Notes under the pieces: model-generated
The model's input: the letters and a program-made list of their open reading frames with translations, nothing else
Told to the model about the DNA's origin: nothing
Database searches by the model: none
Shown: positions 1 to 64,000 of the stretch, in pieces
How the letters are laid out: the number at the start of each line of letters is the position of its first letter
Numbering within the stretch: the stretch's first letter is position 1
IMG/VR virus record: IMGVR_UViG_3300050821_018577
Location: 32,001 to 96,000 of that record
Direction: 5' to 3' (one strand)
DNA from: a virus
DNA length: 64,000 nucleotides
Translations under genes and position numbers: made by a program

Positions 1-151
1 GTTCCCGCTCCGGTGTCATGGCTTCCAGTTTATCGCGCATTACAGAAAATCCTTTCTATCAGCCAGAATATCAGGCCGACTCCAAACCCAAGCCATGCTG
101 CAAATAGCTGCGTGTCACGGAAGCGGGCCGCTGGCTCCTTGGGATGGGCTT

Positions 152-469
152 TCATGGCGCTGCCTTCTTGTAATCGACTATTTCCACCTCACATCTCTCC
201 GACCGAGAGGTGCAGTAAAAATTAACTATGATTAAGTCGCCGTCAGGAACTGGCTCAGCAAGTGAGCATGTGACCGTTATTTGATGGACGAACGAACACC
301 ACATGTACTGGTTCAGATTTTGCGTCGAAGGTGGTGGAAGTTTTGGATTGGGAATTGTAGCCAGAACCTCATAATATTCGTACGGAGGAATGACCGGAAT
401 CGCTCGCCAAACAAGCCATGAGCCAGTAACAATCACCACAAGCAACAATAGATTGACCGCGACCCTCAT
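152..469 (-). CDS. hypothetical membrane-anchored protein
   Basis: ORF 152..562; ATG at 469 (MRVAVNLLLLVVIV) gives an N-terminal hydrophobic helix and abuts the HNH stop. Confidence 0.5.
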   Translation of the reverse strand: MRVAVNLLLLVVIVTGSWLVWRAIPVIPPYEYYEVLATIPNPKLPPPSTQNLNQYMWCSFVHQITVTCSLAEPVPDGDLIIVNFYCTSRSERCEVEIVDYKKAAP

Positions 470-470
470 T

Positions 471-749
471 TCACTTCCTCCCGTTTCCCGCCCCGCTGCC
501 CGCGGACCATCTGACTTTACGCGGGTCTTTCTCGGCGTGGTGTGGTCCGCAAAGATGGACAAGGTTTTCGATCCTATCGTCGCGCCTCGGCCAGCGTTTG
601 TTTATGTGATGCGGATCGCGGGCTGGCATGGAGCAGCGATATAAGGCTTCCTGCTCTCCATCCTCAATCCGCGGCATCAACTCCTCGCATCGCCCGCCTG
701 AGCGTTTGGCCAGTTCCTCCACCCTGCGCTTCCAGTCCTTCCGAAACAA
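471..749 (-). CDS. HNH endonuclease-like protein
   Basis: C..DPHHI...DDRIENLVHLCGPHH motif; frame is open up to 833 without a clear start. Confidence 0.6.
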   Translation of the reverse strand: MFRKDWKRRVEELAKRSGGRCEELMPRIEDGEQEALYRCSMPARDPHHINKRWPRRDDRIENLVHLCGPHHAEKDPRKVRWSAGSGAGNGRK

Positions 750-1522
750 GACCTCGGAGCCATCAACTCGTACATACGTCTTACGGTCGGTGTACCCACG
801 CCGGCGCTTCTCGTCAGGATCGCGGAATAGATTTCAGGTAGGCCCGCCTCACCTAATTCACCGAGCACGGCATCGACCAGTGCGCGCCAGGTGTTTTTAC
901 GTGCCACTCCGCCAGCAAGTATCTCTTTCGCAAATCCGGCCATCCGGTCGACCTGTACGGCTTGGTCGTATAAGGCGAAGCCTACCATGTCTCGGCGATG
1001 ATTCTTTTCAAAGAGCACGAACATGAGCGGCAGACGCAAACGAGGAAACAGGCGCCGCGGAATTATCTCCGCGCGCATCGACCAGTGGGCCCGCCAGCGT
1101 TCCACCGTGTTGTGTGTCTGCATCGCATAGGCCGGCAACAGCAGCCCGCATGTCCGGCAATCCGCCAGGTGCGTGATGCGCTGCAGGAACGCGCCGATAG
1201 TGCGTACGGCGAACGGGGGATTGCCCACCGCCGCGGTAATGCCCTCGGGTAGCTCCACGGACCTAAAATCGCCAGTAATGACCTTTCGTCCTGTGTTCTG
1301 CCGACAAGCTTCGGCGACGTCAGGGTCGAGCTCTACGCCAATAGCCGGGATCTCCCCTGGAATAGCCTTCAAAAACGCTCCCAGCCCGCAGGAAGGCTCA
1401 AGAACCAGGTCTGAGGCAGAGAGATGCGGGAAGAACTTTTCGACCAGTTCAATCGCCGCCCATTCGGGGGTCCAATACTGGTACTGCGCCGCGTTCAAGC
1501 GTTGGTCGAAATGAAGCTGCAT
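677..1522 (-). CDS. N6-adenine (amino) DNA methyltransferase
   Basis: motif I VLEPSCGLGAF and motif IV GNPPF; C-terminal tail looks aberrant. Confidence 0.85.
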   Translation of the reverse strand: MQLHFDQRLNAAQYQYWTPEWAAIELVEKFFPHLSASDLVLEPSCGLGAFLKAIPGEIPAIGVELDPDVAEACRQNTGRKVITGDFRSVELPEGITAAVGNPPFAVRTIGAFLQRITHLADCRTCGLLLPAYAMQTHNTVERWRAHWSMRAEIIPRRLFPRLRLPLMFVLFEKNHRRDMVGFALYDQAVQVDRMAGFAKEILAGGVARKNTWRALVDAVLGELGEAGLPEIYSAILTRSAGVGTPTVRRMYELMAPRSCFGRTGSAGWRNWPNAQAGDARS

Positions 1523-1753
1523 TCACCAGGGCCTCGGCTTGAACATCATGTCCCACGCCCAATCCTGCGTGTACGGACAGAACGGGCAAATCCAACCATT
1601 CTCGGTCGCTACCAGCTTGCCTTCACCGTCCAGATGGTGCTCATCGGTGCGATTGCCGCTCCCGCAGGTGAACGGGTGCATCCAGCCTTCTTCCTGGAAG
1701 CGATTGAGCCCCTCAACTTGTTCCTTGGTCCAGGGCGCTTCGATTTTATTCAT
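1523..1753 (-). CDS. hypothetical phage protein (HPFTC/CPFC)
   Basis: operon-packed ORF with Cys/His motifs. Confidence 0.7.
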   Translation of the reverse strand: MNKIEAPWTKEQVEGLNRFQEEGWMHPFTCGSGNRTDEHHLDGEGKLVATENGWICPFCPYTQDWAWDMMFKPRPW

Positions 1754-1953
1754 GCTTTTGGCATCAACTTCCGGTCGTCCACAGCGATAAGTTCTCCGAA
1801 GCCGGTTGTTGGATCGACTTCGTATTCCATCTTGTGTTCATAGCCGAGGAATTTGGCCGCTTTCAACGCCTCGCCGGTCAAGCCGGCCTTTTCCGCTTCG
1901 TCGTAGGACTGCTCTTTTGAGGAATGGACGTAGATTGTGATTCGCATTGTCAA
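1750..1953 (-). CDS. hypothetical protein
   Basis: 4-bp overlaps with both neighbours. Confidence 0.6.
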   Translation of the reverse strand: MTMRITIYVHSSKEQSYDEAEKAGLTGEALKAAKFLGYEHKMEYEVDPTTGFGELIAVDDRKLMPKA

Positions 1954-2183
1954 TCCGCAGCTTTCCTGTTTGGAGTCTTGCGCATGTCAAGCGCGTGCTC
2001 CAAAGCGTCGCGTAATTTGTCATCCGGAGCCGTTTCGATGTTCAGGTAAATCCAAAACGCCACGGTTGCCGCGGCCGTGCGGTCGTGGCCGACAAGCACA
2101 AACGTTTGCTCGCCGGCTTTTTCCGCATTGCCCAACAATCGCTTGGCTTCCGCCAGATGGTCACCACGTTCGACTTGACTCAT
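1950..2183 (-). CDS. hypothetical protein
   Basis: ATG at 2183 (MSQVERG) with GGAGG upstream, coupled to the previous stop. Confidence 0.65.
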   Translation of the reverse strand: MSQVERGDHLAEAKRLLGNAEKAGEQTFVLVGHDRTAAATVAFWIYLNIETAPDDKLRDALEHALDMRKTPNRKAAD

Positions 2184-2599
2184 TAAACCTCCAAAATTCT
2201 CCGCATCATTGCCTGCGCTTCTTTTACGGTCATCCATTTTTCAGGTTTGCACCCGAAAGGACATCGCATATTTGGGTCGTCAATCATCCCCCACGTCCTG
2301 CACACGAACGGACGGTGTTCATAGACGCGGCATTTGCCGCTCGGATAGAGCATCGAACAATTTAGCGTTCCCGGCATCGGCGCAGTGGCCACCAATTTCT
2401 TTTTGGGCATCCATTGCCATCGGCGGTCCAATTGAACCGCATCTATCGAAGAAAGATTGAACACCGCTCCGGTCTTTTCGATTTGCACGTACTCGATACG
2501 CGGGATCAGTAGCGGCCCGCAGGATTCTTGGCACTTCCGCTTGCACTCCATCTTGGGCAGTTCGGCGTAAATTGCCTGCAATTGCTCGGCGGCTGTCAT
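2183..2599 (-). CDS. YkgJ-like Cys-cluster (Zn/Fe-chelating) protein
   Basis: CKRKCQESC ... CSMLYPSGKCRVYEHRPFVCR pattern. Confidence 0.8.
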   Translation of the reverse strand: MTAAEQLQAIYAELPKMECKRKCQESCGPLLIPRIEYVQIEKTGAVFNLSSIDAVQLDRRWQWMPKKKLVATAPMPGTLNCSMLYPSGKCRVYEHRPFVCRTWGMIDDPNMRCPFGCKPEKWMTVKEAQAMMRRILEV

Positions 2600-2976
2600 T
2601 CTGGTTCGACCACAATTACTTTGTTATCGCCAAACATTGCGCGGAGCTCTTCGACCGCATCGATATATGTCCAACGCTCTGGTGGTAACGGTGTGAGCGG
2701 CAACGTTTCCCCGTACCTTTTCTTCGCCAATTCAACAAACTTCGGCCAGTTTTTTCTGTTTATCTTGGAGTCGTCCCAATCGCGCAGTTGGGGAAGCTGC
2801 TCGAAAATCCACGGCTTTAGAATATCTTGAGCGCGCGGCAATTGATGCGTGTAAAGCTCATCGCCGGTTAGAAAGTTACAGATGTTGTAGACCTCGGTCA
2901 TCTCACAAAGCAGTTTATCGTGGCACACGCTGAGGACCACCACTGTCGGAAAGTATTTGACTTTGACTGTGCTCAT
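2596..2976 (-). CDS. hypothetical phage protein
   Basis: 126-aa ORF, 4-bp overlaps. Confidence 0.7.
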   Translation of the reverse strand: MSTVKVKYFPTVVVLSVCHDKLLCEMTEVYNICNFLTGDELYTHQLPRAQDILKPWIFEQLPQLRDWDDSKINRKNWPKFVELAKKRYGETLPLTPLPPERWTYIDAVEELRAMFGDNKVIVVEPE

Positions 2977-3269
2977 AGCCGGTTGGCGGCCTCTACTGCG
3001 GCGGCTATCTCTTTACAAAATTCTTCGATGAGGACCGGCTGGACCTTGAGTACGGCGGCCTTGAGGGCCACGGCCGCTTCCAGAACGGTTTTGAGCGCCT
3101 CTGGCTTTTTTGAGTAGATATAATTCCTGTAGAGTGTCGGGTCCACAATGACTGCGATGTCCTCGGCGTGTTGCAGGTTTTTCACCCACTCTTCAAGCGG
3201 CATGGCCGCAATGCCGTTGGCGTGCTCGAAAAGCTCTCTGGTCAATTCCGTGTAGTTAAGTTCCGCCAT
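2973..3269 (-). CDS. hypothetical protein
   Basis: 98-aa ORF in operon. Confidence 0.7.
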   Translation of the reverse strand: MAELNYTELTRELFEHANGIAAMPLEEWVKNLQHAEDIAVIVDPTLYRNYIYSKKPEALKTVLEAAVALKAAVLKVQPVLIEEFCKEIAAAVEAANRL

Positions 3270-3873
3270 GTGCTTGTTCCTCCAGGTCTTTCCTGTGGTG
3301 CTCGTCCCAATATGCTGGGCTGATTGGGCGATTAGCCTTCATATGGTCAAATTCTTCAAGACGACCCTGGGCTCGAGCCTTTTCCAAGTCTGCGAAAGTG
3401 ATGGCATTGTCCATCAGTTCCTGGTTTGTCTTTTGCAAATTCTCTACGGCCCGGCAGATTTCACAATAGGGCGCGCCGCGGTCATCGCCAACTTCATTAG
3501 CGCCGCGGTGCCCACACGGCAATTTCTCTTCAAGGTATCGCAGTTGACTGGAAAAAAGTCTCCATTCCTCAGCGCGAATAAAAGCGAACTGGATGGCTAG
3601 CACATCCGGGAATTGCACGCTGGCCCACCAGACCTTCCCCGGCTCAGTGGTCGCTTCTCCAGTAATGCGCTTTTGGAACGCAATGGCTTTGTCTCTGTCG
3701 GAGACTGGCTGTTTGTCTTTTATTGTAAACTTCGGTCCATGGTAGCTGGCTCCGTGAATAGTATTCATCGTTTCACAGGCTAACCACCATTCCATGATTT
3801 GGCGCGCGGCGTCGCCCTCGGCAAACCGGATATCGCCGTCGTCGTACTCAATTTCGATACGGATCGCCTTCAT
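3256..3873 (-). CDS. hypothetical protein
   Basis: 205-aa ORF in operon. Confidence 0.65.
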   Translation of the reverse strand: MKAIRIEIEYDDGDIRFAEGDAARQIMEWWLACETMNTIHGASYHGPKFTIKDKQPVSDRDKAIAFQKRITGEATTEPGKVWWASVQFPDVLAIQFAFIRAEEWRLFSSQLRYLEEKLPCGHRGANEVGDDRGAPYCEICRAVENLQKTNQELMDNAITFADLEKARAQGRLEEFDHMKANRPISPAYWDEHHRKDLEEQAHGGT

Positions 3874-4289
3874 TTGCCCTTCTTTGGTTTACGTGCCCGA
3901 GACCGCGGCGGTTTATCGACGGTAAATGTGCCTTTGCGCACCAGGGCGGTATAGATTTCTACTACTTTAGCGTTGATGGCGGTCTGCGCCATGCGTTCGC
4001 TTGGCTGAGGCAAGCCTTTAGCAACGTGTTCCACGTACTGTTTTACGCTGGCATGCTCCTTTGACAGTCCAGTGATTCGCGTGAACTGGTCGTTTGCCCG
4101 TTTGGTCAACGTGTCGATACGCCGCTCGTGGTCTTCGCGGCGGAAATCGGTTGCCACTTGGTCTTTACGGAATTCAACTTTGAGCTCTCCTACCTCGCGG
4201 TTTAATCGGTTCGACCGGATATCTAGAATGATGTAGGCAACGAACAGCAACACAAAGAAAATTCCAAAACACCACAATGCTGGCGTCAT
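3870..4289 (-). CDS. membrane-anchored coiled-coil protein
   Basis: N-terminal TM helix followed by charged helical region. Confidence 0.65.
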   Translation of the reverse strand: MTPALWCFGIFFVLLFVAYIILDIRSNRLNREVGELKVEFRKDQVATDFRREDHERRIDTLTKRANDQFTRITGLSKEHASVKQYVEHVAKGLPQPSERMAQTAINAKVVEIYTALVRKGTFTVDKPPRSRARKPKKGK

Positions 4290-4300
4290 GGCACGCCCCC

Positions 4301-4903
4301 TTATTTACCTCTCGTGATTCCCGGTATCTTCATGCGGTCTTGATGCTCTACAGCGAAGGTGCGAAATCGGTCGAGCACGGCGTTGACCTGCTCGATGCGG
4401 TCCTCTGGCGTCCCAGCATCATACATGGCCTCGATATACGAACCGATGGCGTCGCACGAGGCATTGTCGCGACCACGCAAGATGAACAGCGGCTCATCAT
4501 CCGGTACGCGTTCGCCGTTGCTGGTCTTGACGAGGTAGCCTTCCGAATCGACGCTGAACATATCATTCAGCTTTCTCAATGCAGGAAGTATCGGCGGAAT
4601 GCGCTTGTCGGCATTGCCTTTGCCCAAACCAATCTCACATACGGAAACAATCTGCGTTCGCGGGTCAAGTGAACCACCGACGGCTGGATAGAGTCCGCCT
4701 ACAAAAAGATTCTCTAGGATTTCCAGGTCAGCGATGAATTTGTCTCCCTCTCTGCGTATCATTGCCTTTCCAACTGGATGTTGAAAATTTACGCTGACGC
4801 GAATCTGTTCGGCAATGGCTACGCGGTCCGCAAGAACTTTATCGCCATGCGCATCCTCTGTGCCGTCGGCGATTAGAACGAGCACGTCTTTGATGATTTT
4901 CAT
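4301..4903 (-). CDS. two-domain hypothetical protein; N-terminal half resembles a degenerate prohead-protease fold
   Basis: DAHGD..NFQHPVGK..YPAVGG..EIGL..NAD pattern; C-terminal PDDEPLFILRGRD domain. Confidence 0.6.
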   Translation of the reverse strand: MKIIKDVLVLIADGTEDAHGDKVLADRVAIAEQIRVSVNFQHPVGKAMIRREGDKFIADLEILENLFVGGLYPAVGGSLDPRTQIVSVCEIGLGKGNADKRIPPILPALRKLNDMFSVDSEGYLVKTSNGERVPDDEPLFILRGRDNASCDAIGSYIEAMYDAGTPEDRIEQVNAVLDRFRTFAVEHQDRMKIPGITRGK

Positions 4904-5169
4904 ATCTGAATTCTCCGCCCGCCAAGGAATTGCTCTGGCGCCTCTTGGATAGATGCTAGCTTCGAAAGCCGGTCATCAATAACCTTTTGGCGGTAAGTGA
5001 GCATTACAAATCGGTCATCAAACCTTGCGCTCATCTCGCAGAACTTCTCATCGATGCGACGGATCTCCTCATCGATGCGACGGCTATCCCTCTCGAAGAA
5101 CCAAGCCAGTGCGGAGACTATACATCCCGCACTGGTGATAGCTATAACTAAAAGCGTGAGGTCGTTCAT
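4900..5169 (-). CDS. TM/coiled-coil protein ending GGRRIQI
   Basis: ATG at 5169 overlaps the upstream TGA. Confidence 0.65.
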   Translation of the reverse strand: MNDLTLLVIAITSAGCIVSALAWFFERDSRRIDEEIRRIDEKFCEMSARFDDRFVMLTYRQKVIDDRLSKLASIQEAPEQFLGGRRIQI

Positions 5170-5510
5170 AGCTGAATTCTCCGTCTCGCGTCCAGCACCA
5201 GCGCCGGAACCCACAGGTCTCTCTCGAACACTCCCTTGGTTTCCTCGTAGATTTGCTTGAACTCCCGGTAGGCGCGCTCGTAGCAATCGCAGTAATGAGG
5301 GCCGCCTTCGATTGCGTCTAGAATACCTTCGCGCGGGCCGTCATGTTCGGTGACGCCATCTTTATTGCGCCAGGAACGCACTGCATCGAAATCGTGCGCA
5401 GCCGCGTGGATCTCAAAGGCACGATGCCATATTCGCTCAAACTTGCGCGATTCCTCTTCGCTTGGCAGCGGGAAGCCTTCCGGGAGATGCTCGCGAGGCG
5501 TTTTCAGCAT
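5166..5510 (-). CDS. hypothetical protein ending ARRRIQL
   Basis: 114-aa ORF in operon. Confidence 0.65.
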   Translation of the reverse strand: MLKTPREHLPEGFPLPSEEESRKFERIWHRAFEIHAAAHDFDAVRSWRNKDGVTEHDGPREGILDAIEGGPHYCDCYERAYREFKQIYEETKGVFERDLWVPALVLDARRRIQL

Positions 5511-5517
5511 GGGTCCG

Positions 5518-5721
5518 TCATGCGGCCATGCTCACAATCGGCATCTCCAGCAATTCGGCAAGAGGCACGGCGCCCACGCACAGCGAATTCGAGCAAAGAG
5601 TGTGGTCCAGGTCGAGCCAGGCACAGAATTCCTGGTGGTCCTCGTCCTCATAGCGGAGGACGCACGGATCTGTCTCGGTACAACCGCAAATTCTGCAGGT
5701 TCCAGGTGCGACGATTATCAT
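5518..5721 (-). CDS. small Cys-rich (CRICGCT..C) Zn-binding protein
   Basis: Cys motif; operon packing. Confidence 0.7.
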   Translation of the reverse strand: MIIVAPGTCRICGCTETDPCVLRYEDEDHQEFCAWLDLDHTLCSNSLCVGAVPLAELLEMPIVSMAA

Positions 5722-6479
5722 GCGGCGAGCTCCAATGTTGCAGTTGCAGTGATAATCTCGTTCGCAGTCACGACAATCTCATCCGGAGTTACGTTTGGAG
5801 TTACCGGCATTGCTTTTGTTTCATTTGCCGTCCGGATGAACTCAGTTTCGTTGCTTTCGAGTAGGAGCTTCTGCGCCAGCGCCACGTCGTCGCTGGGGAG
5901 TCCATGCTCCGAGGCCGGGTGAATGCAGAAGTAACTTTGAATTGTCTTGGTCTGCGGATCGAGCCGTTCGACGCGGCAGCCCGGACGTACTCGGTACAGC
6001 CGGCTATTCACTTGCAGGTCGAAGTGTTGTTCTTTTTCAAGCTGGTCGCGCTGCGCCTCGGTCAGTACCGACAGCAAGGCTTCGCGGGCCCGCTTGCGGC
6101 GAGCATCGTCCTTGGCCTTCTCGTCGCGCTGGCGCTGCTCACGTTCGAGGCGCTGCTCTTCGGTTTCCGGCGGGAAGTCCGTCGCTGCTACCGTGAAACT
6201 TGTAATGTAGTTGGTGATGTAATTTCCAATTCCAGCAGCGATGTTGTTTGGATAGGTGACTGTTTGCGTGACGGCTGTTTGGTAGACCCACTGGTCTGGA
6301 TAGATAACCGTGTTCGATGTAATCGAGCCTGTCTGATAGCCGTAGTAGGTCATGGCTTCCTCAAGGTGGCGAATTTTCTTTTCGTATTTGTCGTATTTGT
6401 CGTATTTGCAACCGTAGAGGTGCTTTTTCCACTTGCAGTAATCGGTGTCGTACCAGTCGGCGAATTTCATCGTCATCAT
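5718..6479 (-). CDS. conserved-type phage protein (FCIHP..LAQKLLLE..F..AN domain)
   Basis: 253-aa ORF; C-terminal globular domain. Confidence 0.7.
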   Translation of the reverse strand: MMTMKFADWYDTDYCKWKKHLYGCKYDKYDKYEKKIRHLEEAMTYYGYQTGSITSNTVIYPDQWVYQTAVTQTVTYPNNIAAGIGNYITNYITSFTVAATDFPPETEEQRLEREQRQRDEKAKDDARRKRAREALLSVLTEAQRDQLEKEQHFDLQVNSRLYRVRPGCRVERLDPQTKTIQSYFCIHPASEHGLPSDDVALAQKLLLESNETEFIRTANETKAMPVTPNVTPDEIVVTANEIITATATLELAA

Positions 6480-6839
6480 TCATTCCTGCGGCGGCCAGGC
6501 ATCAGGGTCGGACGGCACGTACATCTCTTGCGCTACAACCGTGGTGAGAGCTCGGTCACGGCCGCGCGCATGCACCTTGCGGTAATAGACGCGGCGCTTG
6601 TCCGACGGCAGCTTCTCTTTTTCATCTTCGAAGATGTGGAAGCCGGCAGTATAGTTGCTGCCTTTGGCGGTTCCACCCTCGGCGACAAGCCATTCATCAA
6701 GTGGCACCGACCGGGAACCTTTGAGAGTGAAATTCTCAAACTTCGGCTTGCCAAGGAGTCCGCTATCGAATCGTTTCCAGCCGCTTTGGATCAGCGTCGT
6801 CGGCTTGCCGATTTGTTCGCTAACAGTTGCTAGGCACAT
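6480..6839 (-). CDS. hypothetical protein
   Basis: 119-aa ORF abutting next gene. Confidence 0.65.
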   Translation of the reverse strand: MCLATVSEQIGKPTTLIQSGWKRFDSGLLGKPKFENFTLKGSRSVPLDEWLVAEGGTAKGSNYTAGFHIFEDEKEKLPSDKRRVYYRKVHARGRDRALTTVVAQEMYVPSDPDAWPPQE

Positions 6840-6991
6840 TCTTCACTCCTGGACTCCTTGAGTAATTTGGTTGCGGCCCTTACCAATTCAACGAAAGCAT
6901 CGTGACCTACCGGATGCCGACTGGCCATCTGACGCCTCACGACCGTAACAGCCTTTCTGAGCCGGTCGATTTGTTCTTTGGGCACGGTCAC
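6830..6991 (-). CDS. hypothetical protein
   Basis: ORF 6830..7036; likely GTG start at 6991. Confidence 0.45.
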   Translation of the reverse strand: MTVPKEQIDRLRKAVTVVRRQMASRHPVGHDAFVELVRAATKLLKESRSEECA

Positions 6992-7001
6992 GTTTAAAAT
7001 C

Positions 7002-7172
7002 TCACCAACCGGCGATGAATGCGTAACTAACAGCAACGAAATAAATGGAAACGAGAGCCGTCCAAAACTTCGGATGACGCGCCCAGATGTACAGGCCCAT
7101 CACGATTGCAAAGGTTTCCCAATCCGGACAGGCCTCTGCAATTATGCGCTCCTCTCGGGTCAGAAGCTGCAT
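7002..7172 (-). CDS. small membrane protein (56 aa, not in ORF track)
   Basis: manual translation MQLLTREERII...WTALVSIYFVAVSYAFIAGW*, starting 2 nt after the upstream stop. Confidence 0.55.
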   Translation of the reverse strand: MQLLTREERIIAEACPDWETFAIVMGLYIWARHPKFWTALVSIYFVAVSYAFIAGW

Positions 7173-7174
7173 GT

Positions 7175-7399
7175 TCATCCCCCGACAAATTGTGGCACGA
7201 GGATCAATCGTTCGGCCGTAGCATCGAAGGCGTCAATCTGCTCGCCTTGGTTGCCGGCGCGATTGACTCGGAAGGCGGCATAGCCTTTGCTTTTGAGGTC
7301 ATTAAAACGCGAGCGGGCAGCTTCCACTTCATCGTGATTCCCGCTCCGCCATTGGATCCTAGTATCGCCAGTTCTGTCCAACACCATCAGTTCGCTCAT
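7175..7399 (-). CDS. small protein with C-terminal Gly-Gly, candidate beta-grasp ubiquitin-like protein
   Basis: MSELMVLDRTGDTRIQW...RLILVPQFVGG*; SD GGGAG upstream. Confidence 0.65.
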   Translation of the reverse strand: MSELMVLDRTGDTRIQWRSGNHDEVEAARSRFNDLKSKGYAAFRVNRAGNQGEQIDAFDATAERLILVPQFVGG

Positions 7400-7435
7400 C
7401 GGTTTCTCCCTTTTCACATTAAATGTGCCCCATGG

Positions 7436-7681
7436 TCATGCAACTTTCCTCTGTCGAATGTCCTGTAGCCCGCGCGAGATTAGGGCTTCCATGAGCATCG
7501 CTGCATTACTACAGGCAAGGACGCCACCTTGTACGGCCTCTACAAGCCCATTGTTTGACACGCGCCACCGTTCGCCGCTCCAGGTAAAGCGCACTTCGGC
7601 TCCGTGAATGTCAATATCCCGAATCCGGTCAGGATACGGCAGCGTAGCAAGCGCAGCTTCCAATAATTCAGTGGCGGTCAT
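7436..7681 (-). CDS. hypothetical protein
   Basis: 81-aa ORF. Confidence 0.6.
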   Translation of the reverse strand: MTATELLEAALATLPYPDRIRDIDIHGAEVRFTWSGERWRVSNNGLVEAVQGGVLACSNAAMLMEALISRGLQDIRQRKVA

Positions 7682-7693
7682 AACGTAAACTTT

Positions 7694-7942
7694 TTAAGCT
7701 GCTGCAAATTCTGGAAGGATGAGCGACCATGCCCACCGGCCAGCTCGGTAAAACGCTCGCATCGCACTACGGAAGCCGGCGACCGCCACGATGATGAGCA
7801 CGACAAAAATCCAGACGCAAGGTTCGGTTGCGCTCACGTGCTCTGACATCGGGCATCGCGATTCGACGAGCATTACAAAAGGAAAACTGAAAACAGAATA
7901 GATGAACCATCCGGTGAGTGTGAACAGAATTTTCTTTGGCAT
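7694..7942 (-). CDS. two-TM membrane protein
   Basis: two hydrophobic helices; SD AGGAG. Confidence 0.6.
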   Translation of the reverse strand: MPKKILFTLTGWFIYSVFSFPFVMLVESRCPMSEHVSATEPCVWIFVVLIIVAVAGFRSAMRAFYRAGRWAWSLILPEFAAA

Positions 7943-7969
7943 CCGATATCTCCTGCTTACTGGCCCAAG

Positions 7970-8030
7970 AGTCTAAGTAAACTCTCAGCGGATTGCAAGT
8001 ATTTTCTTACACTCTAAGTTGTGTTAAAAT
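7970..8030. promoter_or_regulatory. divergent sigma70-type promoters
   Basis: minus: TTGCAA(7993-98)-17-TAGACT; plus: TGnTAAAAT at 8022-8030 ending 6 nt before ATG 8037. Confidence 0.55.
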
Positions 8031-8036
8031 CCCGCC

Positions 8037-8252
8037 ATGCAAACGAATAGGCAGATGCAAATGCATAGCCGGTCCATCGGCAAGATGGAGGAGATGTTGG
8101 AGCGTATGCACGCCGCGCTCGAGGACGGCAAGGCCATGAGGATCGTCTGCCTTGACGCCCAACACGCAGCGAATCTTCGTGCTCGTTGGTTGAAGCAATA
8201 TCCGAAGGACAAAATTCCAGTGTTCACCATTCTACGGTCAGAGCAAGAATGA
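8037..8252 (+). CDS. hypothetical protein (possibly leaderless mRNA)
   Basis: ATG 6 nt downstream of the -10 box. Confidence 0.6.
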   Translation: MQTNRQMQMHSRSIGKMEEMLERMHAALEDGKAMRIVCLDAQHAANLRARWLKQYPKDKIPVFTILRSEQE

Positions 8253-8485
8253 ACGACCAAGAATTTGTTTTGGCAAAATATCCACGCGCTGAATGCTTTG
8301 GACCAGTCAACCTATATTGGCCCGGACAGGGCACGCGTAGAAAGTATATTGTCACATCCGCGCCACATATGAGCAGGACAGAAGGTGAAGGCGATACGCC
8401 AGCAGAAGCGTGGACCAATGCGGCAGTGAGAATCAAAGCGGTCGCGGCCGCTAAAAAGATTCTTCCTGGGAAGAACGATGGGTAG
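8249..8485 (+). CDS. hypothetical protein
   Basis: ATGA overlap at 8249. Confidence 0.6.
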   Translation: MNDQEFVLAKYPRAECFGPVNLYWPGQGTRRKYIVTSAPHMSRTEGEGDTPAEAWTNAAVRIKAVAAAKKILPGKNDG

Positions 8486-8870
8486 GCACGGACATGCTTC
8501 CATTCCGTTCGGCATCCACAAAGGCATCCGCGTACGCTTACTGCCCGACCCTTACCTGTCCTGGCTCACAACGACGTTCATTATGACTGCGCCAGAGTGG
8601 CGTTGGCTCAAGGACAGCGTCCTCAGTGAATTAAATTTCCGTGGACTGCGTTCCGATTTGGTCGACCTACATGTGAAGCCCGGCTGCCAGGCGGTGGTGC
8701 CGCCCTATTGGAATACGTTGCTGGAATGTACCAGCGAGACGTGCAACCGTCCGTTGCCGTGCACCATACATACGGTCGAGGAATCGGCGCAGACTAGGTT
8801 TGAGTTTGCGGAGGCCAAATTCCTACTGGAATCCAAGCGACGCATCCGTGTCGAAGGCGAGCGCACATGA
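8478..8870 (+). CDS. protein with N-terminal PFGxHKG..LP..YL.W (DUF3820/ExoX-C-like) module
   Basis: motif IPFGIHKGIRVRLLPDPYLSWL; C-terminal SKRRIRVE. Confidence 0.7.
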   Translation: MGRHGHASIPFGIHKGIRVRLLPDPYLSWLTTTFIMTAPEWRWLKDSVLSELNFRGLRSDLVDLHVKPGCQAVVPPYWNTLLECTSETCNRPLPCTIHTVEESAQTRFEFAEAKFLLESKRRIRVEGERT

Positions 8871-9076
8871 ACAGGGATTGCAACGGAGATTACTGGCCAA
8901 CCTTGCGGCTTTATCGGTGCCTGCGCGATGGGTCTCTCATCAAAGCCAACGCCCGGCCAATGGAATGTGACAATTGTAAGCGGCGCGTGTCGGCGACGGT
9001 CCATCCAAAGACTGAGATGCGAACAATCAAACAGCTCAAGCACCCAACATTCGGATGGCTGGATATCATCCCGTGA
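8867..9076 (+). CDS. small Cys-containing protein
   Basis: ATGA overlap; CDNC motif. Confidence 0.55.
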   Translation: MNRDCNGDYWPTLRLYRCLRDGSLIKANARPMECDNCKRRVSATVHPKTEMRTIKQLKHPTFGWLDIIP

Positions 9077-9366
9077 TTCGCCTTGTCCAATGGCTCTGTC
9101 CGCAGCGGCACTGCATCGTAGCGGTTGCCTACGACCCTGAACATCAGGACCATGATGCTGCCATTGCCCAGATGGAATCCTTTGTGGCCGCCGCTAATGT
9201 GCTGCCACACTGCGGTCTGTGCGGGTCGAAGTCACTGTTCTACGATGACCAGCCTACGAAATTTGAGACTATGCAACAGGCGCAAGCAACTCGCCAATCT
9301 CAGAACGCAGGAATATTTGAAGGCGTCGAGGAATTAAGAGATGCTCTCCCTGGTTCGAATCGATAG
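9073..9366 (+). CDS. hypothetical Zn-finger protein
   Basis: GTGA overlap; CPQRHC and CGLCGS motifs. Confidence 0.55.
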   Translation: MIRLVQWLCPQRHCIVAVAYDPEHQDHDAAIAQMESFVAAANVLPHCGLCGSKSLFYDDQPTKFETMQQAQATRQSQNAGIFEGVEELRDALPGSNR

Positions 9367-10168
9367 CGACATTCCTAACGGCATAAAGTATTTTGTGATA
9401 GCCGAGGAAAGTGTGCTTGCGGTCGCGCGTGAGTATATTAGCCCGGTGACCGGCCGCAGGATGCGCAGCGGCGTTCCCTCGGTTCGAAATATTGTGGTAG
9501 TACACCGCCCCGACGGGTGGGCCTGCCAAGCCTGTCAGCCGCCACCGTACCATCCCGTCTTGGCGCCACCCTGTGAACATATCCGGTTTGCAATTGAGCT
9601 ATATTTAACCAACGGCTACGCGACGACGGAGCGTGAAGAATACTTGCAAGAGTGCGCGAGGCAGAGCAGGGAAGCGGAAGCTCGAGGCGCACGCCGCATT
9701 GAAAACGCAAGTGACGTAGAGCTAGAGGACCGCGCTAATCATCCGGACTGGTTTATTCCACGAAACAGCATCACTGGCGAAGAAATAGATAGGGTGCGCG
9801 CGGAAGCATACACCGAAATGAATCACCGTCGCGCCAGGCGGCAGCACGAGAGGCTCACTCACGACCGCGCAATTGCCGAGCGACGCGCAAGGAACGCACA
9901 AATCGACCGCGAACGCGCACGATTTTCTTGGCAGTGGTTTGACAATTTGTTACCTGAATCGGAACAGGTCAAGGTCAGATGTTGTAATGCTCCTAACACC
10001 GATGGAAGTTACCGGTGCAATAAGGAACTTGGACATTCAGGCGACCATGTTCATAGTTTTATCCGCAATGGTGAGCGTGACTTTTATTGGTGGCCAGTGA
10101 AGCCGGCGCCTGAACCAATCGCCACCTTGGACCTCCACGCCAAGCGCAGGATCAGGGTCGAAGAGTAG
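9341..10168 (+). CDS. SWIM-like Zn-finger protein ending AKRRIRVEE
   Basis: WACQAC...PCEHI motif; C-terminal C..C...H.G.H. Confidence 0.65.
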   Translation: MLSLVRIDSDIPNGIKYFVIAEESVLAVAREYISPVTGRRMRSGVPSVRNIVVVHRPDGWACQACQPPPYHPVLAPPCEHIRFAIELYLTNGYATTEREEYLQECARQSREAEARGARRIENASDVELEDRANHPDWFIPRNSITGEEIDRVRAEAYTEMNHRRARRQHERLTHDRAIAERRARNAQIDRERARFSWQWFDNLLPESEQVKVRCCNAPNTDGSYRCNKELGHSGDHVHSFIRNGERDFYWWPVKPAPEPIATLDLHAKRRIRVEE

Positions 10169-10328
10169 GCTGCCGTCTAGATTTTTCAAATTCTAAAATT
10201 TTCCAATGGCACTTCCGGCAGCAGCGATAGACATGCTCAAGGCGGGTAAGCACTTCCTCCCACAAATCTGCGCGAATCACCATTGGAGGTCGATTAAGAG
10301 GACGCAGGATGACGAATTCATAATTCAT
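10152..10328 (-). CDS. hypothetical protein
   Basis: ATG at 10328 overlapping the upstream gene end. Confidence 0.4.
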   Translation of the reverse strand: MNYEFVILRPLNRPPMVIRADLWEEVLTRLEHVYRCCRKCHWKILEFEKSRRQPTLRP

Positions 10329-10878
10329 GTATCGGAGCAAGGTCCTCTCCGATGATTCCCGCACGCTGAAATCCGTAAAAACTGTTGCTGTGCGGATGAC
10401 TGTACTTGATTCCCTTTTCGTCTTTTTCCCACTGAATATTGAAGATGGCCAGACTGAGCTCGGCGAATTGCGCAAACTCTTCCGGCGTCGCGTCTGTTAG
10501 GTGCGTGTTGTAGAACTTGAAATGTAAACGTTTCCGCGTGCCGAGGATCGGTCGGCTCCAATAGCCGGTGACGCCGCGCTCTTTTGGACAAGCGCAATCT
10601 GCTCGATGGTGCGCAAAGCAGGTCCAATAATCTCCAGCACCAAAATCCACCACGCCATCTGGTAGTGATTCCGAGCCAATTTCTACAATCTTGTCGGCTT
10701 CTGGGTTTGGCGGCTCGATATACACCTTGTGGGGCCACCCATATTTTTGGTCTGCGCCGCTGAATCGTGTGCCAGGAGTTTTCAGGAATCGGATTGCATC
10801 AGCGACGCTGATAGACCCGCAATAGGAACAGTGTTTGGTTCCAGCTTCGCCGTCGCGATATGTTCCGCTACAGCTCAT
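10318..10878 (-). CDS. hypothetical phage protein (CSYCGS)
   Basis: 186-aa ORF with Cys motifs. Confidence 0.7.
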   Translation of the reverse strand: MSCSGTYRDGEAGTKHCSYCGSISVADAIRFLKTPGTRFSGADQKYGWPHKVYIEPPNPEADKIVEIGSESLPDGVVDFGAGDYWTCFAHHRADCACPKERGVTGYWSRPILGTRKRLHFKFYNTHLTDATPEEFAQFAELSLAIFNIQWEKDEKGIKYSHPHSNSFYGFQRAGIIGEDLAPIHEL

Positions 10879-10900
10879 TTCTGAAAATGGATTTTAGCAC

Positions 10901-10942
10901 AAAAAGCCCGGCTCCTTTTAGGCAAAGAACCGGGCTAGTTTT
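10901..10942 (-). terminator. intrinsic terminator
   Basis: AGCCCGG...CCGGGCT hairpin with T-run on the minus strand. Confidence 0.6.
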
Positions 10943-10959
10943 CTGTCAGGCTTGAGCGT

Positions 10960-11226
10960 TTATGGCTGGTAGCCGCACTGATTACAACGCACGATTACCC
11001 TCGGGCTGCCCTGTGCCACGAATGTGTCCGCAATCGTCAAGGCTGTACTACGGCATTTCGGACATGCCAGTCCGGCCAGCACCAGGTTCTCTCTCGCGAC
11101 CCGCGCCAATTCCACAGCCTTGGCCAAAAGAACAGCGGCCGCTTTTTTGATTACGTCTTTAGATTCTTTCTTTGGCGCCTTCTTCGGCGCTTTCTTTGCT
11201 ACTCGTTTCGCAGAAGTTTTTGCCAT
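10960..11226 (-). CDS. Lys/Ala-rich (histone-like) N-terminus plus Zn ribbon
   Basis: KRVAKKAPKKAPKK; CPKC...CNQCG. Confidence 0.6.
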   Translation of the reverse strand: MAKTSAKRVAKKAPKKAPKKESKDVIKKAAAVLLAKAVELARVARENLVLAGLACPKCRSTALTIADTFVAQGSPRVIVRCNQCGYQP

Positions 11227-11294
11227 TGGGAACCTCCCAAATAGTACGCTATCACCATTTAGTTCCGGTTGGTCTGTATAAAATAGGACACTAC

Positions 11295-12269
11295 TTACTT
11301 TTTGGCTTTTACGGCCTCTTGTTCTTCGGCGAGCGTCGAGGCCGGAAACACCGCGGACTTGAGCCCGGTGAAAGCGCCGGTGCCGGCGACGTCGGCTTCG
11401 TCTTTGTCTTTCATGCCAAACCACGGCCCTGTGTAAGTCTCGCTGGTGGCTGGCTTCGGTACTTTTTTGCCAGTGATTTCCTCGAAGGCTTCGGCGTTCA
11501 CCAGATACATGGCAAACGTTGCGGCCGGCTTCTCCTGCCAAACCTCGAGGCCGTGTGGATCCGAATAGACCTTTTGGATGATTTTCCCGCCGCGACCGAC
11601 GCCCATTTCACCCATGGACTGGCCGCGCGCTCCGCTTCGCTTAACGAGACTCGCGCTCGGCGCTAGGTGGCTGGTAGCTATGAGCGAATGACTGCCGTAA
11701 GACAAATTTGCGCCCATTGGATAGTTGAATTCGTCGCTGTCGAGGTCCGAGGCCCAGCCTTCATGCGGCAGGATCTTCGACTTGAGCTTGCTCGGATCCG
11801 TAGGTTCGAACAACGCGATGCCGATGGCGCCTGTCTTTGACTCTTCGCCGAGCAGCTGCTCGGCGACAGAGATGCCTTTGCCCTTCTGGTACGGCGTGGC
11901 CACAAATTGATAGACCGTGCCGTCCTGGTCTTTCCAGCCATCAAGCCACGGCTGCGGCGGCGTGACGAGGTAGTTGTCTTTGGCGAGCGTAGTGCCGAGT
12001 TTGTCGCCAGTGAGTGCGTTGATGCCGCCAGCGCCGATGAGCAAAGCGACCGGATGCTTGGTTGAAAAACTCATCCACAACGCTTCGGTGTCATGGAGCG
12101 CGACAAAGCACGCTTCGGCTTCCCAGGTGGATGGGCATTTATCCGCGTAGTCTTTTACGCGGAACACTTCCATTCTTCCGAGGCTTGGCGGCAGGTTTGA
12201 CGGTTTTCTTCCGTCCGGGACTCTTACGGTTCGATGAAACGTTACTTCTAACGATGGACTGATTCTCAT
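11295..12269 (-). CDS. conserved protein of unknown function (FHRTVRVPD..LPP..G / PQPWLDG / MGVGRGG family)
   Basis: ATG 12269 with AAGGAG SD; motifs of a family I recall from bacteria and fungi. Confidence 0.75.
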   Translation of the reverse strand: MRISPSLEVTFHRTVRVPDGRKPSNLPPSLGRMEVFRVKDYADKCPSTWEAEACFVALHDTEALWMSFSTKHPVALLIGAGGINALTGDKLGTTLAKDNYLVTPPQPWLDGWKDQDGTVYQFVATPYQKGKGISVAEQLLGEESKTGAIGIALFEPTDPSKLKSKILPHEGWASDLDSDEFNYPMGANLSYGSHSLIATSHLAPSASLVKRSGARGQSMGEMGVGRGGKIIQKVYSDPHGLEVWQEKPAATFAMYLVNAEAFEEITGKKVPKPATSETYTGPWFGMKDKDEADVAGTGAFTGLKSAVFPASTLAEEQEAVKAKK

Positions 12270-12393
12270 GGCGTCTCCTTTTGTTCCAGGTTCTTCGTTT
12301 GCATTGCGGACACCGGTCGGGGAAAAACATCGTGGACCAATTGTGTCCACACCATTCACAGTGGCAGCCGAATGCTTCGAGTAGCCGGTACAT
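12139..12393 (-). CDS. Zn-ribbon protein (CEWCGHNW..PDRCPQCK..WN)
   Basis: typical CxxCGHxW..CPxCK..W ribbon; tail overlaps the next gene. Confidence 0.55.
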   Translation of the reverse strand: MYRLLEAFGCHCEWCGHNWSTMFFPDRCPQCKRRTWNKRRRHENQSIVRSNVSSNRKSPGRKKTVKPAAKPRKNGSVPRKRLRG

Positions 12394-12407
12394 AGCGGTA
12401 CAACTAT

Positions 12408-12448
12408 ACCATAGAACCTTGACTTTACTGGTGCAAATGTACCATAAT
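12408..12448. promoter_or_regulatory. overlapping divergent sigma70 promoters
   Basis: plus TTGACT-18-CATAAT; minus TTGCAC-17-TATGGT. Confidence 0.55.
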
Positions 12449-12461
12449 CCCGGAATCGTTT

Positions 12462-13169
12462 ATGCGCCAAGACATGAAAGACCTGTTGGTGAACACTGGC
12501 CGGTCCGGAGACTATGCCAAAAGCCGGCGTGCGCGTTTCAAGCACGCGGATCCGGAGCTTTTGCCTCGCCGTATCAGTCAGGCCACGTTTGGTTGGTATG
12601 CGAGAAGCCAGGGCGACCGGCTGGCGCCGCTTCGCCGGTTCCTCGAAGTGAACTGCGGCCGGCCCTGGGCGGACATCTACTCCGAAATCTGCGCGGTGTC
12701 GGACGCCAGAACCATTCGCGGATACCATCTCCGCGAGCATGTCCACCAATACGTTCGCCAATACGAACATGACCTTGGCCAACGCGCTTGGGGATCGTTC
12801 TTTGTCGGCGCGGATGGCATCCTGCACCAAGAGTCTAGGCTGACGAACGCGGAACGTGCCGCCCGCTGGAAGAACAGTTTGCAGTGGGACCCAAAAGAAA
12901 AAAAATGGAAACTGCCCAAGCCGCCCAATCCTAAAGTCACAGACAACGCAGACCGCTGGTGGGAAAAGATTGAAGGCTATTGGTACGAGTTCACTGTGAC
13001 TCACATCAAGACCACTTACCCAGTTGAATGGCTCATCGACCGCGGAAATAATGTGGTGGATATCGGTCGCGAATTAAAAGAAAGAATCTTTGATAAGACC
13101 ATCAAGCGCCAGGTGGATTCCAAGACCATCAAAAAACTCGAAGCGATGCTGCGGTCGAAGGTCGCATGA
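12462..13169 (+). CDS. conserved hypothetical protein (LAPLRRFL..GRPW..YSEIC)
   Basis: 235-aa ORF downstream of a promoter. Confidence 0.75.
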   Translation: MRQDMKDLLVNTGRSGDYAKSRRARFKHADPELLPRRISQATFGWYARSQGDRLAPLRRFLEVNCGRPWADIYSEICAVSDARTIRGYHLREHVHQYVRQYEHDLGQRAWGSFFVGADGILHQESRLTNAERAARWKNSLQWDPKEKKWKLPKPPNPKVTDNADRWWEKIEGYWYEFTVTHIKTTYPVEWLIDRGNNVVDIGRELKERIFDKTIKRQVDSKTIKKLEAMLRSKVA

Positions 13170-13381
13170 AGATACGCTCAATCGTCGGCAAGACCATCAA
13201 ATCCGCTGAGGCCACAACTCACGAAGCTTCGGATAGTTGTGTATTTGCAACCATTGAATTCAGGTTCACCGATGGCTCGATGTACAGTTTATGTCTGCAA
13301 GCTCTACCTCAAGTCCATGGAATGCTTTTCAAGAGCGATAACGATGACAACGCTACGGAAGTGGAGTTGGTCAAGCCGTGA
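13166..13381 (+). CDS. hypothetical protein
   Basis: ATGA overlap. Confidence 0.6.
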   Translation: MKIRSIVGKTIKSAEATTHEASDSCVFATIEFRFTDGSMYSLCLQALPQVHGMLFKSDNDDNATEVELVKP

Positions 13382-14103
13382 AGCCGGCAAACTTTCTTCG
13401 CACCGTAGGATTCAAAGACCTCAAGAAAAACAAGCTAACTGTCATTTCCCTGTTCAGTGGCTGCGGCGGCATGGATCTCGGCTGTATGCAAGCGGGCCTC
13501 GAAGTGCGGGTGATGATTGACAACGAGAAAACCTGCTGCGAGACGCTATACGAGAATTTTGTCAAACGGTCTTTATATCGAAAGCGGGCTCCGGTTCCGG
13601 CCATCCTGCACCGGGACATTTGCCAAACGCCCACGTCGATGATACTCGATGCGGCTAAGCTGCAGGTCGGTGAAGCGGGCGTAGTGACCGCAGGATTCCC
13701 TTGCACGGGATTCAGCTTGGCTGGCAAGCGCAGAATCGATGACCCACGCAACAAACTCTACTTGGAATGTGTGCGGGTCATACGTGAGGCGCTACCGCGG
13801 TTCTTCATTTTAGAGAATGTCCCAGGACTTATCTCCATGGACAAGGGCCGGATCATCGACCGCATTTGCCGGGATCTCGCCTGCTGCGGCTACGATGTGC
13901 ACTGGCAGAAGCTGAATGCCGCGGACTACGGCGTGCCGCAGAATCGCATCCGCGTTTTCTTCATCGGCCAGCGCGTCGATATGCTCTATTGGAACGGCAA
14001 AGACAATCCGCAATTGCACATGGGCTGCGGAGGCCGCTACAAGCATCCGGAATTTTTCGAGAAGAAGTACAAAATCGAATCGTATTGGCCGGAGGCGGCG
14101 TGA
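13378..14103 (+). CDS. C5-cytosine DNA methyltransferase, catalytic (alpha-type) part only
   Basis: motifs I FSGCGG, IV GFPC, VI ENV, VIII QNRIRVF; no TRD or motifs IX/X. Confidence 0.85.
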   Translation: MKPANFLRTVGFKDLKKNKLTVISLFSGCGGMDLGCMQAGLEVRVMIDNEKTCCETLYENFVKRSLYRKRAPVPAILHRDICQTPTSMILDAAKLQVGEAGVVTAGFPCTGFSLAGKRRIDDPRNKLYLECVRVIREALPRFFILENVPGLISMDKGRIIDRICRDLACCGYDVHWQKLNAADYGVPQNRIRVFFIGQRVDMLYWNGKDNPQLHMGCGGRYKHPEFFEKKYKIESYWPEAA

Positions 14104-14441
14104 TGCGCCTATGGCTCGACGATATTCGAGAGCCATGGAAGCACGGCTGTGTCGGTTGGGATTGGGCCAAGACCGCCGAGGAAGCTATCGCATTTCTGCG
14201 CACCGGCACGGTCACCATCGCTTCGCTCGACCATGACCTAACTCCAGAGCAAACGCTTGGTGGAATCTACGGCGTAATTAAGACGGACGGCCAGAAGTCA
14301 GGATACGACGTTGTGGTGTGGCTTGAAGAACATCCAGAATTCTGGCCTGCGGACGGTGTTCGCGTGCATTCGATGAATCCCGCCGGCCGCAAACGGATGC
14401 TGCAGGTGATTGAACGTCATTACAATGAGCGCACCGGCTAG
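14103..14441 (+). CDS. cyclic-phosphate-processing receiver-like (cREC) protein
   Basis: LWLDDIRE..SLDHDL..SGYDV..VHSMNP.G pattern. Confidence 0.75.
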   Translation: MRLWLDDIREPWKHGCVGWDWAKTAEEAIAFLRTGTVTIASLDHDLTPEQTLGGIYGVIKTDGQKSGYDVVVWLEEHPEFWPADGVRVHSMNPAGRKRMLQVIERHYNERTG

Positions 14442-14830
14442 GATTCCGCCCTGTCACCTAGCGTTAGAGGCTTATTCTCCCCGTATCCCTTGCGACCGAG
14501 CTCGGTTAGGGGGCCCTAGTGCCATTTCGGGCCGATGAAGGGCTTGCCTCCGCCTGTTGGCACCGTCAGAGCAGCAAGGTCAATTCCTTTTCAGCCAGCC
14601 GCGTGCTGCCGTTTAAGGCGACGCGATTGCGCTGTCACGCTCTGCAAAGCTTCGAAGGTGTCCGGGATCGTTTCACTCGGTCCCCGCCTTGACTTCAAAC
14701 GGGAGATGCGTCTCTGCCCGGCACACGGTGCGCTCGCGCGGAGTATACACCTAAAAAGACCGGCGCGGGAAGAGGTCGGAGTTCTTCGGAACCGCGCCGG
14801 TACGTTGTGTCCCTCTTGGAGCAACAGATT
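14442..14830 (-). ncRNA. candidate large structured ncRNA
   Basis: no credible ORF; several long-range helices; own promoter. Confidence 0.45.
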
Positions 14831-14837
14831 GACAGAA

Positions 14838-14867
14838 ATCCTATTGCAAACTTACAGGCTAAGTCAA
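14838..14867 (-). promoter_or_regulatory. sigma70-type promoter
   Basis: TTGACT-18-TAGGAT on the minus strand. Confidence 0.5.
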
Positions 14868-14871
14868 GCCA

Positions 14872-14909
14872 AAATAAAAGGCCGACTCTCCGTGAGGAAG
14901 CCGGCCTTG
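14872..14909 (-). terminator. intrinsic terminator of the tRNA cassette
   Basis: AAGGCCGGCT..AGTCGGCCTT hairpin followed by TTATTTT. Confidence 0.65.
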
Positions 14910-15037
14910 AGTGGTTGAAGTTGAGTTTGGGAGCTTCGAAGTGTGTTTAACGCGACGGTCGAACCGCCAAAGGCACCAAACATTCCGAAGCCAAGCAAAG
15001 AGATTTTGGCAGCCAAATGCACCACCGTCAAGGAATT

Positions 15038-15115
15038 TGGAGCGCCTGACGGGATTCGAACCCGCAACCCTTCGCCCTAGGAGACGAATGCTCTGCGCAG
15101 TTGAGCTACAGGCGC
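15038..15115 (-). tRNA. atypical tRNA with 8-nt anticodon loop (CTCCTAGG; Arg-CCT-like)
   Basis: GCGCCTG/CAGGCGC acceptor, U73, CCA; GCTC/GAGC D-stem; TTCGT/GCGAA stem; GCGGG-TTCGAAT-CCCGT T-arm. Confidence 0.75.
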
Positions 15116-15120
15116 TCGGA

Positions 15121-15158
15121 GGAATATTTTTTATTCTTATAGGAACAAAAAATATTCC
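15121..15158. repeat. AT-rich inverted repeat
   Basis: GGAATATTTTTT...AAAAAATATTCC 12-bp arms. Confidence 0.7.
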
Positions 15159-15166
15159 TGAAAACT

Positions 15167-15219
15167 TGGCGCCGGAGTCCCACTTAAGGGCACGCAGCAC
15201 TAGCAGCCGCGCCTCCGGC
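15167..15219 (-). ncRNA. 53-nt mini tRNA-like element
   Basis: perfect GCCGGAG/CTCCGGC acceptor stem plus GCCA end; one hairpin and a degenerate T-arm (CCC-TTAAGT-GGG). Confidence 0.5.
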
Positions 15220-15723
15220 ACTGGCTCGCCCGGTGTGACTTGAACACACATCGTCAGCTTTAGAGGCTGCTGCACTGGCCGGTTGTGCTACAGGCGAACT
15301 GAAATCTGGAGCCGCTGGCAGATTACGAGTCTGCGGCCTCTCGGTTAAAACCGAGTGCTCTTTATCGGAAGAAACTTCCGGTCGATGCTGAGCTACAGCG
15401 GCGTGGTTGTAAACTCGATAGTTGGCCAGCGCCTTGCGCTGCTCGCCGGCGATCGGGCTCGTCGCAATTGCGGTGAGCTCGTCATTGAAGTCAGGCTCGT
15501 GCCAAGAAAAATGCGGGATGTTATTGGCGCATAGCTTTGCTTCCGCGCGGCGAAGCGACGCCAAGTGCGGCAGGCCAATCAAAACCATATTGGGAATTCC
15601 TTCTTCACAACGAAGCGAGGCAACGTGGAAGGAGGCATGAGCGGTCTGAATAATTTGCGCAGGGATGGGGATGTCGGTTCGAACGAACAGGAAAACGTAG
15701 CGGTCGTCGCTTATCTATGTCAT
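15184..15723 (-). CDS. Pth2-fold (peptidyl-tRNA hydrolase-like) protein with in-frame TAG at codon 3; frame continues through tRNA elements
   Basis: ATG ACA TAG ATA AGC...; YVFLFVRTDIP..QIIQTAHA..MVLIG..EPDFNDELTAIATSP; ORF track captured only 15184..15588. Confidence 0.75.
15222..15297 (-). tRNA. amber suppressor tRNA (anticodon CUA)
   Basis: 76-nt cloverleaf: TCGCCTG/CGGGCGA, G73, CCA; GCAC/GTGC D-stem with GG; loop CT-CTA-AA; GTGTG-TTCAAGT-CACAC. Confidence 0.85.
15307..15402 (-). tRNA. atypical Lys(TTT)-like tRNA element with D-loop hairpin insertion and 6-nt anticodon loop
   Basis: GCCGCTG/CAGCGGC, TCCA end; GCTC/GAGC; CTCGG-TTTTAA-CCGAG; GCAGA-CTCGTAA-TCTGC. Confidence 0.65.
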
Positions 15724-15913
15724 GGTCAAACTGTGCCAGAACTGCGGATTCGGTGTCAACTAAAAACCGAAGCGCCGTTCACACGCGGCGCCTCGGTCAT
15801 TACTTCCTATCCCCGCAGAGAGTCTATCATGGAACCTTCCAATTTTCGAACGGTTGCTCTTGCGCTCGCGGCCACCAGCGGACACGCAAACCGCGGAAGC
15901 CAGGGATCACGAA

Positions 15914-16077
15914 CGGCATGGCGTGGCAAGTTAAGGTACGGCGGGGTGCGGCATGGCTGCGAGTGGACAAGGAGCGGCGTGAGAAGGCGGGCGCGGTGCG
16001 GTCCCGCAAGGCATGGCAAGGCCGGGCGAGTAATGGCCTGGTGAGGCAAGGCGGGCATGGTGTGGCGTGGCGTGGTT
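15914..16077 (+). repeat. degenerate 5-nt periodic nGG(C/T)n tract
   Basis: cggca tggcg tggca...aggca tggca aggcc...tggtg tggcg tggcg tggtt. Confidence 0.8.
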
Positions 16078-16078
16078 A

Positions 16079-17749
16079 TTATTTTTCCAATTGAATTCGT
16101 CTGCCGCCGAGCGGTCGCTGAATTACTTGCGTGCAATCATAATTTTGACCGCAATGATTACAGTGACGGGAATTTGCAATGGTGACCTGCATCGTGACTT
16201 CATTGCAGTTCGGGCACCTCGGCGTTTGGTCGTTGGTCATGACAGCGGCCAATGATGTCGCGCCAGCCACTTTTTCAAGCGACGTGGTCTTTCCGGTCAC
16301 GGTGTTAGTAAAAGTGACCCGGCCAACCAGCGGCGGAGCATCATCGCCATTGCGAACCGGTGTTCTTGGTATTGGTTGACGTCCCATCATTTTCTCCGCG
16401 CGTCCGGACTTAAACAAATCGAGCAGCCCTAGGGCCCCGGCGCCGGAGAGCTCCGTTCCTACCCAGACCATGGCGTCAAGTCGGTTCGGCGATTTTTGTC
16501 CTGGCTGTGCGCAATAGCTGACCAATTCTTCTTCGAGCGCAGAAAACTCGGTACATTGAGGCTTGCCGCAACTGCAAACCAGGTGCATTTTGTTTTGCTG
16601 GAACAGCGCAAGGATCGGCTCGGCGCGCACCAGCTTGCCGCGGGATGCGCTCACATCATGGTAAGAGACGTTTTCATCCACATTGCGGATGGTCTCTTCA
16701 ACCATGTCCCCACCGTAGTTTCTCTCAGCGATGATGCGGTCAGCTGCGTAGCCGTAGTAGGTGCGGATGGCCGTGGTCGCCCAATCCCGCGGCCGCGCTG
16801 CGCGCATGGAATCGTCGTGGAGAATGTAGATATGCCCGTCCTCGCCTTCACCGCCGGTCATGATGCCTACTTCGGTCATGTTGCCGCCAGAAGGATCGAT
16901 GCCCACTACGATGCGCCGCAAACGAATCTCCTGGTCGCTGGTCAACAATGAGCCGGCATTGTAGCTGGCGGTCACGCGGCTATCCTCGATAATTTTCCGC
17001 GTCCACAACGCACCGGGAATCTCTTCGGTGTCCTCGGCCAGAATTTCTTGCCGATAGGCCAGCGAACTCATGTTGTGGGTGACTTCCTCGAGGCCTTCTT
17101 TTGAAAGATGTGGATTGGCGGAACTCGGGAAATGCAGGCACAGCCACAATGGGTCGTTCTTGTACTTCTTGAACATCTTGGCGGCGTGCTGCGGATCTCG
17201 GGCTTTGCTGGCGCTGCGCGTCTCAAGCGATGGTGGCGTGTAAATGAACACCACGTCGCCGTTGTTATCAATCAGCATGGGCGCGCCGACTTCGGTCCAT
17301 GCCGTTTCATCCATCATCTGGTATTCATCGAGAATCAAAAGGTCGGCATAATCACCGCGAAGCGTTTCGGCGTTGAACGCGGTCTTTGCCCGTATTCTGC
17401 GGTCGGTGCCGCGCTGTTCGATGATGTGTTCGGTTTCGTTTTTATACAGCCGGCCAAAGGCGATTGGTTCATCGAGAGCCAGCAGCACTTCTTTCCAGAA
17501 TTTCTTCACCTGGTCGATCGTGGGCGCGGCGTAGAGCACGCGCTTGCCTTTGAGAAATTGTTCCACAGCAAGGATTGCTGAACCAGTCGTCTTTCCAGAG
17601 CGTCTTCCAGCGCGAATGATTTTTCGTTTAAGTGGCGACCGGCAAAATCGCAACTGATATGGATTGTCCGCGGGATTGCGCAGATTGATTTTGAACTGCT
17701 GGGGCTTTGGCGCTTCGGCGTCTGGCGGAATTATGGGATTGGAAGCCAT
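16079..17749 (-). CDS. terL: terminase large subunit
   Basis: Walker A AGRRSGKT, Walker B LLILDE, RNase H-like VGIDPSG and SPNRLDA; extra C-terminal Zn ribbon. Confidence 0.95.
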   Translation of the reverse strand: MASNPIIPPDAEAPKPQQFKINLRNPADNPYQLRFCRSPLKRKIIRAGRRSGKTTGSAILAVEQFLKGKRVLYAAPTIDQVKKFWKEVLLALDEPIAFGRLYKNETEHIIEQRGTDRRIRAKTAFNAETLRGDYADLLILDEYQMMDETAWTEVGAPMLIDNNGDVVFIYTPPSLETRSASKARDPQHAAKMFKKYKNDPLWLCLHFPSSANPHLSKEGLEEVTHNMSSLAYRQEILAEDTEEIPGALWTRKIIEDSRVTASYNAGSLLTSDQEIRLRRIVVGIDPSGGNMTEVGIMTGGEGEDGHIYILHDDSMRAARPRDWATTAIRTYYGYAADRIIAERNYGGDMVEETIRNVDENVSYHDVSASRGKLVRAEPILALFQQNKMHLVCSCGKPQCTEFSALEEELVSYCAQPGQKSPNRLDAMVWVGTELSGAGALGLLDLFKSGRAEKMMGRQPIPRTPVRNGDDAPPLVGRVTFTNTVTGKTTSLEKVAGATSLAAVMTNDQTPRCPNCNEVTMQVTIANSRHCNHCGQNYDCTQVIQRPLGGRRIQLEK

Positions 17750-17787
17750 CCGGACAATAATCCTCTGCCGTTACCCCAGATGCAAGC

Positions 17788-17976
17788 CTAATGGAGATAT
17801 TGATGGGCCCAGAGGTCCGCGAAGGTAGCGGCCGAGAGAGCCGCGATGATAGCGCCGACATGGCCGCCCATGACCACTGCCAGAATCACGATGATGGCCA
17901 AGCTGTAGTAGACGTGCCCTTTGCCGCTTAGAACACAATCCCACACCGGATCCGGACCTTGAAGCTCAGGATCCAT
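17788..17976 (-). CDS. small membrane protein
   Basis: hydrophobic helices. Confidence 0.5.
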   Translation of the reverse strand: MDPELQGPDPVWDCVLSGKGHVYYSLAIIVILAVVMGGHVGAIIAALSAATFADLWAHQYLH

Positions 17977-18394
17977 TGAATTTCTCCCAGGTCTTGTTCA
18001 GACCAAAATTTATCAGCTTACGGTAACCGAAACTTAATGCCTCGGCCATGGCTACTTGCTTCGGCCACTTGCACACCGCTACGCGATAGGCCGCAATCAC
18101 CAGCCCCGTACGGTCCTGCCCATGCTGGCAGTGTACCAGCAACGGTTTTGGTTCCACTTCGATGAATTGCAGAATTGCCGCAAGCGCCTCCTGGCTGATT
18201 CCGGTTACGTAAATTTGCCACGGCGAGATGGGGCGAGAAATAATCCGAACGGGTTGCAGTTCGAGAATTTCTTTTACATCTTCATCCGCTCCCTCAAGAC
18301 TGAGTACAGTGGCAAACTCTGCCTTGATGGCGGCGAAGTCCGCAGGTTCAGGACGCGGACCACGCGACACTCCATTCCCGACGAAGGTAATCAT
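17966..18394 (-). CDS. tyrosine/dual-specificity phosphatase
   Basis: P-loop HCQHGQDRTG; start MITFVG at 18394. Confidence 0.85.
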   Translation of the reverse strand: MITFVGNGVSRGPRPEPADFAAIKAEFATVLSLEGADEDVKEILELQPVRIISRPISPWQIYVTGISQEALAAILQFIEVEPKPLLVHCQHGQDRTGLVIAAYRVAVCKWPKQVAMAEALSFGYRKLINFGLNKTWEKFNGS

Positions 18395-18522
18395 CGGACC
18401 GCCAAATAAATGAGGATCAAAGTGGCCACGAGCGCGCTGCCGAAAAATCCGATACTCAAGCCGACCGCGCAGAACACCAGGAAACGATAGAAGTCCGGCA
18501 TGTGTTTGATGACACTGTTCAT
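18391..18522 (-). CDS. small membrane protein
   Basis: single TM; ATGA overlaps. Confidence 0.5.
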   Translation of the reverse strand: MNSVIKHMPDFYRFLVFCAVGLSIGFFGSALVATLILIYLAVR

Positions 18523-18707
18523 GGTGCACCTCTGGCGCTTGGGCAGGTTCGCACGCACGCGCACAATGCCTTGTTGCATTGAATGTCGCAAGTCCTGGTT
18601 TGAAACTGGTCCAGGTCGCGCAATTTACCGACAATGGCAATCAGTAATAGCGCAATACATACGGTGACGAGCCCGGCCAGTATGCGTAGACGAATTTTCC
18701 TCATCAT
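18519..18707 (-). CDS. small membrane protein
   Basis: N-terminal TM, Cys-rich tail. Confidence 0.5.
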   Translation of the reverse strand: MMRKIRLRILAGLVTVCIALLLIAIVGKLRDLDQFQTRTCDIQCNKALCACVRTCPSARGAP

Positions 18708-18713
18708 TCACGA

Positions 18714-18926
18714 TTACTTCTTGCCAGGCTTGATGGCACCGTCTTTTACGGAATCTATCGGATGCGTGACCATGTGCTTGCCTGTGTGGAAGACTTTGGT
18801 AATGACCGCCTTTGGCGCTTTGTAGAAGGCAGCTTTGGCGCCAACGCCTACACCCTTTGCTACCGTGGCACCGCCTATCACCATCAGCGTGGCCGCCGCT
18901 ACGACAAGGATTTGCTGTGGATTCAT
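18714..18926 (-). CDS. small secreted/membrane protein
   Basis: SD AAGGAGG; hydrophobic N-terminus. Confidence 0.65.
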   Translation of the reverse strand: MNPQQILVVAAATLMVIGGATVAKGVGVGAKAAFYKAPKAVITKVFHTGKHMVTHPIDSVKDGAIKPGKK

Positions 18927-19003
18927 GGTGGCCTCCTTTAAGGCTGAAATCTTCGCGCGCTTTTAGTTTCACGGTCAACTCCCAATTTATTCCAACCAGA
19001 GAC

Positions 19004-21595
19004 TCATGGATGGCACGCATATTTTTGCTGCGGTATGGTAGCGCGCAGGCCGGTCGAGGCATCAAGCTCTGTCAGTGTTTCCAAACAGACTGGAGTGACA
19101 CTGACCCCGGTTCCGGATAGAGGCGCGTTGTTCGGGCTGGTCGAAGCGTTCGTCGTGAAAATCAAGTTCGCGTTGTGCACCCCAGGCGTTGTCGGATTGA
19201 AGGTGACGCTCACAATGCAATTATTTCCGATGGCCAAGGTTGCGCCACAGGTGTTCGCCGAAATCGCGTAGTTGGTCGCGTCGCTCGGGGCGATGCTGGT
19301 GATGTTCAGTGTCGCCGTGCCTGTGTTGGTCAACGTCACGGTCTGCGCAGCGGAAACCTTTCCAACGTTCACCGCACCGAAGCTCAAACTCGTTGGATTC
19401 AAGGAGACCACTGGCGCGTTTGGCGGTGGAACTGTTCCCCACACCGGCCCCGCATCCGTAATGGTCATGCTCTCCACGGTGGTTGCCAACGTAGTCGTGG
19501 CGCCGGCCGCTTTCACCGTTCCGCCGGTTGAAGCCGTCCCCTTGAAAATTGTCGCTACGTCGTTGGCGTCAAGGGTAACCGTCCAGTTCGTCCCGTTGTC
19601 TACGATGCTCGGCGTGAGCGCGACGAATCCGGAAATGTCTCCGAGCTGAATTGCGTTGACCTGGTAGCTGACCACGTTTCCGGGGTTGGTATTGTTCGAT
19701 TCGATGCGGTACTGCCACTCTCCTGTAGCGATGACAGGCGTCGGTCCGGAGGAGCTCACGTTCTCCGCGAAGGTGGAAATAGTCGGCGCCGTAGGAAGTA
19801 ATGCCGTGTAGAGCGCCCGCTGCGTGCCATCGTTGCAGGTGACTTGCGCGCCGCTGACGGATGGACTTGTTTCGCAGTGAGTTACGAAAGTCGTGCTGGT
19901 GCCCGAGGCCGTAGTTTGGATGCGGTCCACGACCAGCAGGACGTTGATGCCGCGGAAGTAGAGATATTCCCTGACGACCGAAACGACGTTCTGATTCTGG
20001 CGTGTGGGATTGCCAGCGTCGCAGACGTGGTTCTGATAGACCAACGTGAGGTCGGTTACGGCGTAGGCGTAGTTGGTCTGCGATTCGAGCCGCTTGATGA
20101 TTCCAGGACCGTCCGAGCAACCTTGTGAAATGTTCTGTGCTTGCCCGCCGACGAAGGGGATGTTATGCGCGAAACCTTCGTATACGTTCGCACAGCCCCC
20201 GGACAGGCACGCGCCGCCGTATCCGGCAACCGTTTCCGAGTAACCCATCGTTTCACGGATAATGTTCACGCCCTTGCGCGAGCACTGAAAGGTTCCAGCA
20301 TCCCAGTGCGAGTGTCCACTACCCCATGCCTGCGCTCCTGGATTAGTGCCCTTGGTGACCCCCATTTGCAAAAGGCAGGTGGTACCCGTCGACGTCCAAG
20401 TATCGTGTAGGTACAGATAGTTTGCACCCGATGCGTAGTAGTCGAGCGGAAGATTCGAGAACGCCAAAGAGGAGCCGCCCGGATCTACGGAGCGGAACAT
20501 CGGTCCGACTGCGGGCTTCACCGTCCCAAGCCACTGACGCGCGTACTTTCCTATATTCGTTGCGGCGTATTCGCCCGCCGCAGCGGTCATAAAGTCGCCG
20601 TAATACTGAGACTCCATCATGCAACCGCCGGTGGCGTTGGCGTTTCCGGTGGAGTTATGGCTCTGAAAGGCACAGGTATCCGCAGCAACCCACTGCTCAT
20701 CATCAGACGCCGTGAACCCATCCCATACCGACCGCGGTGAGGCCGTCCGCTGCAGCACGGTGTTGTAAATCGTAGTTAGTACGCCCGACTTGAAGGCAGT
20801 CGTTTCGTTCCACAGGTCACGGCCCAAAAGCGCCGAGGAAGCGAGCGCGGCGGCATAATAGTCGAGCGAGTAGCGGCCATATTCCGCGGCACCCTCTTGG
20901 TTGTGAAAGGCGTAGCCGTAGGCGCCGTTTCTTCCTGTTCCGGTCGGAGAATCGAAGTTCAGCAGGTCTACCCATCGACTGTTCATCGCGTACTGGAGAT
21001 TTGCATCCGCGCTGGCATTGGTGATGTAGCTGGCGATTCCGAAAGTGAAGTCATTACGGAACTGGCCAGCGAAATAATTACTTGCCGGCATCCCCACGTT
21101 GCCCCAAGTCTGCGTTACGGTATCTTGGCCGTTCTGCCAGGTGTTCCAGTTCGTTTCCAGAGTGGTGACCTGTCCAGCCGTGAGGCACGCCGCAAGACCA
21201 CATCCGGGCGCGAGCCAGTCGCGGATGAGCAACATCATCTCGCCTTGTACGCGCATGGCATCGCAGCCCGGCCCGGTGTAGCAGCCCGAGGAAGGCGCGA
21301 ACCCGGTGGTGTCAGTGATGGCCTGGGCGCACGCGGCCGCTTGTGCACTCGGTGGCCCGTTGATGCAGGTAAACGCGATATCGTAATCGTCAAGGTTGCG
21401 CGTGTTGGCGGTTTGGCCAAGATAGCCAGTGCTCGTCACCCACGCCTTGGCAGTCGTGATGCGCGCGGGAGTCCAGAACAGGCGAGGATGCGCGTTTGGA
21501 AAAGTTAATCCATAGGCGGTAGTGGTTTGCGAATACCCCGTATTGGCGAACAGAAGAGTGACAGCGGTGACGCAAATGAGAACGCGCAGTCTCAT
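19004..21595 (-). CDS. secreted heparinase II/III-like polysaccharide lyase fold plus C-terminal ASH/Ig domain
   Basis: signal-peptide-like N-terminus (..TGYS-Q), HPRLF, HSHWDAGTF, SLNPTSLSFG..LTNTGTATLNITSI Ig repeat. Confidence 0.75.
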   Translation of the reverse strand: MRLRVLICVTAVTLLFANTGYSQTTTAYGLTFPNAHPRLFWTPARITTAKAWVTSTGYLGQTANTRNLDDYDIAFTCINGPPSAQAAACAQAITDTTGFAPSSGCYTGPGCDAMRVQGEMMLLIRDWLAPGCGLAACLTAGQVTTLETNWNTWQNGQDTVTQTWGNVGMPASNYFAGQFRNDFTFGIASYITNASADANLQYAMNSRWVDLLNFDSPTGTGRNGAYGYAFHNQEGAAEYGRYSLDYYAAALASSALLGRDLWNETTAFKSGVLTTIYNTVLQRTASPRSVWDGFTASDDEQWVAADTCAFQSHNSTGNANATGGCMMESQYYGDFMTAAAGEYAATNIGKYARQWLGTVKPAVGPMFRSVDPGGSSLAFSNLPLDYYASGANYLYLHDTWTSTGTTCLLQMGVTKGTNPGAQAWGSGHSHWDAGTFQCSRKGVNIIRETMGYSETVAGYGGACLSGGCANVYEGFAHNIPFVGGQAQNISQGCSDGPGIIKRLESQTNYAYAVTDLTLVYQNHVCDAGNPTRQNQNVVSVVREYLYFRGINVLLVVDRIQTTASGTSTTFVTHCETSPSVSGAQVTCNDGTQRALYTALLPTAPTISTFAENVSSSGPTPVIATGEWQYRIESNNTNPGNVVSYQVNAIQLGDISGFVALTPSIVDNGTNWTVTLDANDVATIFKGTASTGGTVKAAGATTTLATTVESMTITDAGPVWGTVPPPNAPVVSLNPTSLSFGAVNVGKVSAAQTVTLTNTGTATLNITSIAPSDATNYAISANTCGATLAIGNNCIVSVTFNPTTPGVHNANLIFTTNASTSPNNAPLSGTGVSVTPVCLETLTELDASTGLRATIPQQKYACHP

Positions 21596-21975
21596 CGGTG
21601 ATTTTCCTCTGCGCGTTTGATGGCCGCATTGTGCGTGTGGAAGTAAGCCTGGCCGGGATAATCCTCGCCGGCTGGTTTTAATTGCCGAATGTACTCCGAG
21701 GATTCAAAGATTTCGAGACGATTTTTGAGCAGCAGCTTGGCGCGTTCGATTTGCGGATTGCGGGGATCGAAGCGGATGAGCTCCTCGGCCAGCGCCCACA
21801 TGCAGTTTTCTAGCTCGGTGACCCGGGCGACTACTTGCGGCGCAGAACTTTGCGCGATGGCCACTTTGTCGAATTCGAGCAGGTCCGCACGTTGGTCCAT
21901 TTCGGTAACCGCAGCTGTGCCATCGTTTTTGGGATGTGTGACCGAAGGAAGTTGCGATAGAGGCGCATCGCTCAT
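21592..21975 (-). CDS. hypothetical protein
   Basis: ORF in operon. Confidence 0.6.
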   Translation of the reverse strand: MSDAPLSQLPSVTHPKNDGTAAVTEMDQRADLLEFDKVAIAQSSAPQVVARVTELENCMWALAEELIRFDPRNPQIERAKLLLKNRLEIFESSEYIRQLKPAGEDYPGQAYFHTHNAAIKRAEENHR

Positions 21976-22202
21976 CGGCAAATCCTATCGTATCGGTCAA
22001 GCGACGGACAGTGCCCAAGCGTAAGGATCCGGCCTTCATCTTTGAAGCCGTATAGTTCATAGGACGTCGTGATGGCTTGTTCGTGATACGCCAACTGCAA
22101 GCGGTCGTGTAAGCATTCAACGCGGTCGCGTAAAGCGTGCAAACCTATCAGGATTTTAGCCAGCTCCACGTCGGTCAATTTTCTTCTCTGGGTGTTTGCC
22201 AT
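21972..22202 (-). CDS. hypothetical protein
   Basis: ATG at 22202 (MANTQRRK). Confidence 0.55.
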   Translation of the reverse strand: MANTQRRKLTDVELAKILIGLHALRDRVECLHDRLQLAYHEQAITTSYELYGFKDEGRILTLGHCPSLDRYDRICR

Positions 22203-22329
22203 TGATGTGCGCTCGCAATCCAGCTTCGGCTCTTTTCTTAAGCGGCATCTTGTTCTTAATCTTGGTGGACAAATCCTCCGGTTCTTTATACTCGCCAACC
22301 CAAGGACAATAGGGACATTGGACCCTCAT
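22156..22329 (-). CDS. small C2H2-like Zn-finger protein
   Basis: CPYC...HINGKH. Confidence 0.55.
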   Translation of the reverse strand: MRVQCPYCPWVGEYKEPEDLSTKIKNKMPLKKRAEAGLRAHINGKHPEKKIDRRGAG

Positions 22330-22877
22330 CGCACCAGCACTACAGGATTGAAAGTGGGACGCACGATGGCTATGCTCTGGATTGTCGGCGCGCGCACGCC
22401 AAACAGGTCCGGCGCTTGGCCTTTGCCGGCCAGTAGCACCCACAGGTCGCGCGGATCGATGCGCATGACTGGAATGTCTTTGGGTAATACGACGATGCCG
22501 GCTAGCTCGAGGCCGCGGGCATCAAGCTCGCTGCAAAACCAGGCGTCGGGCAAACGCCAGTCCCGGTTCCCCATGCCGAATGCGAGAATCGCCCGCCAGT
22601 CATATGGTTTGCCGTCCTGGGCAGTGAGGAACTGCCAGAAGCGCGTGTATTGTTCCGCAGCGACCGGGATCTGTACCGTTTGATAAGCGGTAGCTTGCCG
22701 ATAGCACTTGTCGGCCAGGAGGCGCCATTTGACGCCGCCGCGCAATTGCGCACCAAAGGTTTTCTGGCCATCCTCGGACAATGCTTCCGTGTGACTCCAG
22801 CGGCATCTTGTCGTGTAACGGATGACCTTGGAGTCCCAGCCGCCACCTTCGACAAAGCGTAGTTGAATGGTAGGCAT
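22326..22877 (-). CDS. permuted papain-like (YiiX/YaeF-type NlpC/P60) amidase
   Basis: WSHTE, GKPYDW, WFCSEL motifs. Confidence 0.8.
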   Translation of the reverse strand: MPTIQLRFVEGGGWDSKVIRYTTRCRWSHTEALSEDGQKTFGAQLRGGVKWRLLADKCYRQATAYQTVQIPVAAEQYTRFWQFLTAQDGKPYDWRAILAFGMGNRDWRLPDAWFCSELDARGLELAGIVVLPKDIPVMRIDPRDLWVLLAGKGQAPDLFGVRAPTIQSIAIVRPTFNPVVLVR

Positions 22878-22982
22878 TTGTCGGCATTTTGCTCCGAGTT
22901 TTCTCCAAAGTCTATCAGAATCCTTCGTTTACTCCAGAGTACCGCTAGTATACTACTCGCCACTAGCACGTTGACATTCTTA

Positions 22983-23011
22983 TTGACTAAACTTAGCCCC
23001 TATGTTACAAT
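22983..23011 (+). promoter_or_regulatory. sigma70 promoter
   Basis: TTGACT-17-TACAAT. Confidence 0.7.
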
Positions 23012-23074
23012 CAGTTAAGAAGTAAGACGTTAGAGCGCAGCACGAACCAAGCGCAGAACAAAGGAGAAAAGGAA

Positions 23075-23200
23075 TTGAACCTGACCATCACGCAAGCCGT
23101 ATGGACGCTGGCGATTCTGCTGTGCTTCACGCTCGGCTGCATCGCCATGCTGTGGATTCGAGAAGCGGGCCAAATTCAAGAAAAAGGAGAAGGAGAATGA
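23075..23200 (+). CDS. 41-aa single-TM protein (not in ORF track)
   Basis: TTG start after AAGGA; MNLTITQAVWTLAILLCFTLGCIAMLW... Confidence 0.5.
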   Translation: MNLTITQAVWTLAILLCFTLGCIAMLWIREAGQIQEKGEGE

Positions 23201-23224
23201 AACTCTCTGCATATCAGTCAAGCG

Positions 23225-23962
23225 ATGCGCCGCAATGAAGTGGAACTACTAGCGCATCTTCGCCGCTATCGCATTGGCATTCCAACGCTGTTCAGTATGG
23301 CTTGGCACAAGGCGCTTGACCGTCTTATGGATGCCGGGATGGTCCGTTACAAAAAGAGCAGGGCTCGCTTCGGCATGGGGCACTATGTGGTCCAGCCTGG
23401 GGCCCGTCACTGCTCGGATTCGGAAGTAATCGGTTCCGCCGCAGCACGACACAAGCGGCGACCGTTCGGAAAAGGAGAAAATCGAAATGGCTACCGTCCC
23501 TGTTTTTATTCTCTGTCAACAATGCCAGTTCTACCACGAAGCGCAACAGTCTCCGGCAACGGAGCGGCCCGTCAAATGGAACCGCTACACCCGCTTGGAA
23601 CTCGATGCCTTGCACGGTGGGGGGTGGATTCAGAGCGTTACGACCATGACCGCTTGCCCGTCGGGCGCTGGGCCTGTGGTGAAAGTCAAACCTGTGGTGA
23701 AGGGCAAAAGGAGGGCCGCGTGAAGCGCCGGGTAGCAGTGCCGCGCAAGCGGAAACGGATCTCCAAACGCGAATCGCAAAGCATCGCGAGACGGAAAGTC
23801 TATCGGCCCAACGCAATACTGCGCAAGGTCATTCGCCGGAAGTTGGCGCAACGCCAAGTCATTCTCTATCGTTTGCGCGTCAATGGCGCCGGCTCGTTCC
23901 AGATGGCCGACCCGAATTCGCGACAGCGGCATTGGGAGCCGCTGGTAAAGAGCATGGCATGA
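23225..23962 (+). CDS. composite ORF; probably separate genes near 23225 and 23720..23962
   Basis: frame overlaps gene 23487..23723 entirely; GTG at 23720 overlaps that stop. Confidence 0.35.
   Translation: MRRNEVELLAHLRRYRIGIPTLFSMAWHKALDRLMDAGMVRYKKSRARFGMGHYVVQPGARHCSDSEVIGSAAARHKRRPFGKGENRNGYRPCFYSLSTMPVLPRSATVSGNGAARQMEPLHPLGTRCLARWGVDSERYDHDRLPVGRWACGESQTCGEGQKEGRVKRRVAVPRKRKRISKRESQSIARRKVYRPNAILRKVIRRKLAQRQVILYRLRVNGAGSFQMADPNSRQRHWEPLVKSMA
23487..23723 (+). CDS. hypothetical Cys-containing protein
   Basis: SD AAAGGAG; CQQC. Confidence 0.6.
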   Translation: MATVPVFILCQQCQFYHEAQQSPATERPVKWNRYTRLELDALHGGGWIQSVTTMTACPSGAGPVVKVKPVVKGKRRAA

Positions 23963-24138
23963 TGTGGGACATTCTCCAGTTCGTGATTTTGATGAGCCAA
24001 GCGGTGTATTGGTTCCATCTGCGCAACCCAAAGCGCGATGAGGTCGTTTGGCTCGCCTGCGTTTATCCTGGGTCAAGTACTCCGGAGAAACTTCCGGACA
24101 TCTCACAAAAGGGAGAACAACCGAAATGGCTAAACTGA
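23959..24138 (+). CDS. small hypothetical protein
   Basis: ATGA overlap. Confidence 0.45.
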   Translation: MMWDILQFVILMSQAVYWFHLRNPKRDEVVWLACVYPGSSTPEKLPDISQKGEQPKWLN

Positions 24139-24389
24139 CGAAAGGAAATGTCGTGGCGAAGCCGAGCTATGAAGAATTGAAAGCGCGGCTGGCCGAACTG
24201 GAAAAGCAGAACGGTCCGCGGGACCTCGAATTTCGCGTGGCTGCCAAAGGCGGGGTCAGCGTCTATGGACTTGGCCGCTTTCCTGTCAGCTTATATTACG
24301 AGCAGTGGATTCGCGTTCTCGACAAGGCGACGGAGCTGCGAGCTTTCTTGGAAGCCAACAAGAAACGCCTCAAGCTACGTGCCGCATAA
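24126..24389 (+). CDS. conserved small protein (GGVSVYGLGRFPVSLYxEQW family)
   Basis: SD GGGAG; recognisable motif. Confidence 0.75.
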   Translation: MAKLTKGNVVAKPSYEELKARLAELEKQNGPRDLEFRVAAKGGVSVYGLGRFPVSLYYEQWIRVLDKATELRAFLEANKKRLKLRAA

Positions 24390-24406
24390 ATAATCCAACT
24401 GGAACG

Positions 24407-24438
24407 GGCCGGAGCCTTCGGGTTCCGGCCTTTTTTTT
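24407..24438 (+). terminator. intrinsic terminator
   Basis: GGCCGGAGCC-TTCG-GGTTCCGGCC followed by T8. Confidence 0.9.
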
Positions 24439-24444
24439 GTTTTG

Positions 24445-24642
24445 TTAGTGATGAATTCTCGGAACGTTTCCCAAGTCCATGTTGAACACGCCGAACACGC
24501 TCAATAGCCACAGGACGACCAGAATGATGGCCACCACATTCAGGATTTGTTTGATTTTGGCGTCCATTGGAATATAGGAATTTACAAGCCAGAGCAGCAC
24601 TCCCACAACGACCAGGACAACAAGCACGCTAATTATGGGCAT
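24445..24642 (-). CDS. Thivi_2564-like two-TM membrane protein
   Basis: VVGVLLWLVNSYIPMDAKIKQILNVV..VLWLL. Confidence 0.75.
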   Translation of the reverse strand: MPIISVLVVLVVVGVLLWLVNSYIPMDAKIKQILNVVAIILVVLWLLSVFGVFNMDLGNVPRIHH

Positions 24643-24704
24643 AAGGCCTCCCAACCATGATGCTATCTTGTTTTCCCCGATTGGTCCTGTTCTTTTTTGG
24701 ACAC

Positions 24705-24941
24705 TCAATTGGGCGCCGGTCCAACCTTGACCCACACGGTTTTGTCTACCGGCCCTTTGCCGCGGTCGATTACGCAAATTCCCGGAAACCGCTCTTTGAG
24801 TTTCCGGATGTAGCGTTCCGCCTTGCCTTCTTCATCGTCGGTGATGAACGACACGGTCTTCTTGTGGACCATCGCCTGGTGGCCTATCATTTCGATTCTG
24901 CGGTCCTCGTCATGGTCGGCAACATCCATAAAAACCGTCAT
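24705..24941 (-). CDS. hypothetical protein
   Basis: ATG at 24941 overlapping upstream stop. Confidence 0.6.
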   Translation of the reverse strand: MTVFMDVADHDEDRRIEMIGHQAMVHKKTVSFITDDEEGKAERYIRKLKERFPGICVIDRGKGPVDKTVWVKVGPAPN

Positions 24942-25507
24942 GGGTTCTCCGCTTTCGCTGGTGTCAGCTTGCCGAACGCTCGCATGTGTTCCATCCACAC
25001 GCGCACTTTGCTTTTCCCCGGCGGCAACGGATCGACGGCAACGAAATAATAAAATATCGACATTCCAAAGGAAAAGAATATCGTGGAAACCAAGTCCGCA
25101 AACCAGTAAGGACCGCGGCGCGGCGGTAGCACAATTAGGAATACCGTGTCCCACAAAAGCATCCCCAGCCACAGGAGTCTCCACCACACATTGAACCAGC
25201 CAACGGTGAAAGCCATAAGCTCGCGCGGTTTGATTCCGGAGCCTAAGTGTTCCTCCGCTTTGGTAAGGAAAAACGTGCGCCTGTAGAAATCCACCAGTAT
25301 GATGAGTTGCAGCAGCATTAGGCTCAAAGGCGTCTTATGACGCAGAAACTGATGCAGGTAATTAAGCAGTTGGACGCCAATGTCCACCGCAGCCAAGGCA
25401 ATCCCGATTTTGGCGATGAAATAGCTGGTCAACCCTATGGCACGCTGCGTCGCGTGACTGATTTTGGTGCACACCGCCAATAGGATGGCATCGAATTCGC
25501 GAATCAT
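24938..25507 (-). CDS. multi-TM membrane protein
   Basis: ATG 25507 (MIREFD); about 4 hydrophobic segments. Confidence 0.65.
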   Translation of the reverse strand: MIREFDAILLAVCTKISHATQRAIGLTSYFIAKIGIALAAVDIGVQLLNYLHQFLRHKTPLSLMLLQLIILVDFYRRTFFLTKAEEHLGSGIKPRELMAFTVGWFNVWWRLLWLGMLLWDTVFLIVLPPRRGPYWFADLVSTIFFSFGMSIFYYFVAVDPLPPGKSKVRVWMEHMRAFGKLTPAKAENP

Positions 25508-25803
25508 TTCGGTTCTTGCTCCTTCTGCGCCGCTCGAAACCGCGCTTGCGTGAGTATTTCGCGCATCTTGCGCAAAGACCGCTGGCCGTAGAGTTTCGCG
25601 CTGTCCTCGAGGTCCTGGTCGGTCAGCTCGATATGAAACCATTTTTTGAAAAAGGCACGCCGGCGTGTGAGTCTGCATGGCATACATCTGCAGGCGAAGT
25701 GGATCCGCCACACGTGAGAGCCAAACCACAGCTGGTACGCGTAATAGTCCAGGCGCTCGAGGCGATATTGTTTTGGCTGGCCAGCCCAATGATAGAGTTT
25801 CAT
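25504..25803 (-). CDS. hypothetical protein
   Basis: ATGA overlaps. Confidence 0.55.
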   Translation of the reverse strand: MKLYHWAGQPKQYRLERLDYYAYQLWFGSHVWRIHFACRCMPCRLTRRRAFFKKWFHIELTDQDLEDSAKLYGQRSLRKMREILTQARFRAAQKEQEPK

Positions 25804-26213
25804 CGCCGGTCTGGACCAGTTATCTGCGCCGTCCCGGTATGTTGCCAATCCTGTGCATTACAGCTGGCGTCATCGATGATGGAAAGCATACCGTTGGTGT
25901 AGAGGGCGCACACTGCGTCCTTTCCCGGATACCAGCCAAAATCTCCGTTTTTGGCGTTGACGGTATCAAGCCAAATCGATACCGCCGGCTTTGTTTTCGC
26001 TTGATGGTTCTTGGCCTGCTTACCGAGCAGCGGTGTTCCAATGGTTACGTGATTCGCCGCGTTCCAGCCATTATCGAACATCTCCTGCACGATGGTTTTT
26101 TCTTCGCTGGCGTACCAGCGGTCCGCGGCGTGCTTGCCCAAACCGTAGCCTATCCCCAAGCCGCTGACCCACAATCCAAACAGGATCAGGAACCAACGCA
26201 GAGTTTCTTTCAT
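25800..26213 (-). CDS. membrane-anchored protein
   Basis: N-terminal TM. Confidence 0.6.
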   Translation of the reverse strand: MKETLRWFLILFGLWVSGLGIGYGLGKHAADRWYASEEKTIVQEMFDNGWNAANHVTIGTPLLGKQAKNHQAKTKPAVSIWLDTVNAKNGDFGWYPGKDAVCALYTNGMLSIIDDASCNAQDWQHTGTAQITGPDRR

Positions 26214-26503
26214 GGCTTCTCCCTTTGCTTGGCGACTTGTTCTTCTATCGCAGTTACCATGCGGTCCACACCGGTCAGCGCCTCTAACGATTGCCGTAGG
26301 GTAATGCCTGGCTTCAATAAATCTTTGTCGGCATGAAATCCCGCCCGGTAGAATTTATTCATGCGTTGCCGGAATTCTTCCCGTATCGGTTGGTTGAGGT
26401 CGACTTCGGTCACCGTGAATCCGCAGCCGGAACAGACATGCGCTTGGCCATCAGCTGCCAACACCAGCGATTGGTCGCAGTTTGGACAGTTCATGGCCAG
26501 CAT
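26210..26503 (-). CDS. Zn-ribbon protein
   Basis: CPNC...CSGCG. Confidence 0.6.
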   Translation of the reverse strand: MLAMNCPNCDQSLVLAADGQAHVCSGCGFTVTEVDLNQPIREEFRQRMNKFYRAGFHADKDLLKPGITLRQSLEALTGVDRMVTAIEEQVAKQREKP

Positions 26504-26600
26504 CCTAGCACAAACTTGGCGTCTATGTTACAGTTTGCCGGAGGGTCTACCAACGCCAGAATGGGGCAGCAGAATATCATGCGCTGTTCGCGGAGCAAAA

Positions 26601-26831
26601 ATGAGCGAACGCATCGATGCTATAAAGAAATTAGTGGACCAGTTTCCACCTGGCAATCTCAACCGTAAGTTGTGGGTGCTCGTGATTGCCGAACTGGAGG
26701 ATTTACGCCATCCTGGAGAGCAAAGAATCAAGCGATGCAGCTACCGTTTCAGTGGAAGCGGTAATCAGTGCCAACGTGACGAGCACAGCGACAGTCATCA
26801 TTCCTGGAAGCAGGCCGCGGAGCCGAAATGA
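26601..26831 (+). CDS. hypothetical protein
   Basis: ATG 26601 after GGAG. Confidence 0.55.
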   Translation: MSERIDAIKKLVDQFPPGNLNRKLWVLVIAELEDLRHPGEQRIKRCSYRFSGSGNQCQRDEHSDSHHSWKQAAEPK

Positions 26832-27133
26832 TGGACAGGATCTCCGACCGCGACCGCGCATTGCGTCTACTGGCGGCGTTGTTTGGCCTGACCGTGGAGC
26901 AGCTGCGAAAAGAATTCAGCGCCGCCAACATTGATGCCGACCTGGAAACCATCATGGCGGAATTTCAAGAATTGGCGGTAGAGGGATGGACCGACGGCTA
27001 TGAAGCTGGCATCGATGTGGAAGCTATGCGCCGCGACCATCCCGAGGAATACCATCGCCAGGCGCAGGACGTCAAAGGAATCCTGATGAAAGCCGTGGAC
27101 GACTGGAAGCGCAGACGGCTGGGAGTGAACTAA
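26828..27133 (+). CDS. hypothetical protein
   Basis: ATGA overlap. Confidence 0.6.
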   Translation: MMDRISDRDRALRLLAALFGLTVEQLRKEFSAANIDADLETIMAEFQELAVEGWTDGYEAGIDVEAMRRDHPEEYHRQAQDVKGILMKAVDDWKRRRLGVN

Positions 27134-27146
27134 CAATCCGTGCGTC

Positions 27147-27830
27147 CTACCTGGGCTTGAAACTCATCGTGAACTGACACCAGTTCACCGGACTGCTATA
27201 GGTCACTTTGCTGGTGACCTCGCCGCTCGCGGTTGCGACCATATCTTCGATGAACGCGTTGGCGTGGTCGCGGAGTGTGAAGCCGCCGTCACCGATTATT
27301 CCAGGAAGGCCGGTGGTGTGGTTGGATCCGATGCCGATAACCAGTTCGCCCGCTTCCGCCAGTACTGGCGCGCTCCAGCCGTACTCGCTCACGACATTGA
27401 ACGTTTCTGGAGATACTTGGACTGGCGTCAACGCGCCTGCGTACACGGCGAAGATGACCTCTTCCCAGCAAGGTAAATTGTTAGGGCACGTCACGGTGAT
27501 TGTGTCCGTGCCGCTCGCGCAGGAATTGCTGTACAGCAGCCGCAAGTCAGATTGTCCGGTGGCCACCTCGAATGAATTGCCTTGTGAATCTTTAATGGTG
27601 CCGTAGTTCAACTGGTCTGCCGACGCCACCATGATGGTGCACGGAGCAACCAGGGGCTGCTTGAACGTGAACGTGTAGCTGGCTGCCTGGGCCCAGTAGT
27701 TGGCCCAGTCGTTGACAATCAATATTCCGCCTTGCGTGTAGCCCACGGCCTGGGGCGCGACGTAGTTGCTGCCGCCGCCGCAACCGCACAAAACAAAGGC
27801 AACACAGACCCAGGGAATCAATTTTCGCAT
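27147..27830 (-). CDS. putative lipoprotein
   Basis: MRKLIPWVCVAFVLCGC lipobox-like; beta-rich body. Confidence 0.7.
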   Translation of the reverse strand: MRKLIPWVCVAFVLCGCGGGSNYVAPQAVGYTQGGILIVNDWANYWAQAASYTFTFKQPLVAPCTIMVASADQLNYGTIKDSQGNSFEVATGQSDLRLLYSNSCASGTDTITVTCPNNLPCWEEVIFAVYAGALTPVQVSPETFNVVSEYGWSAPVLAEAGELVIGIGSNHTTGLPGIIGDGGFTLRDHANAFIEDMVATASGEVTSKVTYSSPVNWCQFTMSFKPR

Positions 27831-28159
27831 ACGTCCTCCAGATTACTGTCCCGCGCTTCGTCCAACAGCCTATAGGTTTCCTCATCGCCTAAAATTCCGC
27901 AAAGCAATTCCACCAGGATTTTCGAATGGTCGTACAGGAAGGCGATGAATTTTTCATCATTGCCGATATACACGTAGCCGTTTTCATCGCTGCAAGCCAC
28001 CATGGCCACCCAGGTACACAGCCGGCTCCAGCGTGTCAGCGGATCGATCGTGGCATCCGCGGCTAACGACTGGACGCATTTGTGGAATTCCGTGCTGGCG
28101 CGCACCATGTCGAGGCCGGCGTGACGAAACCGTAATCGCTGTTTGCGGATTCTATTCAT
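27818..28159 (-). CDS. hypothetical protein
   Basis: ATG 28159 (MNRIRKQ). Confidence 0.55.
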   Translation of the reverse strand: MNRIRKQRLRFRHAGLDMVRASTEFHKCVQSLAADATIDPLTRWSRLCTWVAMVACSDENGYVYIGNDEKFIAFLYDHSKILVELLCGILGDEETYRLLDEARDSNLEDVCEN

Positions 28160-28296
28160 CGTTGGAACCGGCCCCACAGTTTCACAAACCACGGAAACAC
28201 CGGCGAGTTTATCAGTTGTATTATAAGAATAGTCAGCAACACTATCAGCCCGACGCCCAGGAGCAGGCTGAAACAGATGAACAGCAAGGTCTTCAC
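28156..28296 (-). CDS. 46-aa membrane protein (not in ORF track)
   Basis: GTG/TGA overlaps both sides; MKTLLFICFSLLLGVGLIVLL... Confidence 0.5.
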   Translation of the reverse strand: MKTLLFICFSLLLGVGLIVLLTILIIQLINSPVFPWFVKLWGRFQR

Positions 28297-28581
28297 GGCA
28301 GCAGCAACCCTTTCACCTGCGCACTCTCGAATGGTTCGACCATCTGCGTCACCAGGTTGAACCGGTCAAAGCACAGTCCCAGGGCCATCGCGCAGTTTAT
28401 CGGAACCGGCCCATCGAAACACGCCGTTAAACTCAGGAATGAAATCCACGTTGCATTGCGGGCACCAGAGATGTCCCTGGTACTCCGACCAATCGGGATC
28501 TGTGTGGCCGCAGCCGTGAAAGGCAATCTCGTATTGCCGCGGCCGTTGTAGGTAGACCCAGGTACGTTTTTCGAGTTTCAT
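28293..28581 (-). CDS. Zn-finger protein apparently split by a +1 frameshift at 28419-28414
   Basis: MKLEKRTW..WCPQC..NGVF continues as DGPVPIN.. in the +1 frame. Confidence 0.45.
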
Positions 28582-29196
28582 GACGATGATTTGAATTGGG
28601 GATGTGAGACGCCGCTTTTCGGGCATTTGCGCGCCCATTCCAACGGCTTGCTCCACGAAGAAATAATACCCAGGTCCCGGACTATTCACGGTAGAGAGAA
28701 TTCTCCAGTATGTTTCCGGTTCGCTCATGCGCCTAAAAATATCGCCTTGGCGCAGGTCGTCCCACTCAACTGACTCCCATTCGCGTCGGCGAATCACCAC
28801 GCGCTCGAACTGTTCATCAAGCGGTTTGTGTCCTGCGGCTGGATGTGCGACCGTGTACAAATCGCCGCAGGAGTTAGGAACAACTTGCACCACGACTGCG
28901 GTTCCAATGTGCCACAGGCGCTCGTAAGGATCGAAAGCCATTTGCCCGGGCTCGAGCGATGTGTCGTATTCCCAACGCACCGTGCGCCGCGCGCGTTCAA
29001 AACATACTTCGGTATGGGTGTAACAGACCGGAACTTCGAGCAACGCTACCGAGTGGTCCCCGCACAGATGGCAATGATTTTCATCCATCGGCGCGTAAAC
29101 CCAGCGTGGCCTCGCTTGTGTTGCAGGCGCAAAATGCAGCGCCCAAAAGCCGGCAGCCGCTTTGGCGATCGAGGTGAAAAAGCTACGGCGTTTCAT
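28366..29196 (-). CDS. hypothetical protein with Tat-like N-terminus (KRRSFF), in-frame fused to the downstream gene
   Basis: ATG 29196 overlaps upstream TGA. Confidence 0.45.
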   Translation of the reverse strand: MKRRSFFTSIAKAAAGFWALHFAPATQARPRWVYAPMDENHCHLCGDHSVALLEVPVCYTHTEVCFERARRTVRWEYDTSLEPGQMAFDPYERLWHIGTAVVVQVVPNSCGDLYTVAHPAAGHKPLDEQFERVVIRRREWESVEWDDLRQGDIFRRMSEPETYWRILSTVNSPGPGYYFFVEQAVGMGAQMPEKRRLTSPIQIIVMKLEKRTWVYLQRPRQYEIAFHGCGHTDPDWSEYQGHLWCPQCNVDFIPEFNGVFRWAGSDKLRDGPGTVL

Positions 29197-29384
29197 GGTC
29201 CAGTCCTTATGCCGCACCCAGCCCGTAATTTCCAGAGCGTGTACGGCGTGAAAAGAAGCGCGGCGGCCCTTTGCCACTTCTGCCGCGCTGTCCATGCAGG
29301 CATCTCGTCGTTGAGGCGAGAAAAACAAAATATCCCGGAGCTGACTGCCATTTGAAGCCACAAGAAAATTGCTAGGTATTTCAT
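29193..29384 (-). CDS. small membrane protein
   Basis: ATGA overlaps. Confidence 0.5.
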   Translation of the reverse strand: MKYLAIFLWLQMAVSSGIFCFSRLNDEMPAWTARQKWQRAAALLFTPYTLWKLRAGCGIRTGP

Positions 29385-29635
29385 GGTTTCGCCGCTTTTT
29401 TCCACCCGACGATTTGTGGATCGCTGATTCCAGCCTTGGCGAAACCGTCCAGTTGCTCCTGCAATTTCCCGCGCACCCGCGCCAGCTCGTCTGCGGTCGT
29501 GCATGTATTCCGACATGCGGAATGTGCTCGACTACTTTGAACATGCCAACTGGATGTTTTCGCTTCGCCCGGAGTGTTGGCGATTCTGTCGAAGATGGCG
29601 TTGTCAGGTTCGCGTTCAAATCGTGCTTCGCTCAT
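29381..29635 (-). CDS. hypothetical protein
   Basis: SD GGAGG. Confidence 0.55.
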   Translation of the reverse strand: MSEARFEREPDNAIFDRIANTPGEAKTSSWHVQSSRAHSACRNTCTTADELARVRGKLQEQLDGFAKAGISDPQIVGWKKAAKP

Positions 29636-29940
29636 GGTTGCGCCTCCGAATGCCGTACCCCAGCCCGGTACAACTCCGCGCGTATGCTCTGGAAATGTTG
29701 GTAGCGGTGCGCATCCGGCTCGGTTCGTTCCACTTGCTCCAGAGCCTCAAGGGCAAAATCGGTCCGCTCAATTCCCTCGGCTTTTAGTTCCTCAAGGCAT
29801 TCTAAAATTAACCCAGCCATCTCCGCCGGCGTCAATACCACCTTGGGCCGAAACAACGGACACCACCGGTCCAGCCATATCAGGAATTTCACTTCCCATC
29901 TGGCTAATCGCTGGTAATAAAATCTCCACCGCTCGGTCAT
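29632..29940 (-). CDS. hypothetical protein
   Basis: 102-aa ORF in operon. Confidence 0.55.
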   Translation of the reverse strand: MTERWRFYYQRLARWEVKFLIWLDRWCPLFRPKVVLTPAEMAGLILECLEELKAEGIERTDFALEALEQVERTEPDAHRYQHFQSIRAELYRAGVRHSEAQP

Positions 29941-29948
29941 AAAATTAC

Positions 29949-31787
29949 CTATGGCGCCAACTGAGTGAGCAGTTGCCCTAATTTTGTTTTGGCCGCTTCG
30001 AGCAACGCTGGACTGTGGTTCCAGTTTTTCCAGTTTCCGGCAATCGGTTGTAGGGTGGCATTGAGAAACGCGCTTTGCCCCAAGCGGTTTAGGATGGCTG
30101 CATATTCATAATCCTGGATGCCGTCGCGAATGGCTTTTAAGCGAATGCCGGGAGCGGATTCGGTCGACCCGATAGGCCCTGGCGGGTAGAGGAAGATGCC
30201 ATCGCCGGGCCGGCTATTGCTGCCGCAGGTGGTTTCATTCACATTGTCCCAGCTAGCTTGCGCGTTGCCGTTGGTCCAGCCATCCGCGCGATAGTACAGG
30301 ATCCCGGTGGCGCCTTCGGCCCAATTCAAAAACCCTGCCTGCAGGCGCTCGTTGATGGGCGGATAGTCCACCATCCATTCTGGAGTGTTGCCGAATCCGG
30401 TGTTGCAGCTGGTGTAGCTCCACAAATCGCCGCCTGCGGTAAACGGCAAAGCCGGCCACTGCTCGAGGGCATCGAGCAGCACCCAATGGTCGACCGCGCC
30501 GTACAGGTTGGCGTCCGGGGCGTTGATGGTGAGTATCGTTTTGACGCCCGCAGAGTGCGCGTCGGCCGCCATGGTTTTTAGCGCCGGATAGGCTGCCGGA
30601 CACCCATTTAATTCATCGCCTACATAAAAATCTAACGCCACTCCGGCGGGATAGTTTCCAGCGGCTGCGGAAATTTGCGTTGCGGTCGGCGAGCTGCTCG
30701 AGGAGCCGTTACACTGAATGCCGATAAAGTAGTAGCCATCTAAGCCTGACCGGTTCAGCCCGAAGTTGGCGACGTCAAAGGCCGCGTTGGCTGCCGCGTC
30801 ATACCGGCTCATCACCTTGTTGCGCATCAGCGCATCCGCCAGGCTGGTTACGGTGTTTCCCGAAGCCGGATTCCAAAGCGTCCATTCGGAAAGCTCCGTG
30901 GGCTTGAGCGGCAGCTCGAAATTCCATACCGTCAGGCTGACCGGCACCAACACCGTGCCTTGCGTGGCAGTGACAGAAATGGTTCCCGTGTAGACGCCTG
31001 GCGGCGCTGCCAAGCCTCGCGGGATCGCAATATCAATCCAATACGGCTGGTTTTTTCCCGCCGCTACGGTGGCGTTGCAAGCCTTGAGCGTGGCTGTCGT
31101 TGCACACAGCGGCGAGCCCGTTTCCGGGTCAGTGAAAGGGATCAGCGGCTCCGCGTACGTTCCTGAACCGAGTGGCGGATTGCTGCCGCCGCCGTAATTG
31201 TTGGTTCCCGTCACGGTCAGGAAATATTCGCGATAGACTGTGACGGCGGAAGCGGGGATCGTTGCTGGCCCGGTTAACGCCGAAGCTGTCAGATTCACAT
31301 TGCCCACTGGACCTGCCACAGCAATTTGTGCGTCCACGGTTTCTCCGCGTCCGCCCGATACAGTAATCCCCGATACGGTCCCTGGGCTGTCCACCAATCC
31401 CACGCGCGAGGTGCCATCTACAACCCACACCGGATAGGCCGCTGGTGGCGGAGGAGGCGGCACCGTTTGCCGGAATATCGAAACGGTGAATGCCCCTGTT
31501 TGTGGAAATTGCACCACCGCCGTCAGCGTCGTCGAATTCAGGAAAGTCGTGGTCCAATTGGTCGGCGTTATACACGGTGTCGCACAAGTTTCCACTATGT
31601 CCCCGGGTAAAAAACCCAAACCCGTTACCGTCAGCGTCACGCTCGTTGCCGCCGCCACCGTCCCAGGAGTAACACCGCTCACCGTTGGGTTGGCCACTAC
31701 CGTCACTGTTTGACCGAACGTTGCTGGGGCTAGTAAGCATAAAAAAGCAAAACATAAAACGGACCGGGATCTCGAATGAATGGTCAT
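29949..31787 (-). CDS. secreted glycoside hydrolase-like protein (IPT/Ig plus GH123/DUF4091-type domain)
   Basis: signal peptide (..ATFG-Q), Pro linker, GDGIFLYPPG..GIRLKAIRDGIQDYEY. Confidence 0.8.
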   Translation of the reverse strand: MTIHSRSRSVLCFAFLCLLAPATFGQTVTVVANPTVSGVTPGTVAAATSVTLTVTGLGFLPGDIVETCATPCITPTNWTTTFLNSTTLTAVVQFPQTGAFTVSIFRQTVPPPPPPAAYPVWVVDGTSRVGLVDSPGTVSGITVSGGRGETVDAQIAVAGPVGNVNLTASALTGPATIPASAVTVYREYFLTVTGTNNYGGGSNPPLGSGTYAEPLIPFTDPETGSPLCATTATLKACNATVAAGKNQPYWIDIAIPRGLAAPPGVYTGTISVTATQGTVLVPVSLTVWNFELPLKPTELSEWTLWNPASGNTVTSLADALMRNKVMSRYDAAANAAFDVANFGLNRSGLDGYYFIGIQCNGSSSSSPTATQISAAAGNYPAGVALDFYVGDELNGCPAAYPALKTMAADAHSAGVKTILTINAPDANLYGAVDHWVLLDALEQWPALPFTAGGDLWSYTSCNTGFGNTPEWMVDYPPINERLQAGFLNWAEGATGILYYRADGWTNGNAQASWDNVNETTCGSNSRPGDGIFLYPPGPIGSTESAPGIRLKAIRDGIQDYEYAAILNRLGQSAFLNATLQPIAGNWKNWNHSPALLEAAKTKLGQLLTQLAP

Positions 31788-31792
31788 AAAAA

Positions 31793-31972
31793 TTATCTGT
31801 GTTCCTCGGTGAACTTAATGGATAACTCCACAACGCACAGCGCCCCGTAAACATTTGCCAGGCACCGCAGCCTGTCGCTGCCCGCTACCGGTTTCGGTTC
31901 GTCTATCAACACAATTCCCGGTCGAATTTCAACCCCGTCTATCTTCGGAAGAATCATCTCACCGGTAACCAT
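31793..31972 (-). CDS. 59-aa hypothetical protein (not in ORF track)
   Basis: MVTGEMILPKIDG...LRCLANVYGALCVVELSI. Confidence 0.55.
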   Translation of the reverse strand: MVTGEMILPKIDGVEIRPGIVLIDEPKPVAGSDRLRCLANVYGALCVVELSIKFTEEHR

Positions 31973-32060
31973 CGCCGCACTCTACTCCCGCTCCTGTGCC
32001 AAAATCCACAACAATTCATCCCGTACATCACTGGTTACCGTATACAGGTTGTTACTCCAT

Positions 32061-32100
32061 GATTTAATTGGACTCAAATCGATTTAATTGGACTCAAATT
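32061..32100. repeat. tandem 2 x 20-bp duplication
   Basis: GATTTAATTGGACTCAAATC repeated. Confidence 0.9.
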
Positions 32101-32233
32101 ATCTCGTTGAAAATAAAGATGGTTAGCAAAGATTTGTTGCACTTGAAACGCGACTTCGGTATCCTCCTCGGTGATTCGGCCGGGAAAGCCGAATGAAAGC
32201 CGAATAAACGCTGAACAAAGCCGAATCCGCCCA

Positions 32234-32725
32234 ATGTCAAACCCAAACGGTAATCCGGCGACACTATTGCCACCATGGGGCCCTGGCAACCCGCCACCCG
32301 TCAGCCCTGGCCGACCGCCGAAACGCCCTGCGTCAGAAGCGTACGAGGCGTGGATGCGCCAGTTGGTTCCACCCGAAAAGATTGCGGAACTCTACGCCGA
32401 AGGAATCAAACTGAAAGCCGGCGCGACCAACGCCGACATGGTGGCGTTATCGATGGGGCGCCAAGCTCTCCGCGGGAATGTGACCGCAGCAAAAGAATTG
32501 CGCGAAGCAGTCGAAGGCAAAGCAACGCAACGGATCGAGTTGTCACGCAGCGAGGATCGCGCGGTAGAGTTTGTGGTGCTGTATGCAACGCCGATACCTG
32601 GCGAAAAAATTGAAATAGTCGATGAGCGCAAAGTCATCGACATGGAGCCGATGCCAGAGAAGCCGGCCGAGGTCGAGGCCCCGGCAGCCCAAGGTCCCCA
32701 CACAAACGACGACAAACCAAAATGA
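32234..32725 (+). CDS. probable terminase small subunit (DUF5681-like)
   Basis: GNP..PGRPPK N-terminus; GNVTAAKELREAVEGK..Q.IE. Confidence 0.65.
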   Translation: MSNPNGNPATLLPPWGPGNPPPVSPGRPPKRPASEAYEAWMRQLVPPEKIAELYAEGIKLKAGATNADMVALSMGRQALRGNVTAAKELREAVEGKATQRIELSRSEDRAVEFVVLYATPIPGEKIEIVDERKVIDMEPMPEKPAEVEAPAAQGPHTNDDKPK

Positions 32726-32937
32726 ATCGTTGCGAGAAAATATATCGTGGGCCGTCCGCTGCGAAAGGTGGCCAATGTTTGCTCGAGGCTTGCCATGATG
32801 GATTGCATGAAACGTATGCAATTCTCATTGCTGACAGCGTGCACGGTATAGTGCAAGACGGATCGGAACACTTCCGCTTCGACGATTCTGAATGCATGAC
32901 GGAGATAGAAATCGTTGCTTGGAATCAACAGTCCTAA
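32722..32937 (+). CDS. hypothetical protein
   Basis: ATGA overlap. Confidence 0.55.
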   Translation: MNRCEKIYRGPSAAKGGQCLLEACHDGLHETYAILIADSVHGIVQDGSEHFRFDDSECMTEIEIVAWNQQS

Positions 32938-33425
32938 ATGCCTGGCCAAATAAATTCATCATGGGCCAGCCACTATTAGTTGTGGTTTCGCCCTCCCGCA
33001 AAACAGCTTGGTCCCTAAGTTATTGATTCCATACAAAGGTTGGTTTACCTTTTGCTTTTTATAGGACACAGACCTTTCGCCCTGTACTTTATCAATCATC
33101 ATGGCCAATTAAAAAACACCTGACTGCCGGCCAGGCCGAAATGGCCCTCCTGTCGAACCGATTCGGAATCACTGAACACGGACCGAAATGAATTCGGTTT
33201 TTGGCGCCAGATGGGTTTAGAAGCGGCGTCCGTGCCTAGGGATAACCATAAGTGGCATATTGTTTCTAGTAACCATGGTATGGTTTATGGGATGGTACGA
33301 CACTTTATGCCTACGAACTAAAGCGAAACCGTAAAGGCATGTCGGCGTCGGTTTGTTACCTAATTCGACACTTTGCGGACTTTCGCTTTTTCTTTATTTA
33401 TTTTGGGTTCGGCTGCATTTTTCGC

Positions 33426-33454
33426 TTGACAATACTTAGGCCCTAAGATAGAAT
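33426..33454 (+). promoter_or_regulatory. strong sigma70 promoter with palindromic spacer
   Basis: TTGACA-17-TAGAAT; spacer contains CTTAGG-C-CCTAAG. Confidence 0.8.
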
Positions 33455-33519
33455 GCGTATAGTTAGATTGAGTCTTGCGCAGCACGACACAAACGCGAGA
33501 CTCCGAAAAGAGAAAACAA

Positions 33520-33729
33520 ATGTTCACAAAGTCAAAGAAGTCCGCCAAGTCTACCGCGAAAGTGGCCGTCCTGTCTCACGCCAAGCGTAGCAGTATCGCG
33601 CGACGTGCCGCGAACAGCGCATGGACTTTTATGCGCAGCAAAGCGTATCAAGCGATTCGCAATTCCAGCCGCACTCCTGCCGCGAAGCGCGCCGCTATCG
33701 AAGCTTTGAAAGCGCGTCGCGCAGCCTAG
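33520..33729 (+). CDS. small basic K/R/A-rich protein
   Basis: own promoter and terminator. Confidence 0.7.
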   Translation: MFTKSKKSAKSTAKVAVLSHAKRSSIARRAANSAWTFMRSKAYQAIRNSSRTPAAKRAAIEALKARRAA

Positions 33730-33739
33730 TCTACTCCGC

Positions 33740-33779
33740 GAGACTGCGCAGACTTATCTTCTGCGCAGTCTCTTTTTTT
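33740..33779 (+). terminator. intrinsic terminator
   Basis: GAGACTGCGCAGA/TCTGCGCAGTCTC 13-bp stem followed by T7. Confidence 0.9.
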
Positions 33780-33833
33780 CTCTCGACGCGCAAGCTTGAC
33801 CTAATGCGCGTCGAGTCAAGAAAAGAGAAACTA

Positions 33834-34082
33834 ATGCCAAGTCTATTCCTTATGCGCCAAGCGAGACTCCGAGCACAGCGAATCCGCGAGACTGCCTCTC
33901 GACTCTCGACTCGCGTCCTAGCAGTTCTCCCCGTAACGCCTGAACTACCGGACCCGGCTTTCACGTTTGACCCCGACCTAGAAACATTCTTGCGCCGCAA
34001 CAATCTGACGTCGGCGCTAGAGCAATACATCCGCACGCAACAAGTCAGAGCGGGTGCCGTCTCAGACGGTTGGCCAGCCTAA
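33834..34082 (+). CDS. hypothetical protein
   Basis: ATG 33834; followed by a terminator. Confidence 0.5.
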   Translation: MPSLFLMRQARLRAQRIRETASRLSTRVLAVLPVTPELPDPAFTFDPDLETFLRRNNLTSALEQYIRTQQVRAGAVSDGWPA

Positions 34083-34107
34083 CCCTACTCCACACCGTAA
34101 CACCCAC

Positions 34108-34140
34108 GCGGCCAGCCTAACAGCTGGCCGCTTTTTCTTT
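34108..34140 (+). terminator. intrinsic terminator
   Basis: GCGGCCAGC/GCTGGCCGC followed by TTTTTCTTT. Confidence 0.85.
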
Positions 34141-34620
34141 GCCCGGATCGAAACCTACCTGCTACCGCCTCACCTGCTACCATCCCAATGGGCTCACCCT
34201 AGCGTTTGGGGACGCGCGTACAATGGGCAACCAATGGGCCTAGGAGCCTATTAGCGGGCCGATATGGGCATGGGATGGGCTTGGACTCATAACTTTTAGC
34301 GTGAGGGAATGGGCTCCGGTCCTATTGCCCTCTCGAGGATTTGGGACCAAAATCCGGGTTTCTCCGTAGAGGTTTTGGCTAAAATTTTCAGTCCAAAGCG
34401 GTGTGCCATTCCCGGGATTTCCCAGCTAAAAAAATGAGTCGGTCGAGCTCTTGGATTTGGGTCCGTTTTTTGGTGTGATTTCGGAATCGATTTTAGCTTG
34501 AAATTCTAGCTGATTTTGCTCACCGTTTTGGATCCGTCTTGTTGCTGGTTTGCTCTATGGTTTTGTTGTTGTGGGTCTCTTGGTTTGAAACAGGCGCTTA
34601 CCTGGAATGACAAAAAGTGC

Positions 34621-34775
34621 TTGCCTAGGCAAAAACGCAGCTTTGTAGTCCTGTAGTTCCAATACCTACTCCAAATCCAAATCCAAACCTAAACCTATGT
34701 AGGCAATGCCTAGGCATAATTTTTACCGCGTAGGCAATGCCTAGGCATATGTTTAACATTGACAAGTCCTAGGTT
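34621..34775. promoter_or_regulatory. array of TGCCTAGGCA palindromes (operator/iteron-like) around a TTGACA box
   Basis: TTGCCTAGGCAA 34621, ATGCCTAGGCAT 34706 and 34737; 20-bp direct repeat spaced 31 bp. Confidence 0.7.
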
Positions 34776-34793
34776 GTGGATTATGACTCTAGG

Positions 34794-34970
34794 ATGGAAA
34801 AGGGGCGAAAAAACCAGGGATTGGTGCTGTACATTGAGCTGAATTCGGAGCGGGATCAGCGGGTAAAACAGAGGCTGGTGGAGCTGGCTTCGGAGCGTCG
34901 CCAATCGGTGGCGCAATTGGCGCTCGGAATCCTCGAAAAATACTTGGAAAATTTGGACCGGAATTCATGA
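34794..34970 (+). CDS. ribbon-helix-helix (Arc/CopG-like) regulator
   Basis: LVLYIEL beta strand, RLVELASERRQSVAQLALGILEKYL helices. Confidence 0.65.
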   Translation: MEKGRKNQGLVLYIELNSERDQRVKQRLVELASERRQSVAQLALGILEKYLENLDRNS

Positions 34971-35191
34971 CGGAATTGGCCGGTTGCGAATGCGCGTTTT
35001 GGGGTCCGAATCCATGGTCGCAGGACATCACAAAATACTGCCCGGCGCACGAGCATCGAGCCTGCTCCGATGAGGGTCCGTTTTTTAAGGTGACCGACTC
35101 CGAGGTTTCTCTCTGTGCGTTCTGTCTTGAGTACCTGGTTGGCCGGAAACGGGCCGAGCAATTCCCGAATTTTCTGGCGGCGCGGTCGTAA
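34967..35191 (+). CDS. Cys/His-rich hypothetical protein
   Basis: ATGA overlap. Confidence 0.55.
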   Translation: MTELAGCECAFWGPNPWSQDITKYCPAHEHRACSDEGPFFKVTDSEVSLCAFCLEYLVGRKRAEQFPNFLAARS

Positions 35192-35422
35192 TTCACAAAT
35201 CCACAAAATTCACAGGTAACTCTTTGGAACGGGCTCTTGACAAAAATGGTGCCTGGGAATAGTGTGGTCGCCGCGGATGGGGAGAGCTTGAGCGAAATGG
35301 TCAACGGAAAAGATTGAACGTGGTTGCCGGCGCACCCGCCCCGGTGATTTCCTCCACTCTCTCTTCCGCACCGTTGGCTTTCAACTTCAAGGTTCTTCCC
35401 GTTCGCAGAATCCAGGCACAGC

Positions 35423-35620
35423 ATGAAACTTTGCGAGCTCGAGGAAGTCCTCTCGCTGTCCAAGGCTGTTGAGTTAAACCCTGCCGCAAAATATCTGGTC
35501 GTTCTCAAGGAAACGGTTTCGCCAGACCATGCCATGGAGTTGCAGGGCTGGCTCGCCGCGCAGGGATTGGACGTTATCGTGTTTCCCGCGGAGTGTCGGC
35601 TGTTTGAGATTACCGCGTGA
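35423..35620 (+). CDS. hypothetical protein
   Basis: 65-aa ORF. Confidence 0.55.
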   Translation: MKLCELEEVLSLSKAVELNPAAKYLVVLKETVSPDHAMELQGWLAAQGLDVIVFPAECRLFEITA

Positions 35621-35847
35621 AACCAGACAACATTGGCGCCGCCCTACTACGTATTCGCCGTGACGGCGGGCTGATTTTTTTTGAGCGCACACCCACCGGG
35701 CAATTTTTCTACGACCTGGTGTTCGGACGACAAACCGCGAAACGGCTGGCCAAGAAGTGGAATCTGACGCGCAGGGAAATCACCAAACTGCGCAGGCTTG
35801 GACGAAAAGGGTTGCGCTCCAATCGGCCCATCGCGAGGTCCCGCTGA
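35617..35847 (+). CDS. hypothetical basic protein
   Basis: GTGA overlap. Confidence 0.55.
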   Translation: MKPDNIGAALLRIRRDGGLIFFERTPTGQFFYDLVFGRQTAKRLAKKWNLTRREITKLRRLGRKGLRSNRPIARSR

Positions 35848-36690
35848 ATGCCGAAACGCGTTATCGATGCCGAAGCGGTTTGGGGCAGCACCAAGCTGGC
35901 GCACTGTCGCCAGGAATTCATTCCCGAATATACCTGGCTCTATGGGTTGGCCGACGCCAATGGAAATTTCGAGATGAATGACTTGCGAGTGATTCACGGC
36001 AAAGTCGCCGCCATCCGGCCGCACTTCACTCTCGATACCCTGCAGCGGGTGTTTGAGGATTTTAAACGCCATGGCCTGCTGTTTACCTGGGAAGAACGCG
36101 GCAAAAAATACGGCCACTGGACCGGCAGCAACAAGCCTGGGCGGTTGCCGCCCAAATCCCAGCGCGACCATTACCCGAAACTGGATGTGCGCACCCCGTC
36201 CGATGAGGAAATTCAGAAATATTGGGACAGTCTAGCGGTGGAGACGCCGGTACCAACTCTGTTCCCAACGCCTGTCGCCGTGCGCATCGAAGCCGAACAA
36301 ACGCTCAAGGCGCACACCGATGCCGCAGCCAAAAACGGCGACGAGCCGGCAAAATTTAAACAAGACAAATGGAGAGCCTTCTGGGAGCTATACCCGAATC
36401 ATCAGGATGAACTATCCAGCCGCGAACTGTTCATGCGCCTCGACATGCTAGTGATGGATGACGTCATCGCCGCGGTGGTGCTCTACAAAGCTTCCTCCAT
36501 CAGTTGGCAACAAGGCGACCGGTTCGTGCCCAAAGCCCGCAACTGGTTACAGGAAGAGAATTGGAAAAAGACCCCGCCCAAGGAGACCCCTAATGCCCGA
36601 CGAACGCTTGGACCTGCCGGTCGCACCAGAGAGGACCAGCTTGAGCGTATGCGCAAAAACGCCAAGACCCTTGGACTTGACCGTCCGTGA
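35848..36690 (+). CDS. phage replication initiator / replisome organiser
   Basis: N-terminal wHTH-like region (ADANGNFE), C-terminal FWELYP..VPKARNWL..W DnaD-like domain; upstream of DnaB. Confidence 0.75.
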   Translation: MPKRVIDAEAVWGSTKLAHCRQEFIPEYTWLYGLADANGNFEMNDLRVIHGKVAAIRPHFTLDTLQRVFEDFKRHGLLFTWEERGKKYGHWTGSNKPGRLPPKSQRDHYPKLDVRTPSDEEIQKYWDSLAVETPVPTLFPTPVAVRIEAEQTLKAHTDAAAKNGDEPAKFKQDKWRAFWELYPNHQDELSSRELFMRLDMLVMDDVIAAVVLYKASSISWQQGDRFVPKARNWLQEENWKKTPPKETPNARRTLGPAGRTREDQLERMRKNAKTLGLDRP

Positions 36691-37189
36691 AGGCTTACTG
36701 CGCCTGGCCACGCTCTACGACAGGGATGTAACCGAGCCCATGAAAGCGTTGTGGATGGAAAGCCTCGCTGGACTTGACCCGCGCCTTGCCGAAGCCGCTT
36801 TTAGGGAAGTGGAAAAAACCTTTGTGCCGACGATGGCTTGCCCGTTTCCTGTTCCGGCGCATGTCCGGAATTTATTGAAAGACGCCCAATCCATGGACCG
36901 CACTGCGGAAGCGGAACTGGCTTGGCAGAATAGCCTGGCCGTCATCCTGCATCTCTATCATCCAGACATCGGCTGGCATGGCACTCCGCTTGAAGGCCGC
37001 GAATTGCGCGCGGCCGAAGCTGCCGGAGGCCTGCGCTACCTGTTCACTGCCCCGGACGACAAACTGGTGTGGGCCAAAAAGGCTTTTGTTGAAGCCTATC
37101 TGCGGGAAGAACAATTGCTCGAAGCGGCGCCGTTGCTGCCGGAAGTTAGAAACCTACTGGCAGAAGCGGTCCAAAAACAAAACAAGTGA
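36593..37189 (+). CDS. helicase loader-like (lambda P / G39P-type) protein
   Basis: LWMESLAGL..AAF..V..FPVPAHVR; between initiator and DnaB. Confidence 0.6.
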   Translation: MPDERLDLPVAPERTSLSVCAKTPRPLDLTVREGLLRLATLYDRDVTEPMKALWMESLAGLDPRLAEAAFREVEKTFVPTMACPFPVPAHVRNLLKDAQSMDRTAEAELAWQNSLAVILHLYHPDIGWHGTPLEGRELRAAEAAGGLRYLFTAPDDKLVWAKKAFVEAYLREEQLLEAAPLLPEVRNLLAEAVQKQNK

Positions 37190-38559
37190 GCCGAACGCAA
37201 GCCAAACCGGAGGTCGAACGGCCGTTGCCGTCGAACATCGAAGCCGAACGCAGCGTGCTGGGCGCGGTGGTCCTCGACAATGCGGCGCTCGTGCCCATCC
37301 GTGCCTTGCTCGAACCGGAAGATTTTTTTCTGGATCAGCATCGCCGCATCTACATTCACATGATGGCGCTCAGTGAAAGCGAACAAGCCATCGACCTCAT
37401 CACCTTGACCGAAGGCCTCCACCGCGGCGGCAACCTTGAAGCCGCCGGCGGCGCTGGGTATATCGCCGCATTGGCCGACGGCATGCCCAAGGTCAGCAAC
37501 GTCGAGCACTATGCCAGGATCGTCAAGGAAAAAGCTCTACTGCGCAATCTTATCCATGCCACGGCCGATATCCAGCAGAAGGCGTTTGATGGTGACGACC
37601 GTGCCGCGGTGATTCTCGACAATGCCCGGGAGCAGGTATCCGCGCTGATTCAACAGCAGCCGACCGGCGGGTTTGTGCCGATAAAAACCATCGTGCACGA
37701 AAATTTCGAGCGCATCGAAAAGATTTTTACCGAAGGAAGAAACGTTACCGGGCTCGCAACCGGGTATTTAGAACTCGATAGGGCGCTTGCCGGGTTGCAG
37801 CCGGCCGAACTCATCATCCTGGCCGCCCGGCCCTCGCACGGCAAAACCAGTTTGGCGCTGAACATCGCCGAAAACATCTCCGTCCGCAATGGCAAGCCGG
37901 TGGGTTTTTGTTCGCTCGAAATGTCCAAGGAGTCTCTGCTATTGCGGTTGATGTCCTCGGTTGCCCAGGTGGACGCGCACAAATTCCGCACCGGACACCT
38001 GTCGCGGGAGGATTTCCGAAGGCTGACCGAAGCGCTCGCAACAATTTCGCAGGCTCCCTTATGGATCGATGACTCTTCGGCCTCCACCATCGGCGAAATG
38101 GCCGCGCGTTCGGAACGGCTCAAACAAGAACGCGCCATGTCGCTACTGGTGGTCGATTATCTGCAACTGGTGCGGTCCAGTTCCCGGGGCCGCAGCCGCC
38201 AGGAAGAAGTGTCCGATGTATCGCGCAACCTAAAAGCGCTGGCCAAGGATTTGGGCTGCCCGGTGCTGGCCCTGTCGCAACTCACCCGCGCGCCCGACAG
38301 GGAGGAACGAGCACCCATGCTGTCGGATTTGCGCGAGAGTGGCGCGATCGAACAGGACGCCGACGTGGTGCTGTTCATTCACCGGCCCGGACTGTACAAA
38401 CAAAACGCCACTATGGAAGAACGCGAGGACACCGAAGTGATTATCGCCAAGCAGCGCAATGGCCCGACCGACATCATTCAGTTCGTATTTCGCAGCCGGC
38501 TGACTCGCTTCGAGGAAGCCGCGCCGCCAGGATTTGGATTCCCGTCGGAGGATGCATGA
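37186..38559 (+). CDS. dnaB: replicative DNA helicase
   Basis: AE.SVLG N-domain, Walker A AARPSHGKT, VVDYLQL, LSQL.R, DLRESGAIEQDAD, KQRNGP. Confidence 0.97.
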   Translation: MSRTQAKPEVERPLPSNIEAERSVLGAVVLDNAALVPIRALLEPEDFFLDQHRRIYIHMMALSESEQAIDLITLTEGLHRGGNLEAAGGAGYIAALADGMPKVSNVEHYARIVKEKALLRNLIHATADIQQKAFDGDDRAAVILDNAREQVSALIQQQPTGGFVPIKTIVHENFERIEKIFTEGRNVTGLATGYLELDRALAGLQPAELIILAARPSHGKTSLALNIAENISVRNGKPVGFCSLEMSKESLLLRLMSSVAQVDAHKFRTGHLSREDFRRLTEALATISQAPLWIDDSSASTIGEMAARSERLKQERAMSLLVVDYLQLVRSSSRGRSRQEEVSDVSRNLKALAKDLGCPVLALSQLTRAPDREERAPMLSDLRESGAIEQDADVVLFIHRPGLYKQNATMEEREDTEVIIAKQRNGPTDIIQFVFRSRLTRFEEAAPPGFGFPSEDA

Positions 38560-39371
38560 ATCGCGAAGAGATAAAACTCGGAGATAGAGTTATTGTGGAA
38601 GGTACGGTGGCGGCGATCGATGGCGACGGCTGGCAGATTACCATCCGCGACGGCGGGCTGCCGCCTGTTGGAACGTTTTATTTTTCAAATCCCGCCGGCA
38701 TCCGCGCCGACCGCGAAATCACCGCGAAGAATTTGGCCGCAGCCTGGGCCAGGTATAGGGACTTGTTCGCCGACATTCCGCACGGCACAGAAAAACAGAT
38801 GGGCGCGTTGCTGGAGTTGCTGCCCGGCAGCGCGCGCACCACAGGGTTAGCGGGAATCAAGGCCGGACTTACAGAAGCGGAAGCGCAAGACCCTGGTGGC
38901 GCCCCTCCAATTAAATGGCCTTCTGACAGCGCGGCGGTGCGGGAGACGCTGGAGAAGTTCGCATACATGCGCTGGGATGAAGTCGAGCGAATAAAGCAGC
39001 AATGGGGCGGAGGCGTAACCGTCACGTTAAAAACGGACGGGCACGGTACCGAACTTGGGCACGTCACCATTGATGATTTGCTGCAAACTCGCGCCGCTCT
39101 CGCCTCCACTCCCGCCCAGCCCTCTCGCAGTTCATTGGAGCAATTCAAGGCGTGTCTGCTAACAGAGTCCAATCCGAACATTAAAGTCAGCAAAGTGATT
39201 GAAGCGATTGATAGGATGCTCGCAGTGGCTCCCGCCCAGCGTGACGCGGGTGAGAAGGTGCGGGATTTGGTGACTGGTTTGCGCAAAGAAGCAGCATCAA
39301 TGCCGAACGCACACGGAGCAATAATTTCACGCATAGCTGATAGGCTAGAAGCAGCTCTTCTCGCGGAGTAA
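38556..39371 (+). CDS. hypothetical protein
   Basis: 271-aa ORF, ATGA overlap. Confidence 0.6.
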   Translation: MNREEIKLGDRVIVEGTVAAIDGDGWQITIRDGGLPPVGTFYFSNPAGIRADREITAKNLAAAWARYRDLFADIPHGTEKQMGALLELLPGSARTTGLAGIKAGLTEAEAQDPGGAPPIKWPSDSAAVRETLEKFAYMRWDEVERIKQQWGGGVTVTLKTDGHGTELGHVTIDDLLQTRAALASTPAQPSRSSLEQFKACLLTESNPNIKVSKVIEAIDRMLAVAPAQRDAGEKVRDLVTGLRKEAASMPNAHGAIISRIADRLEAALLAE

Positions 39372-39374
39372 GCC

Positions 39375-39707
39375 ATGACCAATCCATCTGAGCGGGAACT
39401 GCGGGAGCGATTGGCAGCGAAGATTCGCGATGAATGGTTGCCGGAAGCGCAGCGGCTAATTGACAGGTCCGAGCAACTTGCGAACAACGGAGAAGCGCAT
39501 CGCTCTGATATTTCTCTGGCGCGTGGGAGAGAAATAGAAGGCATCGTGCATGGATTGGACATACTTTTGCAGGAGACAGCTATTCCGCCTGGACCGTTGC
39601 TACAGACGGATGCCGTGGAACAAAGGAAGGGCCTTGAGGTTGGTACAACGGGCCACGCACCGACGAGAGACCCTTCCTCCACGAAGTCTGACGCCGGGAC
39701 CTTATGA
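39375..39707 (+). CDS. hypothetical protein
   Basis: operon packing. Confidence 0.6.
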   Translation: MTNPSERELRERLAAKIRDEWLPEAQRLIDRSEQLANNGEAHRSDISLARGREIEGIVHGLDILLQETAIPPGPLLQTDAVEQRKGLEVGTTGHAPTRDPSSTKSDAGTL

Positions 39708-40030
39708 TTCATTACGCCAATCCGTGCGACCGGGAGGATTGCTGCGCTTACCGCGAAGAAGCTAGACGGCTGGCCAAAATCCTGAACACTCCGGAAATCG
39801 ATGACTTCTTCAAAGGCGTTGCGCTTGAATCCAAACACCAGCGGTTGCGCCACGGCGATGAAGCGGACTTGGAAAAAGACCCGGAAGAATGGTATTGGCT
39901 GGTAGGCTACCTCGCTGGCAAAGCGTTGCACGCGCAGCGCAGCGGAAATATGGAAAAATTCAAACACCACCTCGTCTCAACTTCCGCGGTGCTAGCCAAT
40001 TGGCACGCGCGCATATTGGAGAAATCATGA
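39704..40030 (+). CDS. hypothetical phage protein (WYWLVGYLAGKA)
   Basis: operon packing. Confidence 0.7.
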   Translation: MIHYANPCDREDCCAYREEARRLAKILNTPEIDDFFKGVALESKHQRLRHGDEADLEKDPEEWYWLVGYLAGKALHAQRSGNMEKFKHHLVSTSAVLANWHARILEKS

Positions 40031-40395
40031 GAAAAAGAAAACGCGAACACAAAATGGAAATTCGCAAACGGGAAATCAACGAAAGCTACTGCGTACAGCC
40101 GGGTTGTAAATTCAAAGGCAAGCCCGCGGCGCAGGGCATCTGCCACACGGTGCTCGACAAGGACCGCGACAAATACATTCGGACCGTCCTACAGGAAGGA
40201 CAAGATTTTCTTGACGACATCAAATCGCTGCGCAAGGTCAATAAGCAAACCACCGCCAAGGCCTGGATCCGGTATCTTGAAGGCCATGTTGCCTGCCAGT
40301 GGGCCAATACGCAATTCACCCTCGACGAGCTGATTTATCTGCGTGCCGAAAATGCCCGGCTGAAACTGGCGGCCGGCAAATGGAGGCGGCGATGA
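40027..40395 (+). CDS. hypothetical protein
   Basis: ATGA overlap at 40027. Confidence 0.6.
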   Translation: MRKRKREHKMEIRKREINESYCVQPGCKFKGKPAAQGICHTVLDKDRDKYIRTVLQEGQDFLDDIKSLRKVNKQTTAKAWIRYLEGHVACQWANTQFTLDELIYLRAENARLKLAAGKWRRR

Positions 40396-40580
40396 CGGCG
40401 GTTGAACTTGAACGGAAACTTGGCGCCTGCCCCATCAATGCCGAAGTAAAATTTTTCGGCCGCATCGAAATCCACTGGTCGTACATTGAAGGTGAAGCGA
40501 TTCCCGCCGGAGGTTATATCAACGTGGCCGAGGATGGAGCACGCACAACGGTAGTGAAGATTCCGGAGCCACTTCTATGA
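40392..40580 (+). CDS. hypothetical protein
   Basis: ATGA overlap. Confidence 0.55.
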   Translation: MTAVELERKLGACPINAEVKFFGRIEIHWSYIEGEAIPAGGYINVAEDGARTTVVKIPEPLL

Positions 40581-40813
40581 CCGTGGAACAATTACGCGCG
40601 AAGTATTGGCGGCTGCGGGCTAAATTCGATAGCAAAGAGGCGTGCATAACGCCGACCATCGACCGCGAAATTGCCATGCTGCAAGCCGAACTATTGGTCG
40701 AAATCGCCGTGCAGCTCGAGGAAGCCAAACAAGTACTCAATCGCGTTGGGGTGCTCAACTTCGAGGAGATTGCCTTGCGTCTCGAGGATTTGTTCAGAAA
40801 AACACAGGAGTGA
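40577..40813 (+). CDS. hypothetical protein
   Basis: ATGA overlap. Confidence 0.6.
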   Translation: MTVEQLRAKYWRLRAKFDSKEACITPTIDREIAMLQAELLVEIAVQLEEAKQVLNRVGVLNFEEIALRLEDLFRKTQE

Positions 40814-40816
40814 AAA

Positions 40817-41356
40817 ATGGACCCGCAGTTGAAATTTAAAACCGGAGTATGCAAAGGCCAGCCGCTTGATTCGGTGGGCGTCCCCTACCGGATCATCCGG
40901 CGCAACGGCGAGGATGTCGCTTATTTCAATAACGGCAACATGGCGCGCTTCTATCGCGATACAGCTGAACCGGTCCCCGTGAATCCGCCAACCTGCGCCA
41001 AGTGCGGGAAACTGTTTCTAGAGTGCGTTTGCGCCAAAGACGCCAAAGGCCACGCTCCCTGGCCGCATGGTCCTATCGCGCTCGATGAGATTGAATTCAC
41101 GCTGACACCACCGGGACATATACCAGTGTTCCGCAAAACCATTGGAGTGTATAAAACGCGTGATGGACACCGGCCCCAGCATCCCTGCGAACCGCTCTAT
41201 TGTGTACTCGAAGGCAGCAAGCAGCTCTACAACGTGGGTCGCGACACGGTTGGCCGCGGGTTGCGCGAATATCTTTGGCTCTATGATATACTACGCTCCT
41301 TCGGTCGCGGACGTTTCGCCGCGCTCCTCGAAGCGGAAGAGATTTATTTCCAATGA
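40817..41356 (+). CDS. hypothetical protein
   Basis: SD AGGAG. Confidence 0.6.
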   Translation: MDPQLKFKTGVCKGQPLDSVGVPYRIIRRNGEDVAYFNNGNMARFYRDTAEPVPVNPPTCAKCGKLFLECVCAKDAKGHAPWPHGPIALDEIEFTLTPPGHIPVFRKTIGVYKTRDGHRPQHPCEPLYCVLEGSKQLYNVGRDTVGRGLREYLWLYDILRSFGRGRFAALLEAEEIYFQ

Positions 41357-41532
41357 GACTGCTTGACCCGCGCAATCCCGTTTCGCAGGTGTTTTATTTG
41401 CGTGCTGGCGTGCATCCGGTAAAAGCTCCAGAGCCGCCTAAGCCAGAACCGGTATGGAAAGAAGGCAGTCCTGATGCGGCGAATCAGTTCATGTACCCCA
41501 AGCGCTTGATAGAATCCTGGTTCCAAAAATGA
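41353..41532 (+). CDS. 59-aa hypothetical protein (not in ORF track)
   Basis: ATGA overlaps on both sides; MRLLDPRNPVSQVFY... Confidence 0.55.
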   Translation: MRLLDPRNPVSQVFYLRAGVHPVKAPEPPKPEPVWKEGSPDAANQFMYPKRLIESWFQK

Positions 41533-41927
41533 GAGAGATAGACCCAGGCCACAAATATCAGTTGGACGTCTACGACGGTGCCGGAGAACAAGTAATCACC
41601 TTCATGAAGCGCGAAGGTCCTGGCTATCCATTCAACATCGGCCACTATCCAGGAACCAACTGCCAAGAACTGCTGCGCGTGTTAATAAGCCGCGTGGAGT
41701 ATTTGAACAAACAGATTCCCTGCCAAGACAACGAGCGGGTCCTGGCGCACTTGCGCTATGCCTTCCTCGATTTTGAACGCCGAGGCGCCATGCGGCACGG
41801 CGAGGAGCTTCAACCGTTACAGCTTTGGGATATCGATGACGTCTGTCCGGAGCGCATGCCGCACTGCCCTGTCTGTGGACACATCCGTTGTTTTGGCCAT
41901 AGGAAAGAATCCGATGGGACTCTATAA
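41529..41927 (+). CDS. Tad1/Acb2-hairpin-like putative nucleotide-signal sponge
   Basis: VITFMKR..GTNCQELLRVLISRVEYL..PCQDN..L.HL..A..FERR resembles the Tad1 helical hairpin. Confidence 0.55.
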   Translation: MREIDPGHKYQLDVYDGAGEQVITFMKREGPGYPFNIGHYPGTNCQELLRVLISRVEYLNKQIPCQDNERVLAHLRYAFLDFERRGAMRHGEELQPLQLWDIDDVCPERMPHCPVCGHIRCFGHRKESDGTL

Positions 41928-42309
41928 TTTTCAGCGGCGGTTTGTTTCTTTCATTAAGTCCGGAGCCAAAACCCACACCATCCGCGGGGTCCGCGCGCAT
42001 CCGGACAAGCCCGGGAACACGCTGCATCTCTACACCGGTCTGCGCACCAAGAAGGCCAAGCTGCTCATGCGTGTACCGTGCGTGAAGGTGGAAGAAATTG
42101 AAATCTGGCATGAAGTAGCGACCGCTGAGGACCGTGGTCCAAGTTTCTTTGTTGTCCGCATCGATGGCACCCATCTCGATAAGACCGAATGCGAGAGCCT
42201 CGCCCATCGAGACGGGTTTTCAAGTTTTCATGAAATGATGAAATTCTGGATTGAGCCCAAGAACCGGTTGCCGTTTCGCGGACACATTATCCACTGGAGG
42301 CTGTCATGA
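41914..42309 (+). CDS. ASCH/PUA-like domain protein
   Basis: F..FI.SG.KTHTIR...PG..LHLYTG.R; A..DGF. Confidence 0.8.
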   Translation: MGLYNFQRRFVSFIKSGAKTHTIRGVRAHPDKPGNTLHLYTGLRTKKAKLLMRVPCVKVEEIEIWHEVATAEDRGPSFFVVRIDGTHLDKTECESLAHRDGFSSFHEMMKFWIEPKNRLPFRGHIIHWRLS

Positions 42310-42536
42310 TTTTGAATCTGCTGTGGCTTTGCATTGCTATCGGCTGGATGGAGGACGGAATGATTGTGCGGTTGCTCTCAATCCATTTGCGCGACCCTAG
42401 CGACCCGTGCCTTTCATTCTCGATTCATTGGAGCGACAAACAGGCAGTCTATATACAACTCTGGAAAGCGTGGCGACCAAGCGGGCCGCGAATCAGAATT
42501 GGAAACTGGGAATTGCCCGCACGGAGCAGCGCATGA
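42306..42536 (+). CDS. hypothetical protein
   Basis: ATGA overlaps. Confidence 0.5.
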   Translation: MILNLLWLCIAIGWMEDGMIVRLLSIHLRDPSDPCLSFSIHWSDKQAVYIQLWKAWRPSGPRIRIGNWELPARSSA

Positions 42537-43144
42537 GCGCGGACATTGCAGAATCGTTGACAGAAATCATCGGCCAGATTCTTGACGATTCGCGTTATCT
42601 TGAAGGGATCACCTATGGGCTGCCGCGCAAAGGCCACGAGGAAGGCACGGTCAAAAACCACATCTTTGAATTACGCCAGAGTCTTGAAAAACTTTCCGGG
42701 ATGCTCAGTGAAGAAGAATATTTGAAACTGCTCATCCTGATTCACGTCCATGACAGTTTCAAGCTCGCCGGCAAGCGGCTCTCCGACAATCATCAAGTCT
42801 CGTTGCGGGATCCGCGCAGCCACGCGTCGCTGGCCCGCGCATTTCTGGCCGAATTCACTAACGACGAATCGATGCTGGCCGTTGCGCAGTGGCACGATGA
42901 AGGCCACGCGCTCTGGAAGCAGGTGGAGGCCAAGGGAAAATTCAGCGTTGTGCGGCTCGATGAAGCCTTGCGCTACATTCCGGATGTGGAGCTCTATCTG
43001 CTGTTCACGGTCATCGACGGCTACACTAAGAGCAAACTGAAAGACCGGACGCCCAAATGGTTTCTGGACGTCGTGCGCGACCACTGTGTTCCGCCGCAGC
43101 CATATCGGGCTTACAAAGCCTTAGAGCTACTGGAGGCTGGATGA
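42533..43144 (+). CDS. HD-domain metal-dependent phosphohydrolase
   Basis: GHEEGTVKNH, IHVHDSFK, HASLA, WHD motifs. Confidence 0.8.
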   Translation: MSADIAESLTEIIGQILDDSRYLEGITYGLPRKGHEEGTVKNHIFELRQSLEKLSGMLSEEEYLKLLILIHVHDSFKLAGKRLSDNHQVSLRDPRSHASLARAFLAEFTNDESMLAVAQWHDEGHALWKQVEAKGKFSVVRLDEALRYIPDVELYLLFTVIDGYTKSKLKDRTPKWFLDVVRDHCVPPQPYRAYKALELLEAG

Positions 43145-43794
43145 GTTTTTCACGCCGCGCCCTGCAAGCCGAAGCAGACGCCCGGGACCGGATCCACCAG
43201 CGTCAAAAAAGCAGCCGGCCATTGAGTGAGGACTATTCGCTCCTGGGTGTCGCCGGCGAAGCGCAATTTGAAAGAGATTTTAAAATCCCGCGCGACAGGC
43301 GCCTACTTCCAGGAGGCGATGGCCGCGTCGATTTTACTTTAGGAGACTACACTTTCGACCCGAAGGTGGCGGCAGCCTGCGGCCTCGACGGATGGTACAT
43401 CCTGCTCGAAGCGGACAAGCACAACGCGCGGATCATCGTCCAAGGAAAATTTTGCGAGGAAGGCGGCGAAATTTCAGTGGTCTGGCTCGGCTGGGAATAT
43501 TCCGGGGAATTACTAGCATGTCCTGTCAAGCGGCTGAATCCCAAAGGCCCGCTAAATCATTTCAAACCCATCAAAGAGTGTCGGAAGATGTCCGAGCTCG
43601 CGGAAATCATCCGTAACGAAAAAATTCGTCTTGGCCTTGTCGTCAAGCCGAAGCTGGACCTGAGACTAGCGCCCGGAGCCCTGTGCGGCAGTATGTCCTG
43701 CAACGGCTGTTATGATATCGGCGACGACAAGACGATTCATCCGCCGCGGCCTGGATACGAGCAGCAGCAACTCATTGTTCTCGACGGAGACTAA
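43141..43794 (+). CDS. PD-(D/E)xK-like nuclease candidate
   Basis: G..GE..F...GDG.VDF...TFDPK. Confidence 0.5.
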   Translation: MSFSRRALQAEADARDRIHQRQKSSRPLSEDYSLLGVAGEAQFERDFKIPRDRRLLPGGDGRVDFTLGDYTFDPKVAAACGLDGWYILLEADKHNARIIVQGKFCEEGGEISVVWLGWEYSGELLACPVKRLNPKGPLNHFKPIKECRKMSELAEIIRNEKIRLGLVVKPKLDLRLAPGALCGSMSCNGCYDIGDDKTIHPPRPGYEQQQLIVLDGD

Positions 43795-43795
43795 A

Positions 43796-44188
43796 ATGGC
43801 GGCAATCCTTCGCACCTGGCCGGGATTTATGGCACGTCACAAAGTGCTCGAAGTGTTCAATCACGATTGGGGCCAATTCTATTTCACTCTTGGCCGCGGC
43901 AAGCCGAAGCAGGCGACCGAGGAACTCTGGTGGGCGCACAAGGGCACCATCCTTGGCTATTTCAAAATTACCACCATTGTGCGAAACCTGGGCGACAATT
44001 TGCCGAGACTGCAATCCATCTCCGGAGAAACCAGTGAATGGCAAATCAAGTTGATGAATTGGGTGGCCATTTGCGACCCGCCGTTTATCGCAGCGCCGGA
44101 GAAACTGTTTCACGAATCCTTCCGTGGTTATCGGTACTTCGATTTCGCGCAATGGAGCAAGGACCCGTACTCGAAGGTGCGAATATGA
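43796..44188 (+). CDS. hypothetical protein (possibly PUA/EVE-like)
   Basis: aromatic-rich; FRGYRYF C-terminus. Confidence 0.6.
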   Translation: MAAILRTWPGFMARHKVLEVFNHDWGQFYFTLGRGKPKQATEELWWAHKGTILGYFKITTIVRNLGDNLPRLQSISGETSEWQIKLMNWVAICDPPFIAAPEKLFHESFRGYRYFDFAQWSKDPYSKVRI

Positions 44189-44382
44189 GGGAGCCAAAGA
44201 ACAGAAACCTCTGCGAGTTTGTGTTTTGCAGTAATCCGTGGACGGTGACAGTCGCCCGCGCCAACATGAATGGCGGCGGGCCAAGTTGGAGTTTACATTT
44301 CTGCGGTCAGCATGCCAAGCCGTACGCTAACGGTAGAGACCCGTACGAACGTCATGTGGTCACATTGACCAAGAGGCTGTAA
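44185..44382 (+). CDS. small Cys/His protein
   Basis: ATGA overlap; CEFVFC..FCGQH. Confidence 0.55.
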   Translation: MREPKNRNLCEFVFCSNPWTVTVARANMNGGGPSWSLHFCGQHAKPYANGRDPYERHVVTLTKRL

Positions 44383-44660
44383 TGAGTTCGGTTAAATACC
44401 ATTCCCGCTACATCATCGTGACCATTCGCGACGGACAGATTGACTGGATCTCGCAGGCCCGCACTGAACGTGGCGCACAGGCCAGCAAACGCAACTCGAT
44501 GAAATATCGCGCGGCCATGCGACCAAACGGACAATATGAAGTGCGCATCATCGCCATGGAAGATGTTCTGGAGTGGGACAAAATTCGCGAGGAAGCGGAA
44601 AAGTATCGCGCACTTGCGCTTAATCTCGACTCGAAGCGCCGCATTGTGGTGGAGGAGTAA
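44382..44660 (+). CDS. hypothetical protein ending SKRRIVVEE
   Basis: TAATG overlaps. Confidence 0.65.
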   Translation: MSSVKYHSRYIIVTIRDGQIDWISQARTERGAQASKRNSMKYRAAMRPNGQYEVRIIAMEDVLEWDKIREEAEKYRALALNLDSKRRIVVEE

Positions 44661-45031
44661 TGCTTTTCTACTGGATCATCCTCGCTATCAAGAAAATTGT
44701 ATGGTTCTTCCGTATTCCGAAACCAGAAGACCTGGCGCGCATCGACCCAAATGCGCGTTGCCCATCGTGTGGCGCGCGGGAAGGCAAACTTCGCTGCGTG
44801 CTGAAACGCAAGCCTGGCCCGACAGCCAAAACCGCCACCAATCCTCTTATCTCCGCGCAAATTTTGTGCCAGCATACTTGTCTGGTGGATGGTGCGCGTT
44901 GGTTTGACAAGCCAATCGCAAGCGATGTTGACCCGTCCAAAGTTCTTCCCTCTGTCGCCCGCGATGACCTGGAAGTTGCCGAGGATCGGCAAGCTAAATT
45001 GTGGGCCGAGGAAACCCCACCTTCCGCGTGA
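44660..45031 (+). CDS. Zn-ribbon protein
   Basis: CPSCG...HTCLVDG. Confidence 0.65.
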   Translation: MLFYWIILAIKKIVWFFRIPKPEDLARIDPNARCPSCGAREGKLRCVLKRKPGPTAKTATNPLISAQILCQHTCLVDGARWFDKPIASDVDPSKVLPSVARDDLEVAEDRQAKLWAEETPPSA

Positions 45032-45059
45032 ACCGGATTTAGACTAGACTGTTCGCGAA

Positions 45060-48000
45060 ATGGCAAATGGTCGCACCGGCCTCGTTATAAAGCCAGTCAC
45101 GCAGTTGGTGGAAAGCCTGCGTTCGCTCTATCAACGGCCACCGGATAAAATTCGCGGACTAAAAGACGACTCCTGGTATTCGCCGCTGCAGCCGGTACAG
45201 CCGCTCGGACCTCCTGGAACCGAGCCACGCGGATTCCAAACCTGGGCCGGACAAAACTTAATTTTCACGCCGCGTGCCGACGCGGAATTCACCGCCGCCG
45301 ACCTCAAGACCATGGCCACCTATCCTCTGGCGCGGATCTGCATTGAGAACGTGAAGGACACCGTCACGCGGGCTCCGTGGGAAATCCAGATGCGCGCGCG
45401 GCCCACCGAATCGCGCAAGGATGTGGCCAACCGCGCGAAAGACAACAAAGAAACCCTCAACAAGCTGAATAAGTTTTTTGAATATCCCGACCGCGAGCAC
45501 AACTGGCAAGAATGGCTGCGTCCGTTGCTCGATGATTTATTGGTGATCGATGCGCCGGCGATTCTGATTCGACAGACGTTCAACGGCGAAATCGCAGAGC
45601 TCCCGGTCATTCGCGGCGAGATGATTGTGCGTTACATCGACAACAATGGGTTTACGCCGGTGCCGCCGAGTCCCGCATACGCCCAAAACTGGTGGGGCCT
45701 GCCACTTGTAGACCTCACAACTGACCAATTGATTTACAAACCACGTAACATTGTGCCGCGCAACACGTTAGCCTCGCAACTTTATGGAATGTGCGTGGAT
45801 TCCCAAACCGAGATTTTGACACGCGACAGAGGTTTTGTTCGATTCCCAGAACTAAACAAATCGGACTACGTAGCCACGCGTAATCCAGAAACAAAAGAAT
45901 TTGAATGGCAGAAGCCAATTGCCTACACAAATGAACCATACGATGGCGAAATGTATGCGTTCACATCGAAATCGATGGACCTACTTGTCACGCCGCAACA
46001 TCGAATGCTCGTATCCATCCCAACCAAAGGTCCAAATGGGCGGAACGAGACAACTATGTCCGCTGCCGAACTCGCTGACAAAATAAATCACGAACGCAAA
46101 ATTCCAGTAACTGCGCAATGGACCGGGGGTGCCGAAATCGGCGAAATGTTTTTCCCTCGTCGCGCACCGCAAGGAATGGACGTGCGAATAAGCGGTGATG
46201 ATTATTGCGCTTTGGTCGGAGCCTATCTGGCAGAAGGCAATCTATCTCGGCGTCGCGCCGGAGAAATCGGCATCGAAATAGCGCAGATGCCAATGTCAAA
46301 AGGATTTACCGAATACAGTAATTTGATTCGTCGAATCACCGGCGCTCAAGACGGCCACAATGGTAAGGCATTCATCCTGAGACGTCCTGCACTTGGAGAA
46401 CATTTTGAACAATTTGGTAAAGCGCATGAAAAATTTGTGCCATTAGCGATACGGAACGCTCCTCGTCATCAGCTTGAACTTTTCTGGAAGTTTTATCATT
46501 TAGGCGATGGTTGCTTCCAGGAAAGAAAAAATATTTCAGGACGCGGCCAAGTTGGAATCGTGCGCCACGAAGCAACCACGACGAGTAAATTACTCGCAGA
46601 CCATCTTGTAGAAATCGCACAGAAACTCGGATTCTCTGCTCAAGTGAGAGCTGGCTTCATGAAGTTTAGCCCCAACCGCAAGCCAATGAGTTTTTATCGT
46701 GAGTCTTATCATGTGCGGTGCCGCTATTCGACCGAAATGGCAGTTAAGGCCAAAAAGATAAAGTACACCGGTATGGTTCATTGCGTAACCGTTCCAAACG
46801 ACAGCATCTATATTAGGAGGAACGGACGTCCGTGCTGGACAAAAAATTCCCCCACCGAGCAACTTGCCGGTGAAATTCAGGTCGGCATCAAGCGCCTCGA
46901 ATTCGTCCTGGCCTATTACATGGAAGGCAGCGTCCCCGGTGTCGTGCAGGTTGTGCCGCGCGGAACGTCTCCGGACCGCATTGAAGAAGCGATGGAGTGG
47001 ATGAACTCGCAATTGGCCGGCAACTTGTCGAAGCGTAACCAATGGCGTCTCGTGCAAGGATTCAACGAGCCTGGCAAAGCGGACCAGATTATTTTCTCGA
47101 AAGAGCCGTTGCTTGCCGGACTCTACGACGAAAAGCACATCCGCGAAGTGGCTTACGGCTACGGAACCAGCCCACAACGGCTGATGAAGATGATTCGGAC
47201 GGAAGGAAAATCTTCCGCCGACGCCGCGGAAATCGAAGGCACGCTGCCCTGGGTGCTGTGGGTCAAGGGCATCATCGACTTCATCATCCAGCGCAAGATG
47301 GGATTTGTCGATTATGAAATCGCCATCAATCCCTATGCGGAGCCAGACCCGCTCAAAAACGCCGCCGCCCTGACGATGCTGGTCAGCAAGGCGGTACTTA
47401 CGCCCAATGAGGCGCGCAAGCGTGTTGGCGAAGAATTGCGGCCGGAACCGGAAGCCGACCAGCTGGGGATCATCACCGGCACCGGATTTGTTCCTGTCGG
47501 TGTGGCGCCGGCGACGGCCGGGTTGATGGTCGATGAGAAAGGCGCCATCCATCCGCATCCGGTTACGCCTACCGCGCCACCGCAAAAGCCAGCACCAACC
47601 AACGGGGCCCACAATGCGACGCGCGGGAGCACGCCGGTTTCCCAAGAAGCTGGTGGAGGCCGGTCGCAAGGAAAAAACGTCGGAGTGCCTAGCGGTAAAG
47701 AAAGCCTCGACGGTAAAAAAAAAATTCAGCAGGCGTTTCAGTTCGAAAAACGGCTCGGATCGCGTATTGAGCCGGACGTACTGACACCTGAATCACAGCA
47801 AGCCGTCCATCACATCCAGCAGACGCTCCAGAAAGTTTTTGCGGCACAGTCCAAAACCATCGCCACCAGCCGGTTCCACAAACTCCTGGGCAACGCGCTA
47901 GAAAAGCGCAAATTCGGCAACGTGCAATTCAATCTTTCTGTCGATGACGCGCAACGGGTTCTTGAAATTCCCGTCGACGGCACTCACTTCGCTCCGAAGG

Positions 48001-48449
48001 GTCGCGACATGGCGCCGCACGTCACCGTGTTATGGGGCTTCCATCCGGAAGTGACGGCCGAGCAAGTAAATAAAATCACCAAAGGAATCGGCGACGTCGA
48101 CGTAACGCTAGAAAGTCTCGAAGCCTTTCCGGCCGGCGAAGATGGTGTGCCGCTGGTGATTCGCGTCGAAAGCGAAAAGCTGCGCAAACTCCGCGCGGAC
48201 CTCGAAGCTCTGCCGCACACCAAGAGCTGGCCAGAATACAAGCCACACATCTGCGTGGCATATTTGAAGCCGGATGCTCCCGCGCAAGATTACGTGGACG
48301 CCGGCAATCCGCTCGAGGGTGAAACTTTCACGCTATCGCAGTTGGCTTATTCGGGGATCGATTACACCGTGGCGGACCTTGAGAAGTTGTTACTGCCAAG
48401 TGCGCGGCTCGCGCGGGTGACCCATGACGACACCAAGAATCATAGTTAA
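45060..48449 (+). CDS. portal protein with intein and C-terminal 2H phosphoesterase domain
   Basis: first gene of head module; portal-like motifs (L.DDLL.IDA, GSVPG, LTPNEAR..G); PHVT and PHIC 2H motifs. Confidence 0.85.
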   Translation: MANGRTGLVIKPVTQLVESLRSLYQRPPDKIRGLKDDSWYSPLQPVQPLGPPGTEPRGFQTWAGQNLIFTPRADAEFTAADLKTMATYPLARICIENVKDTVTRAPWEIQMRARPTESRKDVANRAKDNKETLNKLNKFFEYPDREHNWQEWLRPLLDDLLVIDAPAILIRQTFNGEIAELPVIRGEMIVRYIDNNGFTPVPPSPAYAQNWWGLPLVDLTTDQLIYKPRNIVPRNTLASQLYGMCVDSQTEILTRDRGFVRFPELNKSDYVATRNPETKEFEWQKPIAYTNEPYDGEMYAFTSKSMDLLVTPQHRMLVSIPTKGPNGRNETTMSAAELADKINHERKIPVTAQWTGGAEIGEMFFPRRAPQGMDVRISGDDYCALVGAYLAEGNLSRRRAGEIGIEIAQMPMSKGFTEYSNLIRRITGAQDGHNGKAFILRRPALGEHFEQFGKAHEKFVPLAIRNAPRHQLELFWKFYHLGDGCFQERKNISGRGQVGIVRHEATTTSKLLADHLVEIAQKLGFSAQVRAGFMKFSPNRKPMSFYRESYHVRCRYSTEMAVKAKKIKYTGMVHCVTVPNDSIYIRRNGRPCWTKNSPTEQLAGEIQVGIKRLEFVLAYYMEGSVPGVVQVVPRGTSPDRIEEAMEWMNSQLAGNLSKRNQWRLVQGFNEPGKADQIIFSKEPLLAGLYDEKHIREVAYGYGTSPQRLMKMIRTEGKSSADAAEIEGTLPWVLWVKGIIDFIIQRKMGFVDYEIAINPYAEPDPLKNAAALTMLVSKAVLTPNEARKRVGEELRPEPEADQLGIITGTGFVPVGVAPATAGLMVDEKGAIHPHPVTPTAPPQKPAPTNGAHNATRGSTPVSQEAGGGRSQGKNVGVPSGKESLDGKKKIQQAFQFEKRLGSRIEPDVLTPESQQAVHHIQQTLQKVFAAQSKTIATSRFHKLLGNALEKRKFGNVQFNLSVDDAQRVLEIPVDGTHFAPKGRDMAPHVTVLWGFHPEVTAEQVNKITKGIGDVDVTLESLEAFPAGEDGVPLVIRVESEKLRKLRADLEALPHTKSWPEYKPHICVAYLKPDAPAQDYVDAGNPLEGETFTLSQLAYSGIDYTVADLEKLLLPSARLARVTHDDTKNHS
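45792..46847 (+). mobile_element. intein with LAGLIDADG homing endonuclease (352 aa)
   Basis: starts CVDSQTEILT, block C LVGAYLAEG, block E YHLGDG, ends VHCVTVPN..NG..WTKN followed by Ser. Confidence 0.92.
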
Positions 48450-48960
48450 TCCGCAGCGGCGTCTCGATGGACTGCTCATCCAGCCACAACCAGCTTTGAG
48501 CGATGTCGAAAAGGCGCGCCGGGAGATGCAGGAAGCTCTCAACCGCAAGATGTTCGCGGAAGTGTTCGATTACGGTGAGCCGGGCGACATGGCTTTGCGG
48601 CCGGCAACGTTCGACGAGAAAGGAAATTACGTTTGCCCGGATTGCAATAAAGATTATGACAATGGGCGATGCACGCTCATCAATATCAACGTCGATGTCG
48701 TCGGCAGTTGCCGTAAATGGGAGAAGAGGCGCGCTTGTGACCAGGAATTGAACGTGGCGCCAAATCCGAACGCGATGACTCCGGAACTCGCCGCTTACGG
48801 CATTGCTGCAAATGGTGAAGGCTTTGGCTGCCACCGTTGCCCATTTCAAGAGAAAGCCTATGAACCCGACAGCCTAGGCCGGGACCGTTATTGCATGCAG
48901 GGAGATTTTCGAATCCCCTGGAATTCCTGCTGTGCCATCAATGGGGCTACGACAAAGTGA
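48424..48960 (+). CDS. Cys-rich hypothetical protein
   Basis: multiple CxxC. Confidence 0.65.
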   Translation: MTTPRIIVNPQRRLDGLLIQPQPALSDVEKARREMQEALNRKMFAEVFDYGEPGDMALRPATFDEKGNYVCPDCNKDYDNGRCTLININVDVVGSCRKWEKRRACDQELNVAPNPNAMTPELAAYGIAANGEGFGCHRCPFQEKAYEPDSLGRDRYCMQGDFRIPWNSCCAINGATTK

Positions 48961-49017
48961 ACATCAGACTTCCATACGGTCGATTCTCCAGATAATATTT
49001 TTGACGCGTAGAGGAGT

Positions 49018-49584
49018 TTGCCCATGCCCAAAAACGAAAGTCAGAATGGCAGCAGGACGCATGAGCCATCGCTGCGTGAATTGACTGCGGAGCTCGAAGG
49101 GCTAAAAGAGCTCACATTGGAAAAATTTACCGCTTCCACCGCAATGTCGGACGAACGTGACCGGAGATATGAAGAGCGCTTCAAGGCAATGGACGAGAAA
49201 ACAGGCCTCGCCCTCACATCTAGCGAAAAGGCGGTGGCCAAGGCCGAAACGGCCACGGAGAAGCGATTCGATGCTGTGAATGAATTTCGCGGCCAATTAA
49301 AAGACCAAGCTTCAACTTTACTGCCTAAAGCAGAAGCCGATGCAAAGTTTCGCGCCTACGACGAGAAACTGGACGACATAAAGAAAGAAATCGCCAGCCT
49401 GCGGGAATATCGCAGTAGTGGCGAAAGTAAGGAAAAGACAATGGAGAAATCACACGACGCTGGAACAGCGAGTGTGCGATGGGGGCTCGGGATGATGGTC
49501 ACAATTATTTTTTCTAGTTTGATGTTCCTGCTTGGAATCGTTGGTGCGGTTTTTACGGTCCTAAAATTTGGTATCGGAAAATAA
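49018..49584 (+). CDS. coiled-coil protein with C-terminal TM
   Basis: SD AGAGGAG; heptad-rich; C-terminal hydrophobic helix. Confidence 0.75.
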   Translation: MPMPKNESQNGSRTHEPSLRELTAELEGLKELTLEKFTASTAMSDERDRRYEERFKAMDEKTGLALTSSEKAVAKAETATEKRFDAVNEFRGQLKDQASTLLPKAEADAKFRAYDEKLDDIKKEIASLREYRSSGESKEKTMEKSHDAGTASVRWGLGMMVTIIFSSLMFLLGIVGAVFTVLKFGIGK

Positions 49585-49588
49585 GTGC

Positions 49589-49753
49589 GTGAAATGTTCA
49601 CAGTGCGCCGCCGACATCCCACGAAACCAGCAGCGAACCGTGCTACTTGGAGGGAAGTCGGTCGTTATAGACCTTTGCGAGAAATGTATAAAAGAGAATC
49701 AACGTAAGGCCGATGCGTATAAGCCATCGTGGAAGAAGAAGGACCTTGGTTGA
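49589..49753 (+). CDS. small Zn-finger protein
   Basis: CSQC...CEKC. Confidence 0.5.
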   Translation: MKCSQCAADIPRNQQRTVLLGGKSVVIDLCEKCIKENQRKADAYKPSWKKKDLG

Positions 49754-49899
49754 CTTCCGCATACGCGCATCATCAAGCGACTCCATTTTGTCGATGCGCA
49801 AAGGTTCCAGGTTATCCTTCTTTCGTAATCGTCGTCCACCACCACGTTAGGGCCCAGATTACCAGAAGCACGCCGCCAGCGAACGGAAGAATCTTCCAT

Positions 49900-50103
49900 A
49901 TGCGTTATTGGAAGGACGAACACAGCCAGTGGTGGATCTACATTCCCGGATGCGGCGCGGGTGTGCTGTCGAAGCACATCGTCGAAGAGCACGAGGACGG
50001 CACGATAACCGTGACGCCTTCCATCCTTATGACTGGACACAACGAGGGAACGCAAACGCAGCGCCACGGATATTTGACGCGGGGCCAATGGATGGAGTGC
50101 TGA
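49900..50103 (+). CDS. DUF6527-like small protein
   Basis: IPGCG..H..GTITVTPSIL..HGYLTRGQW..C. Confidence 0.65.
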   Translation: MRYWKDEHSQWWIYIPGCGAGVLSKHIVEEHEDGTITVTPSILMTGHNEGTQTQRHGYLTRGQWMEC

Positions 50104-50129
50104 ATGCTGCGCGAGCGAACTAAAAATCC

Positions 50130-50492
50130 TTGAATGTGGTGCATTTTTCCTATACGGTTTTTTCGGAACATCGAAGGAAACGCATGTGCGATTTGCTTGA
50201 GAAAAGAGATGGTTTTGATGGCGCTCCCTGTGTTAAACACCTGATAGAATATCTTGAAAAGATTATTCCTGGCTTCGCCATGCATGCTATGAAAGAAATT
50301 CAATTCGACAATCGTCTCTCGAAAGCTGAGAACATCAAAGTTATAGTGAACGTACTTGATATTCAACGTAAATACCTAGACGCCTGTAAAGCTGCTGCAT
50401 TAGGCCTACGCCGAATACAGCACCTAACTCCGCTTAAAGAAGGCGACCGGCTCAATCCGGACGGTAGGCGAAAGAAAGAAATAGTACATTGA
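50130..50492 (+). CDS. hypothetical protein
   Basis: 120-aa ORF. Confidence 0.45.
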   Translation: MNVVHFSYTVFSEHRRKRMCDLLEKRDGFDGAPCVKHLIEYLEKIIPGFAMHAMKEIQFDNRLSKAENIKVIVNVLDIQRKYLDACKAAALGLRRIQHLTPLKEGDRLNPDGRRKKEIVH

Positions 50493-50626
50493 CGCAGTTT
50501 CCGACACAGTTATAAAAATTTCCTTGACTTCGACAAATTCCAAACAAAAATAGCGATTTTAACTCTTATACGGTTATCTGACACAGCTCTTGGCAATGCC
50601 ACATCTCTGGCTGTCCAAATTCCATA

Positions 50627-50965
50627 ATGTACTATTCATGTGGCGACATTATCGCTTGGAGAATAAAAATGAGCATATCGATTTGGCCGAATGGGGCGGC
50701 GCCATCAGTCCCGAAGAGAATCAGCGCAGCGCGTAGCATGAAGTACACGGAACTAGAAGTGGATATGGAAGAGCATCCAGACGGCTCTATCTGGTTAATT
50801 ATCCGTGTATCTTACGACCCTGGCGAAAGATTTAAATTTTGGGGTAAGGTTTGCCTGCCAACCAATACGCTTGGTGCCTGGAAACAAAAAATCGACAGGC
50901 GCTTCGATGCCATCAATGCTTGCCCGGAATTATTTCCAGATGAGGAACTCCCAAAGGCGGCATAG
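50627..50965 (+). CDS. hypothetical protein
   Basis: ORF; exact start uncertain. Confidence 0.5.
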   Translation: MYYSCGDIIAWRIKMSISIWPNGAAPSVPKRISAARSMKYTELEVDMEEHPDGSIWLIIRVSYDPGERFKFWGKVCLPTNTLGAWKQKIDRRFDAINACPELFPDEELPKAA

Positions 50966-50983
50966 TTGATATAGAATCCATTT

Positions 50984-51862
50984 ATGCCGTATTCCAGTGC
51001 CGGCGACGCGCCGTCTTATGTCCCCGCGAAACACCGCGCCCAATGGGTGCACGTTTTTAACAGCGAGTGGGACAAACACAAAGACAAGCCGAAAGCGGAA
51101 CGAGAACGCATAGCTTTTTCTGCGGCCAACAGTGTAGCCGGTTCGAACAGTTCCAAAAAATATGCAAAACTTTTGGCCAAAGCGACAGTGGAAGACGTGC
51201 GCGCATTTTCCGATGCGGTCATTGCCGCACTCGAACAGGAATTTCAAACCGTGCCGCTGGAAGTGCAGCCGGCTCTTGAATCCGCGATGCTCAGCGGGAT
51301 CGGTCAAGGAGCATTGCAACTGGAATTTTCATCGGCTGGCTTGATTGCCTCCGCCAACACCGTCGCACAAAACTATGCGCTCGAACGGTCCGCGGAACTG
51401 GTGGGCATGAAGCGCGACGTAGAAGGAAATCTCGTTCCGAACCCGGACGCGCGCTGGGCTATTAGCGACACCACCCGGGAACGGATCCGTGAAATCGTAG
51501 CCGACGCGTTTAGCGAAGAGACTTCTATGAAGGAAATCAAGACCGCCATCCAGGAAGCGCTGGCTGACGAAGCCGAAGGCAACGGCATTTTCAGCGAAGC
51601 CAGGGCGGAACTGATTGCCAGAACAGAAGTTAGTAACGCGCAAGCCGGAGGAAACTTCACTGTTTGGCGCGATAGCGGCGTCGTGCGCAAAGTCCGCTGG
51701 ACAACGTCTGAGGATGAAGCAGTCTGTGAAAGTTGCGATGGAAACGACAACGTGGAAGTAGAATTGGGCCATCCATTTCCATCGGGGGACCTCTATCCCG
51801 GAGCCCATCCGCGGTGCCGTTGCGTATTGGTAGTCAGTGAAATTTCTTCCCAAAAAGCCTAA
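50984..51862 (+). CDS. head morphogenesis protein (MuF/SPP1 gp7) with ChaB-like N-terminus
   Basis: RAELIARTE, W.T..D..VC..C, P.HPRCRC. Confidence 0.88.
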   Translation: MPYSSAGDAPSYVPAKHRAQWVHVFNSEWDKHKDKPKAERERIAFSAANSVAGSNSSKKYAKLLAKATVEDVRAFSDAVIAALEQEFQTVPLEVQPALESAMLSGIGQGALQLEFSSAGLIASANTVAQNYALERSAELVGMKRDVEGNLVPNPDARWAISDTTRERIREIVADAFSEETSMKEIKTAIQEALADEAEGNGIFSEARAELIARTEVSNAQAGGNFTVWRDSGVVRKVRWTTSEDEAVCESCDGNDNVEVELGHPFPSGDLYPGAHPRCRCVLVVSEISSQKA

Positions 51863-51942
51863 GTTTCCACCGCTAAGTTTTTTAATTCCTTTTACATAAG
51901 TTTCCATACCTGCAAATCCCGGCTTAAAAATAGTTCTTCCAT

Positions 51943-53196
51943 GTGGCGCAAATCGTGGATATGGTTTTCTACGAAATGGGCGAGCTCCAAAAAATAGACT
52001 TCACCAAGTTTGTTCCGTTCAGCAAGGTCAACCTTGCGTTGCGCGAAGTGTCCGGAATCGTCACCGCCGAGCAGCCCGACAAAGATTTGGAAGTTTGCGA
52101 TTACGAAAAATCAAAACCCTACTATCAGGCGCTGATTTCCGAGATGTCCAAAGCCACAGACGGCGAAAACATTATGCCATTGCGCGAGATGCATCAACTC
52201 TCCGCGGTTGGCAAAGGTATCGGGTTCAATTTCGACGACCAGGACAAAGAAATAGAAATGACATTTAAGGTCGTCGATGACAACGCGTGGAAAAAAGTCG
52301 AAGAGCGCGTTTACACCGGATTCAGCCAGGGCGGCCGGAAGGTCGGCGGCCAGGTTGCGGATCCTGTGTTCAAGGGTTGCCAGAGATACGTCGCAAATCC
52401 AAGCGAAGTTTCACTCGTCGATAATCCGTGCCTGCCGTCTGCGCGTTTCGCTGTCATCAAGACCGACGGCACGGTCGAGATGCGCAAATTCCTCAAGACC
52501 GTTTCTCCCGAACCTGACCCGCGCATTACGGCGCTTGAGCAGGAAGTCAGTTTACTGAAAGCGGCTAACACCTCGCCGATAACAACCAAGATTACGCCGG
52601 CTGCGGAACCCGCGAAAAAAATAAAGAAAGTCGGGGGTAAGGACCTGGAAGCAGCTTCTTTTGCTTATGTCGAGAACCTGGACAAGACGGAAACTTGGCA
52701 ATATCCGGTGCACGAGGCCAAATACGTTCGCTGGAGTATTGCGAAAATGGCGCTCGCATCGGATGCTGAAAAGACCAAGGTTCGCCCCAAGGTCCTCGCT
52801 GCGGCAAAGAAATTAAACATCGACCTGACAACAGAAGAAACAAAAATCGCCGCCATTTTCGCGACCATGCGCAAGGTTGCCCGCGTCTACGTGAACAAGA
52901 ATTCCGACAAGATTGTCAGCGAGCGATTGCAATCGCTCGATAGCGATACAGGCAAGCTGGTTCATGCCAGCCTGCACAAAGGCATGTGGGAAGTATCGCG
53001 TCTGGCCTGCACGCTCGAGGATTTGGCCTGTTTGGTTTTTTCGGTCTGCTGCGAACAAGAGTACGAGTTAGATGAAGATTCCGCATTGCCGGAAATGCTG
53101 GCCGAGAACGTGGCCGCCGTGACCGAAACGCTCATTGCCATGGTGGACGAAGAAACTCGCGAGATGCTCGCGCAAGTGAAAGCGCACGTGAAGTAA
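51943..53196 (+). CDS. prohead maturation protease (XkdF/HK97-type) with C-terminal extension
   Basis: REMHQ..VGK, YTGFSQGG, EVSLVDNPC. Confidence 0.8.
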   Translation: MAQIVDMVFYEMGELQKIDFTKFVPFSKVNLALREVSGIVTAEQPDKDLEVCDYEKSKPYYQALISEMSKATDGENIMPLREMHQLSAVGKGIGFNFDDQDKEIEMTFKVVDDNAWKKVEERVYTGFSQGGRKVGGQVADPVFKGCQRYVANPSEVSLVDNPCLPSARFAVIKTDGTVEMRKFLKTVSPEPDPRITALEQEVSLLKAANTSPITTKITPAAEPAKKIKKVGGKDLEAASFAYVENLDKTETWQYPVHEAKYVRWSIAKMALASDAEKTKVRPKVLAAAKKLNIDLTTEETKIAAIFATMRKVARVYVNKNSDKIVSERLQSLDSDTGKLVHASLHKGMWEVSRLACTLEDLACLVFSVCCEQEYELDEDSALPEMLAENVAAVTETLIAMVDEETREMLAQVKAHVK

Positions 53197-53226
53197 AAAA
53201 GTTCTGAGAACTTTCGAGGAGGAGCA

Positions 53227-53982
53227 ATGTACAAACTTGACCAGAAAGAAGATTTGGAGAAGGCCGGCCAGTCGCTGGGCAGTTTTTTCGCCAAGCAGGC
53301 GGATGAGCTCCAGAAAACGCACGCTCTCCATGCCGCGCTCGCGGCGCATCACCAAGGGAAGGCCGACGCGCATTCCGCGTACGCCGTGCACTTCAAGGCG
53401 CAGCATGACGCGCTGCCCGACGACCACGACATGAAGGCGCACATGGCGAAAGGCCATTCGCATCATGTCGCGATGGCTGCTCACGAGGACGGTATCGCCA
53501 AGGCTCACGGCGCCCATGCGGAAACGGTCAAGACGCAAATCGATGCCATCAAGGCTTTGTCCGTGGAGTGGGGTGGCGTGAAGAAGGCCGACGAGGGGCC
53601 GCTTGCGCGATTGCTCTCTTCTCGCACCGGCACCGTGACAGCTCCAGTGACGGCCCCAACCGGCAATGTCATGGTCGACATGATTAACGAAACTTCGACG
53701 CAATTGATGGCCAAGACGCTGTCGATGATGGACAACGACCCCGATGTACAAAAGGCCATGCGCGAGCACGTCATGAAGCTGGTAGCCGAAGCCGTTGGCA
53801 GCACGGTGCGGCCGCCCGAAGTTTCCGCGGTTGCGCCGACCGCGCCAGCCTTCGGAATCAAGGCGGTTACTCGTCCAGGACAACGGCCGCTTCCGGCCGC
53901 GGACGCGCCGGCCTCTGTGCCGCTCGAGTTTTCGAAGCTGTTCTCATCCGAGGACGGGGATCAGGGCCTGTTGCGCCAGTAA
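53227..53982 (+). CDS. probable scaffolding protein with His-rich segment
   Basis: between protease and capsid; SD GAGGAGG. Confidence 0.6.
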   Translation: MYKLDQKEDLEKAGQSLGSFFAKQADELQKTHALHAALAAHHQGKADAHSAYAVHFKAQHDALPDDHDMKAHMAKGHSHHVAMAAHEDGIAKAHGAHAETVKTQIDAIKALSVEWGGVKKADEGPLARLLSSRTGTVTAPVTAPTGNVMVDMINETSTQLMAKTLSMMDNDPDVQKAMREHVMKLVAEAVGSTVRPPEVSAVAPTAPAFGIKAVTRPGQRPLPAADAPASVPLEFSKLFSSEDGDQGLLRQ

Positions 53983-54028
53983 GTCAAAATTTGGAGTTGG
54001 CAAAGTTCAAATCTGACAGGAGCGAATC

Positions 54029-55726
54029 ATGAGTCTTATCAATCAGAATTTTTACAAAGCCGGCATGGCGGAGGCTCGCGCGAATGCAGCGAAAGCGGCG
54101 GCTCCTGGTACTGAGCTCGCGGCGCTCATGAAGCGGGCGTTGCCCAAAGGGCTTGGCGGAGAGATTGACCCCAAGCAATGGCGGTACGAAAACGACGAAA
54201 TCAATCCGCTGGTCAAGATGGTCGGCCGCGAATTAGTGAAGGCCGGCGTCACCACCTCGCTGGGCTTCAACTTTTTCGATTTGCGCGGCCCCGCGTATTT
54301 CATCTTCCCGTTGCTCACGCCATTCATCCAGATGATTCCGCGCATGGGGCGCGTCAATGACGGCGTCGGCACGGCGGCCCACTGGAAGGCCACCCGCAAC
54401 CCGAATAACACGTTTGTCTATGCCGGCGTGCTCGAAGGACAGCGCAACGCGACGGCAACGCCGAACGAAGTCGATTACCTTGCGACTTACAAGGAAATCG
54501 GCATGGAAGGCGGAGAGACCTTCACCGCCCAGTTCGCCGGCGAAGGCTTCACCGACAACCTGGCGGATGAGCATTTCCGCAACTTGGCGCGCCTGCGTCT
54601 CCAAGAAGAGATGATGGTTCTCTGGGGCAACAGCGGTACCGCTGCCGGCAACCTCGGATTTGCTTTAGGGCAGGCGCCGAACGTGACCGCCGCCGCCGTG
54701 GCCGGTACGACCGGTCTTGGCAACGGCGCCAACGTAGTAGCCGCCGTAGTGGCCATCACCGCTTTCGGCATGAACCCGGGTGGGCAGGCCGGTTATGCCG
54801 CTCCTCCAAGCGTTGCAAACGGCATCACCACCAACTACACCCGCACCAACGCGGACGGCAGCACCACCAACGTGGCTTGCGGAGTGAGTGCGATTTCAAA
54901 CGTTTCGGCGACCGTTACGGTCCCCAACACGTCCTTCCAGCAAGTCAAGCTTTCCGTTCCCGCCGTGAAAGGTGCCGTTGGATATGCCTGGTTCTGGGGC
55001 ATTAACGTGGCTGCTACCACGGGCAACGTCAAGCTTGGCTCGATTACCGCATGGCCGAACTATACCGTCACCGCTCCTGCCAACGGCGTGCAGTTGGGCA
55101 ACGCGGCCGGTCTTTCGACCGACAACAGTTTCCAGCCGACAGATTTCGACGGCTTGGGCACCTACTCCTTCCAGAACGGTCTCTGGACCGATATGGGCGG
55201 CGGCTCGTTCACCCCGGCCGGCAACGGCCAGGTCGCCGAAATTGAAAGCGACCTCCAGTATCTCTGGACGAACTATCAGGCACAGCCGGACGCCATCTGG
55301 GTTTCCGCTGACGTAAAGGCTTCGCTCGAATCGGCGATCATTTTCTCCTCGACCGGAAACAACAGCTACATCTTCCAGGTCAGCCAGATGGAGCAGCAGA
55401 CGGGTATGACCGGTGGCTTCATCATCACCGGCTATAAGTCGAAGTACAGCATCAATCCTGCGGGTGGCGACACGATTCCGATTCGCATTCACCCCATGTT
55501 CCCGCAGGGTACGATTCTGTATGACATCAATCGCAACCCATATCCGCACAGCCGCGTTCCTGCGGTTCGGACCATGCTGATGCAGCGCGATTATTACGCA
55601 ATTGAATGGCCAATCGTGACGCGCCAGTGGACTTTCGGTACGTATGTCCAGGAAGTTCTGGCGCATTACATGCCATGGATCTCGGCAATCCGCACTGGCG
55701 TTGGACCGTTCGTAGCGCCCGCCTAA
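54029..55726 (+). CDS. major capsid protein
   Basis: position after protease/scaffold; large, strongly biased codon usage; HK97-like C-terminus (IRIHPMFPQG..F..Y..EVL). Confidence 0.85.
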   Translation: MSLINQNFYKAGMAEARANAAKAAAPGTELAALMKRALPKGLGGEIDPKQWRYENDEINPLVKMVGRELVKAGVTTSLGFNFFDLRGPAYFIFPLLTPFIQMIPRMGRVNDGVGTAAHWKATRNPNNTFVYAGVLEGQRNATATPNEVDYLATYKEIGMEGGETFTAQFAGEGFTDNLADEHFRNLARLRLQEEMMVLWGNSGTAAGNLGFALGQAPNVTAAAVAGTTGLGNGANVVAAVVAITAFGMNPGGQAGYAAPPSVANGITTNYTRTNADGSTTNVACGVSAISNVSATVTVPNTSFQQVKLSVPAVKGAVGYAWFWGINVAATTGNVKLGSITAWPNYTVTAPANGVQLGNAAGLSTDNSFQPTDFDGLGTYSFQNGLWTDMGGGSFTPAGNGQVAEIESDLQYLWTNYQAQPDAIWVSADVKASLESAIIFSSTGNNSYIFQVSQMEQQTGMTGGFIITGYKSKYSINPAGGDTIPIRIHPMFPQGTILYDINRNPYPHSRVPAVRTMLMQRDYYAIEWPIVTRQWTFGTYVQEVLAHYMPWISAIRTGVGPFVAPA

Positions 55727-55763
55727 TAGCGGAGGACGCGCGTAGTTTTAAAGGAGAAATCTT

Positions 55764-56033
55764 ATGCCTGTATCAGGACCAGGACCTGGCGGCACGGCTC
55801 CAGGTAGTCCGACTGCCGCGCAACTCACGAACCTTGCCACTCTGCAGGCGGCGCAGGCAGCTGCTCTTGTGACGCTCGATGCGGCGCGCATCACGCACAA
55901 GACCGCGCACGCAGCTTGGGTGTCGGCAGCGCGGCAGGCAACGGCATATCAGGCCTATATCTACGGCGGCCAGAAGCCTGGAATCATCGATGAGGGTGTG
56001 CCAGCTGGCCTTGTACAGGGCGACGCACCGTAA
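55764..56033 (+). CDS. virion-associated hypothetical protein
   Basis: SD AAGGAG after capsid. Confidence 0.65.
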   Translation: MPVSGPGPGGTAPGSPTAAQLTNLATLQAAQAAALVTLDAARITHKTAHAAWVSAARQATAYQAYIYGGQKPGIIDEGVPAGLVQGDAP

Positions 56034-56055
56034 CGCGCGGGCAGTCGCATAACCT

Positions 56056-56307
56056 ATGCCTGGCCCGGTACAACTCAACATCACTTTGACCATCAGCGGC
56101 AATCCGGTTGTGGTCGTTCCCATTCCGCCCGGGTTGCAGGCATTGGATTCCAGCGCTATTGCTGGCCAAGGCCAAGCTGCAGGACAAACAGGATTCTCCA
56201 GCGTGGATATTGCCATTCGCAACATTTTCAAAGCCGGTATTTTTTTTGTTCCCGCTTCGAATATTTGGTATTCGGCATTCGTCATCCAGTCCATCACCTG
56301 GACATAA
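56056..56307 (+). CDS. hypothetical protein
   Basis: 83-aa ORF. Confidence 0.6.
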   Translation: MPGPVQLNITLTISGNPVVVVPIPPGLQALDSSAIAGQGQAAGQTGFSSVDIAIRNIFKAGIFFVPASNIWYSAFVIQSITWT

Positions 56308-56345
56308 ACTTGCCCTGTTAGTTTGCTCGGGTGTAGAATCCGGCG

Positions 56346-56648
56346 ATGTCGCTGAACCGCAGGATCGTGCTCGACGATTCAGAAATCTGCTCGCCTGAGC
56401 CGGTTAAGGTTCAGAAACCTCCCGCCATCGTTCCACCACTCGGGGTTGGCAGTGCGCTCCATTGGATGCCCGGCAATTCCGATGCGACCACATTTGCTGA
56501 CGCTCTCGGGCTCTACGATGAAGTCATAAAATGCAAGTCATGCGGTTATGATGGCCCGTTTGATGGCAACCATCGGGCTCAAACCATTCAGTGTTTAGGT
56601 TGCGGCCGGGTCTCTTCCTTTGAAGCTTTCAAAAAAGAGCACACATGA
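56346..56648 (+). CDS. Zn-ribbon protein with N-terminal NRRIVLDD
   Basis: CKSC...CLGC. Confidence 0.6.
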   Translation: MSLNRRIVLDDSEICSPEPVKVQKPPAIVPPLGVGSALHWMPGNSDATTFADALGLYDEVIKCKSCGYDGPFDGNHRAQTIQCLGCGRVSSFEAFKKEHT

Positions 56649-56947
56649 AGGGTCGCTATAACAGAGAAAAATGGACGGCGCATGCGGCTGTTCGAAGGAT
56701 GGTTGCCGATGGCCGTCTCCCAAATCCAGCAACACTTACATGCAGTGATTGTCCTAATTCCGCAGCAGAATATGACCACTATTTAGGATATGCGCCAGAG
56801 CATCGAAGACACGTTCAGCCAGTATGTTTCTCTTGCCATACAAAAAGAAAATGGGCGCGAGGCGAGATAACACTAACACATAGAATAAAAGAGGTCTTAA
56901 CGAAAGGTCGCCTATCGAATTATAGGGCGTGCGAGCATGGAATTTAG
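56645..56947 (+). CDS. HNH endonuclease
   Basis: CSDC...YDHYLGY...VQPVCFSCH. Confidence 0.75.
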   Translation: MKGRYNREKWTAHAAVRRMVADGRLPNPATLTCSDCPNSAAEYDHYLGYAPEHRRHVQPVCFSCHTKRKWARGEITLTHRIKEVLTKGRLSNYRACEHGI

Positions 56948-57067
56948 CCCGCTGAAAAACTGCCATTCATGTTTCGCGAAATCGAAAGCCGAAAATCTCA
57001 AGAAATGGAGAGAGCTTCATCCTGGTCGCGAGAAGGAACTTTATCATTTACGGCGAAAGGCTCAAGA

Positions 57068-58078
57068 ATGCGTATAGGTTTAGTGCTGGTCAGGAATTTT
57101 TTGGCATGTGCTTATTCCCTTTTCGGTTATCGCGAAACGCTAGAGCGCATGGGCCACGACGTCATCGAATGCGCCTTCCCGGGCAACCAAGTGCAGGTGA
57201 CTCCGGAAATTATAGCTAAGGTCCCGACCATCGAGCAGCTCCTGGAATGCGATTGCGTTCTGCTTACCTATGCGGAATACACACAACCATGGATCGAACA
57301 AATTTATGATTTCGAACAATGGCAGAAGCTTATGGGTAAGGTGCCGGTCCTCGCCCGCTTCGATGAGTCCATGGACCGCGGCGACCTGTTACTACCGCAT
57401 CGTTTGCCAAAAATTAAAAAATGGGCGACACATTATTCCTTTCCCGCAGCGCAAGACGCCGACAAGTATGGCGGTGAGTGGCTACCGTACGGCGCGGACA
57501 CGACGATTTTCCATCCTCCCGACCATGCAGATTTGGATAAATTTGAGAAGAAATACGACTTGGCCTTCATCGGTACGCTCTATCAGAAACGCCACGACTA
57601 TCTAATGAAGATGGCTCCGCACATCGGGAAGAATGTCACCTTCCACAGTGGCAACGTTGTCGTCCAGGATATCGGCGGGATCCGCGAGCGCGAGACGACG
57701 GAACTTTTGGCCGAAAATTACCGACAGATTCGAATATTTTTCTGTTTGCCGCCAATGTCACGATTGCTGGTGGAAAAAATTTTCGACATAATGGCCTGTG
57801 ACACATTCGTGATGTACCCATGTTTTCCTGACATCGATTTTCAGAAAAACTTGTCCATTTTCAAGGGCGACAAACACATCGTTTATTACGACTACGGTTT
57901 CTACGCGGACAACGGGAAGCAAGTGACACATTATCTCGAACATCCGGAAGAAGTCGACAGGATCGCGCGGGCCGGCGGCGAACTCGTGCGGTCGAAATAC
58001 ACGCTGGAGCAAATGCTCGAAGCGATGCTGACCCAGGTCAGGAGCGTGCGTGAAAGTAGCCACCAAGTTCGGGTTTGA
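57068..58078 (+). CDS. GT-B glycosyltransferase (CgeB/DUF3880-like)
   Basis: YDLAFIGTLY..R, RLLVEK.FDIMAC, IARAG.E.V...YT. Confidence 0.85.
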   Translation: MRIGLVLVRNFLACAYSLFGYRETLERMGHDVIECAFPGNQVQVTPEIIAKVPTIEQLLECDCVLLTYAEYTQPWIEQIYDFEQWQKLMGKVPVLARFDESMDRGDLLLPHRLPKIKKWATHYSFPAAQDADKYGGEWLPYGADTTIFHPPDHADLDKFEKKYDLAFIGTLYQKRHDYLMKMAPHIGKNVTFHSGNVVVQDIGGIRERETTELLAENYRQIRIFFCLPPMSRLLVEKIFDIMACDTFVMYPCFPDIDFQKNLSIFKGDKHIVYYDYGFYADNGKQVTHYLEHPEEVDRIARAGGELVRSKYTLEQMLEAMLTQVRSVRESSHQVRV

Positions 58079-58760
58079 CCTGACATTGCGCGATGGCAGC
58101 TACATGGCCACGGAATTCGCCGCGAACCAATGCTATGAAGAACCGGAATCGAGACTGGTGCTTTCGCTCATTCGCCCTGGCGATTTCTGCATCGATGCCG
58201 GAGCCCACATCGGCTATTATTCCTGCCTGATGGCCAAGGCAGGCGCGAGAGTTTTGGCGGTCGAATGTAATCCAATGCACTTCGTCATGCTTTCGCAAAA
58301 CATTCGCGACTTCTCTGTAATTGAATCCCACATGGCTCTTGGTGAACTAAATACCGATGGGCCTGTTGACTTTAACCTTCCAACCGAATGGGATGATGGC
58401 TGCGGGACGCTCTATCCTGTTCGCAATAATGCAAAACAAGTGGGCGTCTGGATGATGCGGCTCGATTCGCTCTTGGATGTAGGCGCTTCGACAGGCGAAC
58501 GTGTCAGTAGAATCCGCCTGCTAAAACTGGACATTGAGGGATCGGAACTAGCGGCGCTTCGCGGCTTGGGCGCGCGCCTTGCAGACGTCGATTACATCTT
58601 AATGGAATGCGGCGAATATTACGCCGCCAAGACAATTAGCCAAATCAACGAGCACATGCAGGGTTGGACGATTCGAGCGTTTTCTAACGGCGAATGGAGA
58701 GACGTCCAGAAGGCCACCACCGGCAATTTCCTGTTTATGAATCCAAAGGCGAATGAATGA
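58050..58760 (+). CDS. FkbM-family methyltransferase
   Basis: IDAGAHIGYYS, LLKLDIEGSE. Confidence 0.9.
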   Translation: MKVATKFGFDLTLRDGSYMATEFAANQCYEEPESRLVLSLIRPGDFCIDAGAHIGYYSCLMAKAGARVLAVECNPMHFVMLSQNIRDFSVIESHMALGELNTDGPVDFNLPTEWDDGCGTLYPVRNNAKQVGVWMMRLDSLLDVGASTGERVSRIRLLKLDIEGSELAALRGLGARLADVDYILMECGEYYAAKTISQINEHMQGWTIRAFSNGEWRDVQKATTGNFLFMNPKANE

Positions 58761-60274
58761 ACTGGACAGACAGCGAACTGTGTAGGATCGCCCTGAAACA
58801 CCACACAGACAAAGCGCATTTCCATAACTATACGCCGACCTACCACAAGCTACTAGCCGGCAAATCCGTAAAAAAAGTTTTGGAGATTGGACTTGGTTGG
58901 GGCGGTCTGATGCACAACGACTATCAGTCCGCTGGCAGTCTATTGATGTGGCGGGATTATTTTCCGGACGCGGAAATCTACGGACTCGATATCCGCCCGG
59001 ATGCTCTGCGCAACGAGAATAGGATCCATTCTTTTTTGTGCGACCAGAACGACATTGATTCCCTTATGCGCGCAGCAGCACAGGTCGGCGATGACTTCGA
59101 CCTGATTGTCGACGATGGTTCGCACGTCCCAATGCACCAAGTGACGACGGCTTCGATATTCGTCCCCCTATTGGCTCCTGGAGGCCTGTACGTCATTGAG
59201 GATGTACATGACGCATATTTTCAGCCAGGCCCGGAGCATGTGCACGTCCCTACAGGAGACCTTACGGAATTGGAGTACGTACGCCAGAATCTTCCTTACC
59301 CGCACGAGGTCATCGAAATCGAAAACGATATAGTGCCAGGCGATAAATTGGTTGTGATTCGAGAGGAACAAGTGGCGCGCGGAACGAAGCGGTCCTCTCG
59401 ATGCGTGGTCAATGTGGCCATAGGCGACGCTTACTACAAGCGCGGGCAGATGCGGCTCGCCCAAGAATTACGCCGGTTCGACCCATGGTCCAAGCAGATG
59501 ATGTGGCAATGCATACCTCCGGGATGGCCAGACCAGAAACAGAAGCCCTACGCCTTCAAATCTTTTGCCATGAAAGAGGCCGCGAAAATAGCAGACCTGG
59601 TGCTCTGGTGCGACTCGTCGATTGTTCCTATTCGTCCGATGGATGCTTTCTGGGAAATACTCCAATCCGACGGCTATTTCCTTGTCGAAAACGGGGAAGG
59701 CATGAATTACGAATGGACCGCCGATAGCGCGTACCAATATTTATTCCCGGAGCTTTCGGTCGAAAGCGCGCGCAGCGCGAGTCGGGCGATTCCTCAGATT
59801 GTCGGTGGAATCCTCGGAGTAAACATAAAGTCCGAGAAGGGGAATGCCTTTCTTGAAGAGTACTACCGTCTGGCCAAAGACACGGACGCGTTCTGCGGTC
59901 CTTGGGCCAATCAGAATTGTCCAACGCGTGCGCAATACGGGAAAGGAAGCGTGTACACGACAGCACCGTGCGGGCCTCCGGACGTGCGCGGGCATCGTCA
60001 CGACCAGACCGCGGCAAGCGTCATCGCCTGGAACATGGGACTGAAACTCTCGAAATATCCGTCACCATACGCTTACATCGGCCCATCGTCCAAGACGGCG
60101 CCGACCCGAGAAACTATTTTGCTGCATGACGGCCCAGGAGCCACGGAATTTGAAGCGCAATTATCCAAACCGGAGGAACCCACGATGAAATGCGCCCAAT
60201 GCGGAAGCGCCGCTTTGGGCATGGCTGGCGGCATGTTGCATTGCAATCAATGTGGTTATAGGAGTGGCCATTGA
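58757..60274 (+). CDS. class I SAM O-methyltransferase fused to a GT-like domain and a Zn ribbon
   Basis: VLEIG, GLDI, IVDDGSH, GGLYVIED; second domain WCDSS..RHDQ. Confidence 0.8.
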   Translation: MNWTDSELCRIALKHHTDKAHFHNYTPTYHKLLAGKSVKKVLEIGLGWGGLMHNDYQSAGSLLMWRDYFPDAEIYGLDIRPDALRNENRIHSFLCDQNDIDSLMRAAAQVGDDFDLIVDDGSHVPMHQVTTASIFVPLLAPGGLYVIEDVHDAYFQPGPEHVHVPTGDLTELEYVRQNLPYPHEVIEIENDIVPGDKLVVIREEQVARGTKRSSRCVVNVAIGDAYYKRGQMRLAQELRRFDPWSKQMMWQCIPPGWPDQKQKPYAFKSFAMKEAAKIADLVLWCDSSIVPIRPMDAFWEILQSDGYFLVENGEGMNYEWTADSAYQYLFPELSVESARSASRAIPQIVGGILGVNIKSEKGNAFLEEYYRLAKDTDAFCGPWANQNCPTRAQYGKGSVYTTAPCGPPDVRGHRHDQTAASVIAWNMGLKLSKYPSPYAYIGPSSKTAPTRETILLHDGPGATEFEAQLSKPEEPTMKCAQCGSAALGMAGGMLHCNQCGYRSGH

Positions 60275-60897
60275 ATATCGAAGATGAAGCACAAGCGATT
60301 GGCAGTATTTTGCGAGAGTGTGAACATCCGGTCATTGTTGACCTCGGAGCGTACGGTGGAGAAGACACAGCCTGGCTGATTGGCGCCTGCCGCGTTCCTC
60401 CAGTTGCGATTGCCGTCGAAGCCGACCCGGACAATTTTGCAAGGCTGTATGCGGCAAACCTCAAAGCCACCGTCATTCAAGCGGCCATTTCCGACCACGA
60501 TGGAGAGTGCACGTTTTATAAGTGCTATACCGGCCGTGGCGTCGGTTCTGGCTCGATCCGGCAACCGACTGGCCATCTCGACAGGGACGGCACGAAATAC
60601 GATTTTCGTCCGATATCGGTTCGGTGCCTAACTTTGGACAAAATCGCACGCGATTTCGCGCTCGACCATATTGACCTTTTGTGGGTGGACATCCAGGCCG
60701 CCGAACGTGACATGATTGCCGGAGGCCAGAATGCGCTTCAACGGACGCGCTATCTGTTCATGGAAGCGGAGCAAGGCGAAGAGATGTATGCCGGGCAGGC
60801 GATGCGCGATGAACTGCTGGCCATGCTTCCCGGGTGGTTCGAAGTGCAACGGTTTGATTTCAATATTTTGCTGCGCAACGACAGGTTCGTTCCATGA
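60271..60897 (+). CDS. FkbM-family methyltransferase
   Basis: VDLGAYGGED, IDLLWVDIQAAE. Confidence 0.88.
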   Translation: MNIEDEAQAIGSILRECEHPVIVDLGAYGGEDTAWLIGACRVPPVAIAVEADPDNFARLYAANLKATVIQAAISDHDGECTFYKCYTGRGVGSGSIRQPTGHLDRDGTKYDFRPISVRCLTLDKIARDFALDHIDLLWVDIQAAERDMIAGGQNALQRTRYLFMEAEQGEEMYAGQAMRDELLAMLPGWFEVQRFDFNILLRNDRFVP

Positions 60898-61535
60898 GCT
60901 TCCCGGAAGAACGCGCAGCGGTCACGCAAATTCTCAAGGCGCTTCCAGACCCTGTGTGCATCGTGGAATTAGGAGCGCAAGACGGCGGCGATGCCGCGTG
61001 GATGCTGCAAGTGTTGGCCGGACGGGGTCCACGATGCGTGCTGGTCGAAGCCGATAGAATCAATTTCGAACTCTTGCCGCCACAGGGATTCACCGACACG
61101 CCAGAAGGCCCCATGGTCGCCATCTACGGTGCTATCGCCGACCATACAGGTACGTGTGATTTTTGGGAGAACCGTGATTGTGGAGGCGGCTTTAGTTCCA
61201 TCTACGAACCAAACCGGGAACACCTAAGCGTCGATGCGTCGCAATGGCGGAAAGTCGGACCCATTCCATGTTTCACGTTTGACGACCTCTATGCAAAGTT
61301 AAAACTTAGCCACATCGACCTGCTGTACGTGGACATTCACGGCGCGGAAAAGGATATGGTCACTCACGGACAGAAAGCTTTGAAACACACAAAATACCTA
61401 TTCATCGAAGCTGTGGACTACCGCATGTACGAAGGGGCAGCAACCGGCGAGGAGTTACAGGCAATGCTGCCCGGCTGGAAACTTCTAGAAACTTTTCCGT
61501 GGAACATATTGCTGATAAACATGGAATACGAATGA
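60894..61535 (+). CDS. FkbM-family methyltransferase
   Basis: VELGAQDGGD, IDLLYVDIHGAE; paralog of previous gene. Confidence 0.88.
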   Translation: MSFPEERAAVTQILKALPDPVCIVELGAQDGGDAAWMLQVLAGRGPRCVLVEADRINFELLPPQGFTDTPEGPMVAIYGAIADHTGTCDFWENRDCGGGFSSIYEPNREHLSVDASQWRKVGPIPCFTFDDLYAKLKLSHIDLLYVDIHGAEKDMVTHGQKALKHTKYLFIEAVDYRMYEGAATGEELQAMLPGWKLLETFPWNILLINMEYE

Positions 61536-62212
61536 TTTCCATTCTCATCCCGACGCGCGGCCGTCGTGCGGGTTTAGAGCGGGCCATCCGGTCCGCGCGC
61601 GAGACGGCGCATTCTGCCGATTGTCTCGAATTTGTTGCCTATGTCGACAATGATGATGCACTGACCTACGTGGATTTCGGTTGCGATGTTAAATTTGTAT
61701 ATGGCCCGCGGATCGTTCTTTCTAATACCTGGAACAAATGTGCCGAGGTAGCCAAAGGTGACATCTTGTGTCAAGGTAACGATGATATTATTTTCCGCAC
61801 GCCAGGATGGGTCCGTATCATTGAAGAAGAATTCGCGAAGATTCCGGACCGCCTTGTAATGGTGCATGGTTCGGACGGCAGCAAAAACTATGGCAGTAGC
61901 AGCGGACAGTTTGGCCCCCATCCATTCATAAGCCGGCAGTGGATGGAGACCCTCGGCTATTTCACGGCTCCATACTTTTCAAGCGACTTCGGCGATACCT
62001 GGTTGAATGACCTTGCGAACGCTATTGGACGTAGGCGCTACGTGCCAGTGATTATCGAGCATATGCATTTCATTTTCGGCAAGTCGGAAACTGACCGTAC
62101 AACCAGCGAACGATTGGAGCGGCACTCGCGCGATAATTGCGGGCAACTCTACGCAGACCTTGCTCCGCTGCGGGAGGTTGACATCGAGAAGCTTAAGGCG
62201 GCAATGCGATGA
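61532..62212 (+). CDS. GT2-family glycosyltransferase
   Basis: ISILIPTRGR, NDD motif. Confidence 0.88.
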   Translation: MISILIPTRGRRAGLERAIRSARETAHSADCLEFVAYVDNDDALTYVDFGCDVKFVYGPRIVLSNTWNKCAEVAKGDILCQGNDDIIFRTPGWVRIIEEEFAKIPDRLVMVHGSDGSKNYGSSSGQFGPHPFISRQWMETLGYFTAPYFSSDFGDTWLNDLANAIGRRRYVPVIIEHMHFIFGKSETDRTTSERLERHSRDNCGQLYADLAPLREVDIEKLKAAMR

Positions 62213-62922
62213 AATGGGAATTACTGGTACTCACCCAGCATGGTCGCGAGCAATACCTAGCGCGCCTGCAGGCTGTCCTCCGGCCGCAACTCGAGGCTTA
62301 TTCCGATGTTGGTCTGATTGTCCGGCGGTTCGACCCGACCATGGACCTCGGTACGAACCGTCAAATCATGCGTGAAGGATCAAGCGCGGACTACTCGAAC
62401 TTTATTGACGACGATGATTTGGTCTCTGCGAACTATGTCTCCACCATCTACTCGCTACTCGATGGTGTCGACTACATCGGATTTACGCTCCAAATGTATA
62501 GCGACGGAGAAAAACAAAAGCCAACCTTCCATTCATTGCGGTACAAGGAATGGAACGCAGACCAAAACGGATTCTACCGCGACATTTCCCATCTAAATCC
62601 AATCCGCCGCGAGCTTGCCCTACGCGCCACAATGGCAGGAGGCTTTGGTGAGGATCAGCGATGGTCGGACCGCCTTCGAGAGCTAGGCATCGTCAAGACC
62701 GAACACTATGTCAACGATGTGATGTATTTTTATTACTGGCGCAGCAACAAAACCGATTATCCAGCCCCAGCATTGCAGGTGCCCACGCACGGATCCTACA
62801 ATCCGGTCGAACAACTTGCTATAGGCCAGCGGCGTCCCATCTGTCCGAAATGCGGCAGCACCGCCACCGGTATGGCCGGAGGCATGCGACAATGTAATCA
62901 GTGCGGTGAACGGTATGTGTGA
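62209..62922 (+). CDS. GT-A glycosyltransferase with C-terminal Zn ribbon
   Basis: FIDDDD, GED..W. Confidence 0.85.
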   Translation: MKWELLVLTQHGREQYLARLQAVLRPQLEAYSDVGLIVRRFDPTMDLGTNRQIMREGSSADYSNFIDDDDLVSANYVSTIYSLLDGVDYIGFTLQMYSDGEKQKPTFHSLRYKEWNADQNGFYRDISHLNPIRRELALRATMAGGFGEDQRWSDRLRELGIVKTEHYVNDVMYFYYWRSNKTDYPAPALQVPTHGSYNPVEQLAIGQRRPICPKCGSTATGMAGGMRQCNQCGERYV

Positions 62923-62977
62923 CCAACTATAGAGCAAAATGGTTTTGTGTGGATGAAGCAAGTGATACTATCCACGA

Positions 62978-63223
62978 ATGGTTTCACCGCTAACGCTTCC
63001 CGCTGTTGAAGGCTGGCCCTATCAGGAAGTATCGGCTGCCTTTATTCAGAAAGCGCACACCGGAGAGGCAGTCCCGAAAGTTCTGATGGTGGGATATAGC
63101 CTTTGGGCTCTTCTGCTGAAAGCCTCTGACACCGAAGTGTTCTACGTGTGCGGGACAATTCCGATTCGCTTTGAAAGAAGCGGGATCCTTGAACCACACG
63201 AATTTATGTTCACGCGCGATTGA
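62978..63223 (+). CDS. hypothetical protein
   Basis: 81-aa ORF. Confidence 0.4.
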   Translation: MVSPLTLPAVEGWPYQEVSAAFIQKAHTGEAVPKVLMVGYSLWALLLKASDTEVFYVCGTIPIRFERSGILEPHEFMFTRD

Positions 63224-63237
63224 AAGGCGCCTTGCCC

Positions 63238-64000
63238 ATGATTACGCATCTCTGTGTGTGTGGCCTTGGCAAGTTAGGTTCGCCAATTTCCGCATCCTTT
63301 GCGAGGTCCATGTTCGTGGTCGGTTATGACCTGGACGCCGCGAAGGTAAATGCCATCAATCACGGCCATGCGCCAGTTGAAGAACCCGGCCTCGATGAAG
63401 CCGTTAGTTCCGCGGGATTGTTGTTGCGAGCGACCACTGACCCGGAAGAAGCTGTACGCAGCACTGACGCCTGCATTTTTGTCGCGCCGACGCCATCCTT
63501 GCCGGACGGAAGTTTCGATAATCAATACTTGCTCAACGGGATCGAGAAGATTGCTCCAGCAGTTGGTGGAAGGCCCTACATTTTCATCGTCGCATCGACC
63601 GTGACGCCAGGAAGTTGCCAGCATATTTTATTGCCGGCCATCCGCCGCCATTCCGACAAGATTGCCCTGGTCTACAAGCCGGAGTTGATTGCCCTCGGAA
63701 CGGTCATGCATGACCTGGCTAATCCGGACGTAGCATTGATAGGAGCCACAGACAAATGCGCCGCCGCCGAAGTATTCCGTCTCTATGCACGACTACGCGA
63801 TGTTGGCGCAACGGAATTCAAAATCATGTCCTTTGTCGAAGCGGAGCTCGCCAAGATTTCTCTGAACTGTGCCATTACCATGAAAATCAGCTTTGCTAAC
63901 CAGGTGAGCATGGTGGCGGAAAAGCTTGGTGCCGACCCTCACGCCATTTTGGAATTTATTGGCCGCGACAGCCGGATCGGTCCGAAAGTTCTGCGTCCGG
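63238..64000 (+). CDS. UDP-glucose/GDP-mannose dehydrogenase family protein (truncated by window end; absent from ORF track)
   Basis: MITHLCVCGLGKLGSP, PVEEPGL, FVAPTP, STVTPG, YKPE, AELAK..N..KISFAN. Confidence 0.92.
   Translation, partial: MITHLCVCGLGKLGSPISASFARSMFVVGYDLDAAKVNAINHGHAPVEEPGLDEAVSSAGLLLRATTDPEEAVRSTDACIFVAPTPSLPDGSFDNQYLLNGIEKIAPAVGGRPYIFIVASTVTPGSCQHILLPAIRRHSDKIALVYKPELIALGTVMHDLANPDVALIGATDKCAAAEVFRLYARLRDVGATEFKIMSFVEAELAKISLNCAITMKISFANQVSMVAEKLGADPHAILEFIGRDSRIGPKVLRP

Follow-up and report, generated by a model that had tools for sequence, protein, structure and literature searches.

In prfB (RF2), an in-frame UGA serves autoregulation: the ribosome escapes the stop by a +1 frameshift, and it is the gene's own product that is sensed. 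The bar minigenes of phage lambda consist of AUG-NNN-stop, provoke peptidyl-tRNA drop-off and are not in frame with the downstream gene. In mitochondrial mRNAs tRNAs act as punctuation, and the stop codon is completed by polyadenylation. Suppressor tRNAs that read an amber codon have been described in several groups of phages. In code 15 phages TAG is read as Gln via phage suppressor tRNAs (bioRxiv 10.1101/2021.08.26.457843; PMC9523058), theta-ribozyme-linked tRNA-Sup genes have been found in phages (PMC10879173), and the tRNAs of stop-recoding phages have been proposed to act in timing or regulation (bioRxiv 10.1101/2021.08.26.457843; PMC9523058; PMC10879173). Orphan suppressor tRNAs have also been reported in standard-code jumbo phages, such as XacN1 (PMC5852040) and RsoM2USA (PMC8504454). 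The authors of the XacN1 study looked for target genes of the suppressor and found none (PMC5852040), and the RsoM2USA paper names no target of its suppressor tRNA (PMC8504454). A suppressor-tRNA feed-forward loop exists in synthetic form (PMC7969014).

The window analysed here is a stretch of 64,000 nucleotides of DNA from a large soil phage (positions 32,001 to 96,000 of the IMG/VR record IMGVR_UViG_3300050821_018577), to which all coordinates refer unless stated otherwise. On its minus strand, sequence reading identified a gate, ATG ACA TAG (Met-Thr-amber; 15723..15715), composed of ATG (15723-15721), ACA (15720-15718) and TAG (15717-15715); the base directly 3' of the TAG is an A, the next codon is ATA (15714-15712), and the frame then reads ISDDRYVFLFVRTD... 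The preliminary description had reported Pth2-like sequence in this minus-strand frame, no start codon between the TAG and the first strand of the fold, and a late start of the frame in the list of open reading frames. All of these sequence statements hold: ATG, GTG and TTG are absent from that interval, and the table-11 call begins at 15588 and comprises 134 aa. The entry P0002 of the public protein collection represents the same truncated product, and the public call also used table 11. The locus resembles prfB in that an early in-frame stop would tie production of a translation factor to how efficiently that stop is decoded; prfB, however, shifts frame, whereas here the frame is continuous and a tRNA encoded next to the gene would decode the stop. 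With the bar minigenes the gate shares a two-codon ORF, but the phage gate is in frame with the main gene.

A sigma-70-type promoter was recognized by sequence reading on the same strand (15730..15759), with a -35 element TTGACA (15759-15754), an 18-nt spacer containing TG (15738-15737) and a -10 element CACAGT (15735-15730). Since only 6 nt separate the end of the -10 element from the ATG, the mRNA is probably leaderless, the predicted start placing the AUG at its 5' end; a Shine-Dalgarno site is absent before the window ATG. Directly upstream of this promoter, a pattern scan revealed a minus-strand terminator-like hairpin of 13 pairs with a T run (15765..15798), which sits between the cassette and the terminase gene (16079-17749).

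Behind the TAG the frame is intact and continuous for about 100 aa, and 104 of its codons (15403..15714, minus strand) were assigned to a Pth2-fold domain using AlphaFold2, Foldseek and alignments. The AlphaFold2 model of this domain has a pLDDT of 93.9, and Foldseek gives solved Pth2 structures or Atu0240 as its top 11 matches (E 8e-6 to 1e-4, TMq 0.68-0.77, probability 1.0), in agreement with the fold proposed earlier from the letters alone. The Pfam search with the window protein returned nothing at E <= 1, so that the PF01981 cut-off was not reached, and the fold search and the relatives were therefore needed to place it: 17 of 26 relatives weakly matched PF01981 (best E 1.1e-5), and the family profile matched PDB 24bt_A, annotated as “peptidyl-tRNA hydrolase”, with an E of 0.005. 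A six-frame search of the genome with canonical PTH2 models gave no match.

The Pth2-like family comprises 806 homologues found. Residues conserved in the domain are R12, D14, Q20, Q23, H26, A27, P74, D75 and T85; R12, D14, H26 and P74 are invariant and Q20, A27, D75 and T85 at least 90% conserved in one alignment (A1), and Q23 and D75 are invariant in a narrower one (A2). The R-x-D ... Q-x-x-H-A motif and the Asp of the second motif are present and all align to the Pth2 motifs, and the conserved C-terminal Tyr of the family is found at 15411-15409. In archaeal Pth2, the Lys of the GK motif has been reported as catalytic. This Lys is missing here, the profile alignment with 24bt_A placing the Lys positions on A19/Q20 of the window protein, and the loop that bears it is two residues shorter in the family than in 24bt_A. 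As the GK Lys is not conserved, the peptidyl-tRNA hydrolase activity of the protein is uncertain, and with it the rationale of the gate; candidate substrates would be peptidyl- or N-blocked aminoacyl-tRNA, perhaps the suppressor itself. The fold and the R-x-D, Q-x-x-H-A and Asp motifs are common to this family and the Pth2 of archaea and eukaryotes (PF01981; PDB 2zv3, 1wn2, 3erj, 1xty, 1q7s), but identity to the solved Pth2 structures is only 11-18%, the GK Lys is replaced, and the phage family is phage-borne and tied to tRNA genes. From the TAG to the internal Met pN/pS is 0.275, compared to 0.229 for the rest of the gene; this purifying selection confirms that the N-terminal third lost in the gene call is coding.

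Conservation of the gate was investigated in a soil set of 40 distinct loci after duplicate removal, namely the window and 39 relatives that share 40-65% aa identity with it and were found in viral contigs, metagenomes and assemblies. Going upstream, the first in-frame stop is TAG in 40/40 loci and TAA or TGA in none. One locus is cut at its 5' end; the 39 with a complete 5' flank all have an ATG in frame with the TAG and 1-4 codons ahead of it. In the two-codon mini-frames, codon 2 is ACA (19), ACG (6), ACC (4) or TCA (2). Among the complete-flank loci, 26/39 have a promoter with a -10 element ending 6-12 nt before the ATG, and a Shine-Dalgarno sequence was present 5-11 nt before the first ATG in seven soil loci. 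The TAG is followed by A in 36 loci and by G in three, thus by a purine in all, and a purine after UAG favours suppression. A tRNA-CUA is located downstream of the gene in nearly all soil loci, so that both the conservation of the stop among homologues and its co-occurrence with a suppressor tRNA were found, the two points that the preliminary description had proposed to check. This co-occurrence is not perfectly clean, because the amber-less P0073 and P0033 loci still adjoin odd tRNAs with CUA in their loops. A scan of one genome per prokaryote species, a weak search with a single peptide pattern, detected no relative.

The gate was also identified, at 27-35% identity, in eight GenBank phages: Serratia BF, Erwinia pEa_SNUABM_19, Yersinia fHe-Yen9-04, Pectobacterium CBB, Salmonella Arash, Ralstonia RsoM2USA, Acinetobacter ME3 and a 595-kb uncultured phage. 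The resulting 48 gated loci (40 soil loci and eight GenBank phages) are related, and their counts do not represent independent events. In six of the eight phages a Shine-Dalgarno sequence lies 6-8 nt before the first ATG, and ME3 shows only a weak purine run in its place. In the cultured phages the gated gene ends with an ordinary stop and the tRNA-CUA is 0.4-13 kb away. All five gated phages checked (BF, CBB, Arash, RsoM2USA and ME3) possess a tRNA-CUA: scanning of the tRNA islands of the first four yielded one each, and in ME3 an annotated tRNA-CUA is found 0.43 kb from the gated gene. Klebsiella RaK2, on the other hand, has a plain ATG and no tRNA-CUA among its eight called tRNAs. In the tree both branches of the deepest well-supported split contain the amber state, and two changes are needed to account for the plain state. 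Annotation has missed the gated gene, as gene-calling programs omit it or cut it short: GenBank lists no such gene for RsoM2USA, BF, Erwinia pEa_SNUABM_19 and fHe-Yen9-04 and a truncated version for CBB and Arash. The phage of the window is of the same kind, with the same tRNA-CUA, as the jumbo phages with orphan suppressors, and RsoM2USA itself has the gated gene.

In the window, the CUA tRNA that had been noted about 400 nt downstream is indeed a canonical 76-nt tRNA (15297-15222, i.e. 15222..15297 on the minus strand), called by ARAGORN and with an Rfam tRNA score of 57.8 bits, which starts 418 nt past the TAG. It carries U1-A72, G73 and an encoded CCA, the same as the phage's own tRNA-Gln(CUG). 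The ARAGORN label “Pyl” reflects the CUA anticodon only, and pyrrolysine was rejected, the tRNA being a standard cloverleaf. A second cassette tRNA (15038..15115, minus strand; ARAGORN, Rfam tRNA 54.2 bits) has an 8-nt anticodon loop (CU-CCUA-GG). Quadruplet decoding by such 8-nt-loop tRNAs was likewise rejected, as the frame would shift; moreover, the quadruplet anticodons do not match the gate, with CCUA facing UAGA in the window and UCUA facing UAGG in locus L017. No terminator-like site was found by pattern scan between the gene and the tRNA-CUA and, given that the frame itself enters the tRNAs, it is plausible that both are on one transcript.

The phage still uses TAG as a stop. TAG terminates 22 of the 157 modelled genes (about 14%), coding potential past a terminal TAG is no higher than past TAA or TGA, and the rest of the genome shows no enrichment of early TAGs of this kind. 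Whole-genome recoding of TAG (code 15) was rejected on this ground: of the traits of code 15, the phage tRNA-CUA is present and the loss of TAG as terminator is absent. A region with five TAG-separated open segments at 148.5-151.2 kb of the genome was recognized as a shadow frame rich in R, W and C and not as a recoded gene. As in code 15 phages, a phage tRNA-CUA would be needed to translate a phage gene with an in-frame TAG; there, however, TAG occurs in many, mostly late, genes and is no longer a terminator, whereas here it concerns one small gene with one TAG, at codon 3. An artefact or a dead gene, be it by assembly error, recent nonsense mutation or a code 15 genome, has a negligible probability, for although the public gene call P0002 is truncated and an independent DNA run (X3) lacks coverage of 15520-15746, TAG included, the amber is kept in 48 loci over deep divergence, which makes an assembly error untenable, the sequence behind it is under purifying selection, and the 22 genes of 157 that end in TAG have no coding potential after it. 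Another sequencing run, X1, probably stems from the source sample.

The gate exists, is conserved and in frame, goes with a tRNA-CUA and has selected coding sequence behind it, and we put at roughly 55% the probability that the enzyme is not made unless the phage's own suppressor decodes the UAG, the two forming a conserved “lock and key” cassette. Ribosomes would initiate at the AUG (15723), which in the soil clade would probably be the 5' end of a leaderless mRNA and in the other phages lies behind a Shine-Dalgarno sequence, decode a single Thr codon and reach the UAG. With no tRNA to read it, a dipeptide would be released and no enzyme made; once the phage tRNA-CUA has been transcribed, processed and charged, the UAG would be read as sense, most likely as Gln judging from U1-A72, G73 and U35, leading to the full Pth2-fold protein. 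As the UAG would be passed only with the suppressor, enzyme output would follow suppressor activity, the logic being that of a coherent feed-forward loop or an AND gate. The engineered circuit (PMC7969014) has the same logic, with an amber target and a suppressor tRNA co-expressed and the target produced only with the tRNA, but the phage cassette is natural, conserved and tied to one protein family. An in-frame stop that is conserved in the relatives and followed by selected sequence is what programmed readthrough would be expected to leave in the sequence. Strong suppression should carry a cost, since TAG ends about 14% of the genes; weak suppression would allow only a low level of enzyme.

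A different account would have the gate sense the termination capacity of the host: near-cognate host tRNAs would pass the UAG when RF1 is scarce or inhibited in the infected cell, and the tRNA-CUA would be a neighbour with a separate job. UAG is read by RF1 only and termination on very short peptides is inefficient, and the position of the stop at codon 3-6 and the weak termination context of UAG followed by A fit this proposal. Gate and tRNA-CUA, however, occur together in every cultured phage tested and are both missing in RaK2, and an RF-1-domain gene is absent from this genome, in which no match to a GlnRS-type synthetase was found either. We regard host sensing as quite unlikely.

It is also very unlikely, in our view, that ATG-ACA-TAG acts as a two-codon minigene, after which the ribosome, having terminated with RF1, restarts at the adjacent AUA, AUU, AUC, AUG or GUG without involvement of the suppressor. 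The codon after the TAG in the soil clade (ATT 20, ATC 9, ATG 5, ATA 2, GTN 3) is indeed a start or near-start codon, and the initiator Met of the amber-less relatives aligns exactly at this position. GTA and GTT are found there too, however, and the four phages BF, Erwinia pEa_SNUABM_19, CBB and Arash have AAT or AAC, neither of which can serve as a start, and lack any canonical start between the TAG and the first strand. Mini-frame and main frame are always the same frame, which counts for readthrough because readthrough needs a shared frame and reinitiation does not; reinitiation needs no TAG either, yet TAG is present in 48/48 loci and the frame is kept in every locus with a complete 5' flank. 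The link with the tRNA-CUA would also be left unexplained.

The soil clade presents a further peculiarity at the other end of the gene. In the window the frame remains open for 74 codons past the natural C-terminus, up to a TAA at 15184, and crosses two tRNA-shaped elements. The first of these is a tRNA-like cloverleaf, in frame inside the ORF (15307..15402, minus strand; MFE fold -36.4 kcal/mol), with a perfectly paired acceptor stem of 7 bp, a D arm into which a hairpin is inserted, a loop of 6 nt (UUUUAA), a T arm and a terminal TCCA. This element (15402-15307) was not called by Rfam or ARAGORN, even with introns allowed or thresholds relaxed; its counterpart in locus L006 scores 39.4 bits as a tRNA. 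Across the soil loci a median of 36 open codons follows the conserved C-terminal Tyr/Trp (at least 22 in 37/39), compared to medians of 15.5 and 14 codons for the other two frames at the same place. The first tRNA begins 0-3 nt past the last conserved codon in nine loci, and it is in phase with the ORF in 22/33. As no stop closes the ORF at its natural end and the frame runs on into the tRNAs, RNase P cleavage would leave a non-stop mRNA. The likeness to mitochondrial tRNA punctuation is that the 3' end of the mRNA would be set by excision of an abutting tRNA; in contrast to mitochondria, the codon before the phage tRNA is Tyr, Trp or another sense codon one or two places further. The probably leaderless start and the stop-less ORF fused in frame to tRNAs are special to the soil clade, and we know of no earlier example of such a fusion in bacteria or phages.

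Ribosomes that pass the gate in this clade would enter the tRNA precursor, and such a run-in could perhaps feed back on tRNA maturation or protein stability. One may go further and suppose that the gate mainly controls the tRNA precursor in cis, the ribosomes hindering folding or processing of the first tRNA so that the suppressor limits its own maturation, with the protein secondary. The long open frame past the C-terminus, the abutting tRNAs in nine loci and the 22/33 in phase speak for this idea, but shared ancestry inflates these counts, and the protein is strongly conserved, with 806 homologues and a pN/pS near 0.25. Cis-control cannot be the general function of the gate, as the cultured phages keep the gate with an ordinary stop and a tRNA-CUA 0.4-13 kb away, and even for the soil clade we give it little likelihood.

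Returning to gating by the phage's own suppressor, a broader version can be conceived, in which a self-contained circuit has the suppressor license a Pth2-fold enzyme that acts on the suppressor itself or on by-products of suppression, the stop-less run-in of the soil clade holds the suppressor level narrow by feedback, and the odd RNAs of the cassette are further working parts; taken as a whole we consider this version unlikely. The coupling of “termination stress” to peptidyl-tRNA recycling suggested in the preliminary description is speculative. Its remark that no description of the arrangement was known holds within the literature searched, in which no paper describing it was found.

The gated gene would provide a concrete, conserved client for the amber-suppressor tRNAs that lack a known purpose in many large standard-code phages. 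The idea is testable at the bench, since the pairing is found in cultured phages of Serratia, Erwinia, Yersinia, Pectobacterium, Salmonella, Ralstonia and Acinetobacter. If true, this would be a natural case in which a dedicated suppressor tRNA controls a gene while the genome keeps its code; it could represent an intermediate toward complete stop-codon recoding and offer synthetic biology a ready-made part.

Some minor observations concern the surroundings of the cassette. In-frame TAG-ATG gene junctions occur at 3/22 TAG, 3/80 TGA and 2/55 TAA stops, numbers too few to conclude from. An HDV-like ribozyme was searched for and none was found at E <= 1. A 199-nt contig of a soil RNA library spans 14920-15118 and covers the second tRNA only, with DNA carry-over as a possible source. 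RNA folding indicated a mini-tRNA-like element without D arm directly behind the tRNA-CUA (15167..15221, minus strand), composed of an acceptor-like stem, a hairpin with CUA in the middle of a 7-nt loop, a small T-like hairpin and a terminal CCA, and the TAA that closes the Pth2-like frame (15186-15184) lies inside it. The same element follows the first tRNA in loci L008, L024, L028, L012 and L030, and in L006 and L010 a GGCA loop takes the place of the CUA loop. Other odd RNAs of these cassettes include tRNAs with 6- or 8-nt anticodon loops and tRNAs with two anticodon-like arms.

The window spans bases 32001-96000 of a virus record that comprises 178,858 bp and is rated complete by CheckV. 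On the minus strand, a frame for a Pth2-like protein begins with an ATG at 15723, followed by ACA, an amber codon (TAG, 15717-15715) and ATA, and after the TAG it stays open until a TAA at 15186-15184. Since the stretch from the TAG to the first beta strand contains no ATG, GTG or TTG, the start given in the table-11 ORF list is an internal ATG (15588), and one entry of a public protein collection (P0002) is exactly the resulting truncated product of 134 amino acids. The start of the gene (ATG, few codons, TAG) is here called the gate, and its part from the first ATG up to the TAG the mini-frame. Compared with the window sequence, the ORF list and the ARAGORN and Rfam results, the sequence statements of the preliminary description were all correct, and at the sequence level the gated gene was confirmed: it is real and conserved, and it appears not to have been published before.

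The family alignment was used to retrieve 16 viral contigs; in each of them the closest in-frame stop upstream was TAG, preceded by an ATG at one to four codons, and the same arrangement was found in 33 of 33 further distinct metagenome loci and at the locus of another collection entry (P0004). After removal of duplicates between sets, 40 distinct loci remained including the window, to which the relatives are 40-65% identical; a stop before the first strand, for which a conservation check had been proposed, was TAG in all 40. The mini-frame encodes Met-Thr in most distinct loci (codon 2 of two-codon mini-frames: ACA 19, ACG 6, ACC 4, TCA 2), the others being MSR, MKPER, MRPDR, MRPDT, MNHEH, MIHDL and MTFT. 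A purine after UAG is common to all loci (A in 36, G in 3), a context that favours suppression over release. The pN/pS ratio was 0.275 for the segment from the TAG to the internal Met versus 0.229 in the remainder of the gene (14 non-independent pairs); this segment is under purifying selection and is therefore translated. In a maximum-likelihood tree, both branches of the deepest split with good support (98/94) include the amber state, and the plain state, an ordinary ATG start, required two changes, suggesting that the gate is probably old and was lost twice, with the tree rooted at its midpoint only.

A tblastn search against GenBank phages returned 32 records with 27-35% identity, and eight of the nine records read carried the gate: Ralstonia RsoM2USA (ATG TTG TAG ATT; MG752970, 68877-69209), Serratia BF (ATG ACG CAC TAG AAT; KY630187, 286095-286403), Erwinia pEa_SNUABM_19 (ATG ACG CAC TAG AAT; MW879342, 285474-285782), Yersinia fHe-Yen9-04 (ATG TCT CAC TAG ATT; LT960551, 289130-289435), Pectobacterium CBB (ATG GCA CAA TAG AAT; KU574722, 286015-286323), Salmonella Arash (ATG CTG TAG AAC; OQ632216, 50257-50556), Acinetobacter ME3 (ATG ACT TAG ATT) and the 595-kb uncultured phage LR756511 (ATG ACT CAC TAG GTT). 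The GenBank records of the first four do not annotate the gene, and those of CBB and Arash annotate it only from an internal Met, hence truncated. The co-occurrence with a suppressor tRNA proposed for checking largely held. Scanned tRNA islands of BF, CBB, Arash and RsoM2USA contained one amber-suppressor-type tRNA (tRNA-CUA) each, on the strand of the gated gene and 1-13 kb from it, and ME3 has an annotated one 0.43 kb upstream of the gene. In Klebsiella RaK2 the gene starts with a plain ATG, and none of the eight called tRNAs is a tRNA-CUA; three of five amber-less metagenomic relatives have none within flanks of 0.8-1.5 kb, but the other two adjoin odd tRNAs with CUA-containing loops.

Pfam gave no match for the window's own protein. 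A search among 1.8 billion representative proteins identified 806 relatives, 26 of which were used as input for an AlphaFold2 model (pLDDT 93.9). The 11 best Foldseek matches among solved structures were Pth2 peptidyl-tRNA hydrolases or the Pth2-like Atu0240 (E 8e-6 to 1e-4, TMq 0.68-0.77, probability 1.0), with 2zv3, 1wn2, 3erj, 1xty, 1rlk and human Bit1 (1q7s) among the Pth2 matches. PF01981 matched 17 of the 26 relatives weakly, and the family profile matched a peptidyl-tRNA hydrolase in the PDB at E 0.005. In the profile alignment the R-x-D, Q-x-x-H-A and Asp motifs of Pth2 are retained, while the GK-motif Lys is replaced and the corresponding loop is two residues shorter than in Pth2. Together, the model, the structural and profile matches, the weak PF01981 matches and the kept motifs place the protein in the Pth2 fold; the earlier assignment thus stands for the fold, but does not extend to curated-family membership or, with the GK Lys replaced, to peptidyl-tRNA hydrolase activity.

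Upstream of the gate, also on the minus strand, a terminator-like hairpin found by pattern scan (15798-15765) closes the terminase unit and is followed by a putative promoter read from the sequence (TTGACA, 15759-15754; an 18-nt spacer with TG; CACAGT, 15735-15730) ending 6 nt before the ATG; the window mRNA would be leaderless. Of the 39 loci whose 5' flank is complete, 26 share this layout, with a -10 element that ends 6-12 nt ahead of the ATG, and a Shine-Dalgarno sequence 5-11 nt before the first ATG replaces or accompanies the promoter in seven. Six of the eight gated phages show a clear Shine-Dalgarno sequence 6-8 nt upstream, ME3 having only a weak purine run in this position. In all cases it is the first ATG that these signals serve, rather than the codon behind the TAG.

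The best-supported reading, to which we assign a probability of about 0.55, is that the enzyme would be made only when the phage's own suppressor decodes UAG. The inserted residue would at best guess be Gln, because tRNA-CUA shares U1-A72, G73 and U35 with the phage's own tRNA-Gln(CUG). Regarding the switch originally put forward, the gate itself holds, with a conserved TAG and selection behind it, and dependence on the suppressor is what comparison, by itself, best supports. Readthrough of UAG depending on the host seems unlikely. Reinitiation behind the TAG is also rather improbable: nearly all members of the soil clade (the window and its related contigs) have ATH, ATG or GTN directly behind the TAG, and the initiator Met of amber-less relatives aligns at this position, but the mini-frame and main frame always share one frame, the stop is invariably TAG and matches a phage-encoded tRNA-CUA, and in BF, pEa_SNUABM_19, CBB and Arash the codon after the TAG is AAT or AAC, without a canonical start before the first strand. 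That the gate is an artefact can practically be dismissed.

Whole-genome recoding was ruled out. Among 157 confident genes of a codon-usage gene model, the stops were TGA (80), TAA (55) and TAG (22), and coding potential behind TAG was no higher than behind TAA or TGA; elsewhere in the genome, the pattern of ATG, few codons, stop and long coding frame was not enriched for TAG. The genome encodes 34 tRNAs, and a search for an RF-1-domain protein, a GlnRS-type synthetase and a canonical PTH2 found none. Because one of the 34 tRNAs, outside the window at genome 134529-134602 (+), has the anticodon UCA (opal-suppressor type, labelled SeC by ARAGORN), stop-readers of more than one kind may be present in this phage. 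Also outside the window (genome 16856, 109496 and 115324, +), three of the 22 genes ending in TAG have an in-frame ATG directly after the TAG and then a long ORF, where amber suppression would fuse neighbours, for instance joining an 837-aa protein to the following 231 codons; such junctions were not significantly enriched over TAA and TGA.

Full-text literature searches returned no description of the gated gene, bearing out the initial impression of novelty. Suppressor tRNAs without an identifiable target were reported for XacN1 (PMC5852040), no suppressor-tRNA target is named for RsoM2USA (PMC8504454), and the theta-ribozyme paper (PMC10879173) deals with recoded gut phages. The closest analogue in logic, as far as the accessible part of that source goes, is a synthetic suppressor-tRNA feed-forward loop (PMC7969014). 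The gene would belong with programmed readthrough and suppressor-tRNA recoding, both already known.

A peculiarity of the soil clade is that the Pth2-like frame lacks a stop at its natural end. Two codons after the family's C-terminal Tyr (15411-15409), and in frame inside the ORF, begins a 96-nt cloverleaf (15307-15402, minus strand) that ends in TCCA; its acceptor stem is perfect, its D arm contains an inserted hairpin, and it has a loop of 6 nt (UUUUAA). This cloverleaf is missed by tRNA finders, and its counterpart in a related locus (L006, 2804-2881) scores 39.4 bits as tRNA. A 9-nt spacer, a canonical 76-nt tRNA-CUA (15297-15222, minus strand; ARAGORN and Rfam) and a 55-nt mini-tRNA-like element without D arm (15167-15221, minus strand) follow, all in frame, the last containing the closing TAA. 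This element combines an acceptor-like stem with two hairpins, one of 7 bp whose 7-nt loop has CUA at its centre and a small T-like one, and it ends in CCA; it is conserved after the first tRNA in five loci (L008, L024, L028, L012, L030), and a GGCA tetraloop replaces the CUA loop in L006 and L010. Past the conserved end, the median length of open frame is 36 codons (at least 22 in 37 of 39 loci), compared with 15.5 and 14 in the other two frames, and in nine loci the first tRNA begins 0-3 nt past the last conserved codon. Because the frame runs without a stop into the tRNAs, RNase P cleavage would give a non-stop message ending at the natural C-terminus, and uncleaved RNA would give a protein tailed with translated tRNA; most publicly available gene calls for this family include such tails (..PVAQ.., ..ASKA.D.G..P.G.AN..). 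The arrangement may serve tRNA-maturation feedback, may shorten the half-life of the protein or may have no role; it is not part of the core mechanism, since cultured phages have ordinary stops.

A second tRNA (15115-15038, minus strand; ARAGORN and Rfam) has an 8-nt anticodon loop (CCUA), as does one in L017 (2950-3023; UCUA), both being candidate four-base decoders. Window positions 14920-15118 are covered by a 199-nt contig of a soil RNA library. Other soil loci contain tRNA-CUA genes of 96-105 nt (L007 2949-3051, L014 2934-3034, L009 3360-3463, L054 1645-1749, L061 1773-1868). In the variable region of these genes GAGCA plus an anticodon-like arm occurs a second time, with loops such as UUUUAAC, which gives them the appearance of tRNAs that could alternate between an amber and an ochre-like anticodon arm. 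Between the mini-tRNA element and the second tRNA (15120-15160) lies an AT-rich near-perfect palindrome with a 17-bp stem and chance-level Rfam matches only. Just downstream of the cassette are two more sigma-70-like promoters (14838-14867 and 15003-15031, minus strand), with no credible ORF in the roughly 400 nt past them. The interval that separates the terminase gene from the cassette (15915-16078, minus strand), without a notable ORF, is C-rich and G-poor, with repeated units like CCACGCC, CCATGCC and CCTTGCC.
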